From Eledone cirrhosa (lineage: Eukaryota): DNA of 64,000 bases. Shown piece after piece: positions 1 to 64,000 of this stretch. The translations under genes were made by a program, and so were the position numbers. The stretch's first letter is position 1. Every line of letters begins with the position of its first letter. Location: the NCBI GenBank assembly GCA_964016885.1, contig OZ024746.1:24180001-24244000 (forward strand). The letters are read 5' to 3'. The notes below the pieces were generated by a model. The model was not told where the DNA came from. It did no database searches and saw only the letters and a list, made by a program, of their open reading frames with translations.

Positions 1-581
1 CTTTGGCATACAATGGGTGAATAATGTTGCAGTATGATTTGGGCACTCAAAGAGTTAGAAATGGAAAGAGAAAAAAAATGAGAATATGTGGAGAAAGAGA
101 TATAAAAAAAACCCTTAAAGATATGGATAAGAACATTGAATTTAGTATTTATGCTTTCTCAGCACACTTGCTATAATCATTGGCTCTACATGTTTTACAA
201 TTCAAATACAAATTTGTCATGCTCTATTTGGTTAAATATTTTTCTTTAATTTAACCGACAAATAGTCAGTCGCATAACCAAAAGTTGTGTAAAATTCCTT
301 ACAGAACAATGAAACTTTTGTTTGATTAAATAACTTGTAGAGTAAGGTTAGGAATAAAAAAAATTTATTTTTCAATTATAGTTTGCTGGTGTTTTTATTG
401 TATTTGTGAGTATATTTTCTTTATGTTTATGCATGTGTGTGGGTGAATGATTTTTTAAATTAAAGTATTGATTAAATTCAACATTGCCATTGATGGTGAA
501 TTGAATATCTACAACTGGAAATCTGTGTAATTTGAATTGCTTCATTTCCATCTCATGCACAAATAAAATTAAGCATATTTA

Positions 582-619
<38 letters not shown>

Positions 620-3389
620 AACACGCACACATAATAATAATAATGATGATAATAATAATAAAAATAATAATAAATAATAATAATAATATACAAGTAAGAA
701 TACAAAGCTAAAGAGGATTCCTAGAAGTTAATTAAATATGTAATTAATTAACTTCAATTCATAATGAGCAAAATTCCTCTCTCAACTTTAACATCAACAA
801 TACTTAACATGAGTAGATAGACAGCATGGATTTTACAGCTCCACATTAGTCTGATTATTTATTGATTAGTAATGAGACGGATGATGATGATAATGGTAAT
901 GATGATGACAATAAAGAAGTCATCATCATTATTATTATCATTATCATCATAAGTCTCATTATTATTATTATTATTATTAATGATACTAATCAATAAATAT
1001 CATTATAAAGAGAGTGAACTGGCAGAATCATTAGAGTGTCTGTAGCTCTTTCTGTTCTGAGTTCAAATCCTGCATATTTATATATATTTATTACAATTCT
1101 ATTATTGTTATTCCTAATGTTTTCACTTCAGTGATGTCCACTCTCCTTTACTTGGTGTAAACTCCACTATATGTGGTGTTGCTTTACAGTACTGGGGTGA
1201 GGGGTAAATTCAGTTACCTCAACCCACCCTCAAATGTTGACTCGGACTGTAACCCCCTTTCAACTTATGTCAGCATGGAAAAATGGTCATATAATGATGT
1301 TGATGATAACATTTTTTAATAACTACATTAGATCTCTGTCTAAAATCTAATATTTTAACTTTAGTCTGCTATTATGAGAAGCAATGTTCTAGAAAATACC
1401 ACATCAGTCATTCCGTGACTGTATTTCTAATGAAGCACACTGCTTCTGTGTGTCAATTAGTTTTTAATGTAATGAAGGATTTCAGTTAAATAACTAACTT
1501 ATTCATTATTAAACTGTTTTTTTCAGACAAGAGTTAACAAATGGTTCTTACATAAAATTACGATGGAATATTTCAATTTAAATATAAACACTGTAAAACG
1601 AGATATGTTGTATCATAGAATCAGATGCAGTCACAGACAGGGTGGTCTCAAAGGATTAAAACAAAAGGAAAATAGTTTATAAGTCAGAATACTTCTTTTT
1701 AGAAGCTTTTTTCTTGTGAATGTAATTAGAAACTATAACATAACAGAATCATTAGAGTATTGGACAAATTATCCTCCTCATCACCATTTTAATGTCTGCT
1801 TTCCCTGCTAGCAAGAGTTGGACATGTGTACATACACCAAGTCAGTACTGAAGCAGTGCTACTGATCTCCCAGACAGGCCAGGGATCTGCATCTCGCATA
1901 TGATCTCACATTCTACCGAGTGCACAAGAGAAGTTGTCATGTCTTTGACACAAACTGAAGCTTATATGGGGATCACATAACAAAAGGTTCTTATAATACA
2001 ATTATGAAGGGGTTTGCAGAGAATAGGGAAAAGGAAGAAGTTTTATGGGGCTCACAAAATTAACCACTTATTTAGCAGCAAAATGGCATTGAAACACTTC
2101 TTCAAACACTTTAAAATAAACAGCTTTGTATTGTAGAATGAGGGGCAATTTTTGGCAGTCTTGTATCATATAGTTAAGTTGGTGTTTAGGACATAAAGGT
2201 TGTTACATAAAATTATGATGGAAGATTTTTAGATAACTATAAACAATTTAAAATAAACAGATTTGTATTGTAGAACCAGAGGCAATTTTGGGCAGACAGT
2301 TGCTTAGAACATTATTATGAAAGATTTTTAGATAAATACTGATTGGTCCAAATCAACAAGATCCTAGGCTTTATTCACTTACCAAGTGAGGTGGTACTCA
2401 TCAGATCAGACCAAAGAAACAATGTTTCCATTGGTCTTTCCAATTGTTAGTACTATCTACTGGCCACAATTCCTAGCAGAAAGAGCAACATGAATTAAAG
2501 CGTCTTTCTCAAGGACACAACACATCAGGAATCAAACTCACAACCTCACAATTGTCAATCCAATTCTCTAACCACTAAGCCACCACCTTCACTTACATAA
2601 ACACTGTAAAATATGCAGCTTTGTATTGTAGAACCAGAGGCAATTGTGGGCAATCTGGTGTTTAGGACATAATTAAAAGGTTTTTAAATAAAATTATTAT
2701 GGAAGATTTTTAGATAAATATAAACACTTTAAAATATGCAACTTTGTATTGTAGAGTCATGGCAGGTTTCAGGCAGTTTAATATCAAATGGTTAACTCCC
2801 TTCCTCACGAATGGAGGCCTCTTGTCTAAGTGACAAATCAATATATTCAATTGTTTTTCACAAGTCACATCTTTCCTCCAAGAGACAAGAGAGCCTGGTC
2901 TTGTACTTTTAACAGTTTAGCTGTCAGCTATGACCAAAATTATGTTGTTATTAACTTAATTAGATTGAAAAATACTAAAATATTTTGTTTTTTTAAAAAT
3001 TTGTCTCTGGAGATTGAATTAATTAAAAATCATATTTAAAAGACATGATTAGAACAGAAGAAAACAGCCAAAAGGATTGACCACCACCACTACCATCATC
3101 AATATCACCACTAGCACCACCACCATCATCATCATCACTATCAACATCACCAGTACCACTATCAACAACATCATCAGCATTACTACCACTACTACCATCA
3201 AATCACCAGCACCACTATCACTGCCACCATCATCATCATCACCAATACCACTTTCAATATCATTACCAGCACTACTACCACCACCATTATCACAGCCATT
3301 GTTACTACTACAACTGCCCCTATCATCAACATCAGTTGCATTTTTGTATCCATTTTTCAATGCTTGCTTGAAGTGAATGGTTTTTTTTT

Positions 3390-3970
3390 TTTTTTCTTTT
3401 TGTAAAGCATCTTACCACTTGTAGGAGTGAACCTCTTAAGATCAGCCTTTTTATTTATTTCCACATCTTCCTCGGTCTTTCTTTTTTACATCTTCCTTCC
3501 ATTTGGATCAGCTGGCACTTCATCCACCTCTTACCATTCATATACATCACATGTCTGTACCAGTGCCATATCCACTCTAGCAAACTACATCTGATTCTTT
3601 TTATACCCAGATTTCCCCTCAGGTCATCCGTGTTTCATTTAACGTTACCCAGCCAATGGAACATACTTGCTATCATTTCTTTCCAGCTTTTGTACATCCT
3701 TCATGTTCAGTGCTTGTGCTTCACTTCCATGTAATATTGCTTCTCACTCAGGAAAAGAAATCCATAACCCCCCACAGAGATAATAGCTACCAGAACTTTA
3801 TCTACTATGTTCTTACTCTGGCCATTATGCTTTTGGCACTTTCAGCTGCATGCCCAACTAGGTCACCTAGGTAACAGAAGCTATCAGCTACTTCTATGGA
3901 GCTTTCTGAACATTTAAAACAATTTATTTCATGTTCTTATGGTTAACTGCACCTGTGCATCTGCTAAATA
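3390..3970 (-). mobile_element. Degenerate RTE-clade LINE ORF2 fragment (RT thumb to C-terminus)
   Basis: Minus strand 3853-3897 translates IEVADSFCYLGDLVG (F-x-YLG motif of non-LTR RTs). Downstream are stop-ridden IMARVR, WYRHVM and GRCKKERPRKMW segments typical of RTE ORF2 C-termini. Boundaries are approximate. Confidence 0.75.
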
Positions 3971-5131
3971 CAACGACTTCCTTCACTCTCAACTGCTTAT
4001 GATACAACTACATCTGTTGAGGAGGAGGAGAAAAATAAATGAAAAGGAAAAGAAAGAAAGAAGGGAAAAAAGGAGAAGAACAAGAAAAAAAAGAAAAAAG
4101 AAAGGGAAAAAAGGAGAATATGAAGAAAAAAGAAAGGGAAAAAAGGAGAATATGAAGAAAAAAGAAAAAAGAAGAAAGAAGAAGAAAGATGAGAGAAGAA
4201 AGGAAAAAAGAAATTATATTCTTTTATTGGTTCCATGCTTCTCTTGAAGTGATTTAGTTGATCACATTCACCCCTGTGCTTCATTATTTTAATCTGGAAA
4301 TTAATTTATCAATCTTTCATTTTGTTGAACTGAACTGTTAAGTTATGGGGCATGGATACAGATACAGACAAAAATTTAAGCACTCAAACATAAGCCCATA
4401 TCTTTGTCCGGATGTTGTTCCAGGAATAAGGAAGTCTTTCTATGGTCATAGCTATTTTTCATTGAACTGCCAAACTTTGAAATTCTCTTCCATCTCATTG
4501 TTTTCCTCCTCCTCATGACCTCAACTCTTTCAAGTCTAAAGTAAATTCATTCCTTTCGTCTTAATTTCTCATTCTTCGTAGTCCCTTACACTAAGTAACT
4601 TGAGAAAACCATCACAAGAACAGCCATTAAAACAGTCAAATGCTATCAAAGTTTTTTCTCATTTTTATATGTATTTAAATACACTCATGTTTCTGCCTCC
4701 CAAACTTCACTGACAAGACATTAGTCAACCGAAGGTAAGACTATAGTAGAAGACACTTGCTCAAGGTGCCACATAGTGGGACTGAACAAGAAATCCTGTA
4801 GTTGCAAAACGAACTCTTTAACCACACAACCATGCTTGGTGGTCATTTATTTATGATTTTCATTTGAATATTTAATAGTTTAATGAATTAAAGTAGAGTT
4901 TAATAAAGTTCCATTACACTGATTGATATTGATATTTAATTAGCCCTCTCTCAAGTAAAGGTTAGTTAAATTTAAAATTATCTTTGTTGGTGGTGTTTTT
5001 TTTTTTTTTTTTGTTTTTAATTTTTGTAAATAGCTTGAAAGTGCTATAACCATGTACTTTACAGATCTTTTGGATATTTCTACCAAACTTGTATTACAGT
5101 ATGTGTGTGCATGTGTACGTATGTGTGTATC

Positions 5132-5188
<57 letters not shown>

Positions 5189-5194
<6 letters not shown>

Positions 5195-5617
5195 GTAATC
5201 TGAGTTTTTCGAATATTAATAATAATATTCGATTTGTTTGCAATTATGCAAACAACCTCTTTAAAGCCATGTCAGTAGAATGAGCCCCTCATACTTGCTC
5301 TTGTGTTGGCATATAAACAGAATGGCAGACACTAATATTTCTGGGTGATTACCCTTCATCAGTGCCGTATACTGTTTACCTGCCAACTGTCAGAGCTAGT
5401 GAAAATATATATTTTCTAAAGTATACAGTGACTGATCAGCCTGATTTGCATATTAGCTGACTGGCTGATCAGTCAGATCTGCATATTAGCAGATAGACCA
5501 GTGAGTTTCATGTATACAAGCGATTAATGGCCGGCTTTGCCATATTCAAATCACTAACAAAAAACTCAGATTACATTTATTGTATTCAGCCATGTAGAGT
5601 GATAAAGCTATTTGTTA

Positions 5618-5622
<5 letters not shown>
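5189..5622 (-). mobile_element. Small hammerhead-bearing non-autonomous element (retrozyme monomer or Penelope-like pLTR remnant) within a (TA)n tract
   Basis: Unique island between (TA)n runs. It has a 21-bp inverted repeat (5189-5209 / 5560-5580), an internal hammerhead core, several hairpins and an octamer ATTTGCAT at 5444-5451. Confidence 0.65.
5314..5378 (-). ncRNA. Type I hammerhead ribozyme, slightly degenerate
   Basis: Minus strand: UAAACAG-uauac-GGCA-CUGAUGA-a-GGGU-aauc-ACCC-a-GAAA-UAUUAGU-GUC^-UGCC-auu-CUGUUUA. Stem I is GGCA/UGCC plus a distal 7 bp, stem II is GGGU/ACCC, and the cleavage triplet is GUC. There is an A.A mismatch at 10.1/11.1 and U.G pairs in stem III. Confidence 0.7.
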
Positions 5623-5681
<59 letters not shown>

Positions 5682-5686
<5 letters not shown>

Positions 5687-6012
5687 GTTAGAGCATTGGC
5701 CTTGCAATCGAAATGTTGTGAGTTCAATTCTCAGACCGGGTGATGTGTTGTTTCCTTGAGCAAGACACTTTATTTCACATTGCTCCAGTTTACTCAGCTG
5801 TAGAAATGAGATGATAGGGACTGGGGTCCCTATCATTCCACTGCAAAGTGGTCGTGGAGGTGCCACGGCAAAAAAGCACCCAGCACTCACTGTAAATGAG
5901 GTTGGTGTTAGGAAGGGCATCCAGCTGTAGAAATCAAGCCACAATCAGTTTCCGTTTATCCCTTGCAAGCAGGGAAAAAGCGGACGTAAAATGAAATGAT
6001 GATGATGATGAA

Positions 6013-6015
<3 letters not shown>
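5682..6015 (+). mobile_element. Young tRNA-derived SINE, copy 1 (5' truncated)
   Basis: Partial A box (TAGTGG), B box GAGTTCAATTC, CCTTGAGCAAGACACTT central block and (ATG)n tail. Nearly identical to 37679-38026 and 47046-47390. Confidence 0.85.
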
Positions 6016-6072
<57 letters not shown>

Positions 6073-7444
6073 CATTAAAGACAGTATTTGTTAGTACATA
6101 TTGCAATGGTGTTGAGTTTCTATAGCATGGAGTATTATCAAATAACAGAAGACTTCAAGAGAGGACATTGATCTCCGTGTTAAGTTAACACAGGTTAAAG
6201 TTTTCTTTTCAAACCTAGAGGTCCATAAAGACTGGAGCTTATATGAATTTCATTGTTATTAAGAGAACAAGACTTCACACCAGGATGGGACACTAGCCTG
6301 TCATAATGTTAAAATGTTAAGTCCCTGCTGTTGATGGATTAGAACAATGTGAAATAGCATCTTACTCAAGGACATAAGGTTCCACCCCATCCAGAGATCA
6401 AAGCTATTTCCTTATGACTATGAGACCAACACCTAACCAGTAGGCAGTGTACCTTCACCACAGAGCTCTGAGGTTCAACACCTAATATTGAAAGAATGGG
6501 GGTGAGGGTGAAAAGATCTTGATAAACTTAGATTGGTATAAAGAAAATAGACAAGAAACTTTCAGTCCTAAATTGAGATAATAGCTGATGTTCATAAGCA
6601 TACATCTTTGTCAGAAGATTCTCATTTCATCATCATCACCATCATGTTCACCATTACCATCATCAGCACCACCCTCATCATTATCACCACCACAACCATC
6701 ACCTGCATCACCATCGTCCCTATTATCATCCTCACTACCATTACCATCATCAGCACCATAATCACAACTATCTTCATTATTACCACCACCCTCATCATTA
6801 CCACCACCACAACCATCATCATCATTGTCATTATCCTCATCACCACTACTATCATCATTTTTTCTATTTTCCATACTGGCATATTTTGGATGGATTGCCA
6901 CATCTTATTCCTACTTTTCATATTTTTTGTATGGTTTCTACAGCTGGATACCCTTCCTAACACCAATCACCTTGCCAAGTGTACAGAGTTAACTTTATTG
7001 TAGCAACCACACAACCACTTTGTAAAGTATTCTGGATGTATTTTATCAGGGCACCATCAGTAAGCAAAAAAAAAAAAACAACAACGATTTTAATTTTATG
7101 ATATGTCACTCATAAGACATGGGGTCATGGCAGAAATGTTGAAATGTTAAATATATTTAGAAAATGTTTGCAATTTCTCATATTTCGAGAGATAGCAAAG
7201 GTCAGTGGAGCAATTTTATCCAAATATAAATCATGAAATGTGTTATCAGTGGGAGCTGATACACATATTTAATCAAGCAAAGTTAACCTTCACTATAAAT
7301 GACAATAAAGATATAGTTGGTGGCAACATTAATCAGCAATTTATGTAAATGCACCCTGTACGCTCAGGTTTGTGTCCTTGAGCAATACGCTTTATTTCAC
7401 ATTGTTCTAGTATACTCCTCTGACAAAAGAAAGTTGTAGCTCTA

Positions 7445-10325
7445 ATTTATGGAGCCAGCATACATTTCTTGATAAGAAAGCTCTACCTACAAGTGTGTGT
7501 ATATGTGTATCTATGACATGTAAAGCACACCCAGTCCACCCTGTCAGATGGTTGTGGTGATGCCATGAAAAAGCTCCCAGTCCACCCTGTCAGTAGGTAG
7601 TGGTAGTGCCACGAAAAAAGCTCCAGTTATGTAGTAGTTGGTATTAGGAAGGACATCCAACTAGAAAACCAAGCAAAAATGGATTGTATGAGCAAGACAT
7701 GGTCACCTGATAAGTCTAGGCCTCATAACATGACAGCCCATCTGACCCAAGCAAGCAAAGAAAATATAGTTAAACAGTGCTGATGACACATTTATACAAG
7801 AGGAGGGGGGCGTCTAGATGAGTTATTCCTAAAATAATTTAGGTTTAAAATTAATCTCATTGATCTAAATACATTAATTTTCTGCATAAATTAACATTCA
7901 ATCACACACACACACACACACACTGACACATGCACAGATAGACAAACACACAGATTCATACACATATAGACACTCTCAGACACACAAACATGCAGACACT
8001 TTCAGATGCACACACTCACTCACACATTCACAAACATAGACACTCAGACAGACGAGAATTTAAGAAATAGAATTTTTTAAATAATCAAGAATTTGGAGGG
8101 ACTTAGTAATATAACTAACTGAAACATTAGCCTTCCTTTCTTACTGACAGCATAATCTCCCAAAATATATTTGCATTCTCCCATCATATTCTCGCTCCAT
8201 TTAATCATTCACTCTGATTCTTCTTCAGCCATTGCTCTCTCGTCTATTCACTTTCTTGGCTTCCATGTCCTGAATGAACAGAAATAACATTGAGCAGAGA
8301 CTTATCTTTAGTCTTGCAAGATTCAAGGCAACCTCACAAATGTTGATACCACAGTAAAATAACAGGAACCTGAAAAACATGTGGTAGGGGTGTTGGACTT
8401 ACGATCAAAATGTTGTGGGTTCAATTTCTGGATGGGGTTGTGTGTTGTGTTCTTGAGAAAAACACTTCCTTTCACATTGCTCCAGTATACTCAGCTAAAA
8501 ACGAGTACCACCAGGAATGACTGAACGCTTTAACCCTGCAATGGATTGGCGTTCTGTCCAGTGAGGAGTCTTGTACTCTCAGTCACTTCATGCCATGGAA
8601 ACCGAGATAAGAACTGGTCTGATTTATGGAGCCAGCATACATTTCTTGATAAGAAAGCTCTACCTACAAGTGTGTGTATATGTGTATCTATGACATGTAA
8701 AACACACCCAGTCCACCCTGTCAGTAGGTAGTGGTGGTACCACGAAAAAAGCTCCAGTTATATAGTAGTTGGTATTTGGAAGGACATCCAACTATAGAAA
8801 ACCAAGCCAAAAATGGATTGTATGAGCAAGACATGGCCACCTGATAAGTCTAGGCCTCATAACATGATAGCCCATCTGACCCAAGCAAGCAAAGAAAATA
8901 TAGTTAAACAGTGCTGATGACACATTTATGCAGGGGGGGGGGGGGGGCGTCCAAATTAGTTATTCCTAAAATAATTTAGGTTTAAAATTAATCTCATTGA
9001 TCTAAATACATTAATTTTCTGCATAAATTAACAGTCAATCACACACACAGACACTGACACATGCACAGATAGACAAAGATTCATACACATATAGACACTC
9101 TCAGACACACACACCCACTGACACACAAACATGCAAACACTTTCAGATGCACACACTCACTCACACAGACAGACGAGAATTTAAGAAATAGAATTTTTTA
9201 AATAATCAAGAATTTGGAGGGACTTAGTAATATAACTAACTGAAACATTAGTCTTCCTTTCTTACTGACAGCAAAAATAATTTATTTCCATTTTGTGAAG
9301 TTTTTGTATCAGAAGATAAATTTGATAGTATGCTAAACTTCAGTTATTCTCAAAGTCACTAGGAGGTTATTGGTGCAGTTGTTGTGGTGTGCACACTTGT
9401 GCAGCTTTAACCAGTCTCTTATGAGATGCAATCTTATAGGAGATGTTATTTCTATTGAAAGAGACTGCCTATGATTTTCAAATCATTTTGAAAAATAATC
9501 AAGAATTTGGAGTGATTTAGTAATACAGCTAACTTTCTCATTAAACTGGTATTTAGAGCATAATAGTTCTTACATAAAATGATGGTTATTAGTGTATGAT
9601 GATAGTAAGTCATTGAAGTAGGTTATCAGTGTTGCAGTTTTCTATATTATAAAGTTAAGGAAATGGTGGCGATTTAATACTATAATTCTTATGATAGCAT
9701 TGTGTATGAGGAGATGAGGAGAGATTTAGGACTCAGAAATTCAGATTAGTACAATAAGGATAGTATTATGAAAAGGCTATGGCATCACAAAATATTGAGG
9801 CTTAAAGATCCATTCATTTTTTTTTTTACTTTTTCTTTTTTGGAATTCAATAAATATTATAACATCTCTCCCAAAATATATTTGCGTTCTCCCATCATAT
9901 TCTCGCTCCATTTAATCATTCACTCTGATTCTTCTTCAGCCATTGCTCTCTCGTCTCTTGGCTTCCATGTCCTGAATGAACAGAAATAACATTGAGCAGA
10001 GACTTATCTTTAGTCTTGCAAGATTCAAGGCAACCTCACAAATGTTGATACCACAGTAAAATAACAGGAACCTGAAAAACATGTGGTAGGGGTGTTGGAC
10101 TTACGATGAAAATGTTGTGGGTTCAATTTCTGGATGGGGTTGTGTGTTGTGTTCTTGAGAAAAACACTTCCTTTCACATTGCTCCAGTATACTCAGCTAA
10201 AAACGAGTACCACCAGGAATGACTGAAGGCTTTAACCCTACAATGGATTGGCGTTCTGTCCAGTGAGGAGTCTTGTACTCTCAGTCACTTCATGCCATGG
10301 AAACCGAGATAAGAACTGGTCTGAT
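7445..10325. repeat. Local tandem duplication A-C-A'-X-C'
   Basis: 7445-8152 matches 8622-9273 and 8156-8624 matches 9867-10325 at high identity. Segment 9274-9866 is absent from the first copy. Confidence 0.9.
8380..8624 (+). mobile_element. Older tRNA-derived SINE (duplicated at 10080-10325)
   Basis: GTGGTAGGGGTGTTGGAC ... GGGTTCAATTTC (A/B-box-like), followed by the CTTGAGAAAAACACTT-CATTGCTCCAGT central block. Confidence 0.7.
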
Positions 10326-12179
10326 GATGCCCCCCGCCCCACCTCCCACCAAGTATGAGACAGACTTTAAAATATTTTTTTTTTTAGAACTTGACCAATT
10401 TGACAGTGTTTTGCTTTTGTTTAGATTCTTTTAAGGTTACATGAGAAGAGGAAGGAGCAGCAGCTATGCCATTCTGCAGGGTCTCCATGACTGTTGGAGG
10501 GAAGTGAGGAGGAAGTCAAGATTCATATATTATTGCTGTAGGAAACAGAACATCAAGATAGGGAGTTATGTCCACAATATCTCAACAACTAACCCTTATG
10601 ATTGTCGCATTTGATTGTGAATTTCCCCCTCCCTTTTCTTTCTTTTTTATGTCGTTTTTTATCTCTTTTTTGTGTGTTTATATTTGTATCTATATTTGTT
10701 TGTGTTTTCATTCTCTAAACCTTAACTCCCTTTTTAAGCCCTAAACAATCCATACCAACATATCTCAACAAGTCAACAACATCAACTCTAACCCAAATAT
10801 CACCTCCTCCTCCACACATACAGCTATTGTAATCACTTTGAAACCAATCCTCTAAACTTCCCTTCCACCACCTATATATCATCACCACAATATGTTCACA
10901 CATCAATGAAAAAAACAAATCAGTGTTACAAACTCTTTAAAAAAAAGCCGAGTGGAATCAGTTCCAGCAAGAAACAGAATCAAGATTTGTAGAATTCAAT
11001 AATATCAGTGAAGTGAAAACAGTGAGATATCAGATGTGAATTCTACACCTTAACCAAAGGTGCTTCTTGAGTAGATCTATACATATTGAACTGTATTAAT
11101 AGAACATTATTTATAGAAGATAGGTTCTATTTGTCTACAGACTAACTACTGTGTGTTTCAATGCAGCAGATATCAAATGAATTACACGAACTGTTCAAGA
11201 ACATAATATCACAATCAGTATCACCAACATGCATGTTGCAATACATACATACATTCAACAGAATAGTTATCGATACATACCTCCCAGAAAAAAACATATC
11301 CCACAAGGTTACAAAAAATATTTGACTGCAATTACACAGCAGAAATAGCCCTCATAAAAATCTAGAGATCACCTCAAACACAACACACTAACAATATAAC
11401 ATATACAAGAGAAATAACTAGAGGATTCTGAATATTACAGTTGCATATTCTAGAAGGTAGATTACATAAGCAAATCTTTAGTTATTTTATAATAAATCTA
11501 TTTATCTATGTTCTACAGTTGTTCAATAAGGACATCAACTATGACAATCTCGCTGGTCTTGGGAGAGTCAATGAAGGCTATGGGTACAGCATCTCCCTTC
11601 ATACCAAATTATTCAATATATGCTTTTATATAAGTTATATTCAGATGGAATTACAAAGTATTATTCAAGAATTTCTCATTCATTCACTTAACTATTGCAT
11701 CTAAAAATAGAATTTTCGAAGGAGGCAGAGATCCAATAACACGAGTGGTATTATACTGGGTAAGCACAACAGTAAACTTAAAAAATAAATAAATACACTC
11801 TCTTAAAATATTAAAAAACTTGGCAGAGAGCAAATGTTTGTGAACAGTTGTAGACAAATATGGAAGCCTATACAGGAGTCCATTGAATTTGACTTAAATT
11901 CTACAAGAAAGGATAAATATGGTGGCCAAAATGAACAATTTATCAGACAGACAAAATCTTTTAGGCAGATATTTAGAAAACAAACATCTTTTTTTGTTTT
12001 TAGTTGCAATACAAACTAATGTGCAAAACCTTTGGAGGAATGTTTCTTGATAGAGTGTAGCTCGGAGATCAGAGAGTCTAATCAGGTAGAGCTACTACTT
12101 ATCTGAATTTAGAGATCATAGAGCTCTGATACTCGGATATGTGGACACAATGTCTCAGGAAAGAATCACTGGACAGATT

Positions 12180-12385
12180 TTATGGGCAAAACCAACCATC
12201 ATGAGATCTAGAAATTAACACTGAGCAAGATGGTTGAATAATATCCATGGGCTTGGCTGGTCTTGCTTGGAGATCCAGCCAGATCAATTGGAGACAGTTG
12301 CTTCTGACAGGACATGCTGGAAGGAGTACTTGAGTCTCTACCCCTTGACCTTCTCAAAAATAAGTGGGAGAAGAAGCAGAAGAAA
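12180..12385 (+). mobile_element. RTE-type LINE 3' end fragment (related copies at ~19600-19800 +, ~20820-20990 +, ~61510-61680 -)
   Basis: Shared AGCAAGATGGTTGGATAACATC ... GATCCAGC ... CAATTGGAGA block. The 19.6-kb copy translates AKPTGRRPRG*PQARWLDNI, an RTE C-terminal motif. Confidence 0.65.
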
Positions 12386-12764
12386 CATGAACACGCTAGG
12401 ATTGAACCCAGTGTCTTATAATTTTAAAACAAATTTCTTTAGACAATATTATAAATATCTATTTATCAATTTCTATTACTTTGCTGTTTGTTAAGACCAA
12501 ATATCTTTGTTAATATTCCAGGATGAACGGGTGATATTGTCTGTTACCTCAAGAGAACCATAACTGCTATCTTTATATTCTCTGGAATGGAAAGGAACTG
12601 TCATGAAGGTGTGAAGCCTAGTGGTTAGGGTGTTGAATTCGTGATCACAAGATCATGAATTCGATTCTTGGTCTGGGTGGTATGTTTAGTTTTTGAGCAT
12701 GATTCTTCATTTTACGATTTTCATGATAGAACTGAGTCACATTATTAAAACACCAAAACAACTT

Positions 12765-13500
12765 CTATAAGATACAACTCATAGAAGGAAAGCTAAACAT
12801 GCACAAGTGTAAGTTATAAATTTCATTTCATGGTAGGACTAGGTCCCCTATTTTTTTAAACACCAAATGAGGAGAACTAAACCTACACAACTGTAAGCTG
12901 TAAATTTTGTTTCATGATAGGACAGGGACCTTTATTGTACAAAAAAAGAAAGAAAAAAAAAAAGAAAAAAAAAACACCCACGAAATCTCCTTTAGCATAC
13001 AACCTCATAGAAGGATAGGTAAACCTACACAAGTGTGAACTCCAAATTTCATTTCATGATAGAACTGGGCTACCTATCATAAAATAATAAGCACCCAGGA
13101 ACCCTTCTATGAGATACAGCCTCATAGAAGGCAAGCTAAACTGCACAAGTGTGAATTATAAATTTCATTTCATGAAAGGTCTGGGTCCCCTATTATTAAA
13201 ACACCAAAGAAACTTATAAGATACAATCTCATAGAAGGAGAGCTAAACCTACAAAGTGTGAACTGCAAATTTTATCCATGATAGAACAGGGCCCCTTATG
13301 ATAAAAACAAACAGGAAACCTCCCTTGGGATATATTTTCATAGAAGGATAGCTAAACCTGCACAAGCCTCAGATTCATCATTCCATGGTAAATGTGAGGT
13401 TCCTATCAGTAAAACATCTGAAAAACCTCCTTTGAAATACACCATAGAAGGCCTGTTAAACCTACATAGTTGTGAGCAGTAAATTTCATTTTTATAAATG
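12765..13500. repeat. Degenerate ~100-120 bp tandem repeat (about 6-7 copies)
   Basis: Recurring CTCATAGAAGGA-AGCTAAACCT-CACAAGTGTGAA-AAATTTCATTTCATGATAG-CTGGGTCCC motif. Confidence 0.8.
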
Positions 13501-13866
13501 TTAAGAGGAAATATTATAAATAATTCTTTATTTCTATTATTTTGCTGTTTGTTAAGACCAAATATCATTTTAAATATTCCAGGATGAATGGTGAATGGGT
13601 GATATTGTATGTTGGTTTAATGGGAAGTATAACTGCTATCTTTATTCTCTGGAGTGGAAAAAAAAAAACTATCACAGAGAATAAGATAGCTCTATAATTT
13701 TTCCATTTTTTCCCCTTTTTCTTCCCTTCATTTTCTATATTACATTTTCTTCTTTTTTTTTATTTATTAATTTATTAATTTATTTTTATCTTATTTATTT
13801 TTTCTTCTTTTTCTTTTACGTGATCATTTTAACCTGCTGCTTTGATTAATTGCAAAAATGATGGTG

Positions 13867-13899
<33 letters not shown>

Positions 13900-14245
13900 T
13901 AATAAAAATAATTAAAAAAAGAAAATATCCAAAAAGCTTTTCAGAATTTATAGCAGAACATTTCTTCTTTCTTTCTTTCTTTGTCCTTTTTATTTATTTA
14001 TTTGTTTGCTTGTCCTCCCCGCAACACCTCCACCACTATCACTACTACCACCACCACCACCACTACTACCACCACCGCCACTACTACCACCACCCACCGC
14101 CACTACTACCACCACCACCATTACCACCACCGCCACTACTCTTTTAAACACTCTGCAATATAAATAACACTACAATGTATTTTATTACACACTTGAAACA
14201 AAGCTACAACAAACATAAATATTAAATGACGACTGTCATTCTTCA

Positions 14246-15700
14246 GTGACAACCATAACTACAACAACAGCAACAGTGACAACAACAACAGCAGCAGCGG
14301 TAACTACAACAACAATTGCAGCGGTCACGACAATAACAGTGATGTCAACCACAATAGCAACAATGGCCGCAACAACAACAGCAATAACAACAGCAATAAC
14401 AACAGTAACAACAACAGCAGCAAAAACAACTATAACAACAACAGCAACAGCAATAACAACAGCAACAGTAACAACAGCAGTAAAAACAACACCAATAACA
14501 ACTACAGCAGCAGCAACAGCAACAACAACAGCAGGAGTAAAAACAACAACAGTAACAACAGCAGTAAAAACAACACCAATAACAACTACAGCAGCAGCAA
14601 CAGCAATAACAACAGCAACAACAACAACAGCAGTAAAAACAACAACAGTAACAACAGCAGTAAAAACAACACCAATAACAACAACAACAGCAGCAACAGC
14701 AACAACAACAACAGCAGTAAAAACAACAACAGTAACAACAGCAGTAAAAACAACACCAATAACAACAACAGCAACAGCAATAACAACAGAAACAACAACA
14801 GCAGTAAAAACAACAACAGTAACAACAGCAGTAAAAACAACACCAATAACAACAACAGCAATAACAACAGCAACAACAACAGCAGTAAAAACAACAACAG
14901 TAACAACAGCAGTAAAAACAACACCAATAACAACAACAACAGCAGCAACAGCAATAACAACAGCAACAACAACAGCATCAGTAAAAACAACACCAATAAC
15001 AACAACAGCAGTAAAAACAACACCAATAACAACTACAGCAACAGCAATAACAACAGCAACAACAACAGCAGCAGTAAAAACAACAACAGTAACAACAGCA
15101 GCAGTAAAAACAACACCAATAACAACTACAGCAACAGCAATAACAACAGCAATAACAACACCAGCAGCAGTAAAAACAACAACAGTAACAACAGCAGCAG
15201 TAAAAACAACACCAATAACAACTACAGCAACAGCAATAACAACAGCAATAACAACAACAGCAGCAGTAAAAACAACAACAGTAACAACAACAGCAGTAAA
15301 AACAACACCAATAACAACAACAGCAGCAGCAACAGCAATAACAACAGCAACAACAACAGCAGCAGCAGTAAAAACAACAACAGTAACAACAGCAGTAAAA
15401 ACAACACCAATAACAACTACAGCAACAGCAATAACAACAGCAATAACAACAACAGCAGCAGTAAAAACAACAACAGTAACAACAGCAGCAATAACAACAC
15501 CAATAACAACAACAGCAGCAACAGCAATAACAACAGCAACAACAACAACAGCAGCAGCAGTAAAAACAACACCAATAACAGCAACAGCAGCAGCAGCAGC
15601 AACAGCTGTCACAACAACAGCAACAACAGCAATAACAACAATAACAACAGTAACAGAAGCAATAAACAACACTAACAACAACAACAGTAACAGCAACAAA
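14246..15700. repeat. Complex (ACA/GCA)-based trinucleotide repeat with higher-order units
   Basis: About 1.45 kb built almost entirely of NNA triplets with recurring GCAGTAAAAACAACACCAATAACA. It produces Thr/Ala-rich, Val-rich and poly-Leu ORFs in several frames. Confidence 0.9.
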
Positions 15701-15879
15701 TGGCTCTATTATATAATATCAAAACTGTCCAAAATCTCGTCATTGTTGAAGAAATCTCAGAATATTGCAACATAATCAAAAATTATGTACATTTTGTCAA
15801 TAAATTGAAAACATTTGCAATTTAAAGTGGGTTTCTCTTTAGTTTAGGTAGATTTTTTTACAGGATACTATATTCAATA

Positions 15880-16350
15880 TATTGTCATTAGTGGTGTTGT
15901 TACTGTTATTGTTGGTGTTGTTATAGTTGTTGTTGTTGTCAGTGTTATAGCTGTTGTTGTTATAGTGGTTATTGTTGTTGTTAGTATTGTAATTATTGTT
16001 CTTGTTACTACTATTCTTGTCTTTGTGGTTGTTGTTGGTATTGTAATTATTGTTCTTGTCTTTGTGGTTGTTGTCATTGTTATAGTTGTTGTTGTTGTCA
16101 TTGTTATAGCTGTTGTTGTTATAGTGGTTATTGTTGTTGTTGGTATTGTAATTATTGTTCTTGTCTTTGTGGTTGTTGTCATTGTTATAGTTGTTGTTGT
16201 CATTGTGGTTGCTGTTGTTGTTGCAACAGCAACCACAATTATTATTACTGTTGTTGTTACTATTATTCTTGTCTTTGTTATAGTTATTGTTGTCATTGTG
16301 GTTATTGTTGTTGTTGGCAGTATTGCTGTTATTATTGTTGTTGTTGTAAT
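15880..16350. repeat. (GTT)-based complex microsatellite
   Basis: Recurring GTTGTT / ATTGTTCTTGTCTTTGTGG units. Confidence 0.85.
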
Positions 16351-16629
16351 TTAAAAAGACCAATATTTCAATGTCTGTTATTATATGATGTCAGCCACTG
16401 GTAGAAACAAACATCTTGTCTTCTCACTTTCTTTCTCTCCCTCCCTCTCATCGCTTCCCTCCGCTATACCACCAACCTCTCCCCCAAACTCTTCTCCCCC
16501 TCTCCCCCCCACACTCTTCTCCCCCTCTTCTACACCCCCTATCTCTCTCCAGTAACACACTTGGATTAATTCAATTGATTTTCTCCTTCCCTTCAAATTG
16601 CTGGCCTTGTGCCAAAAAAAACATTTATT

Positions 16630-17185
16630 ATCATCCTCACTATTATCTTCATTGTTACCATCACCATTTTTATCACCACCACCACCACCACCACCACTAC
16701 CATAACCACAAACACCATCATCACTGACTTCACCATCATTATCATAACCACCACAGGGGTGGTGTATTGGCATGGGATAATTGCTGGTCTTGTGACAAAA
16801 GTAGAAACAATTACCATCACCACAATCACCCATGTTATCATAACCACCACCACCACCACCACCACCACCACCATCACCATCATTATCATTATCACAACCA
16901 CCACCATCACCATCGATATCATTATCACAATCATCATCATAACAACCATGACCACCATCACCACCACTACCATCAACACCACCATCACCATCATTATCAC
17001 AACCACCACCATCACCATCGATATCATTATCACAATCATCATCATAACAACCATGACCACCATCACCACCACTACCATCAACACCACCATCATTATCATC
17101 ACTGCCATCACCACCAGCACCATCATCAACATTGTCCCCACCACCACCACCACCACCACCACCACTACCATCACCATCATCAATA
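16630..17185. repeat. (CAC/CAT)-based complex microsatellite
   Basis: ACC/ATC triplet runs with an internal duplication. Confidence 0.85.
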
Positions 17186-17504
17186 TTGTCACAAATATAA
17201 AGGCAAAAGAAAAGACAGAGAGGCTAACATTTAGCAGAAGCGATGTCACCTTTGGCCTTGTGGCGGCATTATGTCTGATTTATGGAATAGCACTTGAAGA
17301 GATAAATAAATCAAGCTAGCAGTGTTTCCAATAACTAAATAATAATAATGAATTATTGGTTATAAAATAGAATAATTTCAAACTGTCCTTTCTAACTGCC
17401 ATTGCTTTAGACAACTTATTATTTCAGTCAGAAAGCTGGTACAGTGTCCAGGCCAGATGTAAATTGTGGGGTCCATTCAAAACTGAAACTACACACTGAA
17501 AATG

Positions 17505-17940
17505 TGTGAAATGTAGGCCCATTCAAAGCTGGTTCTAGGCCCAGGCTACATGTGAAATGTAGGCCTATTCAAAGCTGGTTCTAGGCCCAGAGTACATGTG
17601 AAATGTAGGCCCATTCAAAGCTGGTTCTAGGCCCAGGCTACATTTGAAATGTAGGCCTATTCAAAGCTGGTTCTAGGCCCAGGCTACATGTGAAATATAG
17701 GCCTATTCAAAGTTGGTTCTAGGCCCAGGCTACATGTGAAATGTAGGCCTATTCAAAGTTGGTTCTAGGCCCAGGCTACATGTGAAATGTAGGCCTATTC
17801 AAAGTTGGTTCTAGGCCCAGGCTACATGTGAAATATAGGCCTATTCAAAGCTGGTTCTAGGCCCAGGCTACATTTGAAATGTAGGGCTATTCAAAGCTGG
17901 AACTAGGACCAGGCCCAGACCAGATGTGTAATATAGGCCC
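17505..17940. repeat. 46-bp minisatellite (about 9 copies)
   Basis: Unit TGTGAAATGTAGGCCTATTCAAAGCTGGTTCTAGGCCCAGGCTACA at 17505, 17551, 17597 and onward. Confidence 0.95.
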
Positions 17941-20900
17941 CCACAAAGCTAGTAATATATCCTGTCCAAATATAAAGTCTACCAACCCCCTTACTCACGT
18001 TAATAGATCCAGGTAAAAAAGTAAAGTGTACCCTTCTACCACCTACTCAGGGTTGATCATACTGCCAGGCCAGATGTGAAATGTAGACCCATTCAAAGCT
18101 GGAATAAAGCTCAAGCCAGATGTTACATGTAGGCCGCCATCAAATTCCCTCCTCCATAAACCACCACCAACAAAGATAAATTCAAATTTGATATACCCAA
18201 TGTCAGAAGTCAAATGTAAATCTCCTTCCACCACACCCATGCAAGGCTGATAATACTGCTAGGCTCCTAAAAGTAGGTAATAGCCCCAGGCCTGCTGTGA
18301 AATATAGGTTTCTAATTCAAATTGTTCCATCAGTATTTTAGTAATCAGTACTAAATACATGATTTATTTATAGGTTACACACATATACACACACGCGTGT
18401 GTGTGTTTGTGTGTGTATGCTTAGAAGTAACATACCATACAATTTATATATGGATTATAAAAACAGAACCAAATAGATGACTGAGAACTTGACGTAAGTA
18501 GATCCCCTTTAAAATGTAGAGCTTGTGCCAAAAGCCCCACCTCACACCATCCTCTAATCTAGTCTGGATGTGATAAGAAAACTTTAATGGTTATTATCAC
18601 AACAATATCCCTCCCCCTACACCCACTGTTACCTGCTCTACTGACCTGGTGACCTCAATATCAGTAGCAGTTGTTAATGTCAAGGAAACAATTAATGATT
18701 TAATTAATCAATCAAGGACATATCCAAATGAACACTTGGATTTATTGATAGACAATCTGATATCAATTGATTAGCAATTACTGTTATTGTCGGTGTTAGT
18801 GGTGATAGTGGTGGTGGTGGTGGGGGGGGGTATTTGTGGTGATGGTGGTGGTGGTGGTGGTGGGGGCATATTGACATTGCTAATGAGGGTGAGAGGGGAT
18901 ATTGTCTGTGGAGGTAGTGTTGGTGTCAGTGGTGGAGGGAGGGGGTATTGGCATTGGTGGTGGTGGTGGAATATTGGCAGAGGAGGTGGGAGAGGATATT
19001 GACATTGGTGCTGGTGCTGGTGATGGTGTGGTAGTGTTGTTGGTGTTGTGGTGGTGGTATTCTTAGTGTTGATGTTGGTGGTGGTGGTGGTGGTGGCCTT
19101 CTTGCTTCTGATGCTGCTATTATTTTTTGTTTTTATTTGTGGTTATTTAAACCAAATTTAGCCCCAAAGCATGCCAACCATGACCATCCTATATTTTCAT
19201 ATATGGGTGGGGGGGGGGACTACACATTACAATATTATTACAATATATTTTTCTGTTTTATTCATAATGGTTGGGTGTGACTTATGGGAGACTTAGCTAC
19301 TATTTCAAAAAAGATCAACTACATACAGGCTTTTTATTCATTAGCTCATTGATTTGGAATTTCTTTTACATTTTCTTTACATGGTACAGTTAGAAGAGAA
19401 TGAGCTGTATCTATGACAGTGGGAAAGAGAATAAATTATTCTCAGGGCCTCTGTGATGGGGAAAAGGTGAGAGAAAGTATTTCTCAGGGCCTGGAAGAAG
19501 AGGAAGTTAAACCTAGGGCCTCAATGACTGGGCGAGGAGAAGATTATTTCCAAGACCTCCATGACTAGGGGAAAAGAGGAGAAGTCATTCTTTCTAAGGA
19601 GAGAATTGTTAGACAGATTTTATGTGCAAAGCCAACTGGCAGGAGACCCAGAGGTTGACCACAAGCAAGATGGTTGGATAACATCAATGAGCTCAGTTTG
19701 TCCCACTTGGGGGGGTCCAGCTGGTTACTTCTGATAAGACTGTCTGAAAGGCATATCGGCTGGCTTGAACCCCACAAGAAATGGGCAAAGAAGGCTCTAA
19801 AGTAGAAGAAAAAAGTGTATCATATCAGGCACAATTCTGATATTTCAAAACTGTCCCTTTGCCCATGAGAAAGAAAACATCTTTTTTACAAACTTTTACA
19901 AACCTACCAAAACGACCAATTTCAACTGCTGTCAACTCAGAAAACCACCAGTTCCCCTGGACTCTGTTTGTTTTTAACCTTAAGAAATTCAGTGAAATCC
20001 TTTAATATTTCTATCAATTCAACATACTACTTAGCCTAGTAAATCATGGAAGAGAAAGAGCAAAAACAATATGAGCAGAGGTGATGAAAGGTGGCTTCAA
20101 GAAACTGAATATCACAAAGGAAATGATAAAGGAAAGATAAAAGTGGAAGGAAGCCATGGAAGAGGAAGAACAAGAAAGATGGGGAGAGAGAATATAAAAG
20201 TTGATCTTAAGAAACTACAAGAGATGACAAAGGAAAAGAAACAAGTGGAGAGGTGATGTACAGGAGAGGACTGCAACCATGGAAAAACAGATATGATGAT
20301 AATGATGATGATAGTGGTGGTAGTAGTATTACTATTACCACCATTACTATCCCCACCACTAAAACTACTACTGCTAATATTACTTCCACCACTACTACTA
20401 ATACGGCTCTCACATGATTTAAGTAGATACTCCCTTCAGCGCACCAATGACATGATTTAATTATACCAACAATTTTATTACAAACAAACAAAACACTCAG
20501 CAATTATATTTCCTAGGTTGTTTAGAAACAATTGTTGTTGTCTTTACTCTTGCTGTTGCTGTTGTTGTTACTGTTGGTATTGTTGATGAAGATGATAATG
20601 ATGCTGTTTTGTTGTGGTTGCTGTTGTCATTGATGTCAAGGTTAACCCTCCACCTGCTTTGACCTTTCGACTATCTAGGACCACGTTACCCATTGTATAT
20701 ACTTACTTGCCTTTTATTTTAGAGTGTGTGATTTAAGGGACATTTAAGTGCTATTTCTAGCCAGGCACATGACCATAGAAAGGCTGCCAATATCACTGAC
20801 TCCAGTAAATTCAAGACCCAAAGGTAGACTCTGAGCAAGGTGCTTGGATATCATCCAGGAGCTCAGCTGGTCTCACTTGGGGATCCAATCAGATCAATTG

Positions 20901-21464
20901 GAGATGGTTACTTCTGACAAGACCTGCTGGAAGGAGTGTTTTAGGTCTCTGCACCCATGACACTTTCAGGAATAAGTGGGTGAAGAAGAAGAAAATGAAA
21001 GAAGAAAGAAAAGAAAAGAAAAGAAAAGAAAAGGAAAGAAAAGAAAAAAAGAAAAAATGGGAAGAGAAAAAGAAGAAAAGAAAAGAAGGTCTATTTAACT
21101 GCTATTTCTAGCAGACCGAGAGACCACATACAAAGGCTCACTCCCTCGTAGATTCCACAAAATACAATCCAATTTGATTACAACAGAGATCTTTATTTCT
21201 TACAAGTAGGTTTCTTCTGTTTATTTCCCAAAGAGTCAGCAAGACTGCAATGATATAAATACCATCTTGTTGTTGTTGTTGTTGACATAGTCCTAAGGCC
21301 ACTCTACCTCTCTCTCTCTCCCACTCTCTGTCTATCTATCTCTCTCCCCCTCAGAAAATCTCATTTCCTTTCAAAGATAATAGGGGAAAAACAGATTTCC
21401 AAGATAACTCATACTTAGAATTCTTTATGAAGAAAACCCAAAAAGCAAACAAACAAAATTCCAG

Positions 21465-21468
<4 letters not shown>

Positions 21469-21521
<53 letters not shown>

Positions 21522-21865
21522 CCCTCTATCTGTCTCCCTCTCACTCTCTCTCTCTCTCTCTCTCAGCCCTCTATCTGTCTCCCTCTCACCCCCTCTATCT
21601 GTCTCCCTCTCACTTTCTCCCTCTCACTTTCTCCCTCTCACTCTCTCCCCCTCTATCTGTCTCCCTCTCACTCTCTCCTCCCTCTCACTTTCTCCCCCTC
21701 TATCTGTCTCCCTCTCACTCTCTCCTCCCTCTATCTGTCTCCCTCTCACTCTCTCCTCCCTCTATCTGTCTCCCTCTCACTCTCTCCCCCTCTATCTGTC
21801 TCCCTCTCACCCCCCCTCTATATGTCTCCCTCTCACTCTCTCTTGTACTCTGTCTCTTTCTCTTC
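21469..21865. repeat. (CT)n microsatellite grading into a ~30-bp CT-rich minisatellite
   Basis: Recurring CCCTCTATCTGTCTCCCTCTCACTCTCTC. Confidence 0.9.
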
Positions 21866-22175
21866 ATACCAACTCCATTTCTCAAAAATTAAACAGGTAG
21901 ATCAGTTTAATATCAACAAAAAGATGCTTGCCTACACATTTAAAGCACATACCTATGAACACAAGCATATACATATACCACATGTATATACATACGCATA
22001 CATACATAAATATATGTATGTATGTATGCATATAAATATATATATATACTTGTTCACATAACACTAGAAACAGGCCCATATATCATCATCATCAGCATCA
22101 TCACCGTTTTACGTTCGTTCTTCCACGCTAGCATGTGTATATATATATATATATATATACATGTGTGTGCGTGTG

Positions 22176-22208
<33 letters not shown>

Positions 22209-22441
22209 CTGCACAAATATGTAGTATATATTAAGGTTTTTCTTTGGAGGGGTCCATGGCATGTTAAATAGACATGAAATGAAATATTCCATTGTGATAT
22301 AGATAAAAAACTAGATATATTATATTTAGGCCCCATAGCGCTAGGAAATTAGGTAAAGTGGTTTTAAATGGGAGAAGGGTCCATGCAATTTGGTAATTGC
22401 ACATGTCCAATGAACACATTATACATACATATGCCTATGTA

Positions 22442-22510
<69 letters not shown>

Positions 22511-22734
22511 ATATATATACCATCATCGATTAACGTCTATCTTCCACGCTAGCATGTGTTATATATATATATATATAAACTACACATTCATGAACACAAT
22601 GATATACAGAAATGAAACACAGAATTGTTATATTTCTTTTATTAAGGCTAAATAGTGAATCTTGTAACTCAAGAGTTTTTCCATCAGATGACCCTGTGAT
22701 AAACAGGCAAAACTCCACATTAACAACACTCACT

Positions 22735-22912
22735 TGTCACTATCGGTAGAGGGTCGGACGCCATGCTTTCCAGCATAGTTACATCCCTTTACGGCCTAAG
22801 TTCAAATCCCGTCGAGGTTAACTTTACCTTTCATCCTTATGGAGGTCGATAAAATAAAGTACCCATAATGTACTGGGTAATTGCTGGCCTTGTGCCAAAA
22901 GTAGAAAACTAT
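22735..22912 (+). mobile_element. tRNA-derived SINE with a Meta-like central domain
   Basis: B box AGTTCAAATCC followed by GGTTAACTTTACCTTTCATCCTTATGGAGGTCGATAAAATAAAGTACC and GGCCTTGTGCCAAAA. Same family as 38339-38530. Confidence 0.8.
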
Positions 22913-22985
22913 TTAACCTTAATAAAATGAATATTAAAACATCAGTAGTGAGTACTCTTTTCTCTCAGCCGTCAAGCACATGCAG

Positions 22986-23069
<84 letters not shown>

Positions 23070-26000
23070 AGTAAAATGAATATAACAATTTCACAGTTAA
23101 AGGGCTAACATTTATTACATAATTGATACGTGTTTCGCCAATAAACAGGTGAGCAATATCTAGAATTGTTAGTCCAATGGGATCTATCGGAAAACTGCAT
23201 GTTGACATAGTCTTCAATTTCCCCCAACAAAATCTGATCATTAGTATATTCTCTGTATATATATATATTATAAAATGACAGGAGGCTGGACTGGTGTAAT
23301 TCGTTGAACATTTCAATGACCAGGTTCAGTATGAATCCGGTGACATCATCAGGTATTCGAAATTTATCCAACAAAGGAATATAATAATTTTATAATAATT
23401 AACTCCGTACTCACATCACCAATAACACAAACGAAGACAGGCTAGTTACATTACGTCGAGTGCTCTCCCTAATATTACATCAAAGTTGACTCTACGGAAT
23501 GACCAGTTCTAGCCAGTGGTGAACCAAGAAACCTAAATTATATATATATAAACGTGGTTGGCATTAGGAATGGCATCCAGCTGTAAAAATCCCAGCTAAA
23601 ATACAGTTCCGTTTGAGCAAGGTATGGCCCTACCCTGCTCAGACTTGTCTGAGAACAGTGCCACCCAGTTCCACACTGTATCATGGTTGGCAGTAGGAAG
23701 GGCATCAAACAGCTGTAAAAACCCAGCCTAAACATGGCTGATGATGATACATATGTGTGTATATATACACACACATACTAAAGTGCAATTGCTTTTTACT
23801 ATTTTTCTATACATTATTCCTTATATCAACAAAAATACCAATTTTTATCAATAATTATATTATAATATAAAAACCATTGGTTGATGTATAAACAAACAAA
23901 GAAAATAATACCTAGTCAACAAGAAGAACTTACTTAACACTCTAAACATTATAATAATCTACAATAATCCCTATTACTTTACATAGCTGATAGAATGTTT
24001 ACATAGAGAAAAGTCTAAATTGGATTCTAAAGTATGTTTTTATATAGCTACCCAACCTATTCACTGCCAGTAGTAGTAACCCCTCTCACCTTGGCTTTAC
24101 CACATACTTTAGATATAATAGACCATGAAATCAGGCTAAGTGGTTGGAAACAAGCAGGTAGAACATTATATACATATATACACACACACACACATACATA
24201 CACTGTTTTATTACTTTATTTATTTTCTTCCCAACAGAGAAAAGGTAATAGCTAAAAATTCTAGTAAATACTTTTAGCAAATAATAATATAGAGTTGTTG
24301 TTTTTTCTACATAGTTTATTATAACTTGTTGTTGTTATCAATACCATCATCATAATTATTATCACTATTAATTTTTTTTTTCATTATCATCAGTTATAAT
24401 CATTATTATTATCCATATCACAGACCAATCTTGTGTTGTTTTTTATAATCCCTGGAGCAAGTCATAACCAATGACCAAGGATCCTTTGGGAATTGTTATA
24501 GTTACAATATTGTAATAAAGAAATGATTGTTGTCATTCTTGTTATTGTTATTATTGTTGTCGTTATTAATATTATTATCAATACTGGCTTTTATTCCTTC
24601 ATCCGCTGAAAAGTATATTTTTCTGATAAGGGAAAAATGTATAAAAAATAACAAATAAATAAATGATATATATACATATAAAACTCTGAGAAGAGTGGAG
24701 ATATAGCTGTGTGGTTAAAGTAGTTTGTTTCACAATCAACTCTGTGGTTGTGGGCTCAATCCCACAGTGAGAAAGCACCTTGGACACATTTTATATCAAC
24801 TGGCAGACAAGAACTGTGGATATGTGGAGACAGCATGTTCAATATAACTACAGACGCCAGCATTTGGAGTAGTTGTTGACATTGTTTAACCCCAGGCCAA
24901 CTCTGAATCAGCAGATCTAAGATTCAAGGTATTCTTTTCCAGTCATGACCATCTCGTTTTTTTTCTATGTGCAGGAAACTCAGAACCTTCTCCAACATAT
25001 CCATTGCTAACATGGTAGGATATGATTTGAGGGAATTTGTCTGTTATGTCTTATAGAATCCAGGTCAAATTTAGAACACCTTAGATCATAAGTCTGCTTA
25101 GTCTAGACTAATATGGGGCTAAACAACAGAAGCGGCATAGCTCTAGAAGTAAACTAAATCATAGTGGAGAATTTAGTTCTTGATATACAAAACAAATGAG
25201 TTAGTCACATCTGGAACAGATGCAGCATGTTTTGAGACATAAAAATAAAGCAGAAGTTGTTATACAAAACAGATGAGATGATCAACAGCAACACAGATAG
25301 AGTGGTTCTAGCATCAATGTGAAAGATGGACTCTCAAGGGTGTAAGACCAATGCATTGCTCTTTAATCATTTGATTAGCAGTCTTCATGTAGAGACCTGA
25401 TATTGGGAAGATCATAAGGACTAAATAACAACAATAACAGTAGAAACAGCTGCAATAGCAACACCACCAAGACTACTAACATCACCAACAACAACAACAA
25501 TATGAGGTCATTCATAGATCAAGTGGTACAATATGGAAATAGAATAGATGAAATCTCTGCTAAATACTGCCTCTTAACATGACACACATATATATATATA
25601 CATACTATATATATAGACTCGGGCACATATCCAAATGCCAAGACATAAAAAAAAAATTTTATATGAAAGTTTCAAGTATATTTCTGGTGTAATGGCATTT
25701 TGAAATTTATGTAAACTTTACATAAACTGAGCTTCAATGTTGACACTTAATCTGCTAGAAATAGCAGCCAAATTTCAATCATATCGCACATAATTGCCAC
25801 CCCACATTCTATGATACAAAACTATTTGTTTTAAATTGTTTATATTTCTCTAAAAACCTTCCATAATAATTCTAAACATAATGAGAAAGTTAGTTATATC
25901 ATTAATTCTACCAAATTCTTCATTATTTTCAAAATTATATCGTAATGAAAGGGTTGAAAACAGCAGAAATATTGAATAATGTGATCCTATATATACTGTG

Positions 26001-26575
26001 TCTGAACAAAACAAATGGAACAGTCAATGTTGGTATAGACACATACACATTATATATATATTATATATATTATAAATAGTTAGTGCCTAACAGCTGAGCT
26101 CATGTTGAAACGATGTGAGCTCTGCCATCGGGCAATAGCTATTTACAATACATACACTCTACTTTCTCAAGAATCGAGTCCTTAGCTGAACATGGTCTTA
26201 CTAGTTTAAACTGGTAACTCTCTCTCTATCATATATATAATCTTAAGAACAGATTAAAGTTTAAGCAAAGAATCACTGCTTTCACCCTTAATAGATTTTA
26301 GTCTTCACATTTATTATTACTATATATATATGTATGTGTGTGTGTATTTATAGAAATGTGCAGATATACATACATACATAGACACCAGGCTTGTCACCAA
26401 AGAAGGGTACTGCCTCTTATTTTTCAATGGTGCACTCACAGAATTAAGAAATAGAGTTTATTTATTAAAAAAATACATCCTAAAATACATTCCTTGTGAA
26501 AGAGTGTTCACCTTGAATGTCATGATGAACTCCTTCAACACCACACAACACAAAAGCCTGGCAACAGGCCTGGTG

Positions 26576-26613
<38 letters not shown>

Positions 26614-28119
26614 TACACACACACAAATATACATATATTCACATGCAACACACACACATGTATCCCACACACTTATTCACATGTAAACACACACATGCAT
26701 TCCCACACACTTATTCACATGTAAACACACACATGCATTCCCACACACTTATTCACATGCATTCCCACACACTTATTCACATGCAAACACACACATGCAT
26801 TCCCACACACTTATTCACAGAGAAAGATCCAAAGAGAGATTCTTACATCTACATTTTTAATCAAAGAATCAGTAATTTATCATAAACTGAACTGGGTGTA
26901 TACAACCTCTACATGCCTCAGGGTGTATATAATGACCTCTAAATACCTCAAATGTTGTCTTATATAGGATGTATATAGAAGAGTCTCCTAGAAATAACAA
27001 TCCCATTGAGTTAACCAACTTATCTTTGATGTCATTTATTTATATATTCATTTATTTAATCAATTTAAAGGTCTGTATAGAGCTAGTAAAGCATGAGAGG
27101 CTAGGAGAATGTAGAACTTCTTAGAAGAGATAGTAAATAACTTGTTTCTATGTAGTTAATCTAATCAGACTGCCCTTCTTCACTATAGATATTGGGGTAT
27201 TTATACAGACTTAAGTCATCTTTTATCTTTCAGCAGAAACTTTGGTGTGATATTTTTTGTTTTGTTTGTTTTTTAACTTTTTAAAAACCTTTCATTAAGA
27301 TATTTCAATGGATATACACTGCTTAAGAATTTCAATTAATTTTTATAATGATCAAGAATTTCTAGGGAGTTAGTAATTACTATATATTACTAACTTTATT
27401 TTTGTATTTGTTTTACAAGAGTTTTGATGTGAAAATGTGTTGAAACAGATATTGTTTTACTTTTGGGAGTGTCAATAGAAACACACACGCCAGTTGAGTT
27501 TCCCTTCAATTTACTATTATAATTTCCCAGTCGGTTAGTTTAATAACCAGATGGTTATTAAGTTAATTGTCAAACCCCTTTGTCACACATTCTGTGACCT
27601 CATCAGTGACTGCTTTTGTTACTTTGTGTCTCCTCTTTTTTCTGTTTTACACCATATTACAATATGGTGTAAATGTGATTGGTGTTAGGAAGGGTATCCA
27701 ACTGTCGAAAGCCTGTGAAAATACAGATCCATATGAGAAAGACATGCTCACCCGACGTGACTTGTCTCATAACGGGACGATTCAGCTAACCCATGCCAGA
27801 GTGAAAAATGGACATTAAATGATGATGATGATGTATCCTTAAGATAATTCAGTAGGAGATTCAGATTGACACAGGTACAGATCAGCTGAAGACAGTGCTC
27901 CAGCATTGCCACAGTTAATAAACTGAAACCAGTAAAATAACAAAATACAGACTGAAATAAAAGCAGCATTATTGTTACTACGTATCTGACAACGACCGTC
28001 TCAATGTGGACTATTTATCGGTTTCCATGGATATCAAATTAGTGTCAAACGTGAATGAATCCATAACAGATGATTCCAGCCCCACTCCACCTCCCCTGAA
28101 TTTAACATCAGTGATTCTT

Positions 28120-28425
28120 AAACCTCATTGGCAGCCAGTCTATGCGTCAAACTCTATGCGTCAAAGCATGGTGTCCGACCCTCCACCGATACTGCCAATC
28201 CACCGCCCTACAACACTATAATAATGGTTTCTGATATAGGCACAAAGCCAACAATTTTGAGGAAAGGGAAAGTCAACTAAATCAACCCCAGTGCATTACT
28301 GGTACTTTATTTTATTGACCTCATAAGGATGAAAAGCAAAGCGAACCTCAGTAGGATTTGAAATCAGAATGTAAAAGACTGCAAAACATGGTGTCCAATG
28401 CTCTACAGATATTGCCAATCCACCA
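28120..28425 (-). mobile_element. Two adjacent SINE copies or fragments (Meta-like family)
   Basis: Reverse complements of the GGCGGTGGATTGGCAGTATCGG head and of the CCTTATGAGGTCAATAAAATAAAGTACCAGT body. Confidence 0.75.
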
Positions 28426-28569
28426 TAATAATAATTGGCAGGTTACAGGGCTAGTGTTGGCCTGGGTAAGAGTCAGTGGCTACAACATCATAGCAAAAGA
28501 GGAGGGGATGGCGGTTAGAGGTGGAGAGAATCTAGTTGTTCATCACGCATATATCATCGAAGAGAACAT

Positions 28570-28990
28570 CACATACATATATCATCGAAGAGAATACCTA
28601 ACACTGAAAAGGAAGGTGAGGAAAAGGGACTGTTCTGAACTGCCTGCTGTTGAGCAACATCTGGTTTGCCAGTACTGTGGTCAAGGTCTGCCTGAGCAAA
28701 GATGGTTTGATTAGACACAAACAAAGTCATATCAGTAGACCTCATGTAGATTATGATCTGAAAAGGTGCAAGGAATGTGCAAGCATGGGAAGTCTTAAAA
28801 GACATATGAGAACATACAGTCAGAACCAAGCAGTGGAAAGTCCCAGAGGATCCTACAGTTACCATGTGTGTGCCAGAGGGTGCTAGTCTTTGGCTGGTTT
28901 AAAGAGCCACATTCATGCCTCATATTTTTTTAGCATTTTATCAGACGATGGCAATGCTCAAAAAGGAGTCTGCAGCCATCATATATATAT
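28570..28990 (+). mobile_element. RTE-type LINE 3' end with degenerate C2H2-like zinc-finger region
   Basis: Frameshifted reading LKRKVRKR...HLVCQYCG / KVCLSKDGLIRHKQSH ... CKECASMGSLKRHMRT ... HVCARGC*SLAGLKSH, then a short 3' UTR ending in a (TA) tract. Confidence 0.65.
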
Positions 28991-30054
28991 ATCATTTTAG
29001 TTTTAACATCCACTTTCCCTGCTAGCAAATATATATATATATATATATTCCATAGGAAAGGTAAGGGAAAGAAGATAGATAACATATATGCAACTTAACT
29101 AAAGAAGAGAAGGGGAATTGCATGCATCACAGGTAATATTGCAAGCTTGGCAACAGGTAAAAACTTTGCAGCCATTTCAACCCCTACCTATGGTACTGTT
29201 GGTCAGTTTGGGGTCAGTTTGGGGTCACAGTGTCTAACAAGGCAGCAAAACACTCTCCTGGAGTATTTTAAAAGACAAAAACAAAACAACCTTATATAAA
29301 ATTACATATTAAATGTACATTTAAATCAAACCATATGGTCAGGTCAGGTTTCTGCCTGCCACTGGTATAATGTACAACCTGCTTCATGGTCGAGTGGTCA
29401 GTGACTAAAACCGCCCTCCCATCAGACACTGGTCTGATCAGATCAGATCAGTCTTCTGCCTACTACTAGTACCATGTAACCCAGTACAACCTGTTTCATG
29501 GTCAAGTGGTCAGTGACTAAACTGACTCCCTCACCAGACAAGGATCTGGTGGGGAAGGTAAATGGAACCCCAGCAGTACAAAAAACTAAAGCTGTTAAAA
29601 GGGGGGATGAACTCCTGAGTCAATGGCCATCAACCCCAAACTATGGGTTAAATAGCCTCACCAACCTGTAATGGGCCGCCAAGTTTGGTAAGGCTACACA
29701 CCTGACATGACCAAAACCAAACAGGAAGTGGTGAAGGTCCACCAGAGAAGGGTCCCTCTAACAGGAGTGAGAAGAATTGGATTAGATTGGAGATGTGATG
29801 AAAATAGTCAGATCTATGTAGAAAAAAACCAAACACAGCACAAGTGATGTTTAGAGTGGAAGATGTGAGCTGATACCAACAGCCAGAACTAGACAATGTG
29901 AAATACACTGAGATGACAGAATGAGACAATAGTTATGTGAGGGAAGATGGTTGTGGTATATATGTACAATTTAATAAAAGAAGAGATGTTTGTGTCACAG
30001 TCAATATTGCAAATTGGCAACAGGTAAGATAACTCTGTCATCAGACACACACAC

Positions 30055-30100
<46 letters not shown>

Positions 30101-30109
<9 letters not shown>

Positions 30110-30228
30110 TAAAAAAATAATGAATAAAACAATGAAACAGTTCCTTATATTAAACAAAAAAAGTTCTTTTTTTGTTTAATATAAGGAACTGTTTCATTGT
30201 TTTATTCATTATTTTTTTAATATTTTAT
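30101..30228. repeat. Perfect palindrome (63-bp arms, 2-nt loop)
   Basis: 30101-30163 is the exact reverse complement of 30166-30228. It directly abuts a (TA)n tract. Confidence 0.95.
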
Positions 30229-30359
30229 CTTGACTCTGTATTCCGTTTATCTTTCACCGAAAGTGATTTTTCATTGCATCTCTTCTTTCCATGATATCCG
30301 GATTACATTGAGTTCTTCATACGGATTGGACACTACCGTAAACTCTTGGTAGATTTATC

Positions 30360-30403
<44 letters not shown>

Positions 30404-32204
30404 CACATGTACACACATATATGCATATATATATACTCACACACATAAACAGATACATACACATATGTATGTGTGTGTATATATATATATATACACACAC
30501 ACAGATACACACATATATATATATACTCACACCCACAAACAGATACATACACATATGTATACATATATACATACACATATATATGCATGTGTGTATACAC
30601 ATGTGCATACATACATACATATATATATACTCACCCACACAAACAGATACATACACATATGTATCCATATATACATATACATATATGTGCAAGTATGGAT
30701 ACATATATACACATATGTATACATACACATAAAAGCATGTATACCCCCCCCCCCCTCCCACACACTCACATTATATATATATATATAAATATATATAATT
30801 TATAAATTCCAGAAGTTCTCTGGGGTAGCAAAATAAAATAGTCACAAGATATTTTGTTCATTGTAGACCCAAGGCAAGAAGCAGCATATATTGTTTTAAT
30901 AAACTGAAATATTTGTTGTTCCATTTGTTATTTATTTGTTAAAAAAGCTTAACATATCTTGTTTGATTACTATCATCACTTCAAACATAATACTGACTGT
31001 TTACAGTATGTGTGTTCAATGTTTTATTAGGCAACGCTATGTGTAACAAGTAGGACAATAAAATTTGACAAGCAATTCTGCTCTATGACTATGACTACCA
31101 CAATAAATTATGAAAATTTGTATGTCACAACAATTATTTGCTATGTAGTGGAGTCAACAATACAAAGCTCTATGTGGTTACCAGACTTGCTAGAAAGAGT
31201 TAAGCAAATTTCCCTCAAATCACATCCTACTATTTAAGCAAAAAATATATCTAAGAATATATATTTGACATTGTTATTTTAGATACACAACGTCAGGGGT
31301 AAAATATAGACTGGTCATGACTGGAAATTTGAAATTAGACCCCATCTCACCTCACCTCGACTGGCAATACTCCCAGGCCCAGATGTGAAGTATATGCCTC
31401 CTTGTCTCCGCAAAGCTAGTAATAGATCAAGACTATTCTCATACATATGATGTATGTCTAGGCTACAGGTATATTATACATGTACATGTAGTATACGTGA
31501 TTGGAGTAACATGATTTATTTATAGATTACAGGTACATTCAGTATTTACAGGTAACAATTTATACACACATAGATACATATAAGCTCATCATGTACCATT
31601 ACATATATGTATATATGTAACAGAATAAAAAATAATTAAACTTGAAAGGAATAACCCCTACCCCACCCTTAAAATAGCTGGCACATGACAACTGGCTTAA
31701 CTGTTAACATCCTCTACCATATAAAACCAGATTTAAAAAAACATTCTTGAAAAGTATAAAACAGCCCTATGATTATATTACATTAAAACAATGTCTTTAC
31801 TATACACATTTGAAGTAACACACCTGCTTATAGATAGTTTCAGATAAATCATTGCCTGATATTAAGAGTTAACTGACACAGATCTTCCTTGTTCTAGTTT
31901 GTTCATGAGTGCAACACATTAAATCAGGGCTAACCACCACCACCAACACATAAACTATGCTAAAATTACCATTTTATATTTTTTTTACTATTTCATATTT
32001 TCTTTTATTCCAATGATTTCTGTTTATAAAGCCATTCTACTGAGGAACCTATCAATTCCATCAGTATATTTGGCAGCAGTAGACTCCCTCCTGACAAATA
32101 AACAGTTTGGCATTTGGTAAGAAAAAGCTATTTGGTTTCTAAAACACCTGTTCCATTCCCCTGTGTAAATTGTTACAACTCGATTCAACATCACATTTTC
32201 TTCT

Positions 32205-32340
32205 TGTTGATGTTAGAAATCACTAGAGTCCCAAACAAAATGGCTTGCTGTCTTTGTTCAAATACCGCTGAGGTCTACTTTGTCTTTTATCCTTCCGGGG
32301 TCAATAAAATAAATTAGCAGTGAAATAATCGATTAAACAA
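32205..32340 (+). mobile_element. 5' part of a Meta-like SINE interrupted by the retrozyme insertion
   Basis: GTTCAAATACC B box and TTTATCCTTCCGGGGTCAATAAAATAAA. The family's 3' part (TTCCCCAAAA..TTGGCCTTGTGCC..ATTATTATT) resumes at 36301. Confidence 0.8.
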
Positions 32341-32626
32341 ATAACGAAACGAAATTAAATTTTGTTTCGTTTGTAACTCACTTTTGTATGACTGACGCTT
32401 AAACAATTAAGTTAAAGATGTACATCCATATATGTATACTGAAATACTAGTATGTATATGGATACACACACGTATACATATGTAGATGTACCAAGTTTTT
32501 TCACTGGTCACTTTACTGTGAGTGGCCAGCTATTCTGTATGTAAACACACAGACAAACCGGTTTTTAGAGTCATACTGGTTTTTGAGGAAACACCTTTCC
32601 TCTATTCTCCAGAAAGCCAGACAAGG

Positions 32627-32671
32627 AATATTGAACTAGTTTCGTTGTTGTTACAACTCATCAGCAACATT
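32627..32671 (-). ncRNA. Type I hammerhead ribozyme, copy 1
   Basis: Minus strand AAUGUUG-CUGAUGA-GUUGU-aaca-ACAAC-GAAA-CUA-GUU^-CAAUAUU: 7-bp stem I, 5-bp stem II and a minimal palindromic stem III. Confidence 0.9.
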
Positions 32672-33093
32672 TACCTATCTTCCGGCCTCTCTAGAGAATC
32701 GTAAAAGCACATAGCGTTATATGCTTTTTCTATGAAAATTAGTAGTGGGCAGACTAATTTGCATAGAGTGTGAGTAAGTACCGGTTCAACGGAGACGATA
32801 AAAACAAATAACGAAACGAAATTAAATTTTGTTTCGTTTGTAACTCACTTTTGTATGACTGACGCTTAAACAATTAAGTTAAAGATGTACATCCATATAT
32901 GTATACTGAAATACTAGTATGTATATGGATACACACACGTATACATATGTAGATGTACCAAGTTTTTTCACTGGTCACTTTACTGTGAGTGGCCAGCTAT
33001 TCTGTATGTAAACACACAGACAAACCGGTTTTTAGAGTCATACTGGTTTTTGAGGAAACACCTTTCCTCTATTCTCCAGAAAGCCAGACAAGG

Positions 33094-33138
33094 AATATTG
33101 AACTAGTTTCGTTGTTGTTACAACTCATCAGCAACATT
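33094..33138 (-). ncRNA. Type I hammerhead ribozyme, copy 2
   Basis: Identical to copy 1, 467 bp further along. Confidence 0.9.
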
Positions 33139-33560
33139 TACCTATCTTCCGGCCTCTCTAGAGAATCGTAAAAGCACATAGCGTTATATGCTTTTTCTAT
33201 GAAAATTAGTAGTGGGCAGACTAATTTGCATAGAGTGTGAGTAAGTACCGGTTCAACGGAGACGATAAAAACAAATAACGAAACGAAATTAAATTTTGTT
33301 TCGTTTGTAACTCACTTTTGTATGACTGACGCTTAAACAATTAAGTTAAAGATGTACATCCATATATGTATACTGAAATACTAGTATGTATATGGATACA
33401 CACACGTATACATATGTAGATGTACCAAGTTTTTTCACTGGTCACTTTACTGTGAGTGGCCAGCTATTCTGTATGTAAACACACAGACAAACCGGTTTTT
33501 AGAGTCATACTGGTTTTTGAGGAAACACCTTTCCTCTATTCTCCAGAAAGCCAGACAAGG

Positions 33561-33605
33561 AATATTGAACTAGTTTCGTTGTTGTTACAACTCATCAGCA
33601 ACATT
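33561..33605 (-). ncRNA. Type I hammerhead ribozyme, copy 3
   Basis: Identical to copy 1. Confidence 0.9.
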
Positions 33606-34027
33606 TACCTATCTTCCGGCCTCTCTAGAGAATCGTAAAAGCACATAGCGTTATATGCTTTTTCTATGAAAATTAGTAGTGGGCAGACTAATTTGCATAG
33701 AGTGTGAGTAAGTACCGGTTCAACGGAGACGATAAAAACAAATAACGAAACGAAATTAAATTTTGTTTCGTTTGTAACTCACTTTTGTATGACTGACGCT
33801 TAAACAATTAAGTTAAAGATGTACATCCATATATGTATACTGAAATACTAGTATGTATATGGATACACACACGTATACATATGTAGATGTACCAAGTTTT
33901 TTCACTGGTCACTTTACTGTGAGTGGCCAGCTATTCTGTATGTAAACACACAGACAAACCGGTTTTTAGAGTCATACTGGTTTTTGAGGAAACACCTTTC
34001 CTCTATTCTCCAGAAAGCCAGACAAGG

Positions 34028-34072
34028 AATATTGAACTAGTTTCGTTGTTGTTACAACTCATCAGCAACATT
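34028..34072 (-). ncRNA. Type I hammerhead ribozyme, copy 4
   Basis: Identical to copy 1. Confidence 0.9.
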
Positions 34073-34494
34073 TACCTATCTTCCGGCCTCTCTAGAGAAT
34101 CGTAAAAGCACATAGCGTTATATGCTTTTTCTATGAAAATTAGTAGTGGGCAGACTAATTTGCATAGAGTGTGAGTAAGTACCGGTTCAACGGAGACGAT
34201 AAAAACAAATAACGAAACGAAATTAAATTTTGTTTCGTTTGTAACTCACTTTTGTATGACTGACGCTTAAACAATTAAGTTAAAGATGTACATCCATATA
34301 TGTATACTGAAATACTAGTATGTATATGGATACACACACGTATACATATGTAGATGTACCAAGTTTTTTCACTGGTCACTTTACTGTGAGTGGCCAGCTA
34401 TTCTGTATGTAAACACACAGACAAACCGGTTTTTAGAGTCATACTGGTTTTTGAGGAAACACCTTTCCTCTATTCTCCAGAAAGCCAGACAAGG

Positions 34495-34539
34495 AATATT
34501 GAACTAGTTTCGTTGTTGTTACAACTCATCAGCAACATT
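34495..34539 (-). ncRNA. Type I hammerhead ribozyme, copy 5
   Basis: Identical to copy 1. Confidence 0.9.
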
Positions 34540-35081
34540 TACCTATCTTCCGGCCTCTCTAGAGAATCGTAAAAGCACATAGCGTTATATGCTTTTTCTA
34601 TGAAAATTAGTAGTGGGCAGACTAATTTGCATAGAGTGTGAGTAAGTACCGGTTCAACGGAGACGATAAAAACAAATAACGAAACGAAATTAAATTTTGT
34701 TTCGTTTGTAACTCACTTTTGTATGACTGACGCTTAAACAATTAAGTTAAAGATGTACATCCACTCACAGTAAAGTGACCAGTGAAAAAACTTGGTACAT
34801 CTACATATGTATACGTGTGTGTATCCATATACATACTAGTATTTCAGTATACATATATGGATGTACATCTTTAACTTAATTGTTTAAGCGTCAGTCATAC
34901 AAAAGTGAGTTACAAACGAAACAAAATTTAATTTCGTTTCGTTATTTGTTTTTATCGTCTCCGTTGAACCGGTACTTACTCACACTCTATGCAAATTAGT
35001 CTGCCCACTACTAATTTTCATAGAAAAAGCATATAACGCTATGTGCTTTTACGATTCTCTAGAGAGGCCGGAAGATAGGTA

Positions 35082-35126
35082 AATGTTGCTGATGAGTTGT
35101 AACAACAACGAAACTAGTTCAATATT
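35082..35126 (+). ncRNA. Type I hammerhead ribozyme, copy 6 (inverted arm)
   Basis: AATGTTG (35082-88), CTGATGA (35089-95), GTTGT-aaca-ACAAC, GAAA (35110-13), CTA-GTT (predicted cut after 35119), CAATATT. Stem I extends with bulges over about 35054-35149. Confidence 0.9.
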
Positions 35127-35548
35127 CCTTGTCTGGCTTTCTGGAGAATAGAGGAAAGGTGTTTCCTCAAAAACCAGTATGACTCTAAAAACCGGTTTGT
35201 CTGTGTGTTTACATACAGAATAGCTGGCCACTCACAGTAAAGTGACCAGTGAAAAAACTTGGTACATCTACATATGTATACGTGTGTGTATCCATATACA
35301 TACTAGTATTTCAGTATACATATATGGATGTACATCTTTAACTTAATTGTTTAAGCGTCAGTCATACAAAAGTGAGTTACAAACGAAACAAAATTTAATT
35401 TCGTTTCGTTATTTGTTTTTATCGTCTCCGTTGAACCGGTACTTACTCACACTCTATGCAAATTAGTCCGCCCACTACTAATTTTCATAGAAAAAGCATA
35501 TAACGCTATGTGCTTTTACGATTCTCTAGAGAGGCCGGAAGATAGGTA

Positions 35549-35593
35549 AATGTTGCTGATGAGTTGTAACAACAACGAAACTAGTTCAATATT
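35549..35593 (+). ncRNA. Type I hammerhead ribozyme, copy 7
   Basis: Identical to copy 6, +467 bp. Confidence 0.9.
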
Positions 35594-36015
35594 CCTTGTC
35601 TGGCTTTCTGGAGAATAGAGGAAAGGTGTTTCCTCAAAAACCAGTATGACTCTAAAAACCGGTTTGTCTGTGTGTTTACATACAGAATAGCTGGCCACTC
35701 ACAGTAAAGTGACCAGTGAAAAAACTTGGTACATCTACATATGTATACGTGTGTGTATCCATATACATACTAGTATTTCAGTATACATATATGGATGTAC
35801 ATCTTTAACTTAATTGTTTAAGCGTCAGTCATACAAAAGTGAGTTACAAACGAAACAAAATTTAATTTCGTTTCGTTATTTGTTTTTATCGTCTCCGTTG
35901 AACCGGTACTTACTCACACTCTATGCAAATTAGTCTGCCCACTACTAATTTTCATAGAAAAAGCATATAACGCTATGTGCTTTTACGATTCTCTAGAGAG
36001 GCCGGAAGATAGGTA

Positions 36016-36060
36016 AATGTTGCTGATGAGTTGTAACAACAACGAAACTAGTTCAATATT
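36016..36060 (+). ncRNA. Type I hammerhead ribozyme, copy 8
   Basis: Identical to copy 6, +934 bp. Confidence 0.9.
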
Positions 36061-36285
36061 CCTTGTCTGGCTTTCTGGAGAATAGAGGAAAGGTGTTTCC
36101 TCAAAAACCAGTATGACTCTAAAAACCGGTTTGTCTGTGTGTTTACATACAGAATAGCTGGCCACTCACAGTAAAGTGACCAGTGAAAAAACTTGGTACA
36201 TCTACATATGTATACGTGTGTGTATCCATATACATACTAGTATTTCAGTATACATATATGGATGTACATCTTTAACTTAATTGTT

Positions 36286-36356
36286 TAATCGATTAAACAA
36301 TTCCCCAAAAAGTTTTGGCCTTGTGCCTGTGTTAGACATTATTATTATTATCATTA
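36286..36356 (+). mobile_element. 3' part of the SINE split by the retrozyme insertion
   Basis: TAATCGATTAAACAATTCCCCAAAAAGTTTTGGCCTTGTGCC...ATTATTATT matches the family 3' end seen at 42030-42101 and 50520-50575. Confidence 0.8.
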
Positions 36357-36611
36357 TAAAGAAACCATTATTATTATCATTATTATTTGAAACTTCTTTT
36401 GAATTCTGCTACTTTCCTACATCATGCCAAGTATCAACCTGACACCTGAGGCAAAATCTGATAATACACACATTTTACAATCAATTGTCATACAATGATG
36501 CTAACAGAAATGTCTTTGCAAGGTATTTAAATTAATAATGCACTTTCAGGAGATGGACAGTGCCAGCCAGCACTATTTTCTGTATCACTTGCTCATACCA
36601 TTTTTCAGAAT

Positions 36612-36810
36612 GGTGGTTTGGCAGTATTGTTAGAGTGTCAGACACCATACTTTGTAGCATAGAGTTATTGCCCTTTACGTTCTGAGTTCAACTCCGCCGA
36701 AGTTAACTTTGCCTTTCATCCTTACGGGGGTTGGTAAAATAAAGTACCAGTAATGCACTGGGGTTTTCTGACCTTGTGCCAAAAATAGAAACATTATTAT
36801 TATTATTATT
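36612..36810 (+). mobile_element. tRNA-derived SINE (Meta-like family)
   Basis: GGTGGTTTGGCAGTATTGTTAGAG head, GAGTTCAACTCC B box, GCCTTTCATCCTTACGGGG central block and (ATT)n tail. Confidence 0.85.
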
Positions 36811-37129
36811 ACTACTATAATTATTATTTACAAGGTTCTGGGGCCCTTGCAGTCAATAAATGGAGGACATCCTTGGAATGCTAAATGTTGAAGGTCCATC
36901 AAATTATTGGACTAGAGCAGCTCAAGTATACTTCTCACTACCAGTTATATGTTAAGGTTGATTTACCCTAGTATATTGTTCAGTACCAGTTATGTACTAG
37001 GGTAGATATACCCAAGTATACTCTTGAATATCAGTTATGTACTGCAGATAAATTTACCCAAGATTCCATGGTCATGTGAATAGATTAATAAAACTTGTTT
37101 TTCACCAGTAATTTAATTCAGTATTTATA

Positions 37130-37167
<38 letters not shown>

Positions 37168-37193
37168 TAGATGAAAACTGTGTCGAAGTCAGT

Positions 37194-37251
<58 letters not shown>

Positions 37252-37626
37252 ATGGTTCTATTAGAGATATAGAGGAAAAATCGACCCCACTACTAGACTA
37301 GTACTTTTTTTTATCGACCTCGAAAGGATGAAAAGCAAAGTGGACCTCGCTGCCCCATATATATTTATATATATATATATGACTACATATATATATAAAT
37401 ATATATACTAAAAAAAAGTACTAGTCTAGTAGTGGGGTCGATTTTTCCTCTATATCTCCCTCTCATTCCTATCCATTTCTGGAAGAAATCTGCTGTGATC
37501 AGACCAGGAGAGGGTTGGGCTCCACCAGGTTTAAAATTTTTAAATGCCCAAAGAAATATATATATATATATATATATTTCTTTGGGCATATATATTTCTT
37601 TGTGCCTCCATGTGTGTATGTATGTA

Positions 37627-37672
<46 letters not shown>

Positions 37673-37678
37673 CACACA

Positions 37679-38026
37679 TGGAGGCACATGGCTTAGTGGT
37701 TAGAGCATTGGCCTTGCAATCGAAAGGTTGCGAGTTCAATTCTCAGACCGGGTGATGTGTTGTTTCCTTGAGCAAGACACTTTATTTCACATTGCTCCAG
37801 TTTACTCAGCTGTAGAAATGAGAAGATAGGGACTGGGGTCCCTATCATTCCACTGCAAAGTGGTCGTGGAGGTGCCACGGCAAAAAAGCACGCAACACTC
37901 ACTGTAAATGAGGTTGGTGTTAGGAAGGGCATCCAGCTGTAGAAATCAAGCCAGAATTAGTTCCCGTCCCACCCTTGCAAGCAGGGAAAAAGCGGATGTA
38001 AAATGAAATGATGATGAAATGAAATG
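37679..38026 (+). mobile_element. Young tRNA-derived SINE, copy 2 (full length)
   Basis: A box TGGCTTAGTGG, B box GAGTTCAATTC and an (ATGA/ATG) tail. Near-identical to the other two copies. Confidence 0.9.
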
Positions 38027-38338
38027 ACAACTGACTTCGACACAGTTTTCATCTGTCTAATTTCACTCACTTCAATATATGGATACAGTAAAAGACACGT
38101 CCGAAGTACCACATAGTGGGACTCAACATGAAACCATGTGGTTATTAAGAACTCTTTATATACTTGTATCTATATGTATGTTTAACATACATAAACATGC
38201 TCCAGCTCTTTACATTTGGTGTTCAATTCCTTCCAAGGTCAATAAAATAAAGTACCAGTCAAATACTAGTGTTGATAAAATAGACTTTCCCTTCTTCCCA
38301 AATTGCTACCTAAATTAGATACCATTATACATATATAA

Positions 38339-38530
38339 GGGCGGTGGATTGGCAGTATCGGTAGAGGGTCGGACGCCATGCTTTGACGCATAGAGTTACG
38401 GCCCTTGCCAGTCTGAGTTCAAATCCCGCCGAGGTTAACTTTGCCTTTCATCCTTATGGGGTCGATAAAATAAAGTACCAGTAATACACTGGGTAATTGC
38501 TGGCCTTGTGCCAAAAGTAGAAACAATTAT
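38339..38530 (+). mobile_element. tRNA-derived SINE (Meta-like family), well preserved
   Basis: GGCGGTGGATTGGCAGTATCGG ... GAGTTCAAATCCC ... GCCTTTCATCCTTATGGGGTCGATAAAATAAAGTACCAGT ... GGCCTTGTGCCAAAA. Confidence 0.88.
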
Positions 38531-39501
38531 ACATATATATATATATTGTGTATGGATTTATAGACATTTTTTATTCTGAATTACACTGTATTAGGACTAC
38601 CACTAATTATAAACAAAACACCCCAAATATGTTTCACTGTGTCCCTCTCACATACCCATCCCTACCATCACCAATAACAACAGCAATAACAACAGCCAGC
38701 CATACCGACACCACCACCATCCTCAAATCTCAAATGCAATTATAACAGGATGAATAGAAGTAGCGTCTATCTATATATGTCAGTCAAGGTGAAATTGTGG
38801 GGAACTTGTAGGTTATAAATACCAGCTTCAGCTGCCTGTCTTCCAAAGAAGGGCAAACATAGGTACAGGCATGGCTGTGTGGTTAGGAGTTTGTTTCTCC
38901 ATCATATGGTTTGGGGTTCAGTCTGGGTCTGGGAGAGGGCACTTTTAATGCCCATGAATTAAAGTAATCCAGGGCTTGTGTGAGGTTTCTCAATGGGTTC
39001 TGAGTTCAATTCCTGATGAGTACAACTTATGTGTTTAACCCCTTGGAAACAATAAAACAAATTAGCATTTCAGGGTCGGAGATTGGTTGGATTGTTAGAG
39101 CATCAGATGAGATGGTCTGTTGTAGCAGTTGTTCCAGCTCTATGTAGTGTGAATTCGAATTCTGCTGTGGCCTAATTGAGTGATTAAACATCATGTCTCA
39201 CATAACCAGTCATGTGTGAAATAGTACACAAAGTTACAACCAGTCATGTTTCAAATTGTACACAGAGTTATCAGATCTAAAATATACTGGGCAGCAAAAT
39301 ATTTGGAAAAAAATCGATCAGGTTTGATTTAATCTTATGACACAGCAAGAAATTATTAGCAAAATACTGTCAGGAAACCTCTGGCCTAGAAACATTCTTT
39401 TATCCTTACTGATTTCTTTCATTAGACTGACACCATACTTAAAGAGATTTAGTCGATTATATGGACCTGGGTACTTATATTGACTTGGGCATTTTATTTA
39501 T

Positions 39502-39546
<45 letters not shown>

Positions 39547-41210
39547 TTGGTTGACTCAAGGAGGTGTTTGCCCAAAACAAGGTGATTGCAAAGAGAACTC
39601 TTTAACCACTCAGCCAAGCCTGCACCTACAATGATACATATCATATATATTACATATATGATAGTTAAAGTGGTTCTTCAGTGTTTGAGATGTTTACAGT
39701 CAATAATGTGATTTCATAGCTGTTTTTTTCATGGAATTCTGACAAAAGTGAAAATCTTCAACATGAAATTTAGCAGTGTTTGATAGCTGTTATGTTTATG
39801 CTTCTGTCAGTCTCACCTATTCAATGTCAGCTTTTACTGTTTCCTGCCATTTATACACAATTGTACCAATATTTTCTGGCTTCACATTTGCTCACATCTC
39901 TACCTCCATATCTCTTTTCCTCTTTCTTTCTATCTCCCCCTCTTTATATTTTTCTCTTTCTTCTACCTTTTGCTCTTTCTTTCTATTTCTGTCTCTCTTT
40001 CCTCCACTTCTTACTCTTTTTTTCTATCTCTCTCACTTTCTATTTCTCTCTCCTCTTCCTTCCATCTCTTGCTCTTTCTTTCTATCTCTCTCCCTCTCTT
40101 TCCTTCTTTCTTTCTATCTCTCCTCTTTTTTCGACCACTAGCTCTTTTTCTATCTCTCTCTCTCTTCTTTATATATACCTTTCCTATCTTTCCCTCCTCT
40201 TACTCATCTCTCCTATTTCCTTTTCTCCTGCCCTTTCCCACTTATCTCTATCGCTCTCACTCTCTCATCTTACACTTATTTCTGTTTCTCCTTTACCATA
40301 CACAGATTTATCTCAATCATTTGTTTCTATCTATCGAGCTATCTATCTTTGTTTTTTACATTTTTTATTTGTGTTTATCTCTGTCCATTTGTCTGTCTAA
40401 AAACTTGTTTATCTATCGACCAACTTATCTATTTTTCCATATCTATCAATCACCTCTATATATCTGACTATCTGTATTTGTCTATCTAAAATTGTGTCAA
40501 GGATAATATCTAGTGCTGGTGATCTACATGATAAAAGCACCCAGTCCAAGCTATGGTTGGTGTTAGGAAGGGTGTCCAGCCATGGAGGGCTTGCCAAGCA
40601 AAGGGTTGGAAGGACCCTCCAGTTATGTCAGAGACATGACAAACTCTCTGAGGCTGGTGCCACTATAGAATTGCACTTGGTAAAATGCGGAACCATATGT
40701 AAGCGATTTGTGAATCCTCAGCTTGTCTGGGAGGTCAGCGGTCCCATTTCAGTACAGACTCAGTCTGTGAAGACCCTTCCAACCCTTGCTAGCAGGGAAA
40801 GTGAACATTGTGAAGATCATGATAATGATGTCTCTATCTAATCTGTTTATCTATATATATCCATCTATCTATTTATTTTTCTCCTATTAATCTTATTTTT
40901 TATTAATCGTATTTTTCTATTTCTATGAATCCATATATCTTATCACATCTTTCCTCCCCTCACTTCAACCAATTCATCATTACATCTATTTCTATCCCTA
41001 CCTCCACCCATCAACAACCAAACCTTTTAATTTCATTGTTGCCTTGCCAAGCCAAATACAAAATTGTTTTGAGTGAATTTCTCACACAAAAATGTGTCAA
41101 AATGTCAACCACAGCAAAAAAAAAAAAAAGAAAGAAAAAAGAAAAAATGTCCAGTTAATTTCTGAACAGATTATTTGAAAGTTTGTATTATAGCAGACAC
41201 ATTATTATTA

Positions 41211-41243
<33 letters not shown>

Positions 41244-41564
41244 GCAACAGCAGTGCTACATTAGTAAAGACTAGGTATTTACATTTCTTTATATACTATA
41301 TTCCAAACAAATAATGCCTTGTTTATTCTTTTACTGTAAATATAACGAGGCCTTCTAAGTAAGAAAAGTGTGGAAACAGCTTTTTATTTTTTTATTTTTT
41401 TATTTATTATTTTTTAATTATTTATTGCTCGTCTCTGCTAGATTATGAAGAGGACATTGGTAGGGAATATGTCAGCTGTCTTTTATTCCTCTACTGACCT
41501 GTGTACATAAAGAAACCTCCTAAGTTTGAAAACAGCTTTTGATATTTTTTTGTATTGCTGTATT

Positions 41565-42101
41565 TATTCCAGCTCTTTATGTTCTGAGTTCAAATCCTGC
41601 CAAATTCAACTTTGCTTTTCATCCTTCTGGGGTCAACCGAATAAATTTCTACTCAAGTGCTGAGGTCAATTTAATTGCCTTGCAAATTTGATGGCCTTGT
41701 GTCTAATTTAGAAACCATTATTATTGTTGTTATGTTTGTTTTAAATGTTTATTTTCTTAGTCTCTTTTATAAATGTTATTTTACACAAAGAAAAACTCAT
41801 ACTGTATTTTCCTGTCTTTGTCTCCTTAGCCCTGTGTGGCTAATAAAGAAATCATTATTATTATTGTTGTTGTTAAGGTGGATTGGCTGTATCAGTAGAG
41901 CGTCGGACACTATGCTACACAACACAGAATTATGTCCCTTTATGTTCTGAGTTCAAATTCCACCAAGGTTAACTCTGCCTTTCATCCTTACAGGGTCGAT
42001 AAAATAAAGCACCAGTAACGTACTGGAGTCAATATAATCAACTTTCCCTCCCCCCCCCCCCAAATTACTGGCCTTGTGCCTAAATCAGAAACCATTATTA
42101 T
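41565..42101 (+). mobile_element. Two Meta-like SINE copies (~41565-41725 and ~41877-42101)
   Basis: Both carry the GTTCTGAGTTCAAAT, CTTTCATCCTT..GGGTC and GGCCTTGTG blocks. Confidence 0.8.
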
Positions 42102-42751
42102 TGCTCTTGTTATTGTTATTGTCACTGAAACTGAAGGGAAATGTTGCATGTGTGATAAATGCCATGATTTATAGGAGCAAGACATGAGTGATGAATGTGG
42201 AACAGCAGAGAAGGCTGGAAAGAACGGAAATGAAAATGGTCTGATGAATGCGAAACATCGCTGAGAGAGAAGAAGATAAAGATTGAATTATAGAGGATCA
42301 GTGATGAATGTTGTGAAAAAAAAGGGAATGAAATTGTTGGGTCATGTGTTGAGACAGGATGAGAGTGACTAAGTGAGATATTTTAACTTTATTGAAGATG
42401 CTCTGCTAGACTGTCTCAATCATGCCTCTGCTTATTATGTGTTCATATCCTATCTTTACTTAGGCTTGGGAGGTCACTATTTCGTAGAGTATAAACTACA
42501 AGATCAGGTATGTCAGTGTGAGTTTGTGTCATTTGCATATATTGACAAATAATTTATGAAGCACAACCAACACACATATTACACTAGGAGGAAAAACCTG
42601 GAGGGCAGTATTTTTGTAAAGTAGTCATGCTGGTGACATGACAAAAAGCACCCAATCCAGCCAGTAAGAGAGAGAAGAAGACAAGAGAGAAAGAGAGAGG
42701 GAGAGAGGGGAAAAGAAAGCGAGAGAGAGAGGGAGATAGAGAGAGAGCAAT

Positions 42752-42789
<38 letters not shown>

Positions 42790-43088
42790 AGAGAGAGAAA
42801 TTACATCACAGTTCAAAGTAGGTGATGCTTATCTCCATCTATAGTAAGTTATTGTCTGAAGATACAGAAATGACAGAATTTAGAGAAATCCTAATTTAAC
42901 CAGACATTTCTACAGAATGTTGTTGCTGCTGCTGCTATATCTGGCATTTGTTGGTATAAATAAATAATCAGGGCGCAGTAGCAACAACAACAGTAGCAAC
43001 AGCAACAATAACAGCAACAACAATAGAAACAACAACAGAAATAACAGCAACAACAGCAGTGGTAGCACCAACAACAGTAACACTAACA

Positions 43089-43256
43089 GCACCAACAGAA
43101 ACTTCAGCAACAGCCCCAACAGAAACTTCAGCAACAGCACCAACAGAAACTTCAGCAACAGCACCAACAGAAACTTCAGCAACAGCCCCAACAGAAACTT
43201 CAGCAACAGCCCCAACAGAAACTTCAGCAACAGCCCCAACAGAAACTTCAGCAACA
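43089..43256. repeat. 24-bp tandem repeat (7 copies) inside a CAA/CAG-rich tract
   Basis: GC(A/C)CCAACAGAAACTTCAGCAACA repeated. Confidence 0.9.
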
Positions 43257-43404
43257 GTAACACTAACAACAGCAGCAGTAATAACAACAGACAAGGTGAA
43301 TGTTGTAATGTTAACTTCCTAAACTAGAAACTTGTCTTATTTTTGTAGTAAGTCAGAGGAAAACAACTCACTTTGTGATACATCACTGTATCTTCTTGAA
43401 ATAC

Positions 43405-44350
43405 TGTTACACTGGTATCACAACTGTAGGTTATTGACTAATGTTACATTGGTGTCACAACTGTAGGTTACTGACTAATGTTACATTGGTGTCACAACTG
43501 TAGGTTACTGACTAATGTTACATTGGTATCACAACTGTAGGTTATTGACTAATGTTACATTGGTGTCACAACTGTAGGTTACTGACTAATGTTACATTGG
43601 TGTCACAACTGTAGGTTACTGACTAATGTTACATTGGTGTCACAACTGTAGGTTACTGACTAATGTTACATTGGTGTCACAACTGTAGCTTATTGACTAA
43701 TGTTACATTGGTGTCACAACTGTAGGTTATTGACTAATGTTACATTGGTGTCACAACTGTAGGTTACTGACTAATGTTACATTGGTGTCACAACTGTAGC
43801 TTATTGACTAATGTTACATTGGTGTCACAACTGTAGGTTATTGACTAATGTTACATTGGTGTCACAACTGTAGGTTATTGACTAATGTTACATTGGTGTC
43901 ACAACTGTAGGTTACTGACTAATGTTACATTGGTGTCACAACTGTAGGTTACTGACTAATGTTACATTGGTGTCACAACTGTTTGTTACTGACTAATGTT
44001 ACATTGGTGTCACAACTGTAGGTTACTGACTAATGTTACATTGGTGTCACAACTGTAGGTTACTGACTAATGTTACATTGGTGTCACAACTGTTTGTTAT
44101 TGACTAATGTTACATTGGTGTCACAACTGTTGGTTACTGACTAATGTTACATTGGTGTCACAACTGTTTGTTACTGACTAATGTTACATTGGTGTCACAA
44201 CTGTTTGTTACTGACTAATGTTACATTGGTGTCACAACTGTTGGTTACTGACTAATGTTACATTGGTGTCACAACTGTAGGTTACTGACTAATGTTATGC
44301 TGGTGTCAATTGTAGGTTACTATGTTACACTGGTTTCACAACTATAGGTA
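43405..44350. repeat. 37-bp minisatellite (about 25 copies)
   Basis: Unit TGTTACATTGGTGTCACAACTGTAGGTTACTGACTAA at 43442, 43479 and onward. Confidence 0.97.
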
Positions 44351-45439
44351 CTGGCCATGCTGGAAAAGACCTATTTAACCTATGAAAGCAAGGGACGTAT
44401 GATGATGATACATCATTTGTTATAGAAAATGTTAGTGTTTCAACATTGGTTCCAAAGACTGTTTCATACACACACATACATCCATGCACACACATCCCTG
44501 TACATACACAGACAAATGAACACACCCACAAATTCACATAAGCACAAACAGGCACCCATACCCAAGCATACACCTACACAAACACACATATGCATAAACA
44601 CCCACACATGCAAACACACACAAGCACACACAAAGACACATACCCAAGCATACACCTCCACAAACACACATATGCATAAACACCCACACATGCAAACACA
44701 CACAAGCACACACAAAGACACACAAACAAATACCCACATGCACAAACACACATATACATACATATACACACACATACAAGCATACCCAAAGACACAAACA
44801 TGTACACATAGAAGCACACACAAAGACAAACACACACACACACACACACACATAGACATCATTTTATCTAGTTGACCATTTCAATTACAATATACTAGAA
44901 ATAAACTTTGTGAAATCTTGATAATATATTGATGATAAATAAGGTAAAATAAGGTAAAACTCGAACTAATGTTATAAAATTTATGGTTTTTTTCTCTTGT
45001 TCATGATAGATTTTGGAGATAATCAACTTCAAAGTAGCCATGGAACTTAGCCATTATCACGTTGTTTTGTAATAATACTTCCTAGAGAGTAGTGAGATAT
45101 AAAGAAGAATTGCAACAATAAAACCTGCTGTTATCTCTTTAAACTGCATTTGGTAAAAATATCCACCAGTTAGTAAAAAAAAAACTGAGTTGAAATTCTA
45201 GCACAGTTTGATCTTTGATATTTCCTATAACAACATACTGATCTAAATAGACTATTCTTAAAAACCTCTTCTTTACATCCGTTACCGGCGCCATGATGAA
45301 GTTCCTCATCTAGCTTACCCAGTCCAACAGCAGTAGCAGCAACAATAGTAACAGAAACAATGGCAACTGCATCACTAGCAACAACAACAGAAGCAACAGT
45401 AGCAACAGCAAAAACAACAACAGAAACACATCAACACTT

Positions 45440-45655
45440 TAAAGTTCCCGTTGCCTCCAGCCGAGTGATGCCTTCAAGAACAACCTTCAGTGTGATGGTT
45501 GGTCTCCCAACTTGTCTGCACACATCAAATTTCCAGAAAAGAACACTGCCAGCAGGTTCATTCTGGTGACATTTCACATGTCCAACTAATGTGAGCCTCC
45601 TAAACCTTATGATGTCAGAAACACGAAGGTGTGAGCCATTGAAAACATAACATGA
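45440..45655 (-). mobile_element. RTE-type LINE ORF2 C-terminal fragment
   Basis: Minus strand reads SHLRVSDIIRFRRLTLVGHVKCHQNEPAGSVLFWK...VGRPTITL, a typical RTE RRL-xx-GH...GRP segment. Confidence 0.65.
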
Positions 45656-46711
45656 CTTTTAAAAACACTGACAGAAAAATTATAGTTTAGTGTTATAAAA
45701 GATTGCTAAGAATTGGCCGAGAGAAAAAAATTGGACAAATCAATATGTTATGGGACTCAATTGAAACAGAATAGAATGGAGAAGTAAAAGAACTAGACTA
45801 ACAAACATTTAAATAATTTGGGCATGTCAAGGACAGATGAATTATAAAAAAATTGTTGGTTGCTGGAAAAGAAGCCACCGGAAGGTCCTTAGAGAGACCT
45901 TTATTTATTCATTTTTCTTTACATGAATCCCACCCTCACTCCACCTACATGAGCAATGGTGGAATAGCTGGAGATGCAGAAGGGAAGATGAGGAGGAGGA
46001 AGAAGAGGGGAGATGATGATGATGATGGTGGTGAGGTGGAGGACACATGCATATACAAGAGAGGAAATAAAAGGCAGCAGTAAAATAATTGATAAAAGAT
46101 TTTAATGAAATACAATCAGATTTTAATAATGTACTGATATGAAAAAAATATTCTAGATTGATAGCATTAGAGATAACAGGATTGAAAATCTAAGAATGAA
46201 GAACTAGGAGGGAGTAGAGTGGGGAGGGGAAGAAGGATGGAAGAGGAGAAGAAGGAAAGAGAAAGAGAGAGAAAGGGATGAATGGAGAAAAATTGTCAGA
46301 CAAGCCACCCACATTCCAAAAATTACCAGTTATAGATGATGTTGATGATGATAATTAACCTCATCTTTAAAATGTAAATAGTTCCATTAAGCATTAAACT
46401 CTAAAGATTATTGCTCTGATTGGTTTAATCTCAACCGCTGACTTCATTCTCAATATATGTACATTCATTCTAGGATAGGAGAAACATTTATTTCTAAAGG
46501 AAGAGTTAAGAACTTAAATGTCTTATTTTTAAAGGAACACTGTTAGAATTTTAATGTCAATTTCCAAAGGGACAGTGTTAAGAACCTTAATTACTTATTT
46601 CTAAAAGGATGGTGTTAAGAATGTTTCTCTTTCGTTTACAAAGTTCCTAGTTTGGGTCTAGTATGGGGTAAATGTATACAGTGACTTGAAATGAACCAAT
46701 CACAATCAATA

Positions 46712-46751
<40 letters not shown>

Positions 46752-46772
46752 TATAAATATATGGAGGAGGTT

Positions 46773-46831
<59 letters not shown>

Positions 46832-46848
46832 AATATATGGAGGAGGTT

Positions 46849-46925
<77 letters not shown>

Positions 46926-46950
46926 AATATATATATTTATATATATAAAT

Positions 46951-47009
<59 letters not shown>

Positions 47010-47012
47010 AAT

Positions 47013-47045
<33 letters not shown>

Positions 47046-47046
<1 letters not shown>

Positions 47047-47390
47047 TCATTCATTCATTCATTTCATTTTACGTCCACTTTTCCCTGCTTGCAAGGGTGG
47101 GACGGGAACTGATTCTGGCTTGATTTCTACAGCTGGATGCCCTTCCTAACACCAACCTCATTTATAGTGAGTGCTGGGTGCTTTTTTGCCGTGGCACCTC
47201 CACGACCACTTTGCAGTGGAATGATAGGGACCCCAGTCCCTATCATCTCATTTCTACAGCTGAGTAAACTGGAGCAATGTGAAATAAAGTGTCTTGCTCA
47301 AGGAAACAACACATCACCCAGTCTGAGAATTGAACTCACAACCTTTCGATTGCAAGGCCAATGCTCTAACCACTAAGCCATGTGCCTCCA
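47046..47390 (-). mobile_element. Young tRNA-derived SINE, copy 3 (full length)
   Basis: Reverse complement of 37679-38026 with few substitutions, (ATGA)n tail, adjacent to a long (TA)n tract. Confidence 0.9.
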
Positions 47391-47456
47391 CAATATATAT
47401 TTCGTTTCTGAATTTGTTTAGCAAGATTCTTTATCTGAAATCGTGTGTTGAAACCG

Positions 47457-47710
47457 ATATTGTTATACTTTGGGAGGGTCATGTTGCCAATAAGAAACAC
47501 ACGCACCAGTTGCTTTCACTTCAATTTAATTTATTATATATTTATAAATTTACAAATTTATAAATTTCTGGTTGGTTGGTTGGTTGGTTCCACAACCAAC
47601 CAACCAGAAATTTATAAATTTGTAAATTTATAAATATATAATAAATTAAATTGAAGTGAAAGCAACTGGTGCGTGTGTTTCTTATTGGCAACATGACCCT
47701 CCCAAAGTAT

Positions 47711-47718
<8 letters not shown>
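47457..47718. repeat. Perfect inverted repeat (126-bp arms, 10-nt spacer)
   Basis: 47457-47582 is the reverse complement of 47593-47718. The right arm ends in a (TA)n tract. Confidence 0.93.
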
Positions 47719-47756
<38 letters not shown>

Positions 47757-48769
47757 TGTGTGTGTGGCAATCAGGAGGTTTGAGTATGATTCTTGGACTG
47801 GGTGATGCATTGTGTCTTTCAGCAAGACACTTTATTTCACATTGCTCCAGCTGTAGAAATGAGTTGTGATATCACTAATACCAGGTTGTTTCAGCCATTG
47901 CCTTTCCCTTGGATAACATCAGTGACATGGAGGGGAGAGACTGGTATGCAACCTTGCCTGGACTTGTATCTCGGAGATGAACTTTCTTGGTGTAAATCCC
48001 ATGGTTATTCATGACCAAAGGGGGTTTTACCATATATATATATATATATATATAAACATGTCTTCAATTTGCAAAGCTGTCTAAACGTAATGTTATAAAT
48101 CTAGGGTAATATACCCTATTGAGTGCTTAGCTGCACACCAAGATTGCATTCATAAGCTTGGCTTCAACCAGAGCTTCGATGATGCTGTACTAAATTTTGT
48201 ATATATATATATATATATATATAAAGATCATTATGATGATTTATGATGATTTATACACACACATGATCCAATCATCTCATTACATTTCTCTTCACAACAT
48301 TCATCACTGAATGAATAGCAAAAAGATTTTTAAATAATAAAGGTACCCCTGGTAAAATGGTAAAATTTGAACTCAGAACAAGGATAAAACTCTAAAATGT
48401 TATGTATGTAACATAGCTATCTACCATATTTACCATTGTATTGTCTATATTGAGAAGGAGCCGGCATTAACGAAGGTTAATAAGATGAACATGTTAGAAA
48501 CCCAACAATATATAGACTAGTAAACATTTAGTTTGATGGCTTAGATTTCATAGAAATATTTCTGTTATTTCAATGTCTATACTCTTGATTGTTATCTTGA
48601 ACTGTTATGATGATCATGATTATGGTGGTGGTGGTGAGGATGGTGGTGAGGATGGTGGTGAGGATGATGATGATGAGGATTGTGGGGATGATGATGTAAT
48701 GATGTATATGATGATGGTGGTGGTGAGGATGACGTGGTAAGATTGGAGAGGTTACATTTTTAGATAATA

Positions 48770-49710
48770 ATATAGATACTCTGGGTGTTTTCCAACTACC
48801 ACATCTGTAGCCATAGTTTCAGAAATACTGAACGCTCCCTCATGTTTTCCACCTATCACATCTGCAGCTATAGTTTGTAGAAATACTGAACTCTCCCTTG
48901 TGATTTCTAACTAAGTTTCTGTAATACTGAACTCTCCTGTGTGTTTTCCAACAACCACATCTGTAACCAGTAATTCCAATAATACTGAACCTTCCCTTGT
49001 GTTTTCCAACTACCACATTTGTAGTCAGTTTCAGAAATACTGAACTCTCCCTCATATTTTCCAACTACAACATCTATAGCCATAGTTTTAGAAATACTGA
49101 ACTTTACCTTATGTTTTCCAACTGTCACATCTGCAGCCATAATTTTAGAAATACTGAACTCTCCCCCTTGTTTTCCAACTATCCCATCTGTAACCATAAT
49201 TTTAGAAATACTAAACCCTCCTTTATGTTTTCCAACTGTCACATCTGTAGCCATAATTTTAGAAATACTAAACTCTCCCTTGTGTTTTCCAACTGTCACA
49301 TCTGTAGCCATAATTTTAGAAATATTAAACTCTCGCTTGTGTTTTCCAACTGTCACATCTGTAGCCATAATTTTAGAAATACTAAACTCTCCCTTGTGTT
49401 TTCCAACTGTCACATCTGTAGCCATAATTTTAGAAATATTAAACTCTCGCTTGTGTTTTCCAACTGTCACATCTGTAGCCATAATTTTAGAAATACTAAA
49501 CTCTCCCTTGTGTTTTCCAACTGTCACATCTGTAGCCATAATTTTAGAAATACTAAACTCTCCCTTGTGTTTTCCAACTGTCACATCTGTAGCCATAATT
49601 TTAGAAATATTAAACTCTCGCTTGTGTTTTCCAACTGTCACATCTGTAGCCATAATTTTAGAAATACTAAACTCAATACTGTTTTTTTAAAACTAACACA
49701 TCTGTAGCAA
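48770..49710. repeat. 57-bp minisatellite (about 16 copies, homogeneous on the right, degenerate on the left)
   Basis: Unit TGTGTTTTCCAACTGTCACATCTGTAGCCATAATTTTAGAAATACTAAACTCTCCCT; 19-aa periodicity in the ORF track. Confidence 0.95.
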
Positions 49711-50359
49711 TAGTTTTCTGCTCCTAAATCACCAATATTTGTTAACTGTTTGGTGAGGAAGAGAAGAACAGTGTTCATGGCTCATTTCAGAGCTTGAGAT
49801 TAATAGAAAGAAAAGAAAGAGAGGGCAGGAGCTATCTTCAAATTGAGGTCCAAGTCAAAATATTTGCACAAGAATTACAATAAATATCCCAGAAATAGAT
49901 AATATTAATAAAAGACTGATAACATATCTCACAATGCTTTATATTAACTACGCTACTTTATGATATTAATAATTAATTTTTGTGGTCAACAAAGAAATAT
50001 ATATAGCTAATAAATATAGTATTTGTTTATATTTATTGTGTTTGTATATTCTAGAATTGGCATTTACCTTTTATACTCGAATATAAGTTGACCCTACTAT
50101 TTTATGTTTGAGAAATGGGAAATGGGCAAAAAGCCAAACCTTGATTACATGGAATTTGAAGTTAATGAAAAATCATCAAAACATTGACTCCAAATATAAG
50201 ATGTGCCCCCAACACACACTTCAACCATCGATTTCTTTTGGTTACATATTCCGTAGTTTATATTCAAGTATATACTGTATTTAAATTCTACTTAAACAAT
50301 GATTGATAACATGGAATGCAGAAGTATTATAATGTTTTTCATTATAAAAGGAAAGACAG

Positions 50360-50575
50360 TAGATTAGCAGTATTAGTAGAGCATCAGGCAACATGCTTTA
50401 TGGCATATAGTTATGTTCCTTTATGTTCTGAGATCAAATCCCACCAACATTAGCTTTACCTTCCATCCTTATGAAGGTCGATAAAATAAGGTATCTGTAA
50501 AGCACTGGGTTGATTTAATTGACTTTCCCTTCCCCCCAAAATTGTTGGCTTTGTGCCAAAATCAGAAACCATTAT
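50360..50575 (+). mobile_element. tRNA-derived SINE (Meta-like family)
   Basis: CCTTCCATCCTTATGAAGGTCGATAAAATAAG ... GGCTTTGTGCCAAAATCAGAAACCATT. Confidence 0.8.
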
Positions 50576-50657
50576 GAAAGGAAGTGTATGTGGTTTGCCA
50601 GTAGCAATACCTTCGAATAAGTTTTTTTTTAAATTATATTTGTGAATTATAGACAGC

Positions 50658-51325
50658 GTCTAACAGTCTATAGTAGCCTGTATCAGGAATATAACTGTCA
50701 GTGAAACTGTCAACACACATCTTAAAGATAGTATCTGGGTCTAACTGTCTATAGTAGCCTGTATCAGGAATATAACTGTCAGTGAAACTGTCAACACACA
50801 TCTTAAAGATAGTATCTGGGTCTGTCTATAGTAGCCTGTATCAGGAATATAACTGTCAGTGAAACTATCAACACACATCTTAAAGATAGTATCTGGGTCT
50901 GTCTATAGTAGCCTGTATCAGGAATATAACTGTCAGTGAAACTGTCAACACACATCTTAAAGATAGTATCTGGGTCTAACAGTCTATAGTAGCCTGTATC
51001 AGGAATATAACTGTCAGTGAAACTGTCAACACACATCTTAAAGATAGTATCTGGGTCTAACTGTCTATAGTAGCCTGTATCAGGAATATAACTGTCAACA
51101 CACATCTTAAAGATAGTATCTGGGTCTAACTGTCTATAGTAGCCTGTATCAGGAATATAACTGTCAATGAAACTGTCAACACACATCTTAAAGATAGTAT
51201 CTGGGTCTAACAGTCTATAGTAGCCTGTATCAGGAATATAACTGTCAGTGAAACTGTCAACACACATCTTAAAGATAGTATCTGGGTCTAACTGTCTATA
51301 GTAGCCTGTATCAGGAATATATACA
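50658..51325. repeat. ~81-bp minisatellite (about 8 copies, with shorter variants)
   Basis: TAAC(A/T)GTCTATAGTAGCCTGTATCAGGAATATAACTGTCAGTGAAACTGTCAACACACATCTTAAAGATAGTATCTGGGTC at 50661, 50742 and onward. Confidence 0.95.
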
Positions 51326-51520
51326 TGTATCTTCTAGGCAGTGTCTATCTGTCTAACTATCTGTCAAACTGCCTATAGTAGCTGTATCAGGAATATAACA
51401 TTTATCTTATAGATAGTGTCTTGAAATCTATTTGTCTGTCTATCTGCATCTGTTTGTTTGTCCATCCATGTGTCTGTATATCTGTCTGATTGTGTTTCTA
51501 TGTCTGTCAAACTGTCAACA

Positions 51521-51886
51521 TTTATCTTATAGACAGTGTCTATCTGCCTCTCTAACTATCTATAGTAGGTGTATCAGGAACATATAGATTTATCTTATAG
51601 ACAGTGTCTATCTGCCTCTCTAACTATCTATAGTAGGTGTATCAGGAACATATAGATTTATCTTATAGACAGTGTCTATCTGCCTCTCTAACTATCTATA
51701 GTAGGTGTATCAGGAACATATAGATTTATCTTATAGACAGTGTCTATCTGCCTCTCTAACTATCTATAGTAGGTGTATCAGGAACATATAGATTTATCTT
51801 ATAGACAGTGTCTATCTGCCTCTCTAACTATCTATAGTAGGTGTATCAGGAACATATAGATTTATCTTATAGACAGTGTCTATCTA
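51521..51886. repeat. 68-bp minisatellite (5+ copies)
   Basis: TTTATCTTATAGACAGTGTCTATCTGCCTCTCTAACTATCTATAGTAGGTGTATCAGGAACATATAGA at 51521, 51589 and onward. Confidence 0.95.
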
Positions 51887-51973
51887 TATATGTCTGTCTG
51901 TCTGTCTGCATATGTCAGTATTATGAGAAATATATACAACATACATTTTACACATTGTGTTGGTCTATGTCTG

Positions 51974-52124
51974 CAGGGCCGTCTTAACGCATGGGCACGC
52001 TGGGCAGTTGCCCGGGGGCCCCACGAGGATAGGGGACCCATTTGTATTTTTATTCCTGTGAGTGGTTGTGTAGGTAGGGGCTCTGCTTTGCCCGGGGCCC
52101 TATAATGCTGTTAAGACAGCCCTG
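51974..52124. mobile_element. 151-bp hAT-type MITE
   Basis: TIRs CAGGGCCGTCTTAAC / GTTAAGACAGCCCTG (14/15 match), 8-bp TSD-like flanks TATGTCTG / TCTGTCTG (7/8 match) and a GC-rich body. Confidence 0.8.
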
Positions 52125-52529
52125 TCTGTCTGTGTTTGTAGTAACTGTATGAAGAATATACACAATATACATCTTATATAGTCTGTGCCTGTCTGTCAGT
52201 GTGCGTGTCTGTCAATCTGTGTGTGTGTGTGTGTGTGCGTGTGTGTGTGTGTATGTGAGTGTCAGTCTGTCTATAGTAGGTGTATCGGAATATATACAAC
52301 ATACATCTTATAATCTGTCTGTCTGTCTGTCAGTTAATCTGTATGTCTATCTACCTTTCTGTAGTAGTTAAATCAGGAATATATACAATATACATCTAAC
52401 AGTTTGTTGGTCTGTCTGTGTGTCAGTCAGTCAGTCTGTCTGTCTGTCCGCTGCTTAAGGAATATACAACATGCATCTGAGAGTCCCTGTTGGTCTGTCT
52501 GTCTGCTTGTCTGTCTGACTACCTGTCTG

Positions 52530-52548
52530 TCTCTTGTAGCTGTATCAG

Positions 52549-52579
<31 letters not shown>

Positions 52580-55500
52580 ACATACATCTCACAGCCTGTG
52601 TCTGTCTGTCTGTCTGTGTTGGTCTGTGTTAGTCTGTCTGTCTGTGTTGGTCTGTGTCTGTCTGTCTGTCTCTAGTAGCTGTATCAGGAATATATAAACA
52701 ACATACATCTAACAGCCTGTGTTGGTCTGTGTCTGTCTGTCTGTCTCTAGTAGCTGTATCAGGAATATATATACAACATACATCTAACAGCCTGTGTTGG
52801 TCTGTGTCTGTCTGTCTGTCTCTAGTAGCTGTATCAGGAATATAGATACAACATACATCTAACAGCCTCTGTTGGTCTGTGTCTGTCTGTCTGTCTCTAG
52901 TAGCTGTATCAGGAATATATATACAACATACATCTAACAGCCTGTGTTGGTCTGTGTCTGTCTGTCTGTCTCTAGTAGCTGTATCAGGAATATATATACA
53001 ACATACATCTAACAGCCTGTGTTGGTCTGTGTCTGTCTGTCTGTCTCTAGTAGCTGTATCAGGAATATATATACAACATACATCTAACAGCCTGTGTTGG
53101 TCTGTGTCTGTCTGTCTGTCTCTAGTAGCTGTATCAGGAATATATATACAACATACATCTAACAGCCTCTGTTGGTCTGTGTCTGTCTGTCTGTCTCTAG
53201 TAGCTGTATCAGGAATATATATACAACATACATCTAACAGCCTGTGTTGGTCTGTGTCTGTCTGTCTGTCTCTAGTAGCTGTATCAGGAATATATATACA
53301 ACATACATCTAACAGCCTCTGTTGGTCTGTGTCTGTCTGTCTGTCTCTAGTAGCTGTATCAGGAATATATATACAACATACATCTAACAGCCTCTGTTGG
53401 TCTGTGTCTGTCTGTCTGTCTCTAGTAGCTGTATCAGGAATATATATACAACATACATCTAACAGCCTCTGTTGGTCTGTGTCTGTCTGTCTCTAGGAGC
53501 TGTATCAGGAATATATATACAACATACATCTAACAGCCTGTGTTGGTCTGTGTCTGTCTGTCTCTAGGAGCTGTATCAGGAATATATATACAACATACAT
53601 CTAACAGCCTGTGTTGGTCTGTGTCTGTCTGTCTGTCTCTAGTAGTTGTATCAGGAATATATATACAACATACATCTAACAGCCTCTGTTGGTCTGTGTC
53701 TGTCTGTCTGTCTCTAGTAGCTGTATCAGGAATATATATACAACATACATCTAACAGTCTGTGTTGGTCTGTGTCTGTCTGTCTGTCTCTAGTAGCTGTA
53801 TCAGGAATATATATACAACATACATCTAACAGCCTGTGTTGGTCTGTGTCTGTCTGTCTCTAGTAGCTGTATCAGGAATATATATACAACATACATCTAA
53901 CAGCCTCTGTTGGTCTGTGTCTGTCTGTCTGTCTCTAGTAGCTGTATCAGGAATATATATACAACATACATCTAACAGCCTGTGTTGGTCTGTGTCTGTC
54001 TGTCTCTAGGAGCTGTATCAGGAATATATATACAACATACATCTAACAGCCTCTGTTGGTCTGTGTCTGTCTGTCTGTCTCTAGTAGTTGTATCAGGAAT
54101 ATATATACAACATACATCTAACAGCCTCTGTTGGTCTGTGTCTGTCTGTCTGTCTCTAGTAGCTGTATCAGGAATATATATACAACATACATCTAACAGT
54201 CTGTGTTGGTCTGTGTCTGTCTGTCTGTCTCTAGTAGCTGTATCAGGAATATATATACAACATACATCTAACAGCCTGTGTTGGTCTGTGTCTGTCTGTC
54301 TGTCTCTAGTAGCTGTATCAGGAATATATATACAACATACATCTAACAGCCTCTGTTGGTCTGTATCTGTCTGTCTGTCTCTAGTAGCTGTATCAGGAAT
54401 ATATACAACATACATCTAACAGCCTGTGTTGGTCTGTGTCTGTCTGTCTGTCTCTAGTAGCTGTATCAGGAATATATATACAACATACATCTAACAGCCT
54501 CTGTTGGTCTGTGTCTGTCTGTCTGTCTCTAGTAGCTGTATCAGGAATATATATACAACATACATCTAACAGCCTGTGTTGGTCTGTGTCTGTCTGTCTG
54601 TCTCTAGTAGCTGTATCAGGAATATATATACAACATACATCTAACAGCCTCTGTTGGTCTGTGTCTGTCTGTCTGTCTCTAGTAGCTGTATCAGGAATAT
54701 ATATACAACATACATCTAACAGCCTCTGTTGGTCTGTGTCTGTCTGTCTGTCTCTAGTAGCTGTATCAGGAATATATATACAACATACATCTAACAGCCT
54801 CTGTTGATCTGTGTCTGTCTGTCTGTCTCTAGTAGCTGTATCAGGAATATATATACAACATACATCTAACAGCCTCTGTTGGTCTGTGTCTGTCTGTCTG
54901 TCTCTAGTAGCTGTATCAGGAATATATATACAACATACATCTAACAGTCTGTGTTGGTCTGTGTCTGTCTGTCTGTCTCTAGTAGCTGTATCAGGAATAT
55001 ATATACAACATACATCTAACAGCCTCTGTTGGTCTGTGTCTGTCTGTCTGTCTCTAGTAGCTGTATCAGGAATATATATACAACATACATCTAACAGTCT
55101 GTGTTGGTCTGTGTCTGTCTGTCTCTAGTAGCTGTATCAGGAATATATACACAACATACATCTAACAGCCTCTGTTGGTCTGTGTCTGTCTGTCTCTAGT
55201 AGCTGTATCAGGAATATATATACAACATACATCTAACAGCCTGTGTTGGTCTGTGTCTGTCTGTCTGTCTGTCTCTAGGAGCTGTATCAGGAATATATAT
55301 ACAACATACATCTCACAGCCTGTGTCTGTCTGTCTGTCTGTGTTGGTCTGTGTCTGTCTGTCTGTCTGTGTTGGTCTGTGTCTGTCTGTCTCTAGTAGCT
55401 GTATCAGGAATATATATACAACATACATCTAACAGTCTGTGTTGGTCTGTGTCTGTCTGTCTGTCTCTAGTTGCTGTATCAGGAATATATATAACATACA

Positions 55501-57180
55501 TCTAACAGCCTGTGTTGGTCTGTGTCTGTCTGTCTGTCTCTAGTAGCTGTATCAGGAGTATATATACAACATACATCTAACAGCCTCTGTTGGTCTGTGT
55601 CTGTCTCTAGTAGCTGTATCAGGAATATATATACAACATACATCTAACAGCCTGTGTTGGTCTGTGTCTGTCTGTCTGTCTCTAGTAGCTGTATCAGGAA
55701 TATATATACAACATACATCTAACAGCCTGTGTTGGTCTGTGTCTGTCTGTCTGTCTCTAGTTGCTGTATCAGGAATATATATACAACATACATCTAACAG
55801 CCTCTGTTGGTCTGTGTCTGTCTGTCTGACTCTAGTAGCTGTATCAGGAATATATATACAACATACATCTAACAGCCTGTGTTGGTCTGTGTCTGTCTGT
55901 CTGTCTCTAGTAGCTGTATCAGGAATATATATACAACATACATCTAACAGCCTGTGTTGGTCTGTGTCTGTCTGTCTGTCTCTAGTTGCTGTATCAGGAA
56001 TATATATACAACATACATCTAACAGCCTGTGTTGGTCTGTGTCTGTCTGTCTGTCTCTAGTAGCTGTATCAGGAATATATATACAACATACATCTAACAG
56101 CCTGTGTTGGTCTGTGTCTGTCTGTCTGTCTCTAGTAGCTGTATCAGGAATATATATACAACATACATCTAACAGCCTGTGTTGGTCTGTGTCTGTCTGT
56201 CTGTCTCTAGTTGCTGTATCAGGAATATATATACAACATACATCTAACAGCCTCTGTTGGTCTGTGTCTGTCTGTCTGTCTCTAGGAGCTGTATCAGGAA
56301 TATATATACAACATACATCTAACAGCCTCTGTTGGTCTGTGTCTGTCTGTCTGTCTCTAGTAGCTGTATCAGGAATATATATACAACATACATCTAACAG
56401 CCTCTGTTGGTCTGTGTCTGTCTGTCTGTCTCTAGTAGCTGTATCAGGAATATATATACAACATACATCTAACAGCCTGTGTTGGTCTGTGTCTGTCTGT
56501 CTGTCTCTAGTAGCTGTATCAGGAATATATATACAACATACATCTAACAGCCTCTGTTGGTCTGTGTCTGTCTGTCTGTCTGTCTGTCTTTAGTAGCTGT
56601 ATCAGGAATATATATACAACATACATCTAACAGCCTCTGTTGGTCTGTGTCTGCCTGTCTGTCTCTAGTAGCTGTATCAGGAATATATATACAACATACA
56701 TCTAACAGCCTGTGTTGGTCTGTGTCTGTCTGTCTCTAGTAGCTGTATCAGGAATATATATACAACATACATCTAACAGCCTCTGTTGGTCTGTGTCTGT
56801 CTGTCTGTCTGTCTGTCTTTAGTAGCTGTATCAGGAATATATATACAACATACATCTAACAGCCTCTGTTGGTCTGTGTCTGCCTGTCTGTCTCTAGTAG
56901 CTGTATCAGGAATATATATACAACATACATCTAACAGCCTGTGTTGGTCTGTGTCTGTCTGTCTCTAGTAGCTGTATCAGGAATATATATACAACATACA
57001 TCTAACAGCCTCTGTTGGTCTGTATCTGCCTGTCTGTCTCTAGTAGATGTATCAGGAATATATATACAACATACATCTAACAGCCTGTGTTGGTCTGTGT
57101 CTGTCTGTCTGTCTCTAGTAGCTGTATCAGGAATATATATACAACATACATCTAACAGCCTGTGTTGGTCTGTCTGTGTG
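52530..57180. repeat. 75-bp satellite array (about 60 copies)
   Basis: Unit TAGTAGCTGTATCAGGAATATATATACAACATACATCTAACAGCCT(G/C)TGTTGGTCTGTGTCTGTCTGTCTGTCTC; length varies by TCTG or TA steps. Confidence 0.98.
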
Positions 57181-57484
57181 TCTGTGCATAGACTGATAGT
57201 GGAGTTATTTCTGACAGATCAACAACTTGTAAAGCTATTCTTAGAATAAAAGAGATGTGGGATGTTTTGGTGGGTTTGGCAAATATTCTCTGATATAGGC
57301 ACCAACATAGATCATAACCATCATCATCATCTCTATCATCGTAACTAGAGGCATCATCATCATCATAAACAACATCAGCAGCATTGTTGACATCAACTTT
57401 ATCATTTGGATTACAATTCTCTATATTAATTATTGTTGTCTTTAACAACAATCATCATCAATAGCACAGTCATATTTACTATTA

Positions 57485-58605
57485 TTTATTATTATCATTA
57501 CTATGATCATTGCCGACACCACCACCATTATCGTCACCATCATTATCACCATCATCACCACCATCATCACCACCATTATCACCATCATCACCACCATCAT
57601 CACCACCATTATCACGATCATCACCACCATCATCACCACCATCATCATCACCACCATCATCATCACCATTATCACGATCATCACCACCATCATCACGATC
57701 ATCACCACCATCATCATCACCATTATCACCATCATTATCACCACTGCCACCACCACCACCACCACCACCATGATCATCATTATCACCACCACCACCACCC
57801 CCACCATGATCATCATTGCCACCACCACCACCATGATCATCATTGTCACCACCGCCACCACCATACTCACCACCATGATCATCATTGCTACCACCACCAC
57901 CACCACCATGATCATCATTATCACCACCACCACCACCATGATCATCATTGCCACCACCACCACCACCATGATCATCATTGTCACCACCTCCACCACCACC
58001 ACCACCATGATCATCATTGTCACCACATCCACCACCACCACCACCACCATGATCATCATTGCCACCACCACCACCACCATCATAATCATCATTGTCACCA
58101 CCACCACCACCACCATCATGATCATCATTGCCACCACCACTATGATCATCATTGTCACCACCTCCACCACCACCACCACCATGATCATCATTGTCACCAC
58201 CTCCACCACCACCACCACCACCATGATCATCATTGCCACCACCACCACCACCATCATGATCATCATTGTCACCACCACCACCACCACCATGATCATCATT
58301 GCCACCACCACCACCACCATACTCACCACCATGATCATCAATAGTACAATCATAATTATCATCACCAATCATTAACATCACAGTCCCCACAATTACTACA
58401 AGCATCATCATCATCACCAATAATAACACAATTGCTATCATCAACACCACCACAATAATAATCACCATGTTCATCCTTAAAGCCACCATCATCATCATCT
58501 CTATCACCACTACTAACATCATCATCACCATCTCCATCATCTCTATGACCACAACCACTAAAAACACCACCACCAACACCACCACCACCAACACCACCAC
58601 CAACA
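57485..58605. repeat. (CAC/CAT) complex microsatellite with a higher-order CATGATCATCATTG unit
   Basis: Poly-His, Thr and Val ORFs in multiple frames. Confidence 0.9.
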
Positions 58606-60975
58606 GTATCTATTATAACACAGATTCAAAACACAGCAAATTGCCAAAACAAACATGAGTGTATGTATGTGTTTGAATGTGTGTATTTATGTCTGTGTAT
58701 GTATGTATGTATGTATGTATGTATGTATGTATGTATGTATGTATGTATGTATGTATGTATGTATATATATAGGTATTTATGTATAAATACATGCACACAC
58801 ATACATACAAAGAAGGGGAAAAAATACAATTTAAATTTGCTTTCCTTTGTGTCTTTGTTTCAGACCAGAAACTAAATAAGAGTTTGCCAATGTCTACTTT
58901 TAAAAGCCAAATAGAAAACACCATTATTTTCATGGTTACATGTGAAATGAAAGAATTCTTCGGAGAGAAACACATTGAAGAAGATATGACGGAATGAAGG
59001 GAAAGATAGGGGGGGGGGGGGTATGGTATAGAGGGGTAGGTAGGAGGAAAGAATACAAAATAAAAAGCCTAGTGGCAGTATTTGGCAATAATTTCTATAT
59101 TAACTGAAGTAAACATAGTCTCAGAAAAGTAATATATATAGACATGAGAAGAAACATTTTACAATTCCAACATGGTTCTGGTTTATTTCTTCGTTTCCTT
59201 CTCTTTTGGATAACCAATCTAATGAGGTTTTTTGGGGAAAAGAAATAATTCTCATTTTTGCAATTGCTTGTTATTCTTTCTTTCTCTTTTAAAAACCTGA
59301 TGGATTTAAGAAGGTGTGGGGGAGTCAGAGAGGGGGTGGTAAGGTGAAGAGAGACATTTAGGTGCTGAATTATATGTTAGCACCAAAGATATATATTTAA
59401 TTTTCATTGTCATCAGCAGCATTGTTTTTGTCTGTTTTTTTTTATATATACATATATTCTTGTATGGGCTTGACAATGGCGGCAGCGGTGGTGGGGTGGA
59501 GGCAATATTCTACAGCTGGACAGATGACCTTCATGATGCCAACCCTTGTTTTTCTTATTCAAGTCAGTTTCCGATCTTTGCATATTGAACCACTCAGCTG
59601 GTGGCCATTTGTTTTATGCAGAACATAAATATAAATACTTTAACCCTTTCACGGCCATATTTCCAATGAAAGACACTTCCTAGGATTTTTAAATAATTTT
59701 GGAATTTGGAAGGATTTAGTAAAATAACTAACTTTCTCATCATTAAATTGGTGAAACATTACAACGAAGGTTGTTACATAAAAATAAAGTATGAGTCAAG
59801 AGTAGAAGACTAGCACAATTGTTAAAGCTTTGGATGTGCTGTGATATTTATTCTGGGTCATGAGTTAAAATCCCATTATAGCTTACTTAAGTAGAAGACT
59901 ATTGTCTTGTTCAACATGCCTGCCTGGTCCTTGGATGACTTTAGTGAAGTCTGCTTTCTTGGACACATTTGGGCCAGATTTCCCTTCAACAAAGGATCAG
60001 GTGGAAACCTGGTCCTGGGTGCCTTCAATGAAGTCCACTCCCTTGGAGACATTTGGGCCAAATTTCCCTTCAACTCCCACCGGGTCCTTGGCTGCCTTTA
60101 GTAAAGACCATGCACGTGGAAATATTTGGGCTAGATTTCCAATGTGTTTCAGATTTCCCTGAAAAGTGGCTCATGTGTACTGCCCTATCTCTTGACAAGC
60201 CATGATAAACTAGAAAGTAAGCATATGATGATGATGATGATAGTGATAGAAATAGAAGCTCCTTCACTGGATTGCAGCAACAAGTATTGTATTGTCAGGT
60301 AAAACCAATTAACGATTTAATTAGCATGGATATAATGAAAAGGAAATAATGAAGGGAAACAATGAAGGGAAACTCACAGATGCAGCGGATGTGTGTGTGT
60401 GTTTATACATCTGATGTACAGTGTGTGTGTGTACACATTTGATATGTAGTGTGTGTGTGTACACATTTAATGTATATTGTGTGTGTGCGTGTGTATATGT
60501 ACACATATGCAGTGTAGTGTGTGTGTGTGTGTATATACATGTACACATTTGATGTGTAATGTGTGTGTACACATTTGCTGTGTATGTAGTGTGTTCATAG
60601 AAAGTTAAGGTTATAGTTGACAGTAACACTCTAGAATTAGGTAGCTATGATTTGCAAATAGTTTTTCCGTGTGCAAGATGACGATAGAGTCATTGAGGTA
60701 GCACAATATTTGTACAGTGTGTCTGCTGGCTTTTGTCAAGGTTTTCGGAACAACTCATCTCCATTGCAATTGTATAGAAATGACAGAAATTCCTCAGAGT
60801 CTATAAAGTAATATATCAATGTATTGTGGTTTCTGGAAGAGAAATAAGGAATACATAGGAGATATTCCACTAATGGAATCGGTAAAATGTGGAAGTAATG
60901 GACTGGACCATTATTCTTTGTGAATGTGAACAGACTGGAACAAAAGTTAAGGTATTTACTATATCTATCTATCTA

Positions 60976-61059
<84 letters not shown>

Positions 61060-62391
61060 ATGCTTTTAACAATTCATTACAAACCTGCCAGTCCTACTAT
61101 TTTTACATTTTACTTTCATGTATGTGCCTATTTAAGGTTACCATTGGGGATTACTATTAAGGATATTGTGATAATGTTGAAGGTGTCTATTTTAGGTTAC
61201 TATAGGGAATGATGAGGATTATTACTGGGGGTATTACTGGAGGTTACTATTTGGAAATATTACGAGACGTTATCATTGAAGGTTACTACTAAGGGAGGGG
61301 GGGGGGGTTATTTTGGAGTAGTTGCAACATGGCTGCTTGGTGAAGATGTTCACTTCTCAATCATTAGGTCCCAGGTTCAATCCCACAGCATGCAATCCTG
61401 AGTAAGTGTCATTTACCATGGCTTTAGGTCAACCCAAGCCATGTCAGTGAAACTGGGTAGACAAACAGTTTGGAAGCCTGATGGATTGACTGGTCCTTTA
61501 TTTTATTAACCCTTCTTCTCTTACTTATTTCTGAGAGGGTCGCGAGGGAAGAGTCATCAAACACTCCTTCCAACAAATCCTGTCAGGAGCAGCCATCTCC
61601 AATTGATCCAGCTGGATCCCCAAGCGTGACCAGACAAGCTCATGGATGTTATCCAACTATCTTGCTCAGGGTCTACTGAGGAGAAATGAAGCTAAAATGC
61701 AAAATTAACTTTGATGGGATTTGAACACAGAATTAACCAAAACAGACACAACACATTTCTCTGATGCTCTAACAACTTTCTATATCAGAACTAATTAAAA
61801 TATCAACTTTGAAAAAATATAAAATATTTTTTTATTTCTATTTTCAATTTTATTTATTTAGTTTAAACATTTTAATATAAATATGTAAATAACTGATTCT
61901 TTATGGAAACAAGAAAATATATGAATAATAAAGAAATCAATTTGATATTAAAACAATATTAGAAACTAATCTATTTAACCTCAATACCTTATATCAGTTT
62001 ATAAAATAATGACAACAGCAACATCATCATCATGATTATCATCACCATCATACATCTGATTTTCCATATTGGCATGGGTTAGATGCTATACTACACCACA
62101 CCACTACACCACTACACTTCACTACTACTACCACAGAGCACCTCTACTTCACTATATTACTCTATACCACTATAATACTACTACCACAACTCTACTTCAT
62201 TATCCTATGCCACACCACTACACTACTTTCACCACTACTACACTACATATATTACACTACATCATTATATTACTATACTTACACTACAGCACTATATTAA
62301 ACTACAACCACACTACTACACTCTTACATCACATCATACCATACTACATTACACCTCTATACTATATTATACCATTCCACTATGCTTCATG

Positions 62392-62423
<32 letters not shown>

Positions 62424-62509
62424 GCATTTATGCACACACATCCATGCAAACACACACATTTACAAACTTACACACATACATACCCATACATAAGATATAT
62501 GAAATAATA

Positions 62510-62686
62510 CGAGGGTGGGCTGAAAAGTTCATAGGCTGACTCTGAAGGAGTGATGCTAAAATCTTGCATGCATTAATTTCAACTCTTAATAACTGCATTG
62601 TTTCTTTCTAGGATTAAAGTTGATAAATACCTCATTTGGTCATTCCATGAGAGTATCTTGGTCAGCCTATGAACTTTTCAGCCTAC
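62510..62686. mobile_element. Tc1/mariner-like MITE (a second partial copy at ~62795-62900)
   Basis: TA-CGAGGGTGGGCTGAAAAGTTCATAGGCTGAC ... GTCAGCCTATGAACTTTTCAGCC, a 23-bp perfect inverted repeat. Confidence 0.75.
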
Positions 62687-62695
62687 ACACACCCA

Positions 62696-62772
62696 CAGGG
62701 TGTCCCAAAAAAAATACACACACTTTTATTAGAATACTGTTGAAGTTTGTATACATTTTTGAGGACACCCTG
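62696..62772. mobile_element. 77-bp Tc1/mariner-like MITE
   Basis: TIRs CAGGGTGTCCCAAAAA / TTTTTGAGGACACCCTG. Confidence 0.7.
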
Positions 62773-63237
62773 TGTATATGTATATATACACAATGGTAGG
62801 CTGAAAAATTCATGAGCTGGCTATGAAGGAGCTAGAGCTGTGAAATCTTGCATGCATTAATTTCAACTCTTCTTATTAATAACTGCATTGTTTCTTTCCA
62901 GAGACTACATTGAAAAATAAATTGTAAACTTTTCCACTGACCCTCATAGAAAAACGTGAGAGAATCTCTCTACGTAATCACCATTCAAACGTTAATGCTT
63001 AAGTTATTTTATTGCCATTAAATATTCCATTAAATATTCCATTAATTTATCTTCTATTTCTGTAATATGATATGAAAGAGATAGTTGACAAATATAGACA
63101 TGAACAAACTATAACATAAGTTAATTATAAATGTATTAAATAACAATAGACCAGTGAGACATCAAGACAAATTGCTTTCTCTTTTTTCCCCACCTTAGAA
63201 AAGGAAGGAAGGAAGAATATTATTTCAATCTCTTTCA

Positions 63238-63432
63238 TTGGTCTCAATCATGTGACTGTGGCCATGCTGGGGCATTGCCTTTTAAAAGAGTTTTTTTTCT
63301 ACAGTTTTACTGGTTTCAATCATGTGACTGTGGCCATGCTGGGGCATTGCCTTTTAAAAGAGTTTTTTTTCTACAGTTTTACTGGTTTCAATCATGTGAC
63401 TGTGGCCATGCTGGGGCACTGCTTTTTAAAAA
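63238..63432. repeat. 72-bp tandem repeat (~2.7 copies) derived from a SINE fragment
   Basis: CAATCATGTGACTGTGGCCATGCTGGGGCA repeated at 72-bp spacing (24-aa period in the ORF track). Confidence 0.88.
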
Positions 63433-63880
63433 TTTTTAGTCAATTGTATAGATATCCATGTACAAGGGATGCATCTTGACACACAGATTTACACCAGTGT
63501 AAAACACACACAAACATAGAAACACTACACTATACCATATCAATATACTGAACAGCATTACACACACACACACATGTAAACATTACATTACTATAAATCT
63601 TAAGGCTTATGTAACACCTACATAATCTAATCTCTCTCTCTTTCTCTTTCTGGTGTCTGTAATGTGTGTATGTATGTGTGTCTTTTTAACAGTAACAAAA
63701 CATCACCAAAGTTAAAACAACACACTAGCTGTATTTCTGTAAATGTTATCACTATGATTATTATCCAAATTATATCTTATACCAACCACTAATGATTATG
63801 TTAGGGTTGGAAAGTAAACAATAAAAATATACACATAGAAGAATGTAGAAAGGTATATGGTATATGTACAAAGATCATTG

Positions 63881-64000
63881 AAACCTATGTATTGTTGAAT
63901 AGCCCTAGTTAAGCTCACATCTAGCAAACCTATGTATTGTTGTATAGCCCTAGTTAAGCTCACATCTAGCAAACCTATGTATTGTTGTATAGCCCTAGTT
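63881..64000. repeat. 45-bp minisatellite running off the window end
   Basis: AAACCTATGTATTGTTG(A/T)ATAGCCCTAGTTAAGCTCACATCTAGC, ~2.7 copies. Confidence 0.9.

Follow-up and report, generated by a model that had tools for sequence, protein, structure and literature searches.

Here we determined that a 467-bp repeat in the genome of Eledone cirrhosa is a non-LTR retrozyme, in itself unremarkable within that established class, and that its insertions consist of inverted multimer arms with two fixed ends. The best explanation, held with slightly more confidence than doubt, is a non-autonomous retrozyme inserted by Penelope-like element (PLE)-type twin priming at two internal sites, A and B, usually round a circular RNA monomer. 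The window analyzed is a stretch of 64,000 nt (contig OZ024746.1, positions 24,180,001 to 24,244,000), and its features, numbered within the window, are as follows.

32256..32340, plus strand: left half of the interspersed repeat hit by the insertion, which continues at 36301-36356
32326..32340, plus strand: left copy of the 15-bp target-site duplication (TSD)
32335..34763, minus strand: minus arm, 5.2 units, ending (3', RNA sense) at site A, the "tail" end, unit position 299
34761..34763, no strand: inversion junction, a 3-nt overlap common to both arms
34761..36288, plus strand: plus arm, 3.3 units, with its 5' end at unit position 109 and 3' end at 235 (site B)
36286..36300, plus strand: right copy of the 15-bp TSD
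35054..35149, plus strand: type I hammerhead ribozyme (HHR) with extended stem I; core 35089-35119, predicted cleavage after 35119
35556 and 36023, plus strand: other HHR cores
34532, 34065, 33598, 33131 and 32664, minus strand: HHR cores
35120..35586, plus strand: one 467-nt monomer from cleavage site to cleavage site, the predicted circle
35354..35422, plus strand: hairpin-bearing "tail" delimited by the two fixed reverse transcriptase (RT) start sites (unit positions 235-303)
35456..35463, plus strand: octamer ATGCAAAT, conserved in a sister family
35469, plus strand: single substitution of the array, T>C, in one unit

The initial annotation had described one tandem array. The array instead comprises two divergent arms, with five of its eight HHR cores on the minus strand, and is an inverted two-arm insertion. 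The 5' end of the minus arm (RNA sense) lies at unit position 206. The last 6 nt of the left TSD copy are identical to the element 3' end (microhomology), and the first 3 nt of the right copy also match the element. The TSD sequence has two copies on the plus strand of the window and one further match on the minus strand, and was not found within the 467-bp unit. The target repeat is presumably SINE-like; with the flanks joined through one TSD copy, 2 of 59 matches (L038 and L094) align across the site at 70%. No empty allele was seen among the sequencing-run contigs aligned to 31700-32801. One X1 contig in this comparison reads from the flank to 22 nt beyond the TSD with 0 mismatches; it was not counted as support, given the 31-letter bridging rule and its possible origin in the same sample. 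Contigs of all four runs at 31700-32801 also contain the unit-to-unit joint, which tandem DNA gives too.

The 467-bp period, the eight HHR cores, the lone substitution and the predicted cleavage position all stand as first annotated. So does the long stem I, which folds at -35 kcal/mol (z -4.8), with 0/200 shuffles equally good. The ribozyme had also been called intact, which needs qualifying. Its stem III comprises one A-U pair, capped by the palindromic loop CUAG; its triplet is GUU; and in the minimum-energy structure the core CUG pairs with the CUAG loop. The ribozyme lacks the stable stem III of the monomer-active form and fits the dimer-active amphibian type. Since stem III has one base pair and the loop is palindromic, cleavage probably needs dimers. 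Within the window, no ribozyme reached the Rfam gathering score; the top sub-threshold match, Hammerhead_HH9, scores 36.1 bits (E 1.9e-7) where 52 are needed, in a listing that leaves out two lower-scoring clan matches. Among 24 variants the core is invariant and 6 of 14 pairs have changed on both sides, with stems I and II covarying, although these variants come from two related families and are not independent. Stem pairing is kept at 94%, compared to 34-48% in slid controls. On this pattern of variation the HHR appears to be under selection. For comparison, only one of nine predicted retrozymes cleaved in vitro in a vertebrate survey (bioRxiv 10.64898/2026.07.22.740005).

The unit is 35.8% GC and contains no coding ORF, the longest ATG ORF being 30 aa and the longest stop-free frame 62 codons. 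No RT or GIY-YIG ORF is present, so the unit is not an autonomous PLE. The eight HHR cores, the non-coding 467-bp unit and the TSD support the retrozyme identity proposed at the outset: type I HHR units in tandem, small and low in GC, a TSD of more than 4 bp, no LTRs and thousands of dispersed copies were all found. The family is a young, non-coding, ribozyme-carrying mobile repeat, which bears out the suggested age. The unit is hairpin-rich in its predicted fold, and the monomer is predicted to fold as a circle at -145 kcal/mol (-89.7 +/- 5.6 for 60 shuffles). A 467-nt RNA, its self-cleavage and its circularization would be expected from the retrozyme class. Sites A and B lie at homologous places in the sister retrozyme family, and the octamer ATGCAAAT shared with that family is one that we take to be a possible snRNA-type promoter element. 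Unit words were found in 20 of 24 sequencing runs listed, under 17 organism codes; the runs from other organisms could reflect relatives, horizontal transfer or trace DNA. No RNA runs were among those listed with unit words, which is uninformative on expression, and a metagenome scan for the HHR core gave 0 matches.

The genome searches proposed in the initial annotation returned thousands of copies as well as an HHR-bearing PLE family, and the two-arm anatomy recurs across the genome. By BLAST, 39 of 51 clusters are two-armed, of which 38 are complete (L077, cut by the locus edge, is excluded). One A end (~299-303) and one B end (229-238) were found in 36 of these 38, and none has two A or two B ends. 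In a sample picked by BLAST score alone, 23 of 24 insertions carry one end of each type. A tiny second arm of 7-20 nt with the complementary end type was present in 5 of 12 clusters that seemed one-armed, and L073 is a mini-insertion of ~42 + 20 nt that carries both ends. The retrozyme tail is 69-74 nt long. Flanks are (TA)-rich on both sides in 34/38 complete insertions and 22/24 of the unselected sample, with clear TSDs at two non-microsatellite sites, of 15 bp (the window) and 13 bp. No poly(A) 3' end was found; each end is an internal position of the unit, directly adjoining (TA)n or a TSD. Across 39 loci the arm junctions differ in position and show an overlap at 22, a blunt joint at 6 and an insert at 11, with a near-symmetric fold-back at 7 (2.1 expected). 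Genome-wide counts were 2,163 A ends and 707 B ends, the latter with multiple counting; because the B-end pattern overlooks both tiny arms and the older subfamily, the 1:1 pairing applies to the examined insertions. The cleavage site shows a slight excess of RNA-sense 5' ends (13/90 versus 5.6 expected; p 0.004, or 0.08 after scan correction), a hint that some of the templates were linear.

The link to PLEs made in the initial annotation is supported by this anatomy, evidence that lay outside that annotation. In the same genome, one long and one short end were found in 8/8 two-armed copies of the HHR-bearing PLE family, in 2/2 of a second PLE family, and at 9/12 two-armed loci of the sister retrozyme. 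PLE tails in this genome are 35-58 nt, and RT + GIY-YIG ORFs are present, one open over 938 codons. When the unit was compared by BLAST with 26 PLE loci (from 10,596 GIY-YIG candidates), no pLTR or unit homology emerged; a 10-nt motif common to the unit and one PLE tail end is too short to count. The cluster L042, which joins the sister and present families, was rejected as a co-insertion because its duplicated neighbors hold an intact sister insertion, and L074 was rejected as a chimera, its insertion sitting in an old PLE fragment. At L089, a retrozyme A arm is followed by 40 nt of retrozyme and a 5'-truncated PLE with a short end, with (TA)n on both sides. This single case may have arisen through template switching or, alternatively, from a pair of insertions plus a deletion.

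Twin priming by a PLE-type enzyme is highly probable. Arrays would be transcribed and then cut by the HHR into 467-nt monomers, probably as dimers, and a host ligase, by analogy with the retrozyme class, would close the monomers into circles. A PLE protein (GIY-YIG endonuclease and RT) would then make a staggered cut in AT-rich DNA, mostly (TA)n; the stagger is 15 nt in the window as read from the TSD. On the RNA, RT would be primed by each free 3' end, at site A (299-303) for one strand and site B (229-235) for the other. The insertions themselves show the complementary ends to be fixed; the priming enzyme would be that of a PLE. Each RT would circle the template a variable number of times, giving a multi-unit arm, and the two cDNAs would be joined through short microhomology or fold-back to give the order TSD, inverted arm, forward arm, TSD. 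Later unequal exchange would alter the length of some arrays.

In arrays with as many as 19 units, both arms share a haplotype particular to the array. Twenty fixed haplotypes, partly nested, occur in 29 arrays (three rest on arrays of <2.5 units), and those that are private are so among these 29 arrays, out of thousands. No variant is fixed in one arm only (0/29). These results favor rolling-circle copying of one circular monomer over later unequal crossover. Variant calls were single-unit in 70 cases and multi-unit in 7, some of the single-unit variants reflecting eroded ends or errors in assembly. The 223 unit junctions are without exception exact, and none is altered within 6 nt of the cleavage site. 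Units differ less in longer arrays (Spearman -0.47, p 0.01), and recent expansion would equally produce this. Variants common to several units are present in L047, L048, L053 and L077, the last a long and older array, so that multimeric templates, or unequal exchange at a later stage, evidently play some part. Variants form period-3 blocks in L048 and L053, and 97C>T is present in both arms of L048; a trimer circle was rejected for both loci as it does not fit their 3' units. An ADAR-type A>G excess among fixed variants was not significant (11 versus 6 T>C, p 0.16). Haplotype and junction analyses drop positions 133, 271, 272, 276 and 283 (homopolymer and palindrome sites) and a second L032 cluster, and the A>G analysis leaves out the eroded L031 piece. 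Judging from these sequence patterns, a circular monomer is probably the usual template.

The four arrays with shared variants, together with 97C>T in both L048 arms, would also fit PLE twin priming on an uncleaved linear multimer from a donor array, with the arms growing later by unequal crossover. The weak stem III and GUU triplet could keep multimers uncut, the surplus of 5' ends near the cleavage site points the same way, and a local amplification route for arrays is discussed in bioRxiv 10.64898/2026.07.22.740005. We nevertheless regard this as unlikely. One haplotype in all units of both arms would require a one-unit bottleneck followed by re-amplification, and stepwise duplication predicts arm-specific and multi-unit variants, which numbered 0 and 7 versus the 70 single-unit calls. 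The uniformity of longer arrays counts against it as well, with the same reservation about expansion. The surplus of 5' ends would also be accounted for if RT repeatedly copied one linear self-cleaved monomer by jumping between the two ends of that molecule (5' to 3'), with no covalent circle, and this yields the same homogeneous arrays. RT jumps often gain or drop bases, whereas all unit junctions here are exact. Since circles also predominate among the retrozymes tested in PMC7229834, monomer jumping is improbable.

Fold-back junctions and the hairpin-rich unit could instead indicate a DNA-level satellite, formed via extrachromosomal circular DNA or fold-back repair, or insertion by a non-PLE retrotransposon (L1-type twin priming). 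Ends fixed at two RNA-sense sites, always outer and one of each, the missing poly(A) end and the shared geometry of autonomous PLEs in the same genome make this a little less probable still than monomer jumping. Inverted repeats are a known artefact of fold-back long reads, and the inversion could have been produced in assembly; TSDs, fixed complementary ends, second arms of tiny size and junctions that fall at different positions in 39 loci make this very hard to credit. Twin priming round a circular monomer is our preferred reading.

Metazoan non-LTR retrozymes of coral, mussel and axolotl (Cervera and de la Pena 2020, PMC7229834) share with the present family low-GC non-coding tandem units, a type I HHR, TSDs of >4 bp and a highly self-paired predicted circle. 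Their dimer-requiring amphibian HHRs have the same one-pair stem III and palindromic tetraloop. The unit had been placed at the long end of the class: 467 nt exceeds the 170-400 nt in that paper, but falls within the 51-972 bp range of vertebrate non-LTR retrozymes (Li, Clavereau, Pollet 2026, bioRxiv 10.64898/2026.07.22.740005). The main text of PMC7229834 describes tandem repeats, with no inverted arms at any of the places checked (12 of 14 mentions of inversion or opposite orientation) and no fixed RT start sites in the parts covered; its retrozymes were shown to be expressed, whereas the present family was analyzed at the DNA level. The vertebrate retrozymes also have a PLE partnership, based on co-occurrence and pLTR homology rather than, as here, on insertion anatomy, and the main text of that preprint contains no "tail", "target site" or inverted arms. 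By description, newt satellite 2 and Schistosoma Sm-alpha likewise consist of type I HHR units in tandem. An snRNA-type promoter is reported for newt satellite 2 (PMC2220036), and the two families here retain the octamer as a putative promoter element.

EN+ PLEs show an inverted 5'-truncated copy with a tail at one end (PMC8557442), and, with Anolis PAc (PMC11167929), (TA)n targeting and a type I HHR upstream of the starts, all as in the present insertions. In vitro, PAc has two internal RT starts with both strands extended, matching sites A and B. The retrozyme differs in having no ORF, arms that are multimers of a 467-nt unit, and a tail of 69-74 nt rather than the 30-40 nt published for PLEs. 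Its starts are used one per strand per insertion, whereas those of PAc showed no strand difference in vitro. Non-autonomous Chlamys PLEs such as MRC1 are also PLE passengers with multicopy head-to-tail insertions (PMC8557442), but unlike the retrozyme they share 3'-end similarity with their autonomous partner, and the relevant passages of that source describe no ribozyme or circle. A two-arm insertion anatomy of retrozymes was not found in the main texts of the literature searched.

These results bear on two questions, namely which enzyme moves animal retrozymes and whether arrays arise by rolling-circle RT or unequal crossover. Retrozyme repeats show no motif pointing to a mobilizing partner (PMC7761336), and the mechanism of array formation was left open by bioRxiv 10.64898/2026.07.22.740005. 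The present family offers countable genomic evidence in thousands of young insertions, and makes precise predictions: each strand should start at its own one of two positions, and multi-unit cDNA should come from circles only. With belief and doubt evenly balanced, these insertions could be a genomic record of a eukaryotic retrotransposon RT working in rolling-circle fashion on ribozyme-made circular RNA, with one (probably dimeric) PLE enzyme priming both cut DNA strands at two fixed sites of a single circle, a different site for each strand. If true, PLEs would be identified as mobilizers of animal retrozymes, the PLE tail and inversion would be explained by initiation that is necessarily paired, and coral, mussel and amphibian retrozymes would be predicted to conceal a two-arm anatomy of this kind. 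The one-of-each end rule bears on PLE integration, and a natural RT able to place kilobase arrays into staggered cuts, copied from a circle of 467 nt, could be of interest for RNA-templated genome writing.

The initial annotation described eight hammerhead ribozyme (HHR) copies in one 467-bp tandem array. The period and the eight cores hold, but the single array does not: the units lie in two inverted arms (same-strand runs of units) that are reverse complements, five of the cores being minus-strand and three plus-strand. Both arms share 3 nt and diverge from there, and all units are identical save at 35469, the one substitution already noted. The unit belongs to a real, young non-LTR retrozyme family, as had been proposed, and the window array is a member.

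Features of the insertion in the window
32335-34763, minus strand: minus arm, 5.2 copies of the 467-bp unit (tandem repeat search)
34761-36288, plus strand: plus arm, 3.3 copies of the 467-bp unit (tandem repeat search)
32326-32340 and 36286-36300: 15-bp direct repeat, absent from the unit (sequence comparison)

The flanks with one 15-bp copy align across the site, at 70%, to two other interspersed-repeat copies (2 of 59 such matches span the insertion site), so the array is an insertion with a target-site duplication (TSD). The unit lacks any ORF and has 35.8% GC; folded as a circle it reaches -145 kcal/mol, versus -89.7 +/- 5.6 in 60 shuffles. The octamer ATGCAAAT is present at 35456-35463, inside a block conserved in this and a sister retrozyme family; an snRNA-type promoter is reported for newt satellite 2. 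Elsewhere in the window, the minus strand has a tRNA-like match of 29.9 bits at 47319-47382 that is probably the head of a SINE, and at 5362 a short HHR-like motif similar to one in locus L071. No HHR pattern was found in the five other window minisatellites: 17505-17914 (46-bp unit), 43405-44353 (37 bp), 48923-49674 (57 bp), 50658-51321 (81 bp), and 51520-51885 (68 bp).

Within the 3.0 Gb assembly, the unit search gave at least 268 matches, from 37 of 266 candidates scored. Exact patterns matched 2,163 (TA)-element junctions, 8,840 copies of one hairpin variant, and 17,580 copies of the sister family's motif, with 0 matches to reversed control patterns. A score-chosen sample comprised 30 stretches fetched around listed unit matches, representing 28 places, and a second drew 20 places from the top of the (TA)-junction list, picked mostly for an absent B-end-pattern partner. 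Together with the window and one Penelope-like element (PLE) locus, these yielded 51 retrozyme clusters. An older subfamily (L080, L082, L084, L085, L087) has a 469-bp unit with 87-88% identity and a GUC triplet; it carries a compensatory stem II change and likewise has the two-arm anatomy. The sister retrozyme (L120:1220-2287; L042:3647-4391; L107-L136) has a 430-bp unit, a GUA cleavage triplet, and a palindromic stem III as in the unit. In sequencing run X4, whose kind is not on record, a single 497-nt contig contains a whole GUC-variant unit closed on itself; compared with window 32335-32801, the neighbouring high-copy repeat had no cover in this run.

Complete two-armed clusters account for 38 of the 51, and the minus arm precedes the plus arm in all 38, leaving out a spurious palindrome match in L037. 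With unit positions numbered from the cleavage site, 36/38 have one outer end within 299-303 (A) and one within 228-238 (B); the exceptions are L031, with an eroded end, and L089, a PLE-joined copy. Two identical outer ends never occur (0/38), and the A and B pairing holds in 23/24 two-armed clusters of the sample unselected on ends. Among the 12 one-armed clusters, five have a second arm of 7-20 nt with the complementary end type, three (L060, L085, L090) adjoin (TA)n with the second arm ambiguous or without a clear one, one (L051) is ambiguous, and the last three are fused to other elements. Both flanks are (TA)-rich in 34/38 two-armed clusters, and TSDs at non-microsatellite targets measure 15 bp (window) and 13 bp (L059). 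The inner arm junctions are spread all round the unit (n=39; overlap 22, blunt 6, insert 11), and near-symmetric fold-back junctions number 7/39 versus 2.1 expected (p 0.004). At the inversion junction of L036 (6726-7277), each arm's innermost partial unit, and no other unit, has a deletion of 4 nt, which fits fold-back copying of a single cDNA end. A mini-insertion in (TA)n at L073:504-570, with ~42 nt at the A end and ~20 nt at the B end, shows that both starts fire although both arms stop early.

The HHR core is complete, with stem I running over 35054-35149 (z -4.8). Rfam gave no ribozyme match in the window at gathering score; Hammerhead_HH9 reached 36.1 bits against a 52-bit cut-off. The core is invariant in 24 distinct variants, hand-chosen from 43 in the fetched loci and covering the unit family, the older GUC subfamily, and the sister family. 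Paired cells in their stems amount to 94% versus 34-48% in slid controls, and both sides are changed in 6 of 14 base pairs. This stem covariation is seen in related sequences, whose kinship makes these figures overstate independence. In stem III a palindromic loop, CUAG, is closed by a single A-U pair, the form also found in amphibian HHRs described as cleaving well only as dimers (PMC7229834, in part), and the monomer's best predicted fold mispairs the core. The unit HHR is likely to self-cleave.

Rolling-circle reverse transcription of retrozyme monomers is put forward as a hypothesis in sections of PMC7229834 and PMC7761336. Each of 29 young arrays (1.9-19.5 units each, 105.8 kb in total) has one haplotype fixed throughout the units of both arms. 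There are 20 haplotypes, partly nested, and that of the window has a private change at unit position 173. Leaving out five labile positions, none of the 29 arrays has a variant fixed in a single arm; 70 calls are single-unit and seven, in four arrays, are multi-unit. At the cleavage site, 223/223 joints between units are exact. Since a one-unit bottleneck with simultaneous two-arm amplification is the prediction of rolling-circle reverse transcription, anatomy and haplotypes favour a circular monomer as the template, a reading we hold with moderate confidence. The pattern would be identical with a linear monomer and exact template jumping. Speaking against the circle are variants common to several units in L047, L048, L053, and the older L077, 5' ends somewhat enriched at the cleavage site (13/90, scan p 0.08), and the small sample on which haplotype privacy is judged. 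One unit, at L045:4835-5300, carries a variant tract (109, 179, 205, 217) typical of an older lineage, reflecting either gene conversion or a switch of the reverse transcriptase (RT) to another RNA.

The assembly contains 10,596 GIY-YIG candidates and RT plus GIY-YIG ORFs of up to 938 codons. No pLTR homology to the unit was found in 26 PLE loci. In L089:504-4245, a retrozyme A arm is followed by 40 nt of retrozyme sequence and a 5'-truncated RT plus GIY-YIG PLE ending at its short end; the parts are joined by short overlaps, and (TA)n flanks the whole composite. This may be a template switch, in which case it would reveal the partner PLE, and on account of this one ambiguous junction (n=1) the L101/L105 PLE family is the first partner candidate.

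The non-LTR retrozyme class is known (PMC7229834, in part), and a 2026 preprint (bioRxiv 10.64898/2026.07.22.740005) ties retrozymes to PLEs through co-occurrence and pLTR homology. The accessible portions of the preprint mention neither tails nor inverted arms and have no match to 'octopus' or 'mollusc'; 'retrozyme' and 'ribozyme' are likewise without match in those of the Octopus vulgaris repeat annotation (PMC13282606). A literature search, which covered mainly open-access papers and most of them at listing level, returned no description of two-armed retrozyme insertions.

PLE insertions, according to excerpts of PMC8557442, target (TA)n and include an inverted copy truncated at its 5' end, plus a tail of 30-40 bp that is often present at a single end. 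A PLE protein cuts and extends both strands of AT-rich DNA, starting at two sites within the RNA, one on each side of the tail, and a dimer is predicted (PMC11167929, in part). PLE families of the same genome and the sister retrozyme served as internal controls for end pairing. In a PLE family with an HHR, all two-armed copies (8/8, two of them possibly one duplicated insertion) pair a long end with a short one, and the tail (the segment between the two ends) is 58 nt; a second PLE family shows the pairing in 2/2, with a tail of ~35 nt. A PLE family at L096, L097, L099, L100, and L106 carries in its pLTR an HHR whose stem III has the one-pair, palindromic-loop design of the unit, with no sequence similarity to the unit. 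For the sister retrozyme the pairing holds in 9/12 two-armed loci, and one end is irregular in the remaining three. Its two start sites correspond by homology to A and B and enclose a 56-nt tail. Set beside PLEs as described in these sources, the inverted arm, the A and B ends, and the (TA)-rich targets of the retrozyme are the PLE footprint. The retrozyme insertion anatomy is very probably that of PLE-type twin priming, read directly from the genome.

Follow-up and report, generated by a model that had tools for sequence, protein, structure and literature searches.

Inverted double arrays of a predicted hammerhead retrozyme in Eledone cirrhosa and their probable origin by Penelope-type priming at both target ends

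The insertion at OZ024746.1

The analysed stretch of DNA (the window) comprises 64,000 nucleotides of Eledone cirrhosa contig OZ024746.1 (assembly GCA_964016885.1, positions 24,180,001 to 24,244,000 of the forward strand), and coordinates below are those of the window. Phases were numbered with phase 1 as the first base 3' of the predicted ribozyme cut. The insertion consists of two arrays of a 467 bp unit in opposite orientations. The left arm (32335..34763, ribozyme on the minus strand) runs for 5.20 turns from start site B at phase 299 (family mode 303) to phase 206, and the right arm (34761..36288, ribozyme on the plus strand) for 3.27 turns with its outer end at site A, phase 235 (229-234 in the family). 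Both lengths agree with the original prediction of ~5.2 and ~3.3 turns, as does the orientation of the arms as cDNA, the left being antisense and the right sense to the ribozyme; the start phases differ and neither lies at the predicted cut, again as proposed. In the window alignment the left arm showed no mismatch to the 467 bp unit and the right arm one, at 35469 (plus strand). This is the sole difference between turns and is confined to one turn of the 8.5 present.

Predicted type I hammerheads were located at 32627..32671 (minus strand), the first of five in the left arm (the others starting at 33094, 33561, 34028 and 34495), and at 35082..35126 (plus strand) in the right arm, with more copies at 35549-35593 and 36016-36060. 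The stretch from site B to site A (32335..32399, minus strand) is present at the left end only and corresponds to the 'tail' of Penelope-type elements (PMC11167929; PMC8557442). The arms are fused at 34761..34763 (phases 206 and 109), where the 3 nt microhomology CCA that had been noted fits both arms; the joint is not a fold-back palindrome.

The target-site duplication (TSD), TAATCGATTAAACAA, was found at 32326..32340 and 36286..36300 (both plus strand). The final 6 nt of the left copy are common to the unit at site B, and the right copy joins the arm end into a 24 bp palindrome centred on 36290/36291. AAACAA at the left junction and CGATTA at the right, against CGCTTA in the unit, were both found as claimed. 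Since AAACAA (left) and TA (right) also match the unit, the 15 bp given for the TSD are an upper bound and its length is 7-15 bp.

The insertion lies in a high-copy host repeat, inferred to be a SINE, which has 41 other matches at 82-90% identity. Its left part occupies 32245..32325 and it restarts at 36301..36360, running into an (ATT)n tail (both plus strand). It resumes in register but not seamlessly, as had been stated: comparison with other copies showed that ~15 nt are missing to the left of the TSD, where TAAACAATT is present. TAAACAATT is the unit's own site-A start, whereas three other copies of the host repeat have a pyrimidine tract there. The spacing from TAATCGA to CCTTGTGC is 41 nt in the window copy and 39-45 nt in three other copies; the genome contains a single TAATCGAYTAAACAATTCCCC and three occurrences of TAATCGAYTAAACNNNNCCCC. 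The presence of TAATCGATTAAACAATT at the target may reflect a site picked for its match to the RNA or the scar of abortive priming at site A. No second copy of the flank, as an empty allele, was found across the assembly, and none was present among the contigs listed from four runs.

The retrozyme family and its two start sites

The unit (467 bp, 35% GC, longest ORF 60 aa) is a short, low-GC, non-coding tandem repeat without an LTR layout. 4,948 exact ribozyme cores were counted in the genome, in dispersed copies with TSDs longer than 4 bp. The hammerhead has stems I (AAUGUUG/CAAUAUU) and II (GUUGU/ACAAC) and a 2 bp palindromic stem III, so that cleavage would likely take place in dimers; the cut is predicted after GUU at 35119. 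All eight full cores in the window carry the three stems and the cut triplet, giving one type I hammerhead per tandem unit. Over 12 related variants, 93% of the cells were paired and compensatory changes were found in six of 14 pairs; in the Rfam search the hammerhead scored below the gathering threshold. No ORF longer than 60 aa, and so no RT/GIY-YIG ORF as in an autonomous Penelope-like element, was found in the unit. Judged by its sequence, it belongs to the non-LTR retrozymes with a type I hammerhead and is young; self-cleavage is predicted, and none of the data sets listed for it was of RNA. The 467-base repeat is present as thousands of insertions, estimated at ~2,500, nearly always as two back-to-back arrays.

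The order was antisense then sense at all 45 inverted joints examined; the predicted consistency of ribozyme polarity thus extends to the family, and random polarity did not occur. The expectation of random start phases failed. Arms start at two fixed sites ~69 nt apart on the RNA: site A, where a small hairpin loop is predicted (phases 229-235), and site B, with a U-tract (phase ~303). One end is A and the other B in 47 of the 48 insertions with both ends classed, the remaining one being A+A, in 19/20 of an unselected chromosome set and in 27/29 inward-facing end pairs (from an overlapping position list). This count leaves out L136 (N gap), L032, which lies at a contig end, one piece of L033 that was a duplicate, and L081/82, whose right end lay beyond the sequence examined, and an apparent B+B pair was rejected as two separate insertions. 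Only one end could be classed in 18 of 66 insertions. Eight insertions have one arm of merely 11-22 nt, which still starts at A or B. In a homologous family (63% identity), arms start at the counterparts of these two sites, with corresponding predicted hairpins.

The usual target of the family is (TA)n with a duplication of 11-13 bp, and the window insertion is at a rare non-TA target. Where resolvable, the TSD is mostly 11-13 bp (in six of the nine irregular-target rows among 39 examined); one insertion lacks a target duplication. The family thus has the inverted arm, one-sided tail and AT-rich target of a Penelope-like passenger.

Template, joints and proposed course of insertion

23 haplotypes were distinguished among 28 loci, each constant through all turns. 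At the diagnostic sites the two arms were identical in 29 of 43 loci and differed once in 11; one locus differed at 5/63 sites and two loci at 2, so that a single template molecule is not a universal rule, and the origin of both arms from one molecule is somewhat favoured as the usual case. That both arms of a locus usually have the same haplotype, for up to 30 turns and with no stop at the cut, favours a circular monomer, which is probably the template. A linear monomer with arms ending at the ribozyme cut was rejected, since 6/88 inner ends lay no more than 15 nt from it, against 5.7 expected. Correlated arm lengths, considered as a mark of simultaneous copying, were dropped (rho was 0.47 in 47 insertions and ~0 in 19 unselected). 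Priming of both target ends with multi-turn copying, as originally proposed, is supported by the polarity at 45/45 joints and the matching haplotypes of the arms. Microhomology of at least 2 nt was present at 11/12 young insert-free joints, which bears out the proposed end joining of two cDNAs; joint positions are inexact below ~95% identity. An overlap of 32 at the L036 joint was a hairpin artefact, an exact walk giving 5.

The favoured reading, with a probability of about 0.7, is that the two arrays, which start at the fixed family sites with one site per end, likely arose in a single event: a Penelope-like RT/GIY-YIG enzyme would have cut both strands and used each DNA end to copy an RNA that was probably circular. 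Priming of both ends by an enzyme of the Penelope type is very probable. The sequences directly give the polarity, the start sites and how these are paired between ends, the TSD range, haplotype identity and the joint sequences. In the proposed course, array transcripts would self-cleave, likely as dimers, and be ligated into circles. An enzyme, likely dimeric, would bind the RNA so that one of its active sites lies at A and its second at B, and would make a staggered cut of ~12 bp, normally in (TA)n. Each target 3' end would then prime through a few base pairs at its own site, each reverse transcriptase would circle the template for a variable number of turns, and microhomology-mediated end joining by the host would fuse the two cDNA ends.

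With the same A/B priming at both ends, the template could be read-through RNA, long and uncleaved, from a parent array. Uncleaved RNA is the main substrate in vitro (PMC11167929, in the part cited), a 2 bp stem III predicts weak cleavage of monomers (PMC4209133, likewise) and homogeneous young parent arrays would give homogeneous daughters. However, two-armed arrays of 18 and 20 turns carry private variants in every turn of both arms, which requires a one-unit bottleneck, none of 17 single-ended insertions inspected continued into the parent's central joint or the distant partner end of the same insertion, and both arms exceed one turn in 20/47 insertions, with a maximum of 30.7 turns; such a template is unlikely.

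Double priming might also yield about one turn per arm, with the long arrays grown later by unequal crossover, as is assumed for retrozyme tandems in the part cited of a 2026 preprint (bioRxiv 10.64898/2026.07.22.740005). Block-shared variants in 4/28 arrays (C1:5.7, C1:54.2, C1:56.4 and C1:69.5 Mb) indicate that some turns were indeed added at the DNA level. Such growth as the general source of the arrays is improbable, given that most young arrays have singleton variants only, that the turns in the window are near-identical and that the two arms of the inversion would have to expand separately yet stay identical.

In published hypotheses for Penelope elements, as far as the cited parts go, self-priming on an antisense transcript produces the inversion, and the tail is left when an endonuclease resolves an intermediate (PMC3846280; PMC8557442); the joints of one Penelope-like family (F2, see below) are near-palindromic. 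The retrozyme joints are not (inner ends were within 15 nt of each other in 3/44, about the chance rate), tiny arms start exactly at A or B beside the target, and the F2 palindromes are explained by both arms reaching one fixed 5' end; this origin is very improbable here. A read or assembly fold-back artefact is hardly credible: no bridge over the central joint was found among the pieces listed and no empty allele among the contigs listed, but the arms meet at different phases between unique flanks with a TSD, 44 other loci have the same polarity with different joints, and fold-back would not pick one A and one B end.

Relation to known elements

L1 twin priming was reportedly described by Ostertag and Kazazian in 2001. 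The likeness to Penelope and L1 in the original prediction stands for Penelope-like elements; for L1 it does not, as the window insertion lacks poly(A) and its cDNAs overlap on the template. As far as described in the part cited (PMC10760644), L1 twin priming shares second priming at the target, inverted geometry and the joining of two cDNAs by microhomology; it differs in poly(A) priming, whereas both start sites here are internal and fixed, in arms that do not overlap on the template (the B arm runs past site A in 44/47 insertions) and in being a side product, the two-armed layout being the normal outcome of the retrozyme family.

Metazoan non-LTR retrozymes (Cervera & de la Pena, 2020, PMC7229834; review, PMC7761336; Li, Clavereau & Pollet, 2026, bioRxiv 10.64898/2026.07.22.740005) are, in the parts cited, likewise low-GC non-coding tandems whose units measure a few hundred bases, each with a single type I hammerhead, and number thousands of copies, and the same circular intermediate, multi-unit cDNA and Penelope partner have been proposed for them. 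The 467 nt unit is slightly above the 150-450 bp given in 2020. Their circles and cleavage have been demonstrated, whereas the present unit is known from genomic sequence. The inverted two-arm layout, fixed start sites and target preference are not described there, and the preprint attributes the tandems to local amplification, unlike the reading preferred here.

Endonuclease-bearing Penelope-like elements (Craig et al., 2021, PMC8557442; Arkhipova et al., 2013, PMC3846280; Frangieh et al., 2024, PMC11167929) share, within the cited parts, an inverted 5'-truncated copy, a one-sided tail, TSDs of ~8-13 bp, AT-rich or (TA)n targets, a hammerhead upstream of the ends, cutting and extension of both strands and two internal RT start sites. 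The retrozyme differs in having no ORF, a tail of ~69 nt against 30-40 nt and many-turn arms without a fixed stop. A Penelope protein tested in vitro begins synthesis at two internal sites and cleaves as well as extends both strands (PMC11167929); its products were pooled, with no strand difference in start site in the part cited. The individual parts are already known; one start site per end of one insertion is not stated in the cited parts of these three papers, and no published statement of this rule was found in the sources as cited.

The genome contains 10,594 GIY-YIG candidates, of which 150 were scored; RT and GIY-YIG occur together in 9/16 frames scanned. These elements are putatively Neptune-like, assigned by the CxxC motif before the nuclease rather than by a tree. 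No Penelope family sharing the ends of the unit, or with a pseudo-LTR homologous to it, was found among seven families in 50 loci, a small sample. In F2, an RT and GIY-YIG family, A+B was found in 15/21 insertions and A+A and B+B in none, and 23/42 arms share one end point, 38-52 nt upstream of the ribozyme, in contrast to the retrozyme arms. Two RNAs per F2 insertion are not claimed, as differences between arms could reflect age. Families F1 and F3 gave examples that obey the one-A-one-B rule.

It is an even question whether Penelope-type retrotransposition is two-ended by default, a dimer with fixed roles priming one strand at A and the other at B, on one or two RNAs, so that the ends would need no second-strand step of their own. 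With a ribozyme circle as template, the reaction would become double rolling-circle reverse transcription, writing kilobases of inverted satellite at once and able to join an arm of a retrozyme to one of a Penelope element. If true, it would jointly account for the inverted repeats and tails of Penelope elements and for the tandems of retrozymes; the origin of Penelope tandem and inverted structures and the integration of animal retrozymes are posed as open in the parts of the literature cited. The family gives precise predictions (a single start site at each target end, a stagger of ~12 bp, multi-turn monomer copying and host end joining) and supplies a defined RNA, a target and candidate enzymes with which insertion could be tested in vitro. 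It argues that reverse transcription can generate hammerhead satellites at full length, and it outlines a route by which long inverted repeats come to lie at thousands of genomic sites. At locus L133 a retrozyme-Penelope chimera was found, with B from the retrozyme and A from family F3.

Structure of the insertion in the window

The insertion at 32326-36300 consists of two oppositely oriented tandem arrays (arms) of a 467-bp non-LTR retrozyme unit and carries the direct repeat TAATCGATTAAACAA at both ends of the sequence. The left arm comprises 5.20 turns (copies of the unit) with no mismatches, ribozyme on the minus strand; the right arm comprises 3.27 turns with one mismatch, ribozyme on the plus strand. 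The arms meet at a central joint at which CCA (34761-34763) is common to both. As noted earlier, the strand that extends inward from the target 3′ end is antisense on both sides. The repeat had been described as a 15-bp target-site duplication; its presence stands, but its length can be given only as 7-15 bp because it overlaps unit sequence at both ends. The host repeat resumes in register after the insert, although not seamlessly, as the window copy is atypical at the target. TAAACAATT at this target corresponds to a start of the unit (site A, phases 229-235, counted from the first base after the predicted cut) and is uncommon in the host repeat; either it explains the use of a non-TA site or it is the scar of abortive priming. 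The left arm starts at the second site (site B, phase ~303) and the right arm at site A. The junction microhomologies noted earlier are present and unusually long as primer-template matches (6 nt at B, 5/6 at A), but lie on these fixed start sites and not at random phases. No empty allele was found among the contigs listed, the assembly contained no second copy of the flank and no read bridging the central joint was found among the pieces listed. Nor was any RNA dataset with the sequence among those listed. The window feature is genuine.

Polarity, start sites and targets

Three sets of insertions were surveyed: 19 from the best DNA matches, 27 that account for every exact ribozyme core over the initial 58 Mb of the largest contig (unselected) and 20 mostly picked from the list of site-B ends. 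Four further pieces were left out (a contig end, a duplicate, an unfetched end and an N gap). Random polarity, named in advance as the case against cDNA priming, was not found: all 45 inverted joints ran antisense then sense and none was reversed. Outer ends fell at sites A and B. Both ends were classed in 48 of the 66 insertions (18 have one unclassed end), with 47 A+B, one A+A and no B+B, and the expectation of random start phases was rejected. In the unselected set A+B accounted for 19/20 doubly classed insertions, where independent site choice would give half at most. Pairing of the end lists by position only, which overlaps the fetched sets, gave 27 A+B among 29 inward-facing pairs and no outward-facing pairs. 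Either site may occupy the left end (26 versus 21), and eight seemingly single-armed insertions have a second arm of 11-22 nt starting at the other site.

The targets are (TA)n; by eye, the window insertion is the sole one of the 66 without a TA run at a classed end. At irregular targets the duplication was 11-13 bp in six of nine rows and 15, 20 and 42 in the other three. One insertion has no duplication.

Template of the arrays and the central joint

A circular template is inferred for the unit arrays. The 28 loci with full turns carry 23 distinct haplotypes fixed across turns, and arrays of 18 and 20 turns each have three private variants present in both arms. At diagnostic sites the arms were identical in 29 of 43 two-armed loci, with one difference in 11, two in two and five in one. 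B arms run past site A in 44/47 cases and both arms exceed one turn in 20/47 insertions, the longest arm having 30.7 turns. Inner ends are distributed around the unit (KS p 0.09; 6/88 near the predicted cut versus 5.7 expected), in contrast to F2, a Penelope-like RT+GIY-YIG family of the same genome, in which 23/42 arms stop 38-52 nt upstream of its ribozyme; this common stop is interpreted as a linear transcript's 5′ end. For other animal retrozymes, circles have been shown and multi-unit cDNA from circles proposed (passages in PMC7229834, PMC7761336 and PMC4209133). Two points count against a purely rolling-circle origin: uncleaved RNA is the main substrate in vitro (section of PMC11167929), and four arrays have block-shared variants, indicative of later duplication at the DNA level. 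Unlike the reading here, a 2026 preprint (Li, Clavereau & Pollet, bioRxiv 10.64898/2026.07.22.740005) derives, in the part consulted, tandems from local amplification.

Twelve of 20 young joints are insert-free, and microhomology of at least 2 nt is present in 11 of the 12 (null 18%); four others have 15-18-nt inserts repeating the adjacent arm end. We take this combination to be the signature of polymerase-theta end joining, as a candidate assignment. Inner ends lay at most 15 nt apart in 3/44 joints, about the chance level, which argues against both fold-back and the published self-priming idea for this retrozyme family.

Relation to Penelope-like elements and the hammerhead

The unit matches a non-LTR retrozyme in the features that could be tested and behaves like a non-autonomous Penelope passenger, a view that the same preprint argues, in that part, from phylogeny. 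The suggested likeness to L1 twin priming was not borne out (review PMC10760644, in part). Penelope-like elements are described as having a truncated copy in inverted orientation, a tail of 30-40 bp on one side and (TA)n targets (excerpts of PMC8557442 and PMC3846280). In the part of PMC11167929 consulted, both strands are cut and extended by a purified Penelope protein, for which a dimer is predicted; there are two internal RNA start sites with the tail as the interval between them, the start site showing no strand difference. Neither one start site per end of a single insertion nor two-armed retrozyme arrays were found in a literature search mostly outside subscription papers. The unit family offers a footprint against which the transposition cycle can be tested.

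The E. cirrhosa genome holds many RT+GIY-YIG elements. F2 has 5,579 exact ribozyme cores; its polarity was the same in 23/23 close opposite-strand pairs (hand count, 100 places listed), and its 21 inverted loci comprise 15 A+B, no A+A, no B+B and six with one unclassed end. Two further families, F1 (L143) and F3 (L144, L150, L155), have one short and one tailed end. A second hammerhead retrozyme family (~430-510 nt, (TA)n targets; L047:25-894, L112, L125, L148:8788-10000, L149), 63% identical to the unit, has the two corresponding start sites and similar predicted hairpins. The ends of the unit recur in none of the seven Penelope families seen. Many short inverted F2 insertions (L165-L184, L151), both arms ending ~44 nt upstream of the ribozyme, are MITE-like near-palindromes of retro origin. 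Long stop-free Penelope-like frames with RT and C-terminal nuclease motifs, at L140:2775-6062 (1096 aa), L138:4809-7622 (938 aa) and L131:752-3091 (780 aa), are candidate active enzymes.

A lead to F3 as a candidate partner comes from a chimeric insertion flanked on both sides by (TA)n runs (L133, G000:C1:41489100-41494100, 553-4300). After the first run, a retrozyme B arm is followed by 39 nt of the unit in sense and then by 2.5 kb of F3, also in sense, up to the second run. The F3 part ends at F3's own A site, so that A+B pairing holds even with two RNAs involved. The same layout could result if a later deletion had fused two neighbouring insertions, and the F3 part is the more diverged (2.4% from sampled relatives, versus 1/469 and 2/328 among the retrozyme turns).

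The longest ORF of the non-coding unit is 60 aa, and the unit contains a predicted type I hammerhead having a 2-bp palindromic stem III; an Rfam search of the hammerhead did not reach threshold. Over 12 related variants 93% of cells are paired and 6/14 pairs changed on both sides, which supports the predicted fold, no probability being attached as the variants are kin. The exact core has 4,948 matches in the 3.0-Gb genome (control 0). Across loci, allele pairs at phases 271/387 and 387/433 show all four combinations, which may point to exchange between variants by recombination or template switching, or else to recurrent mutation. At ~98% and without the window flank, the unit (32335-32800) also occurs in two runs labelled as two other organisms (X4, X5), which may reflect relatives, transfer or contamination; in X5 it forms one 497-letter contig closing on itself, as a tandem array would also yield. 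An AT-rich hairpin of the unit is able to merge into TA expansions, and one unit insertion sits inside a second-family copy (L031:2600-2780, L047:4273-4392 for both).

Elsewhere in the window, a weak tRNA-like Rfam match (29.9 bits, 47319-47382, minus strand) is probably a SINE head, and the repeats at 14279-15700, 43405-44353, 48923-49674 and 50658-51885 comprise a long tract rich in (AAC)n and several minisatellites of 37-81 bp.
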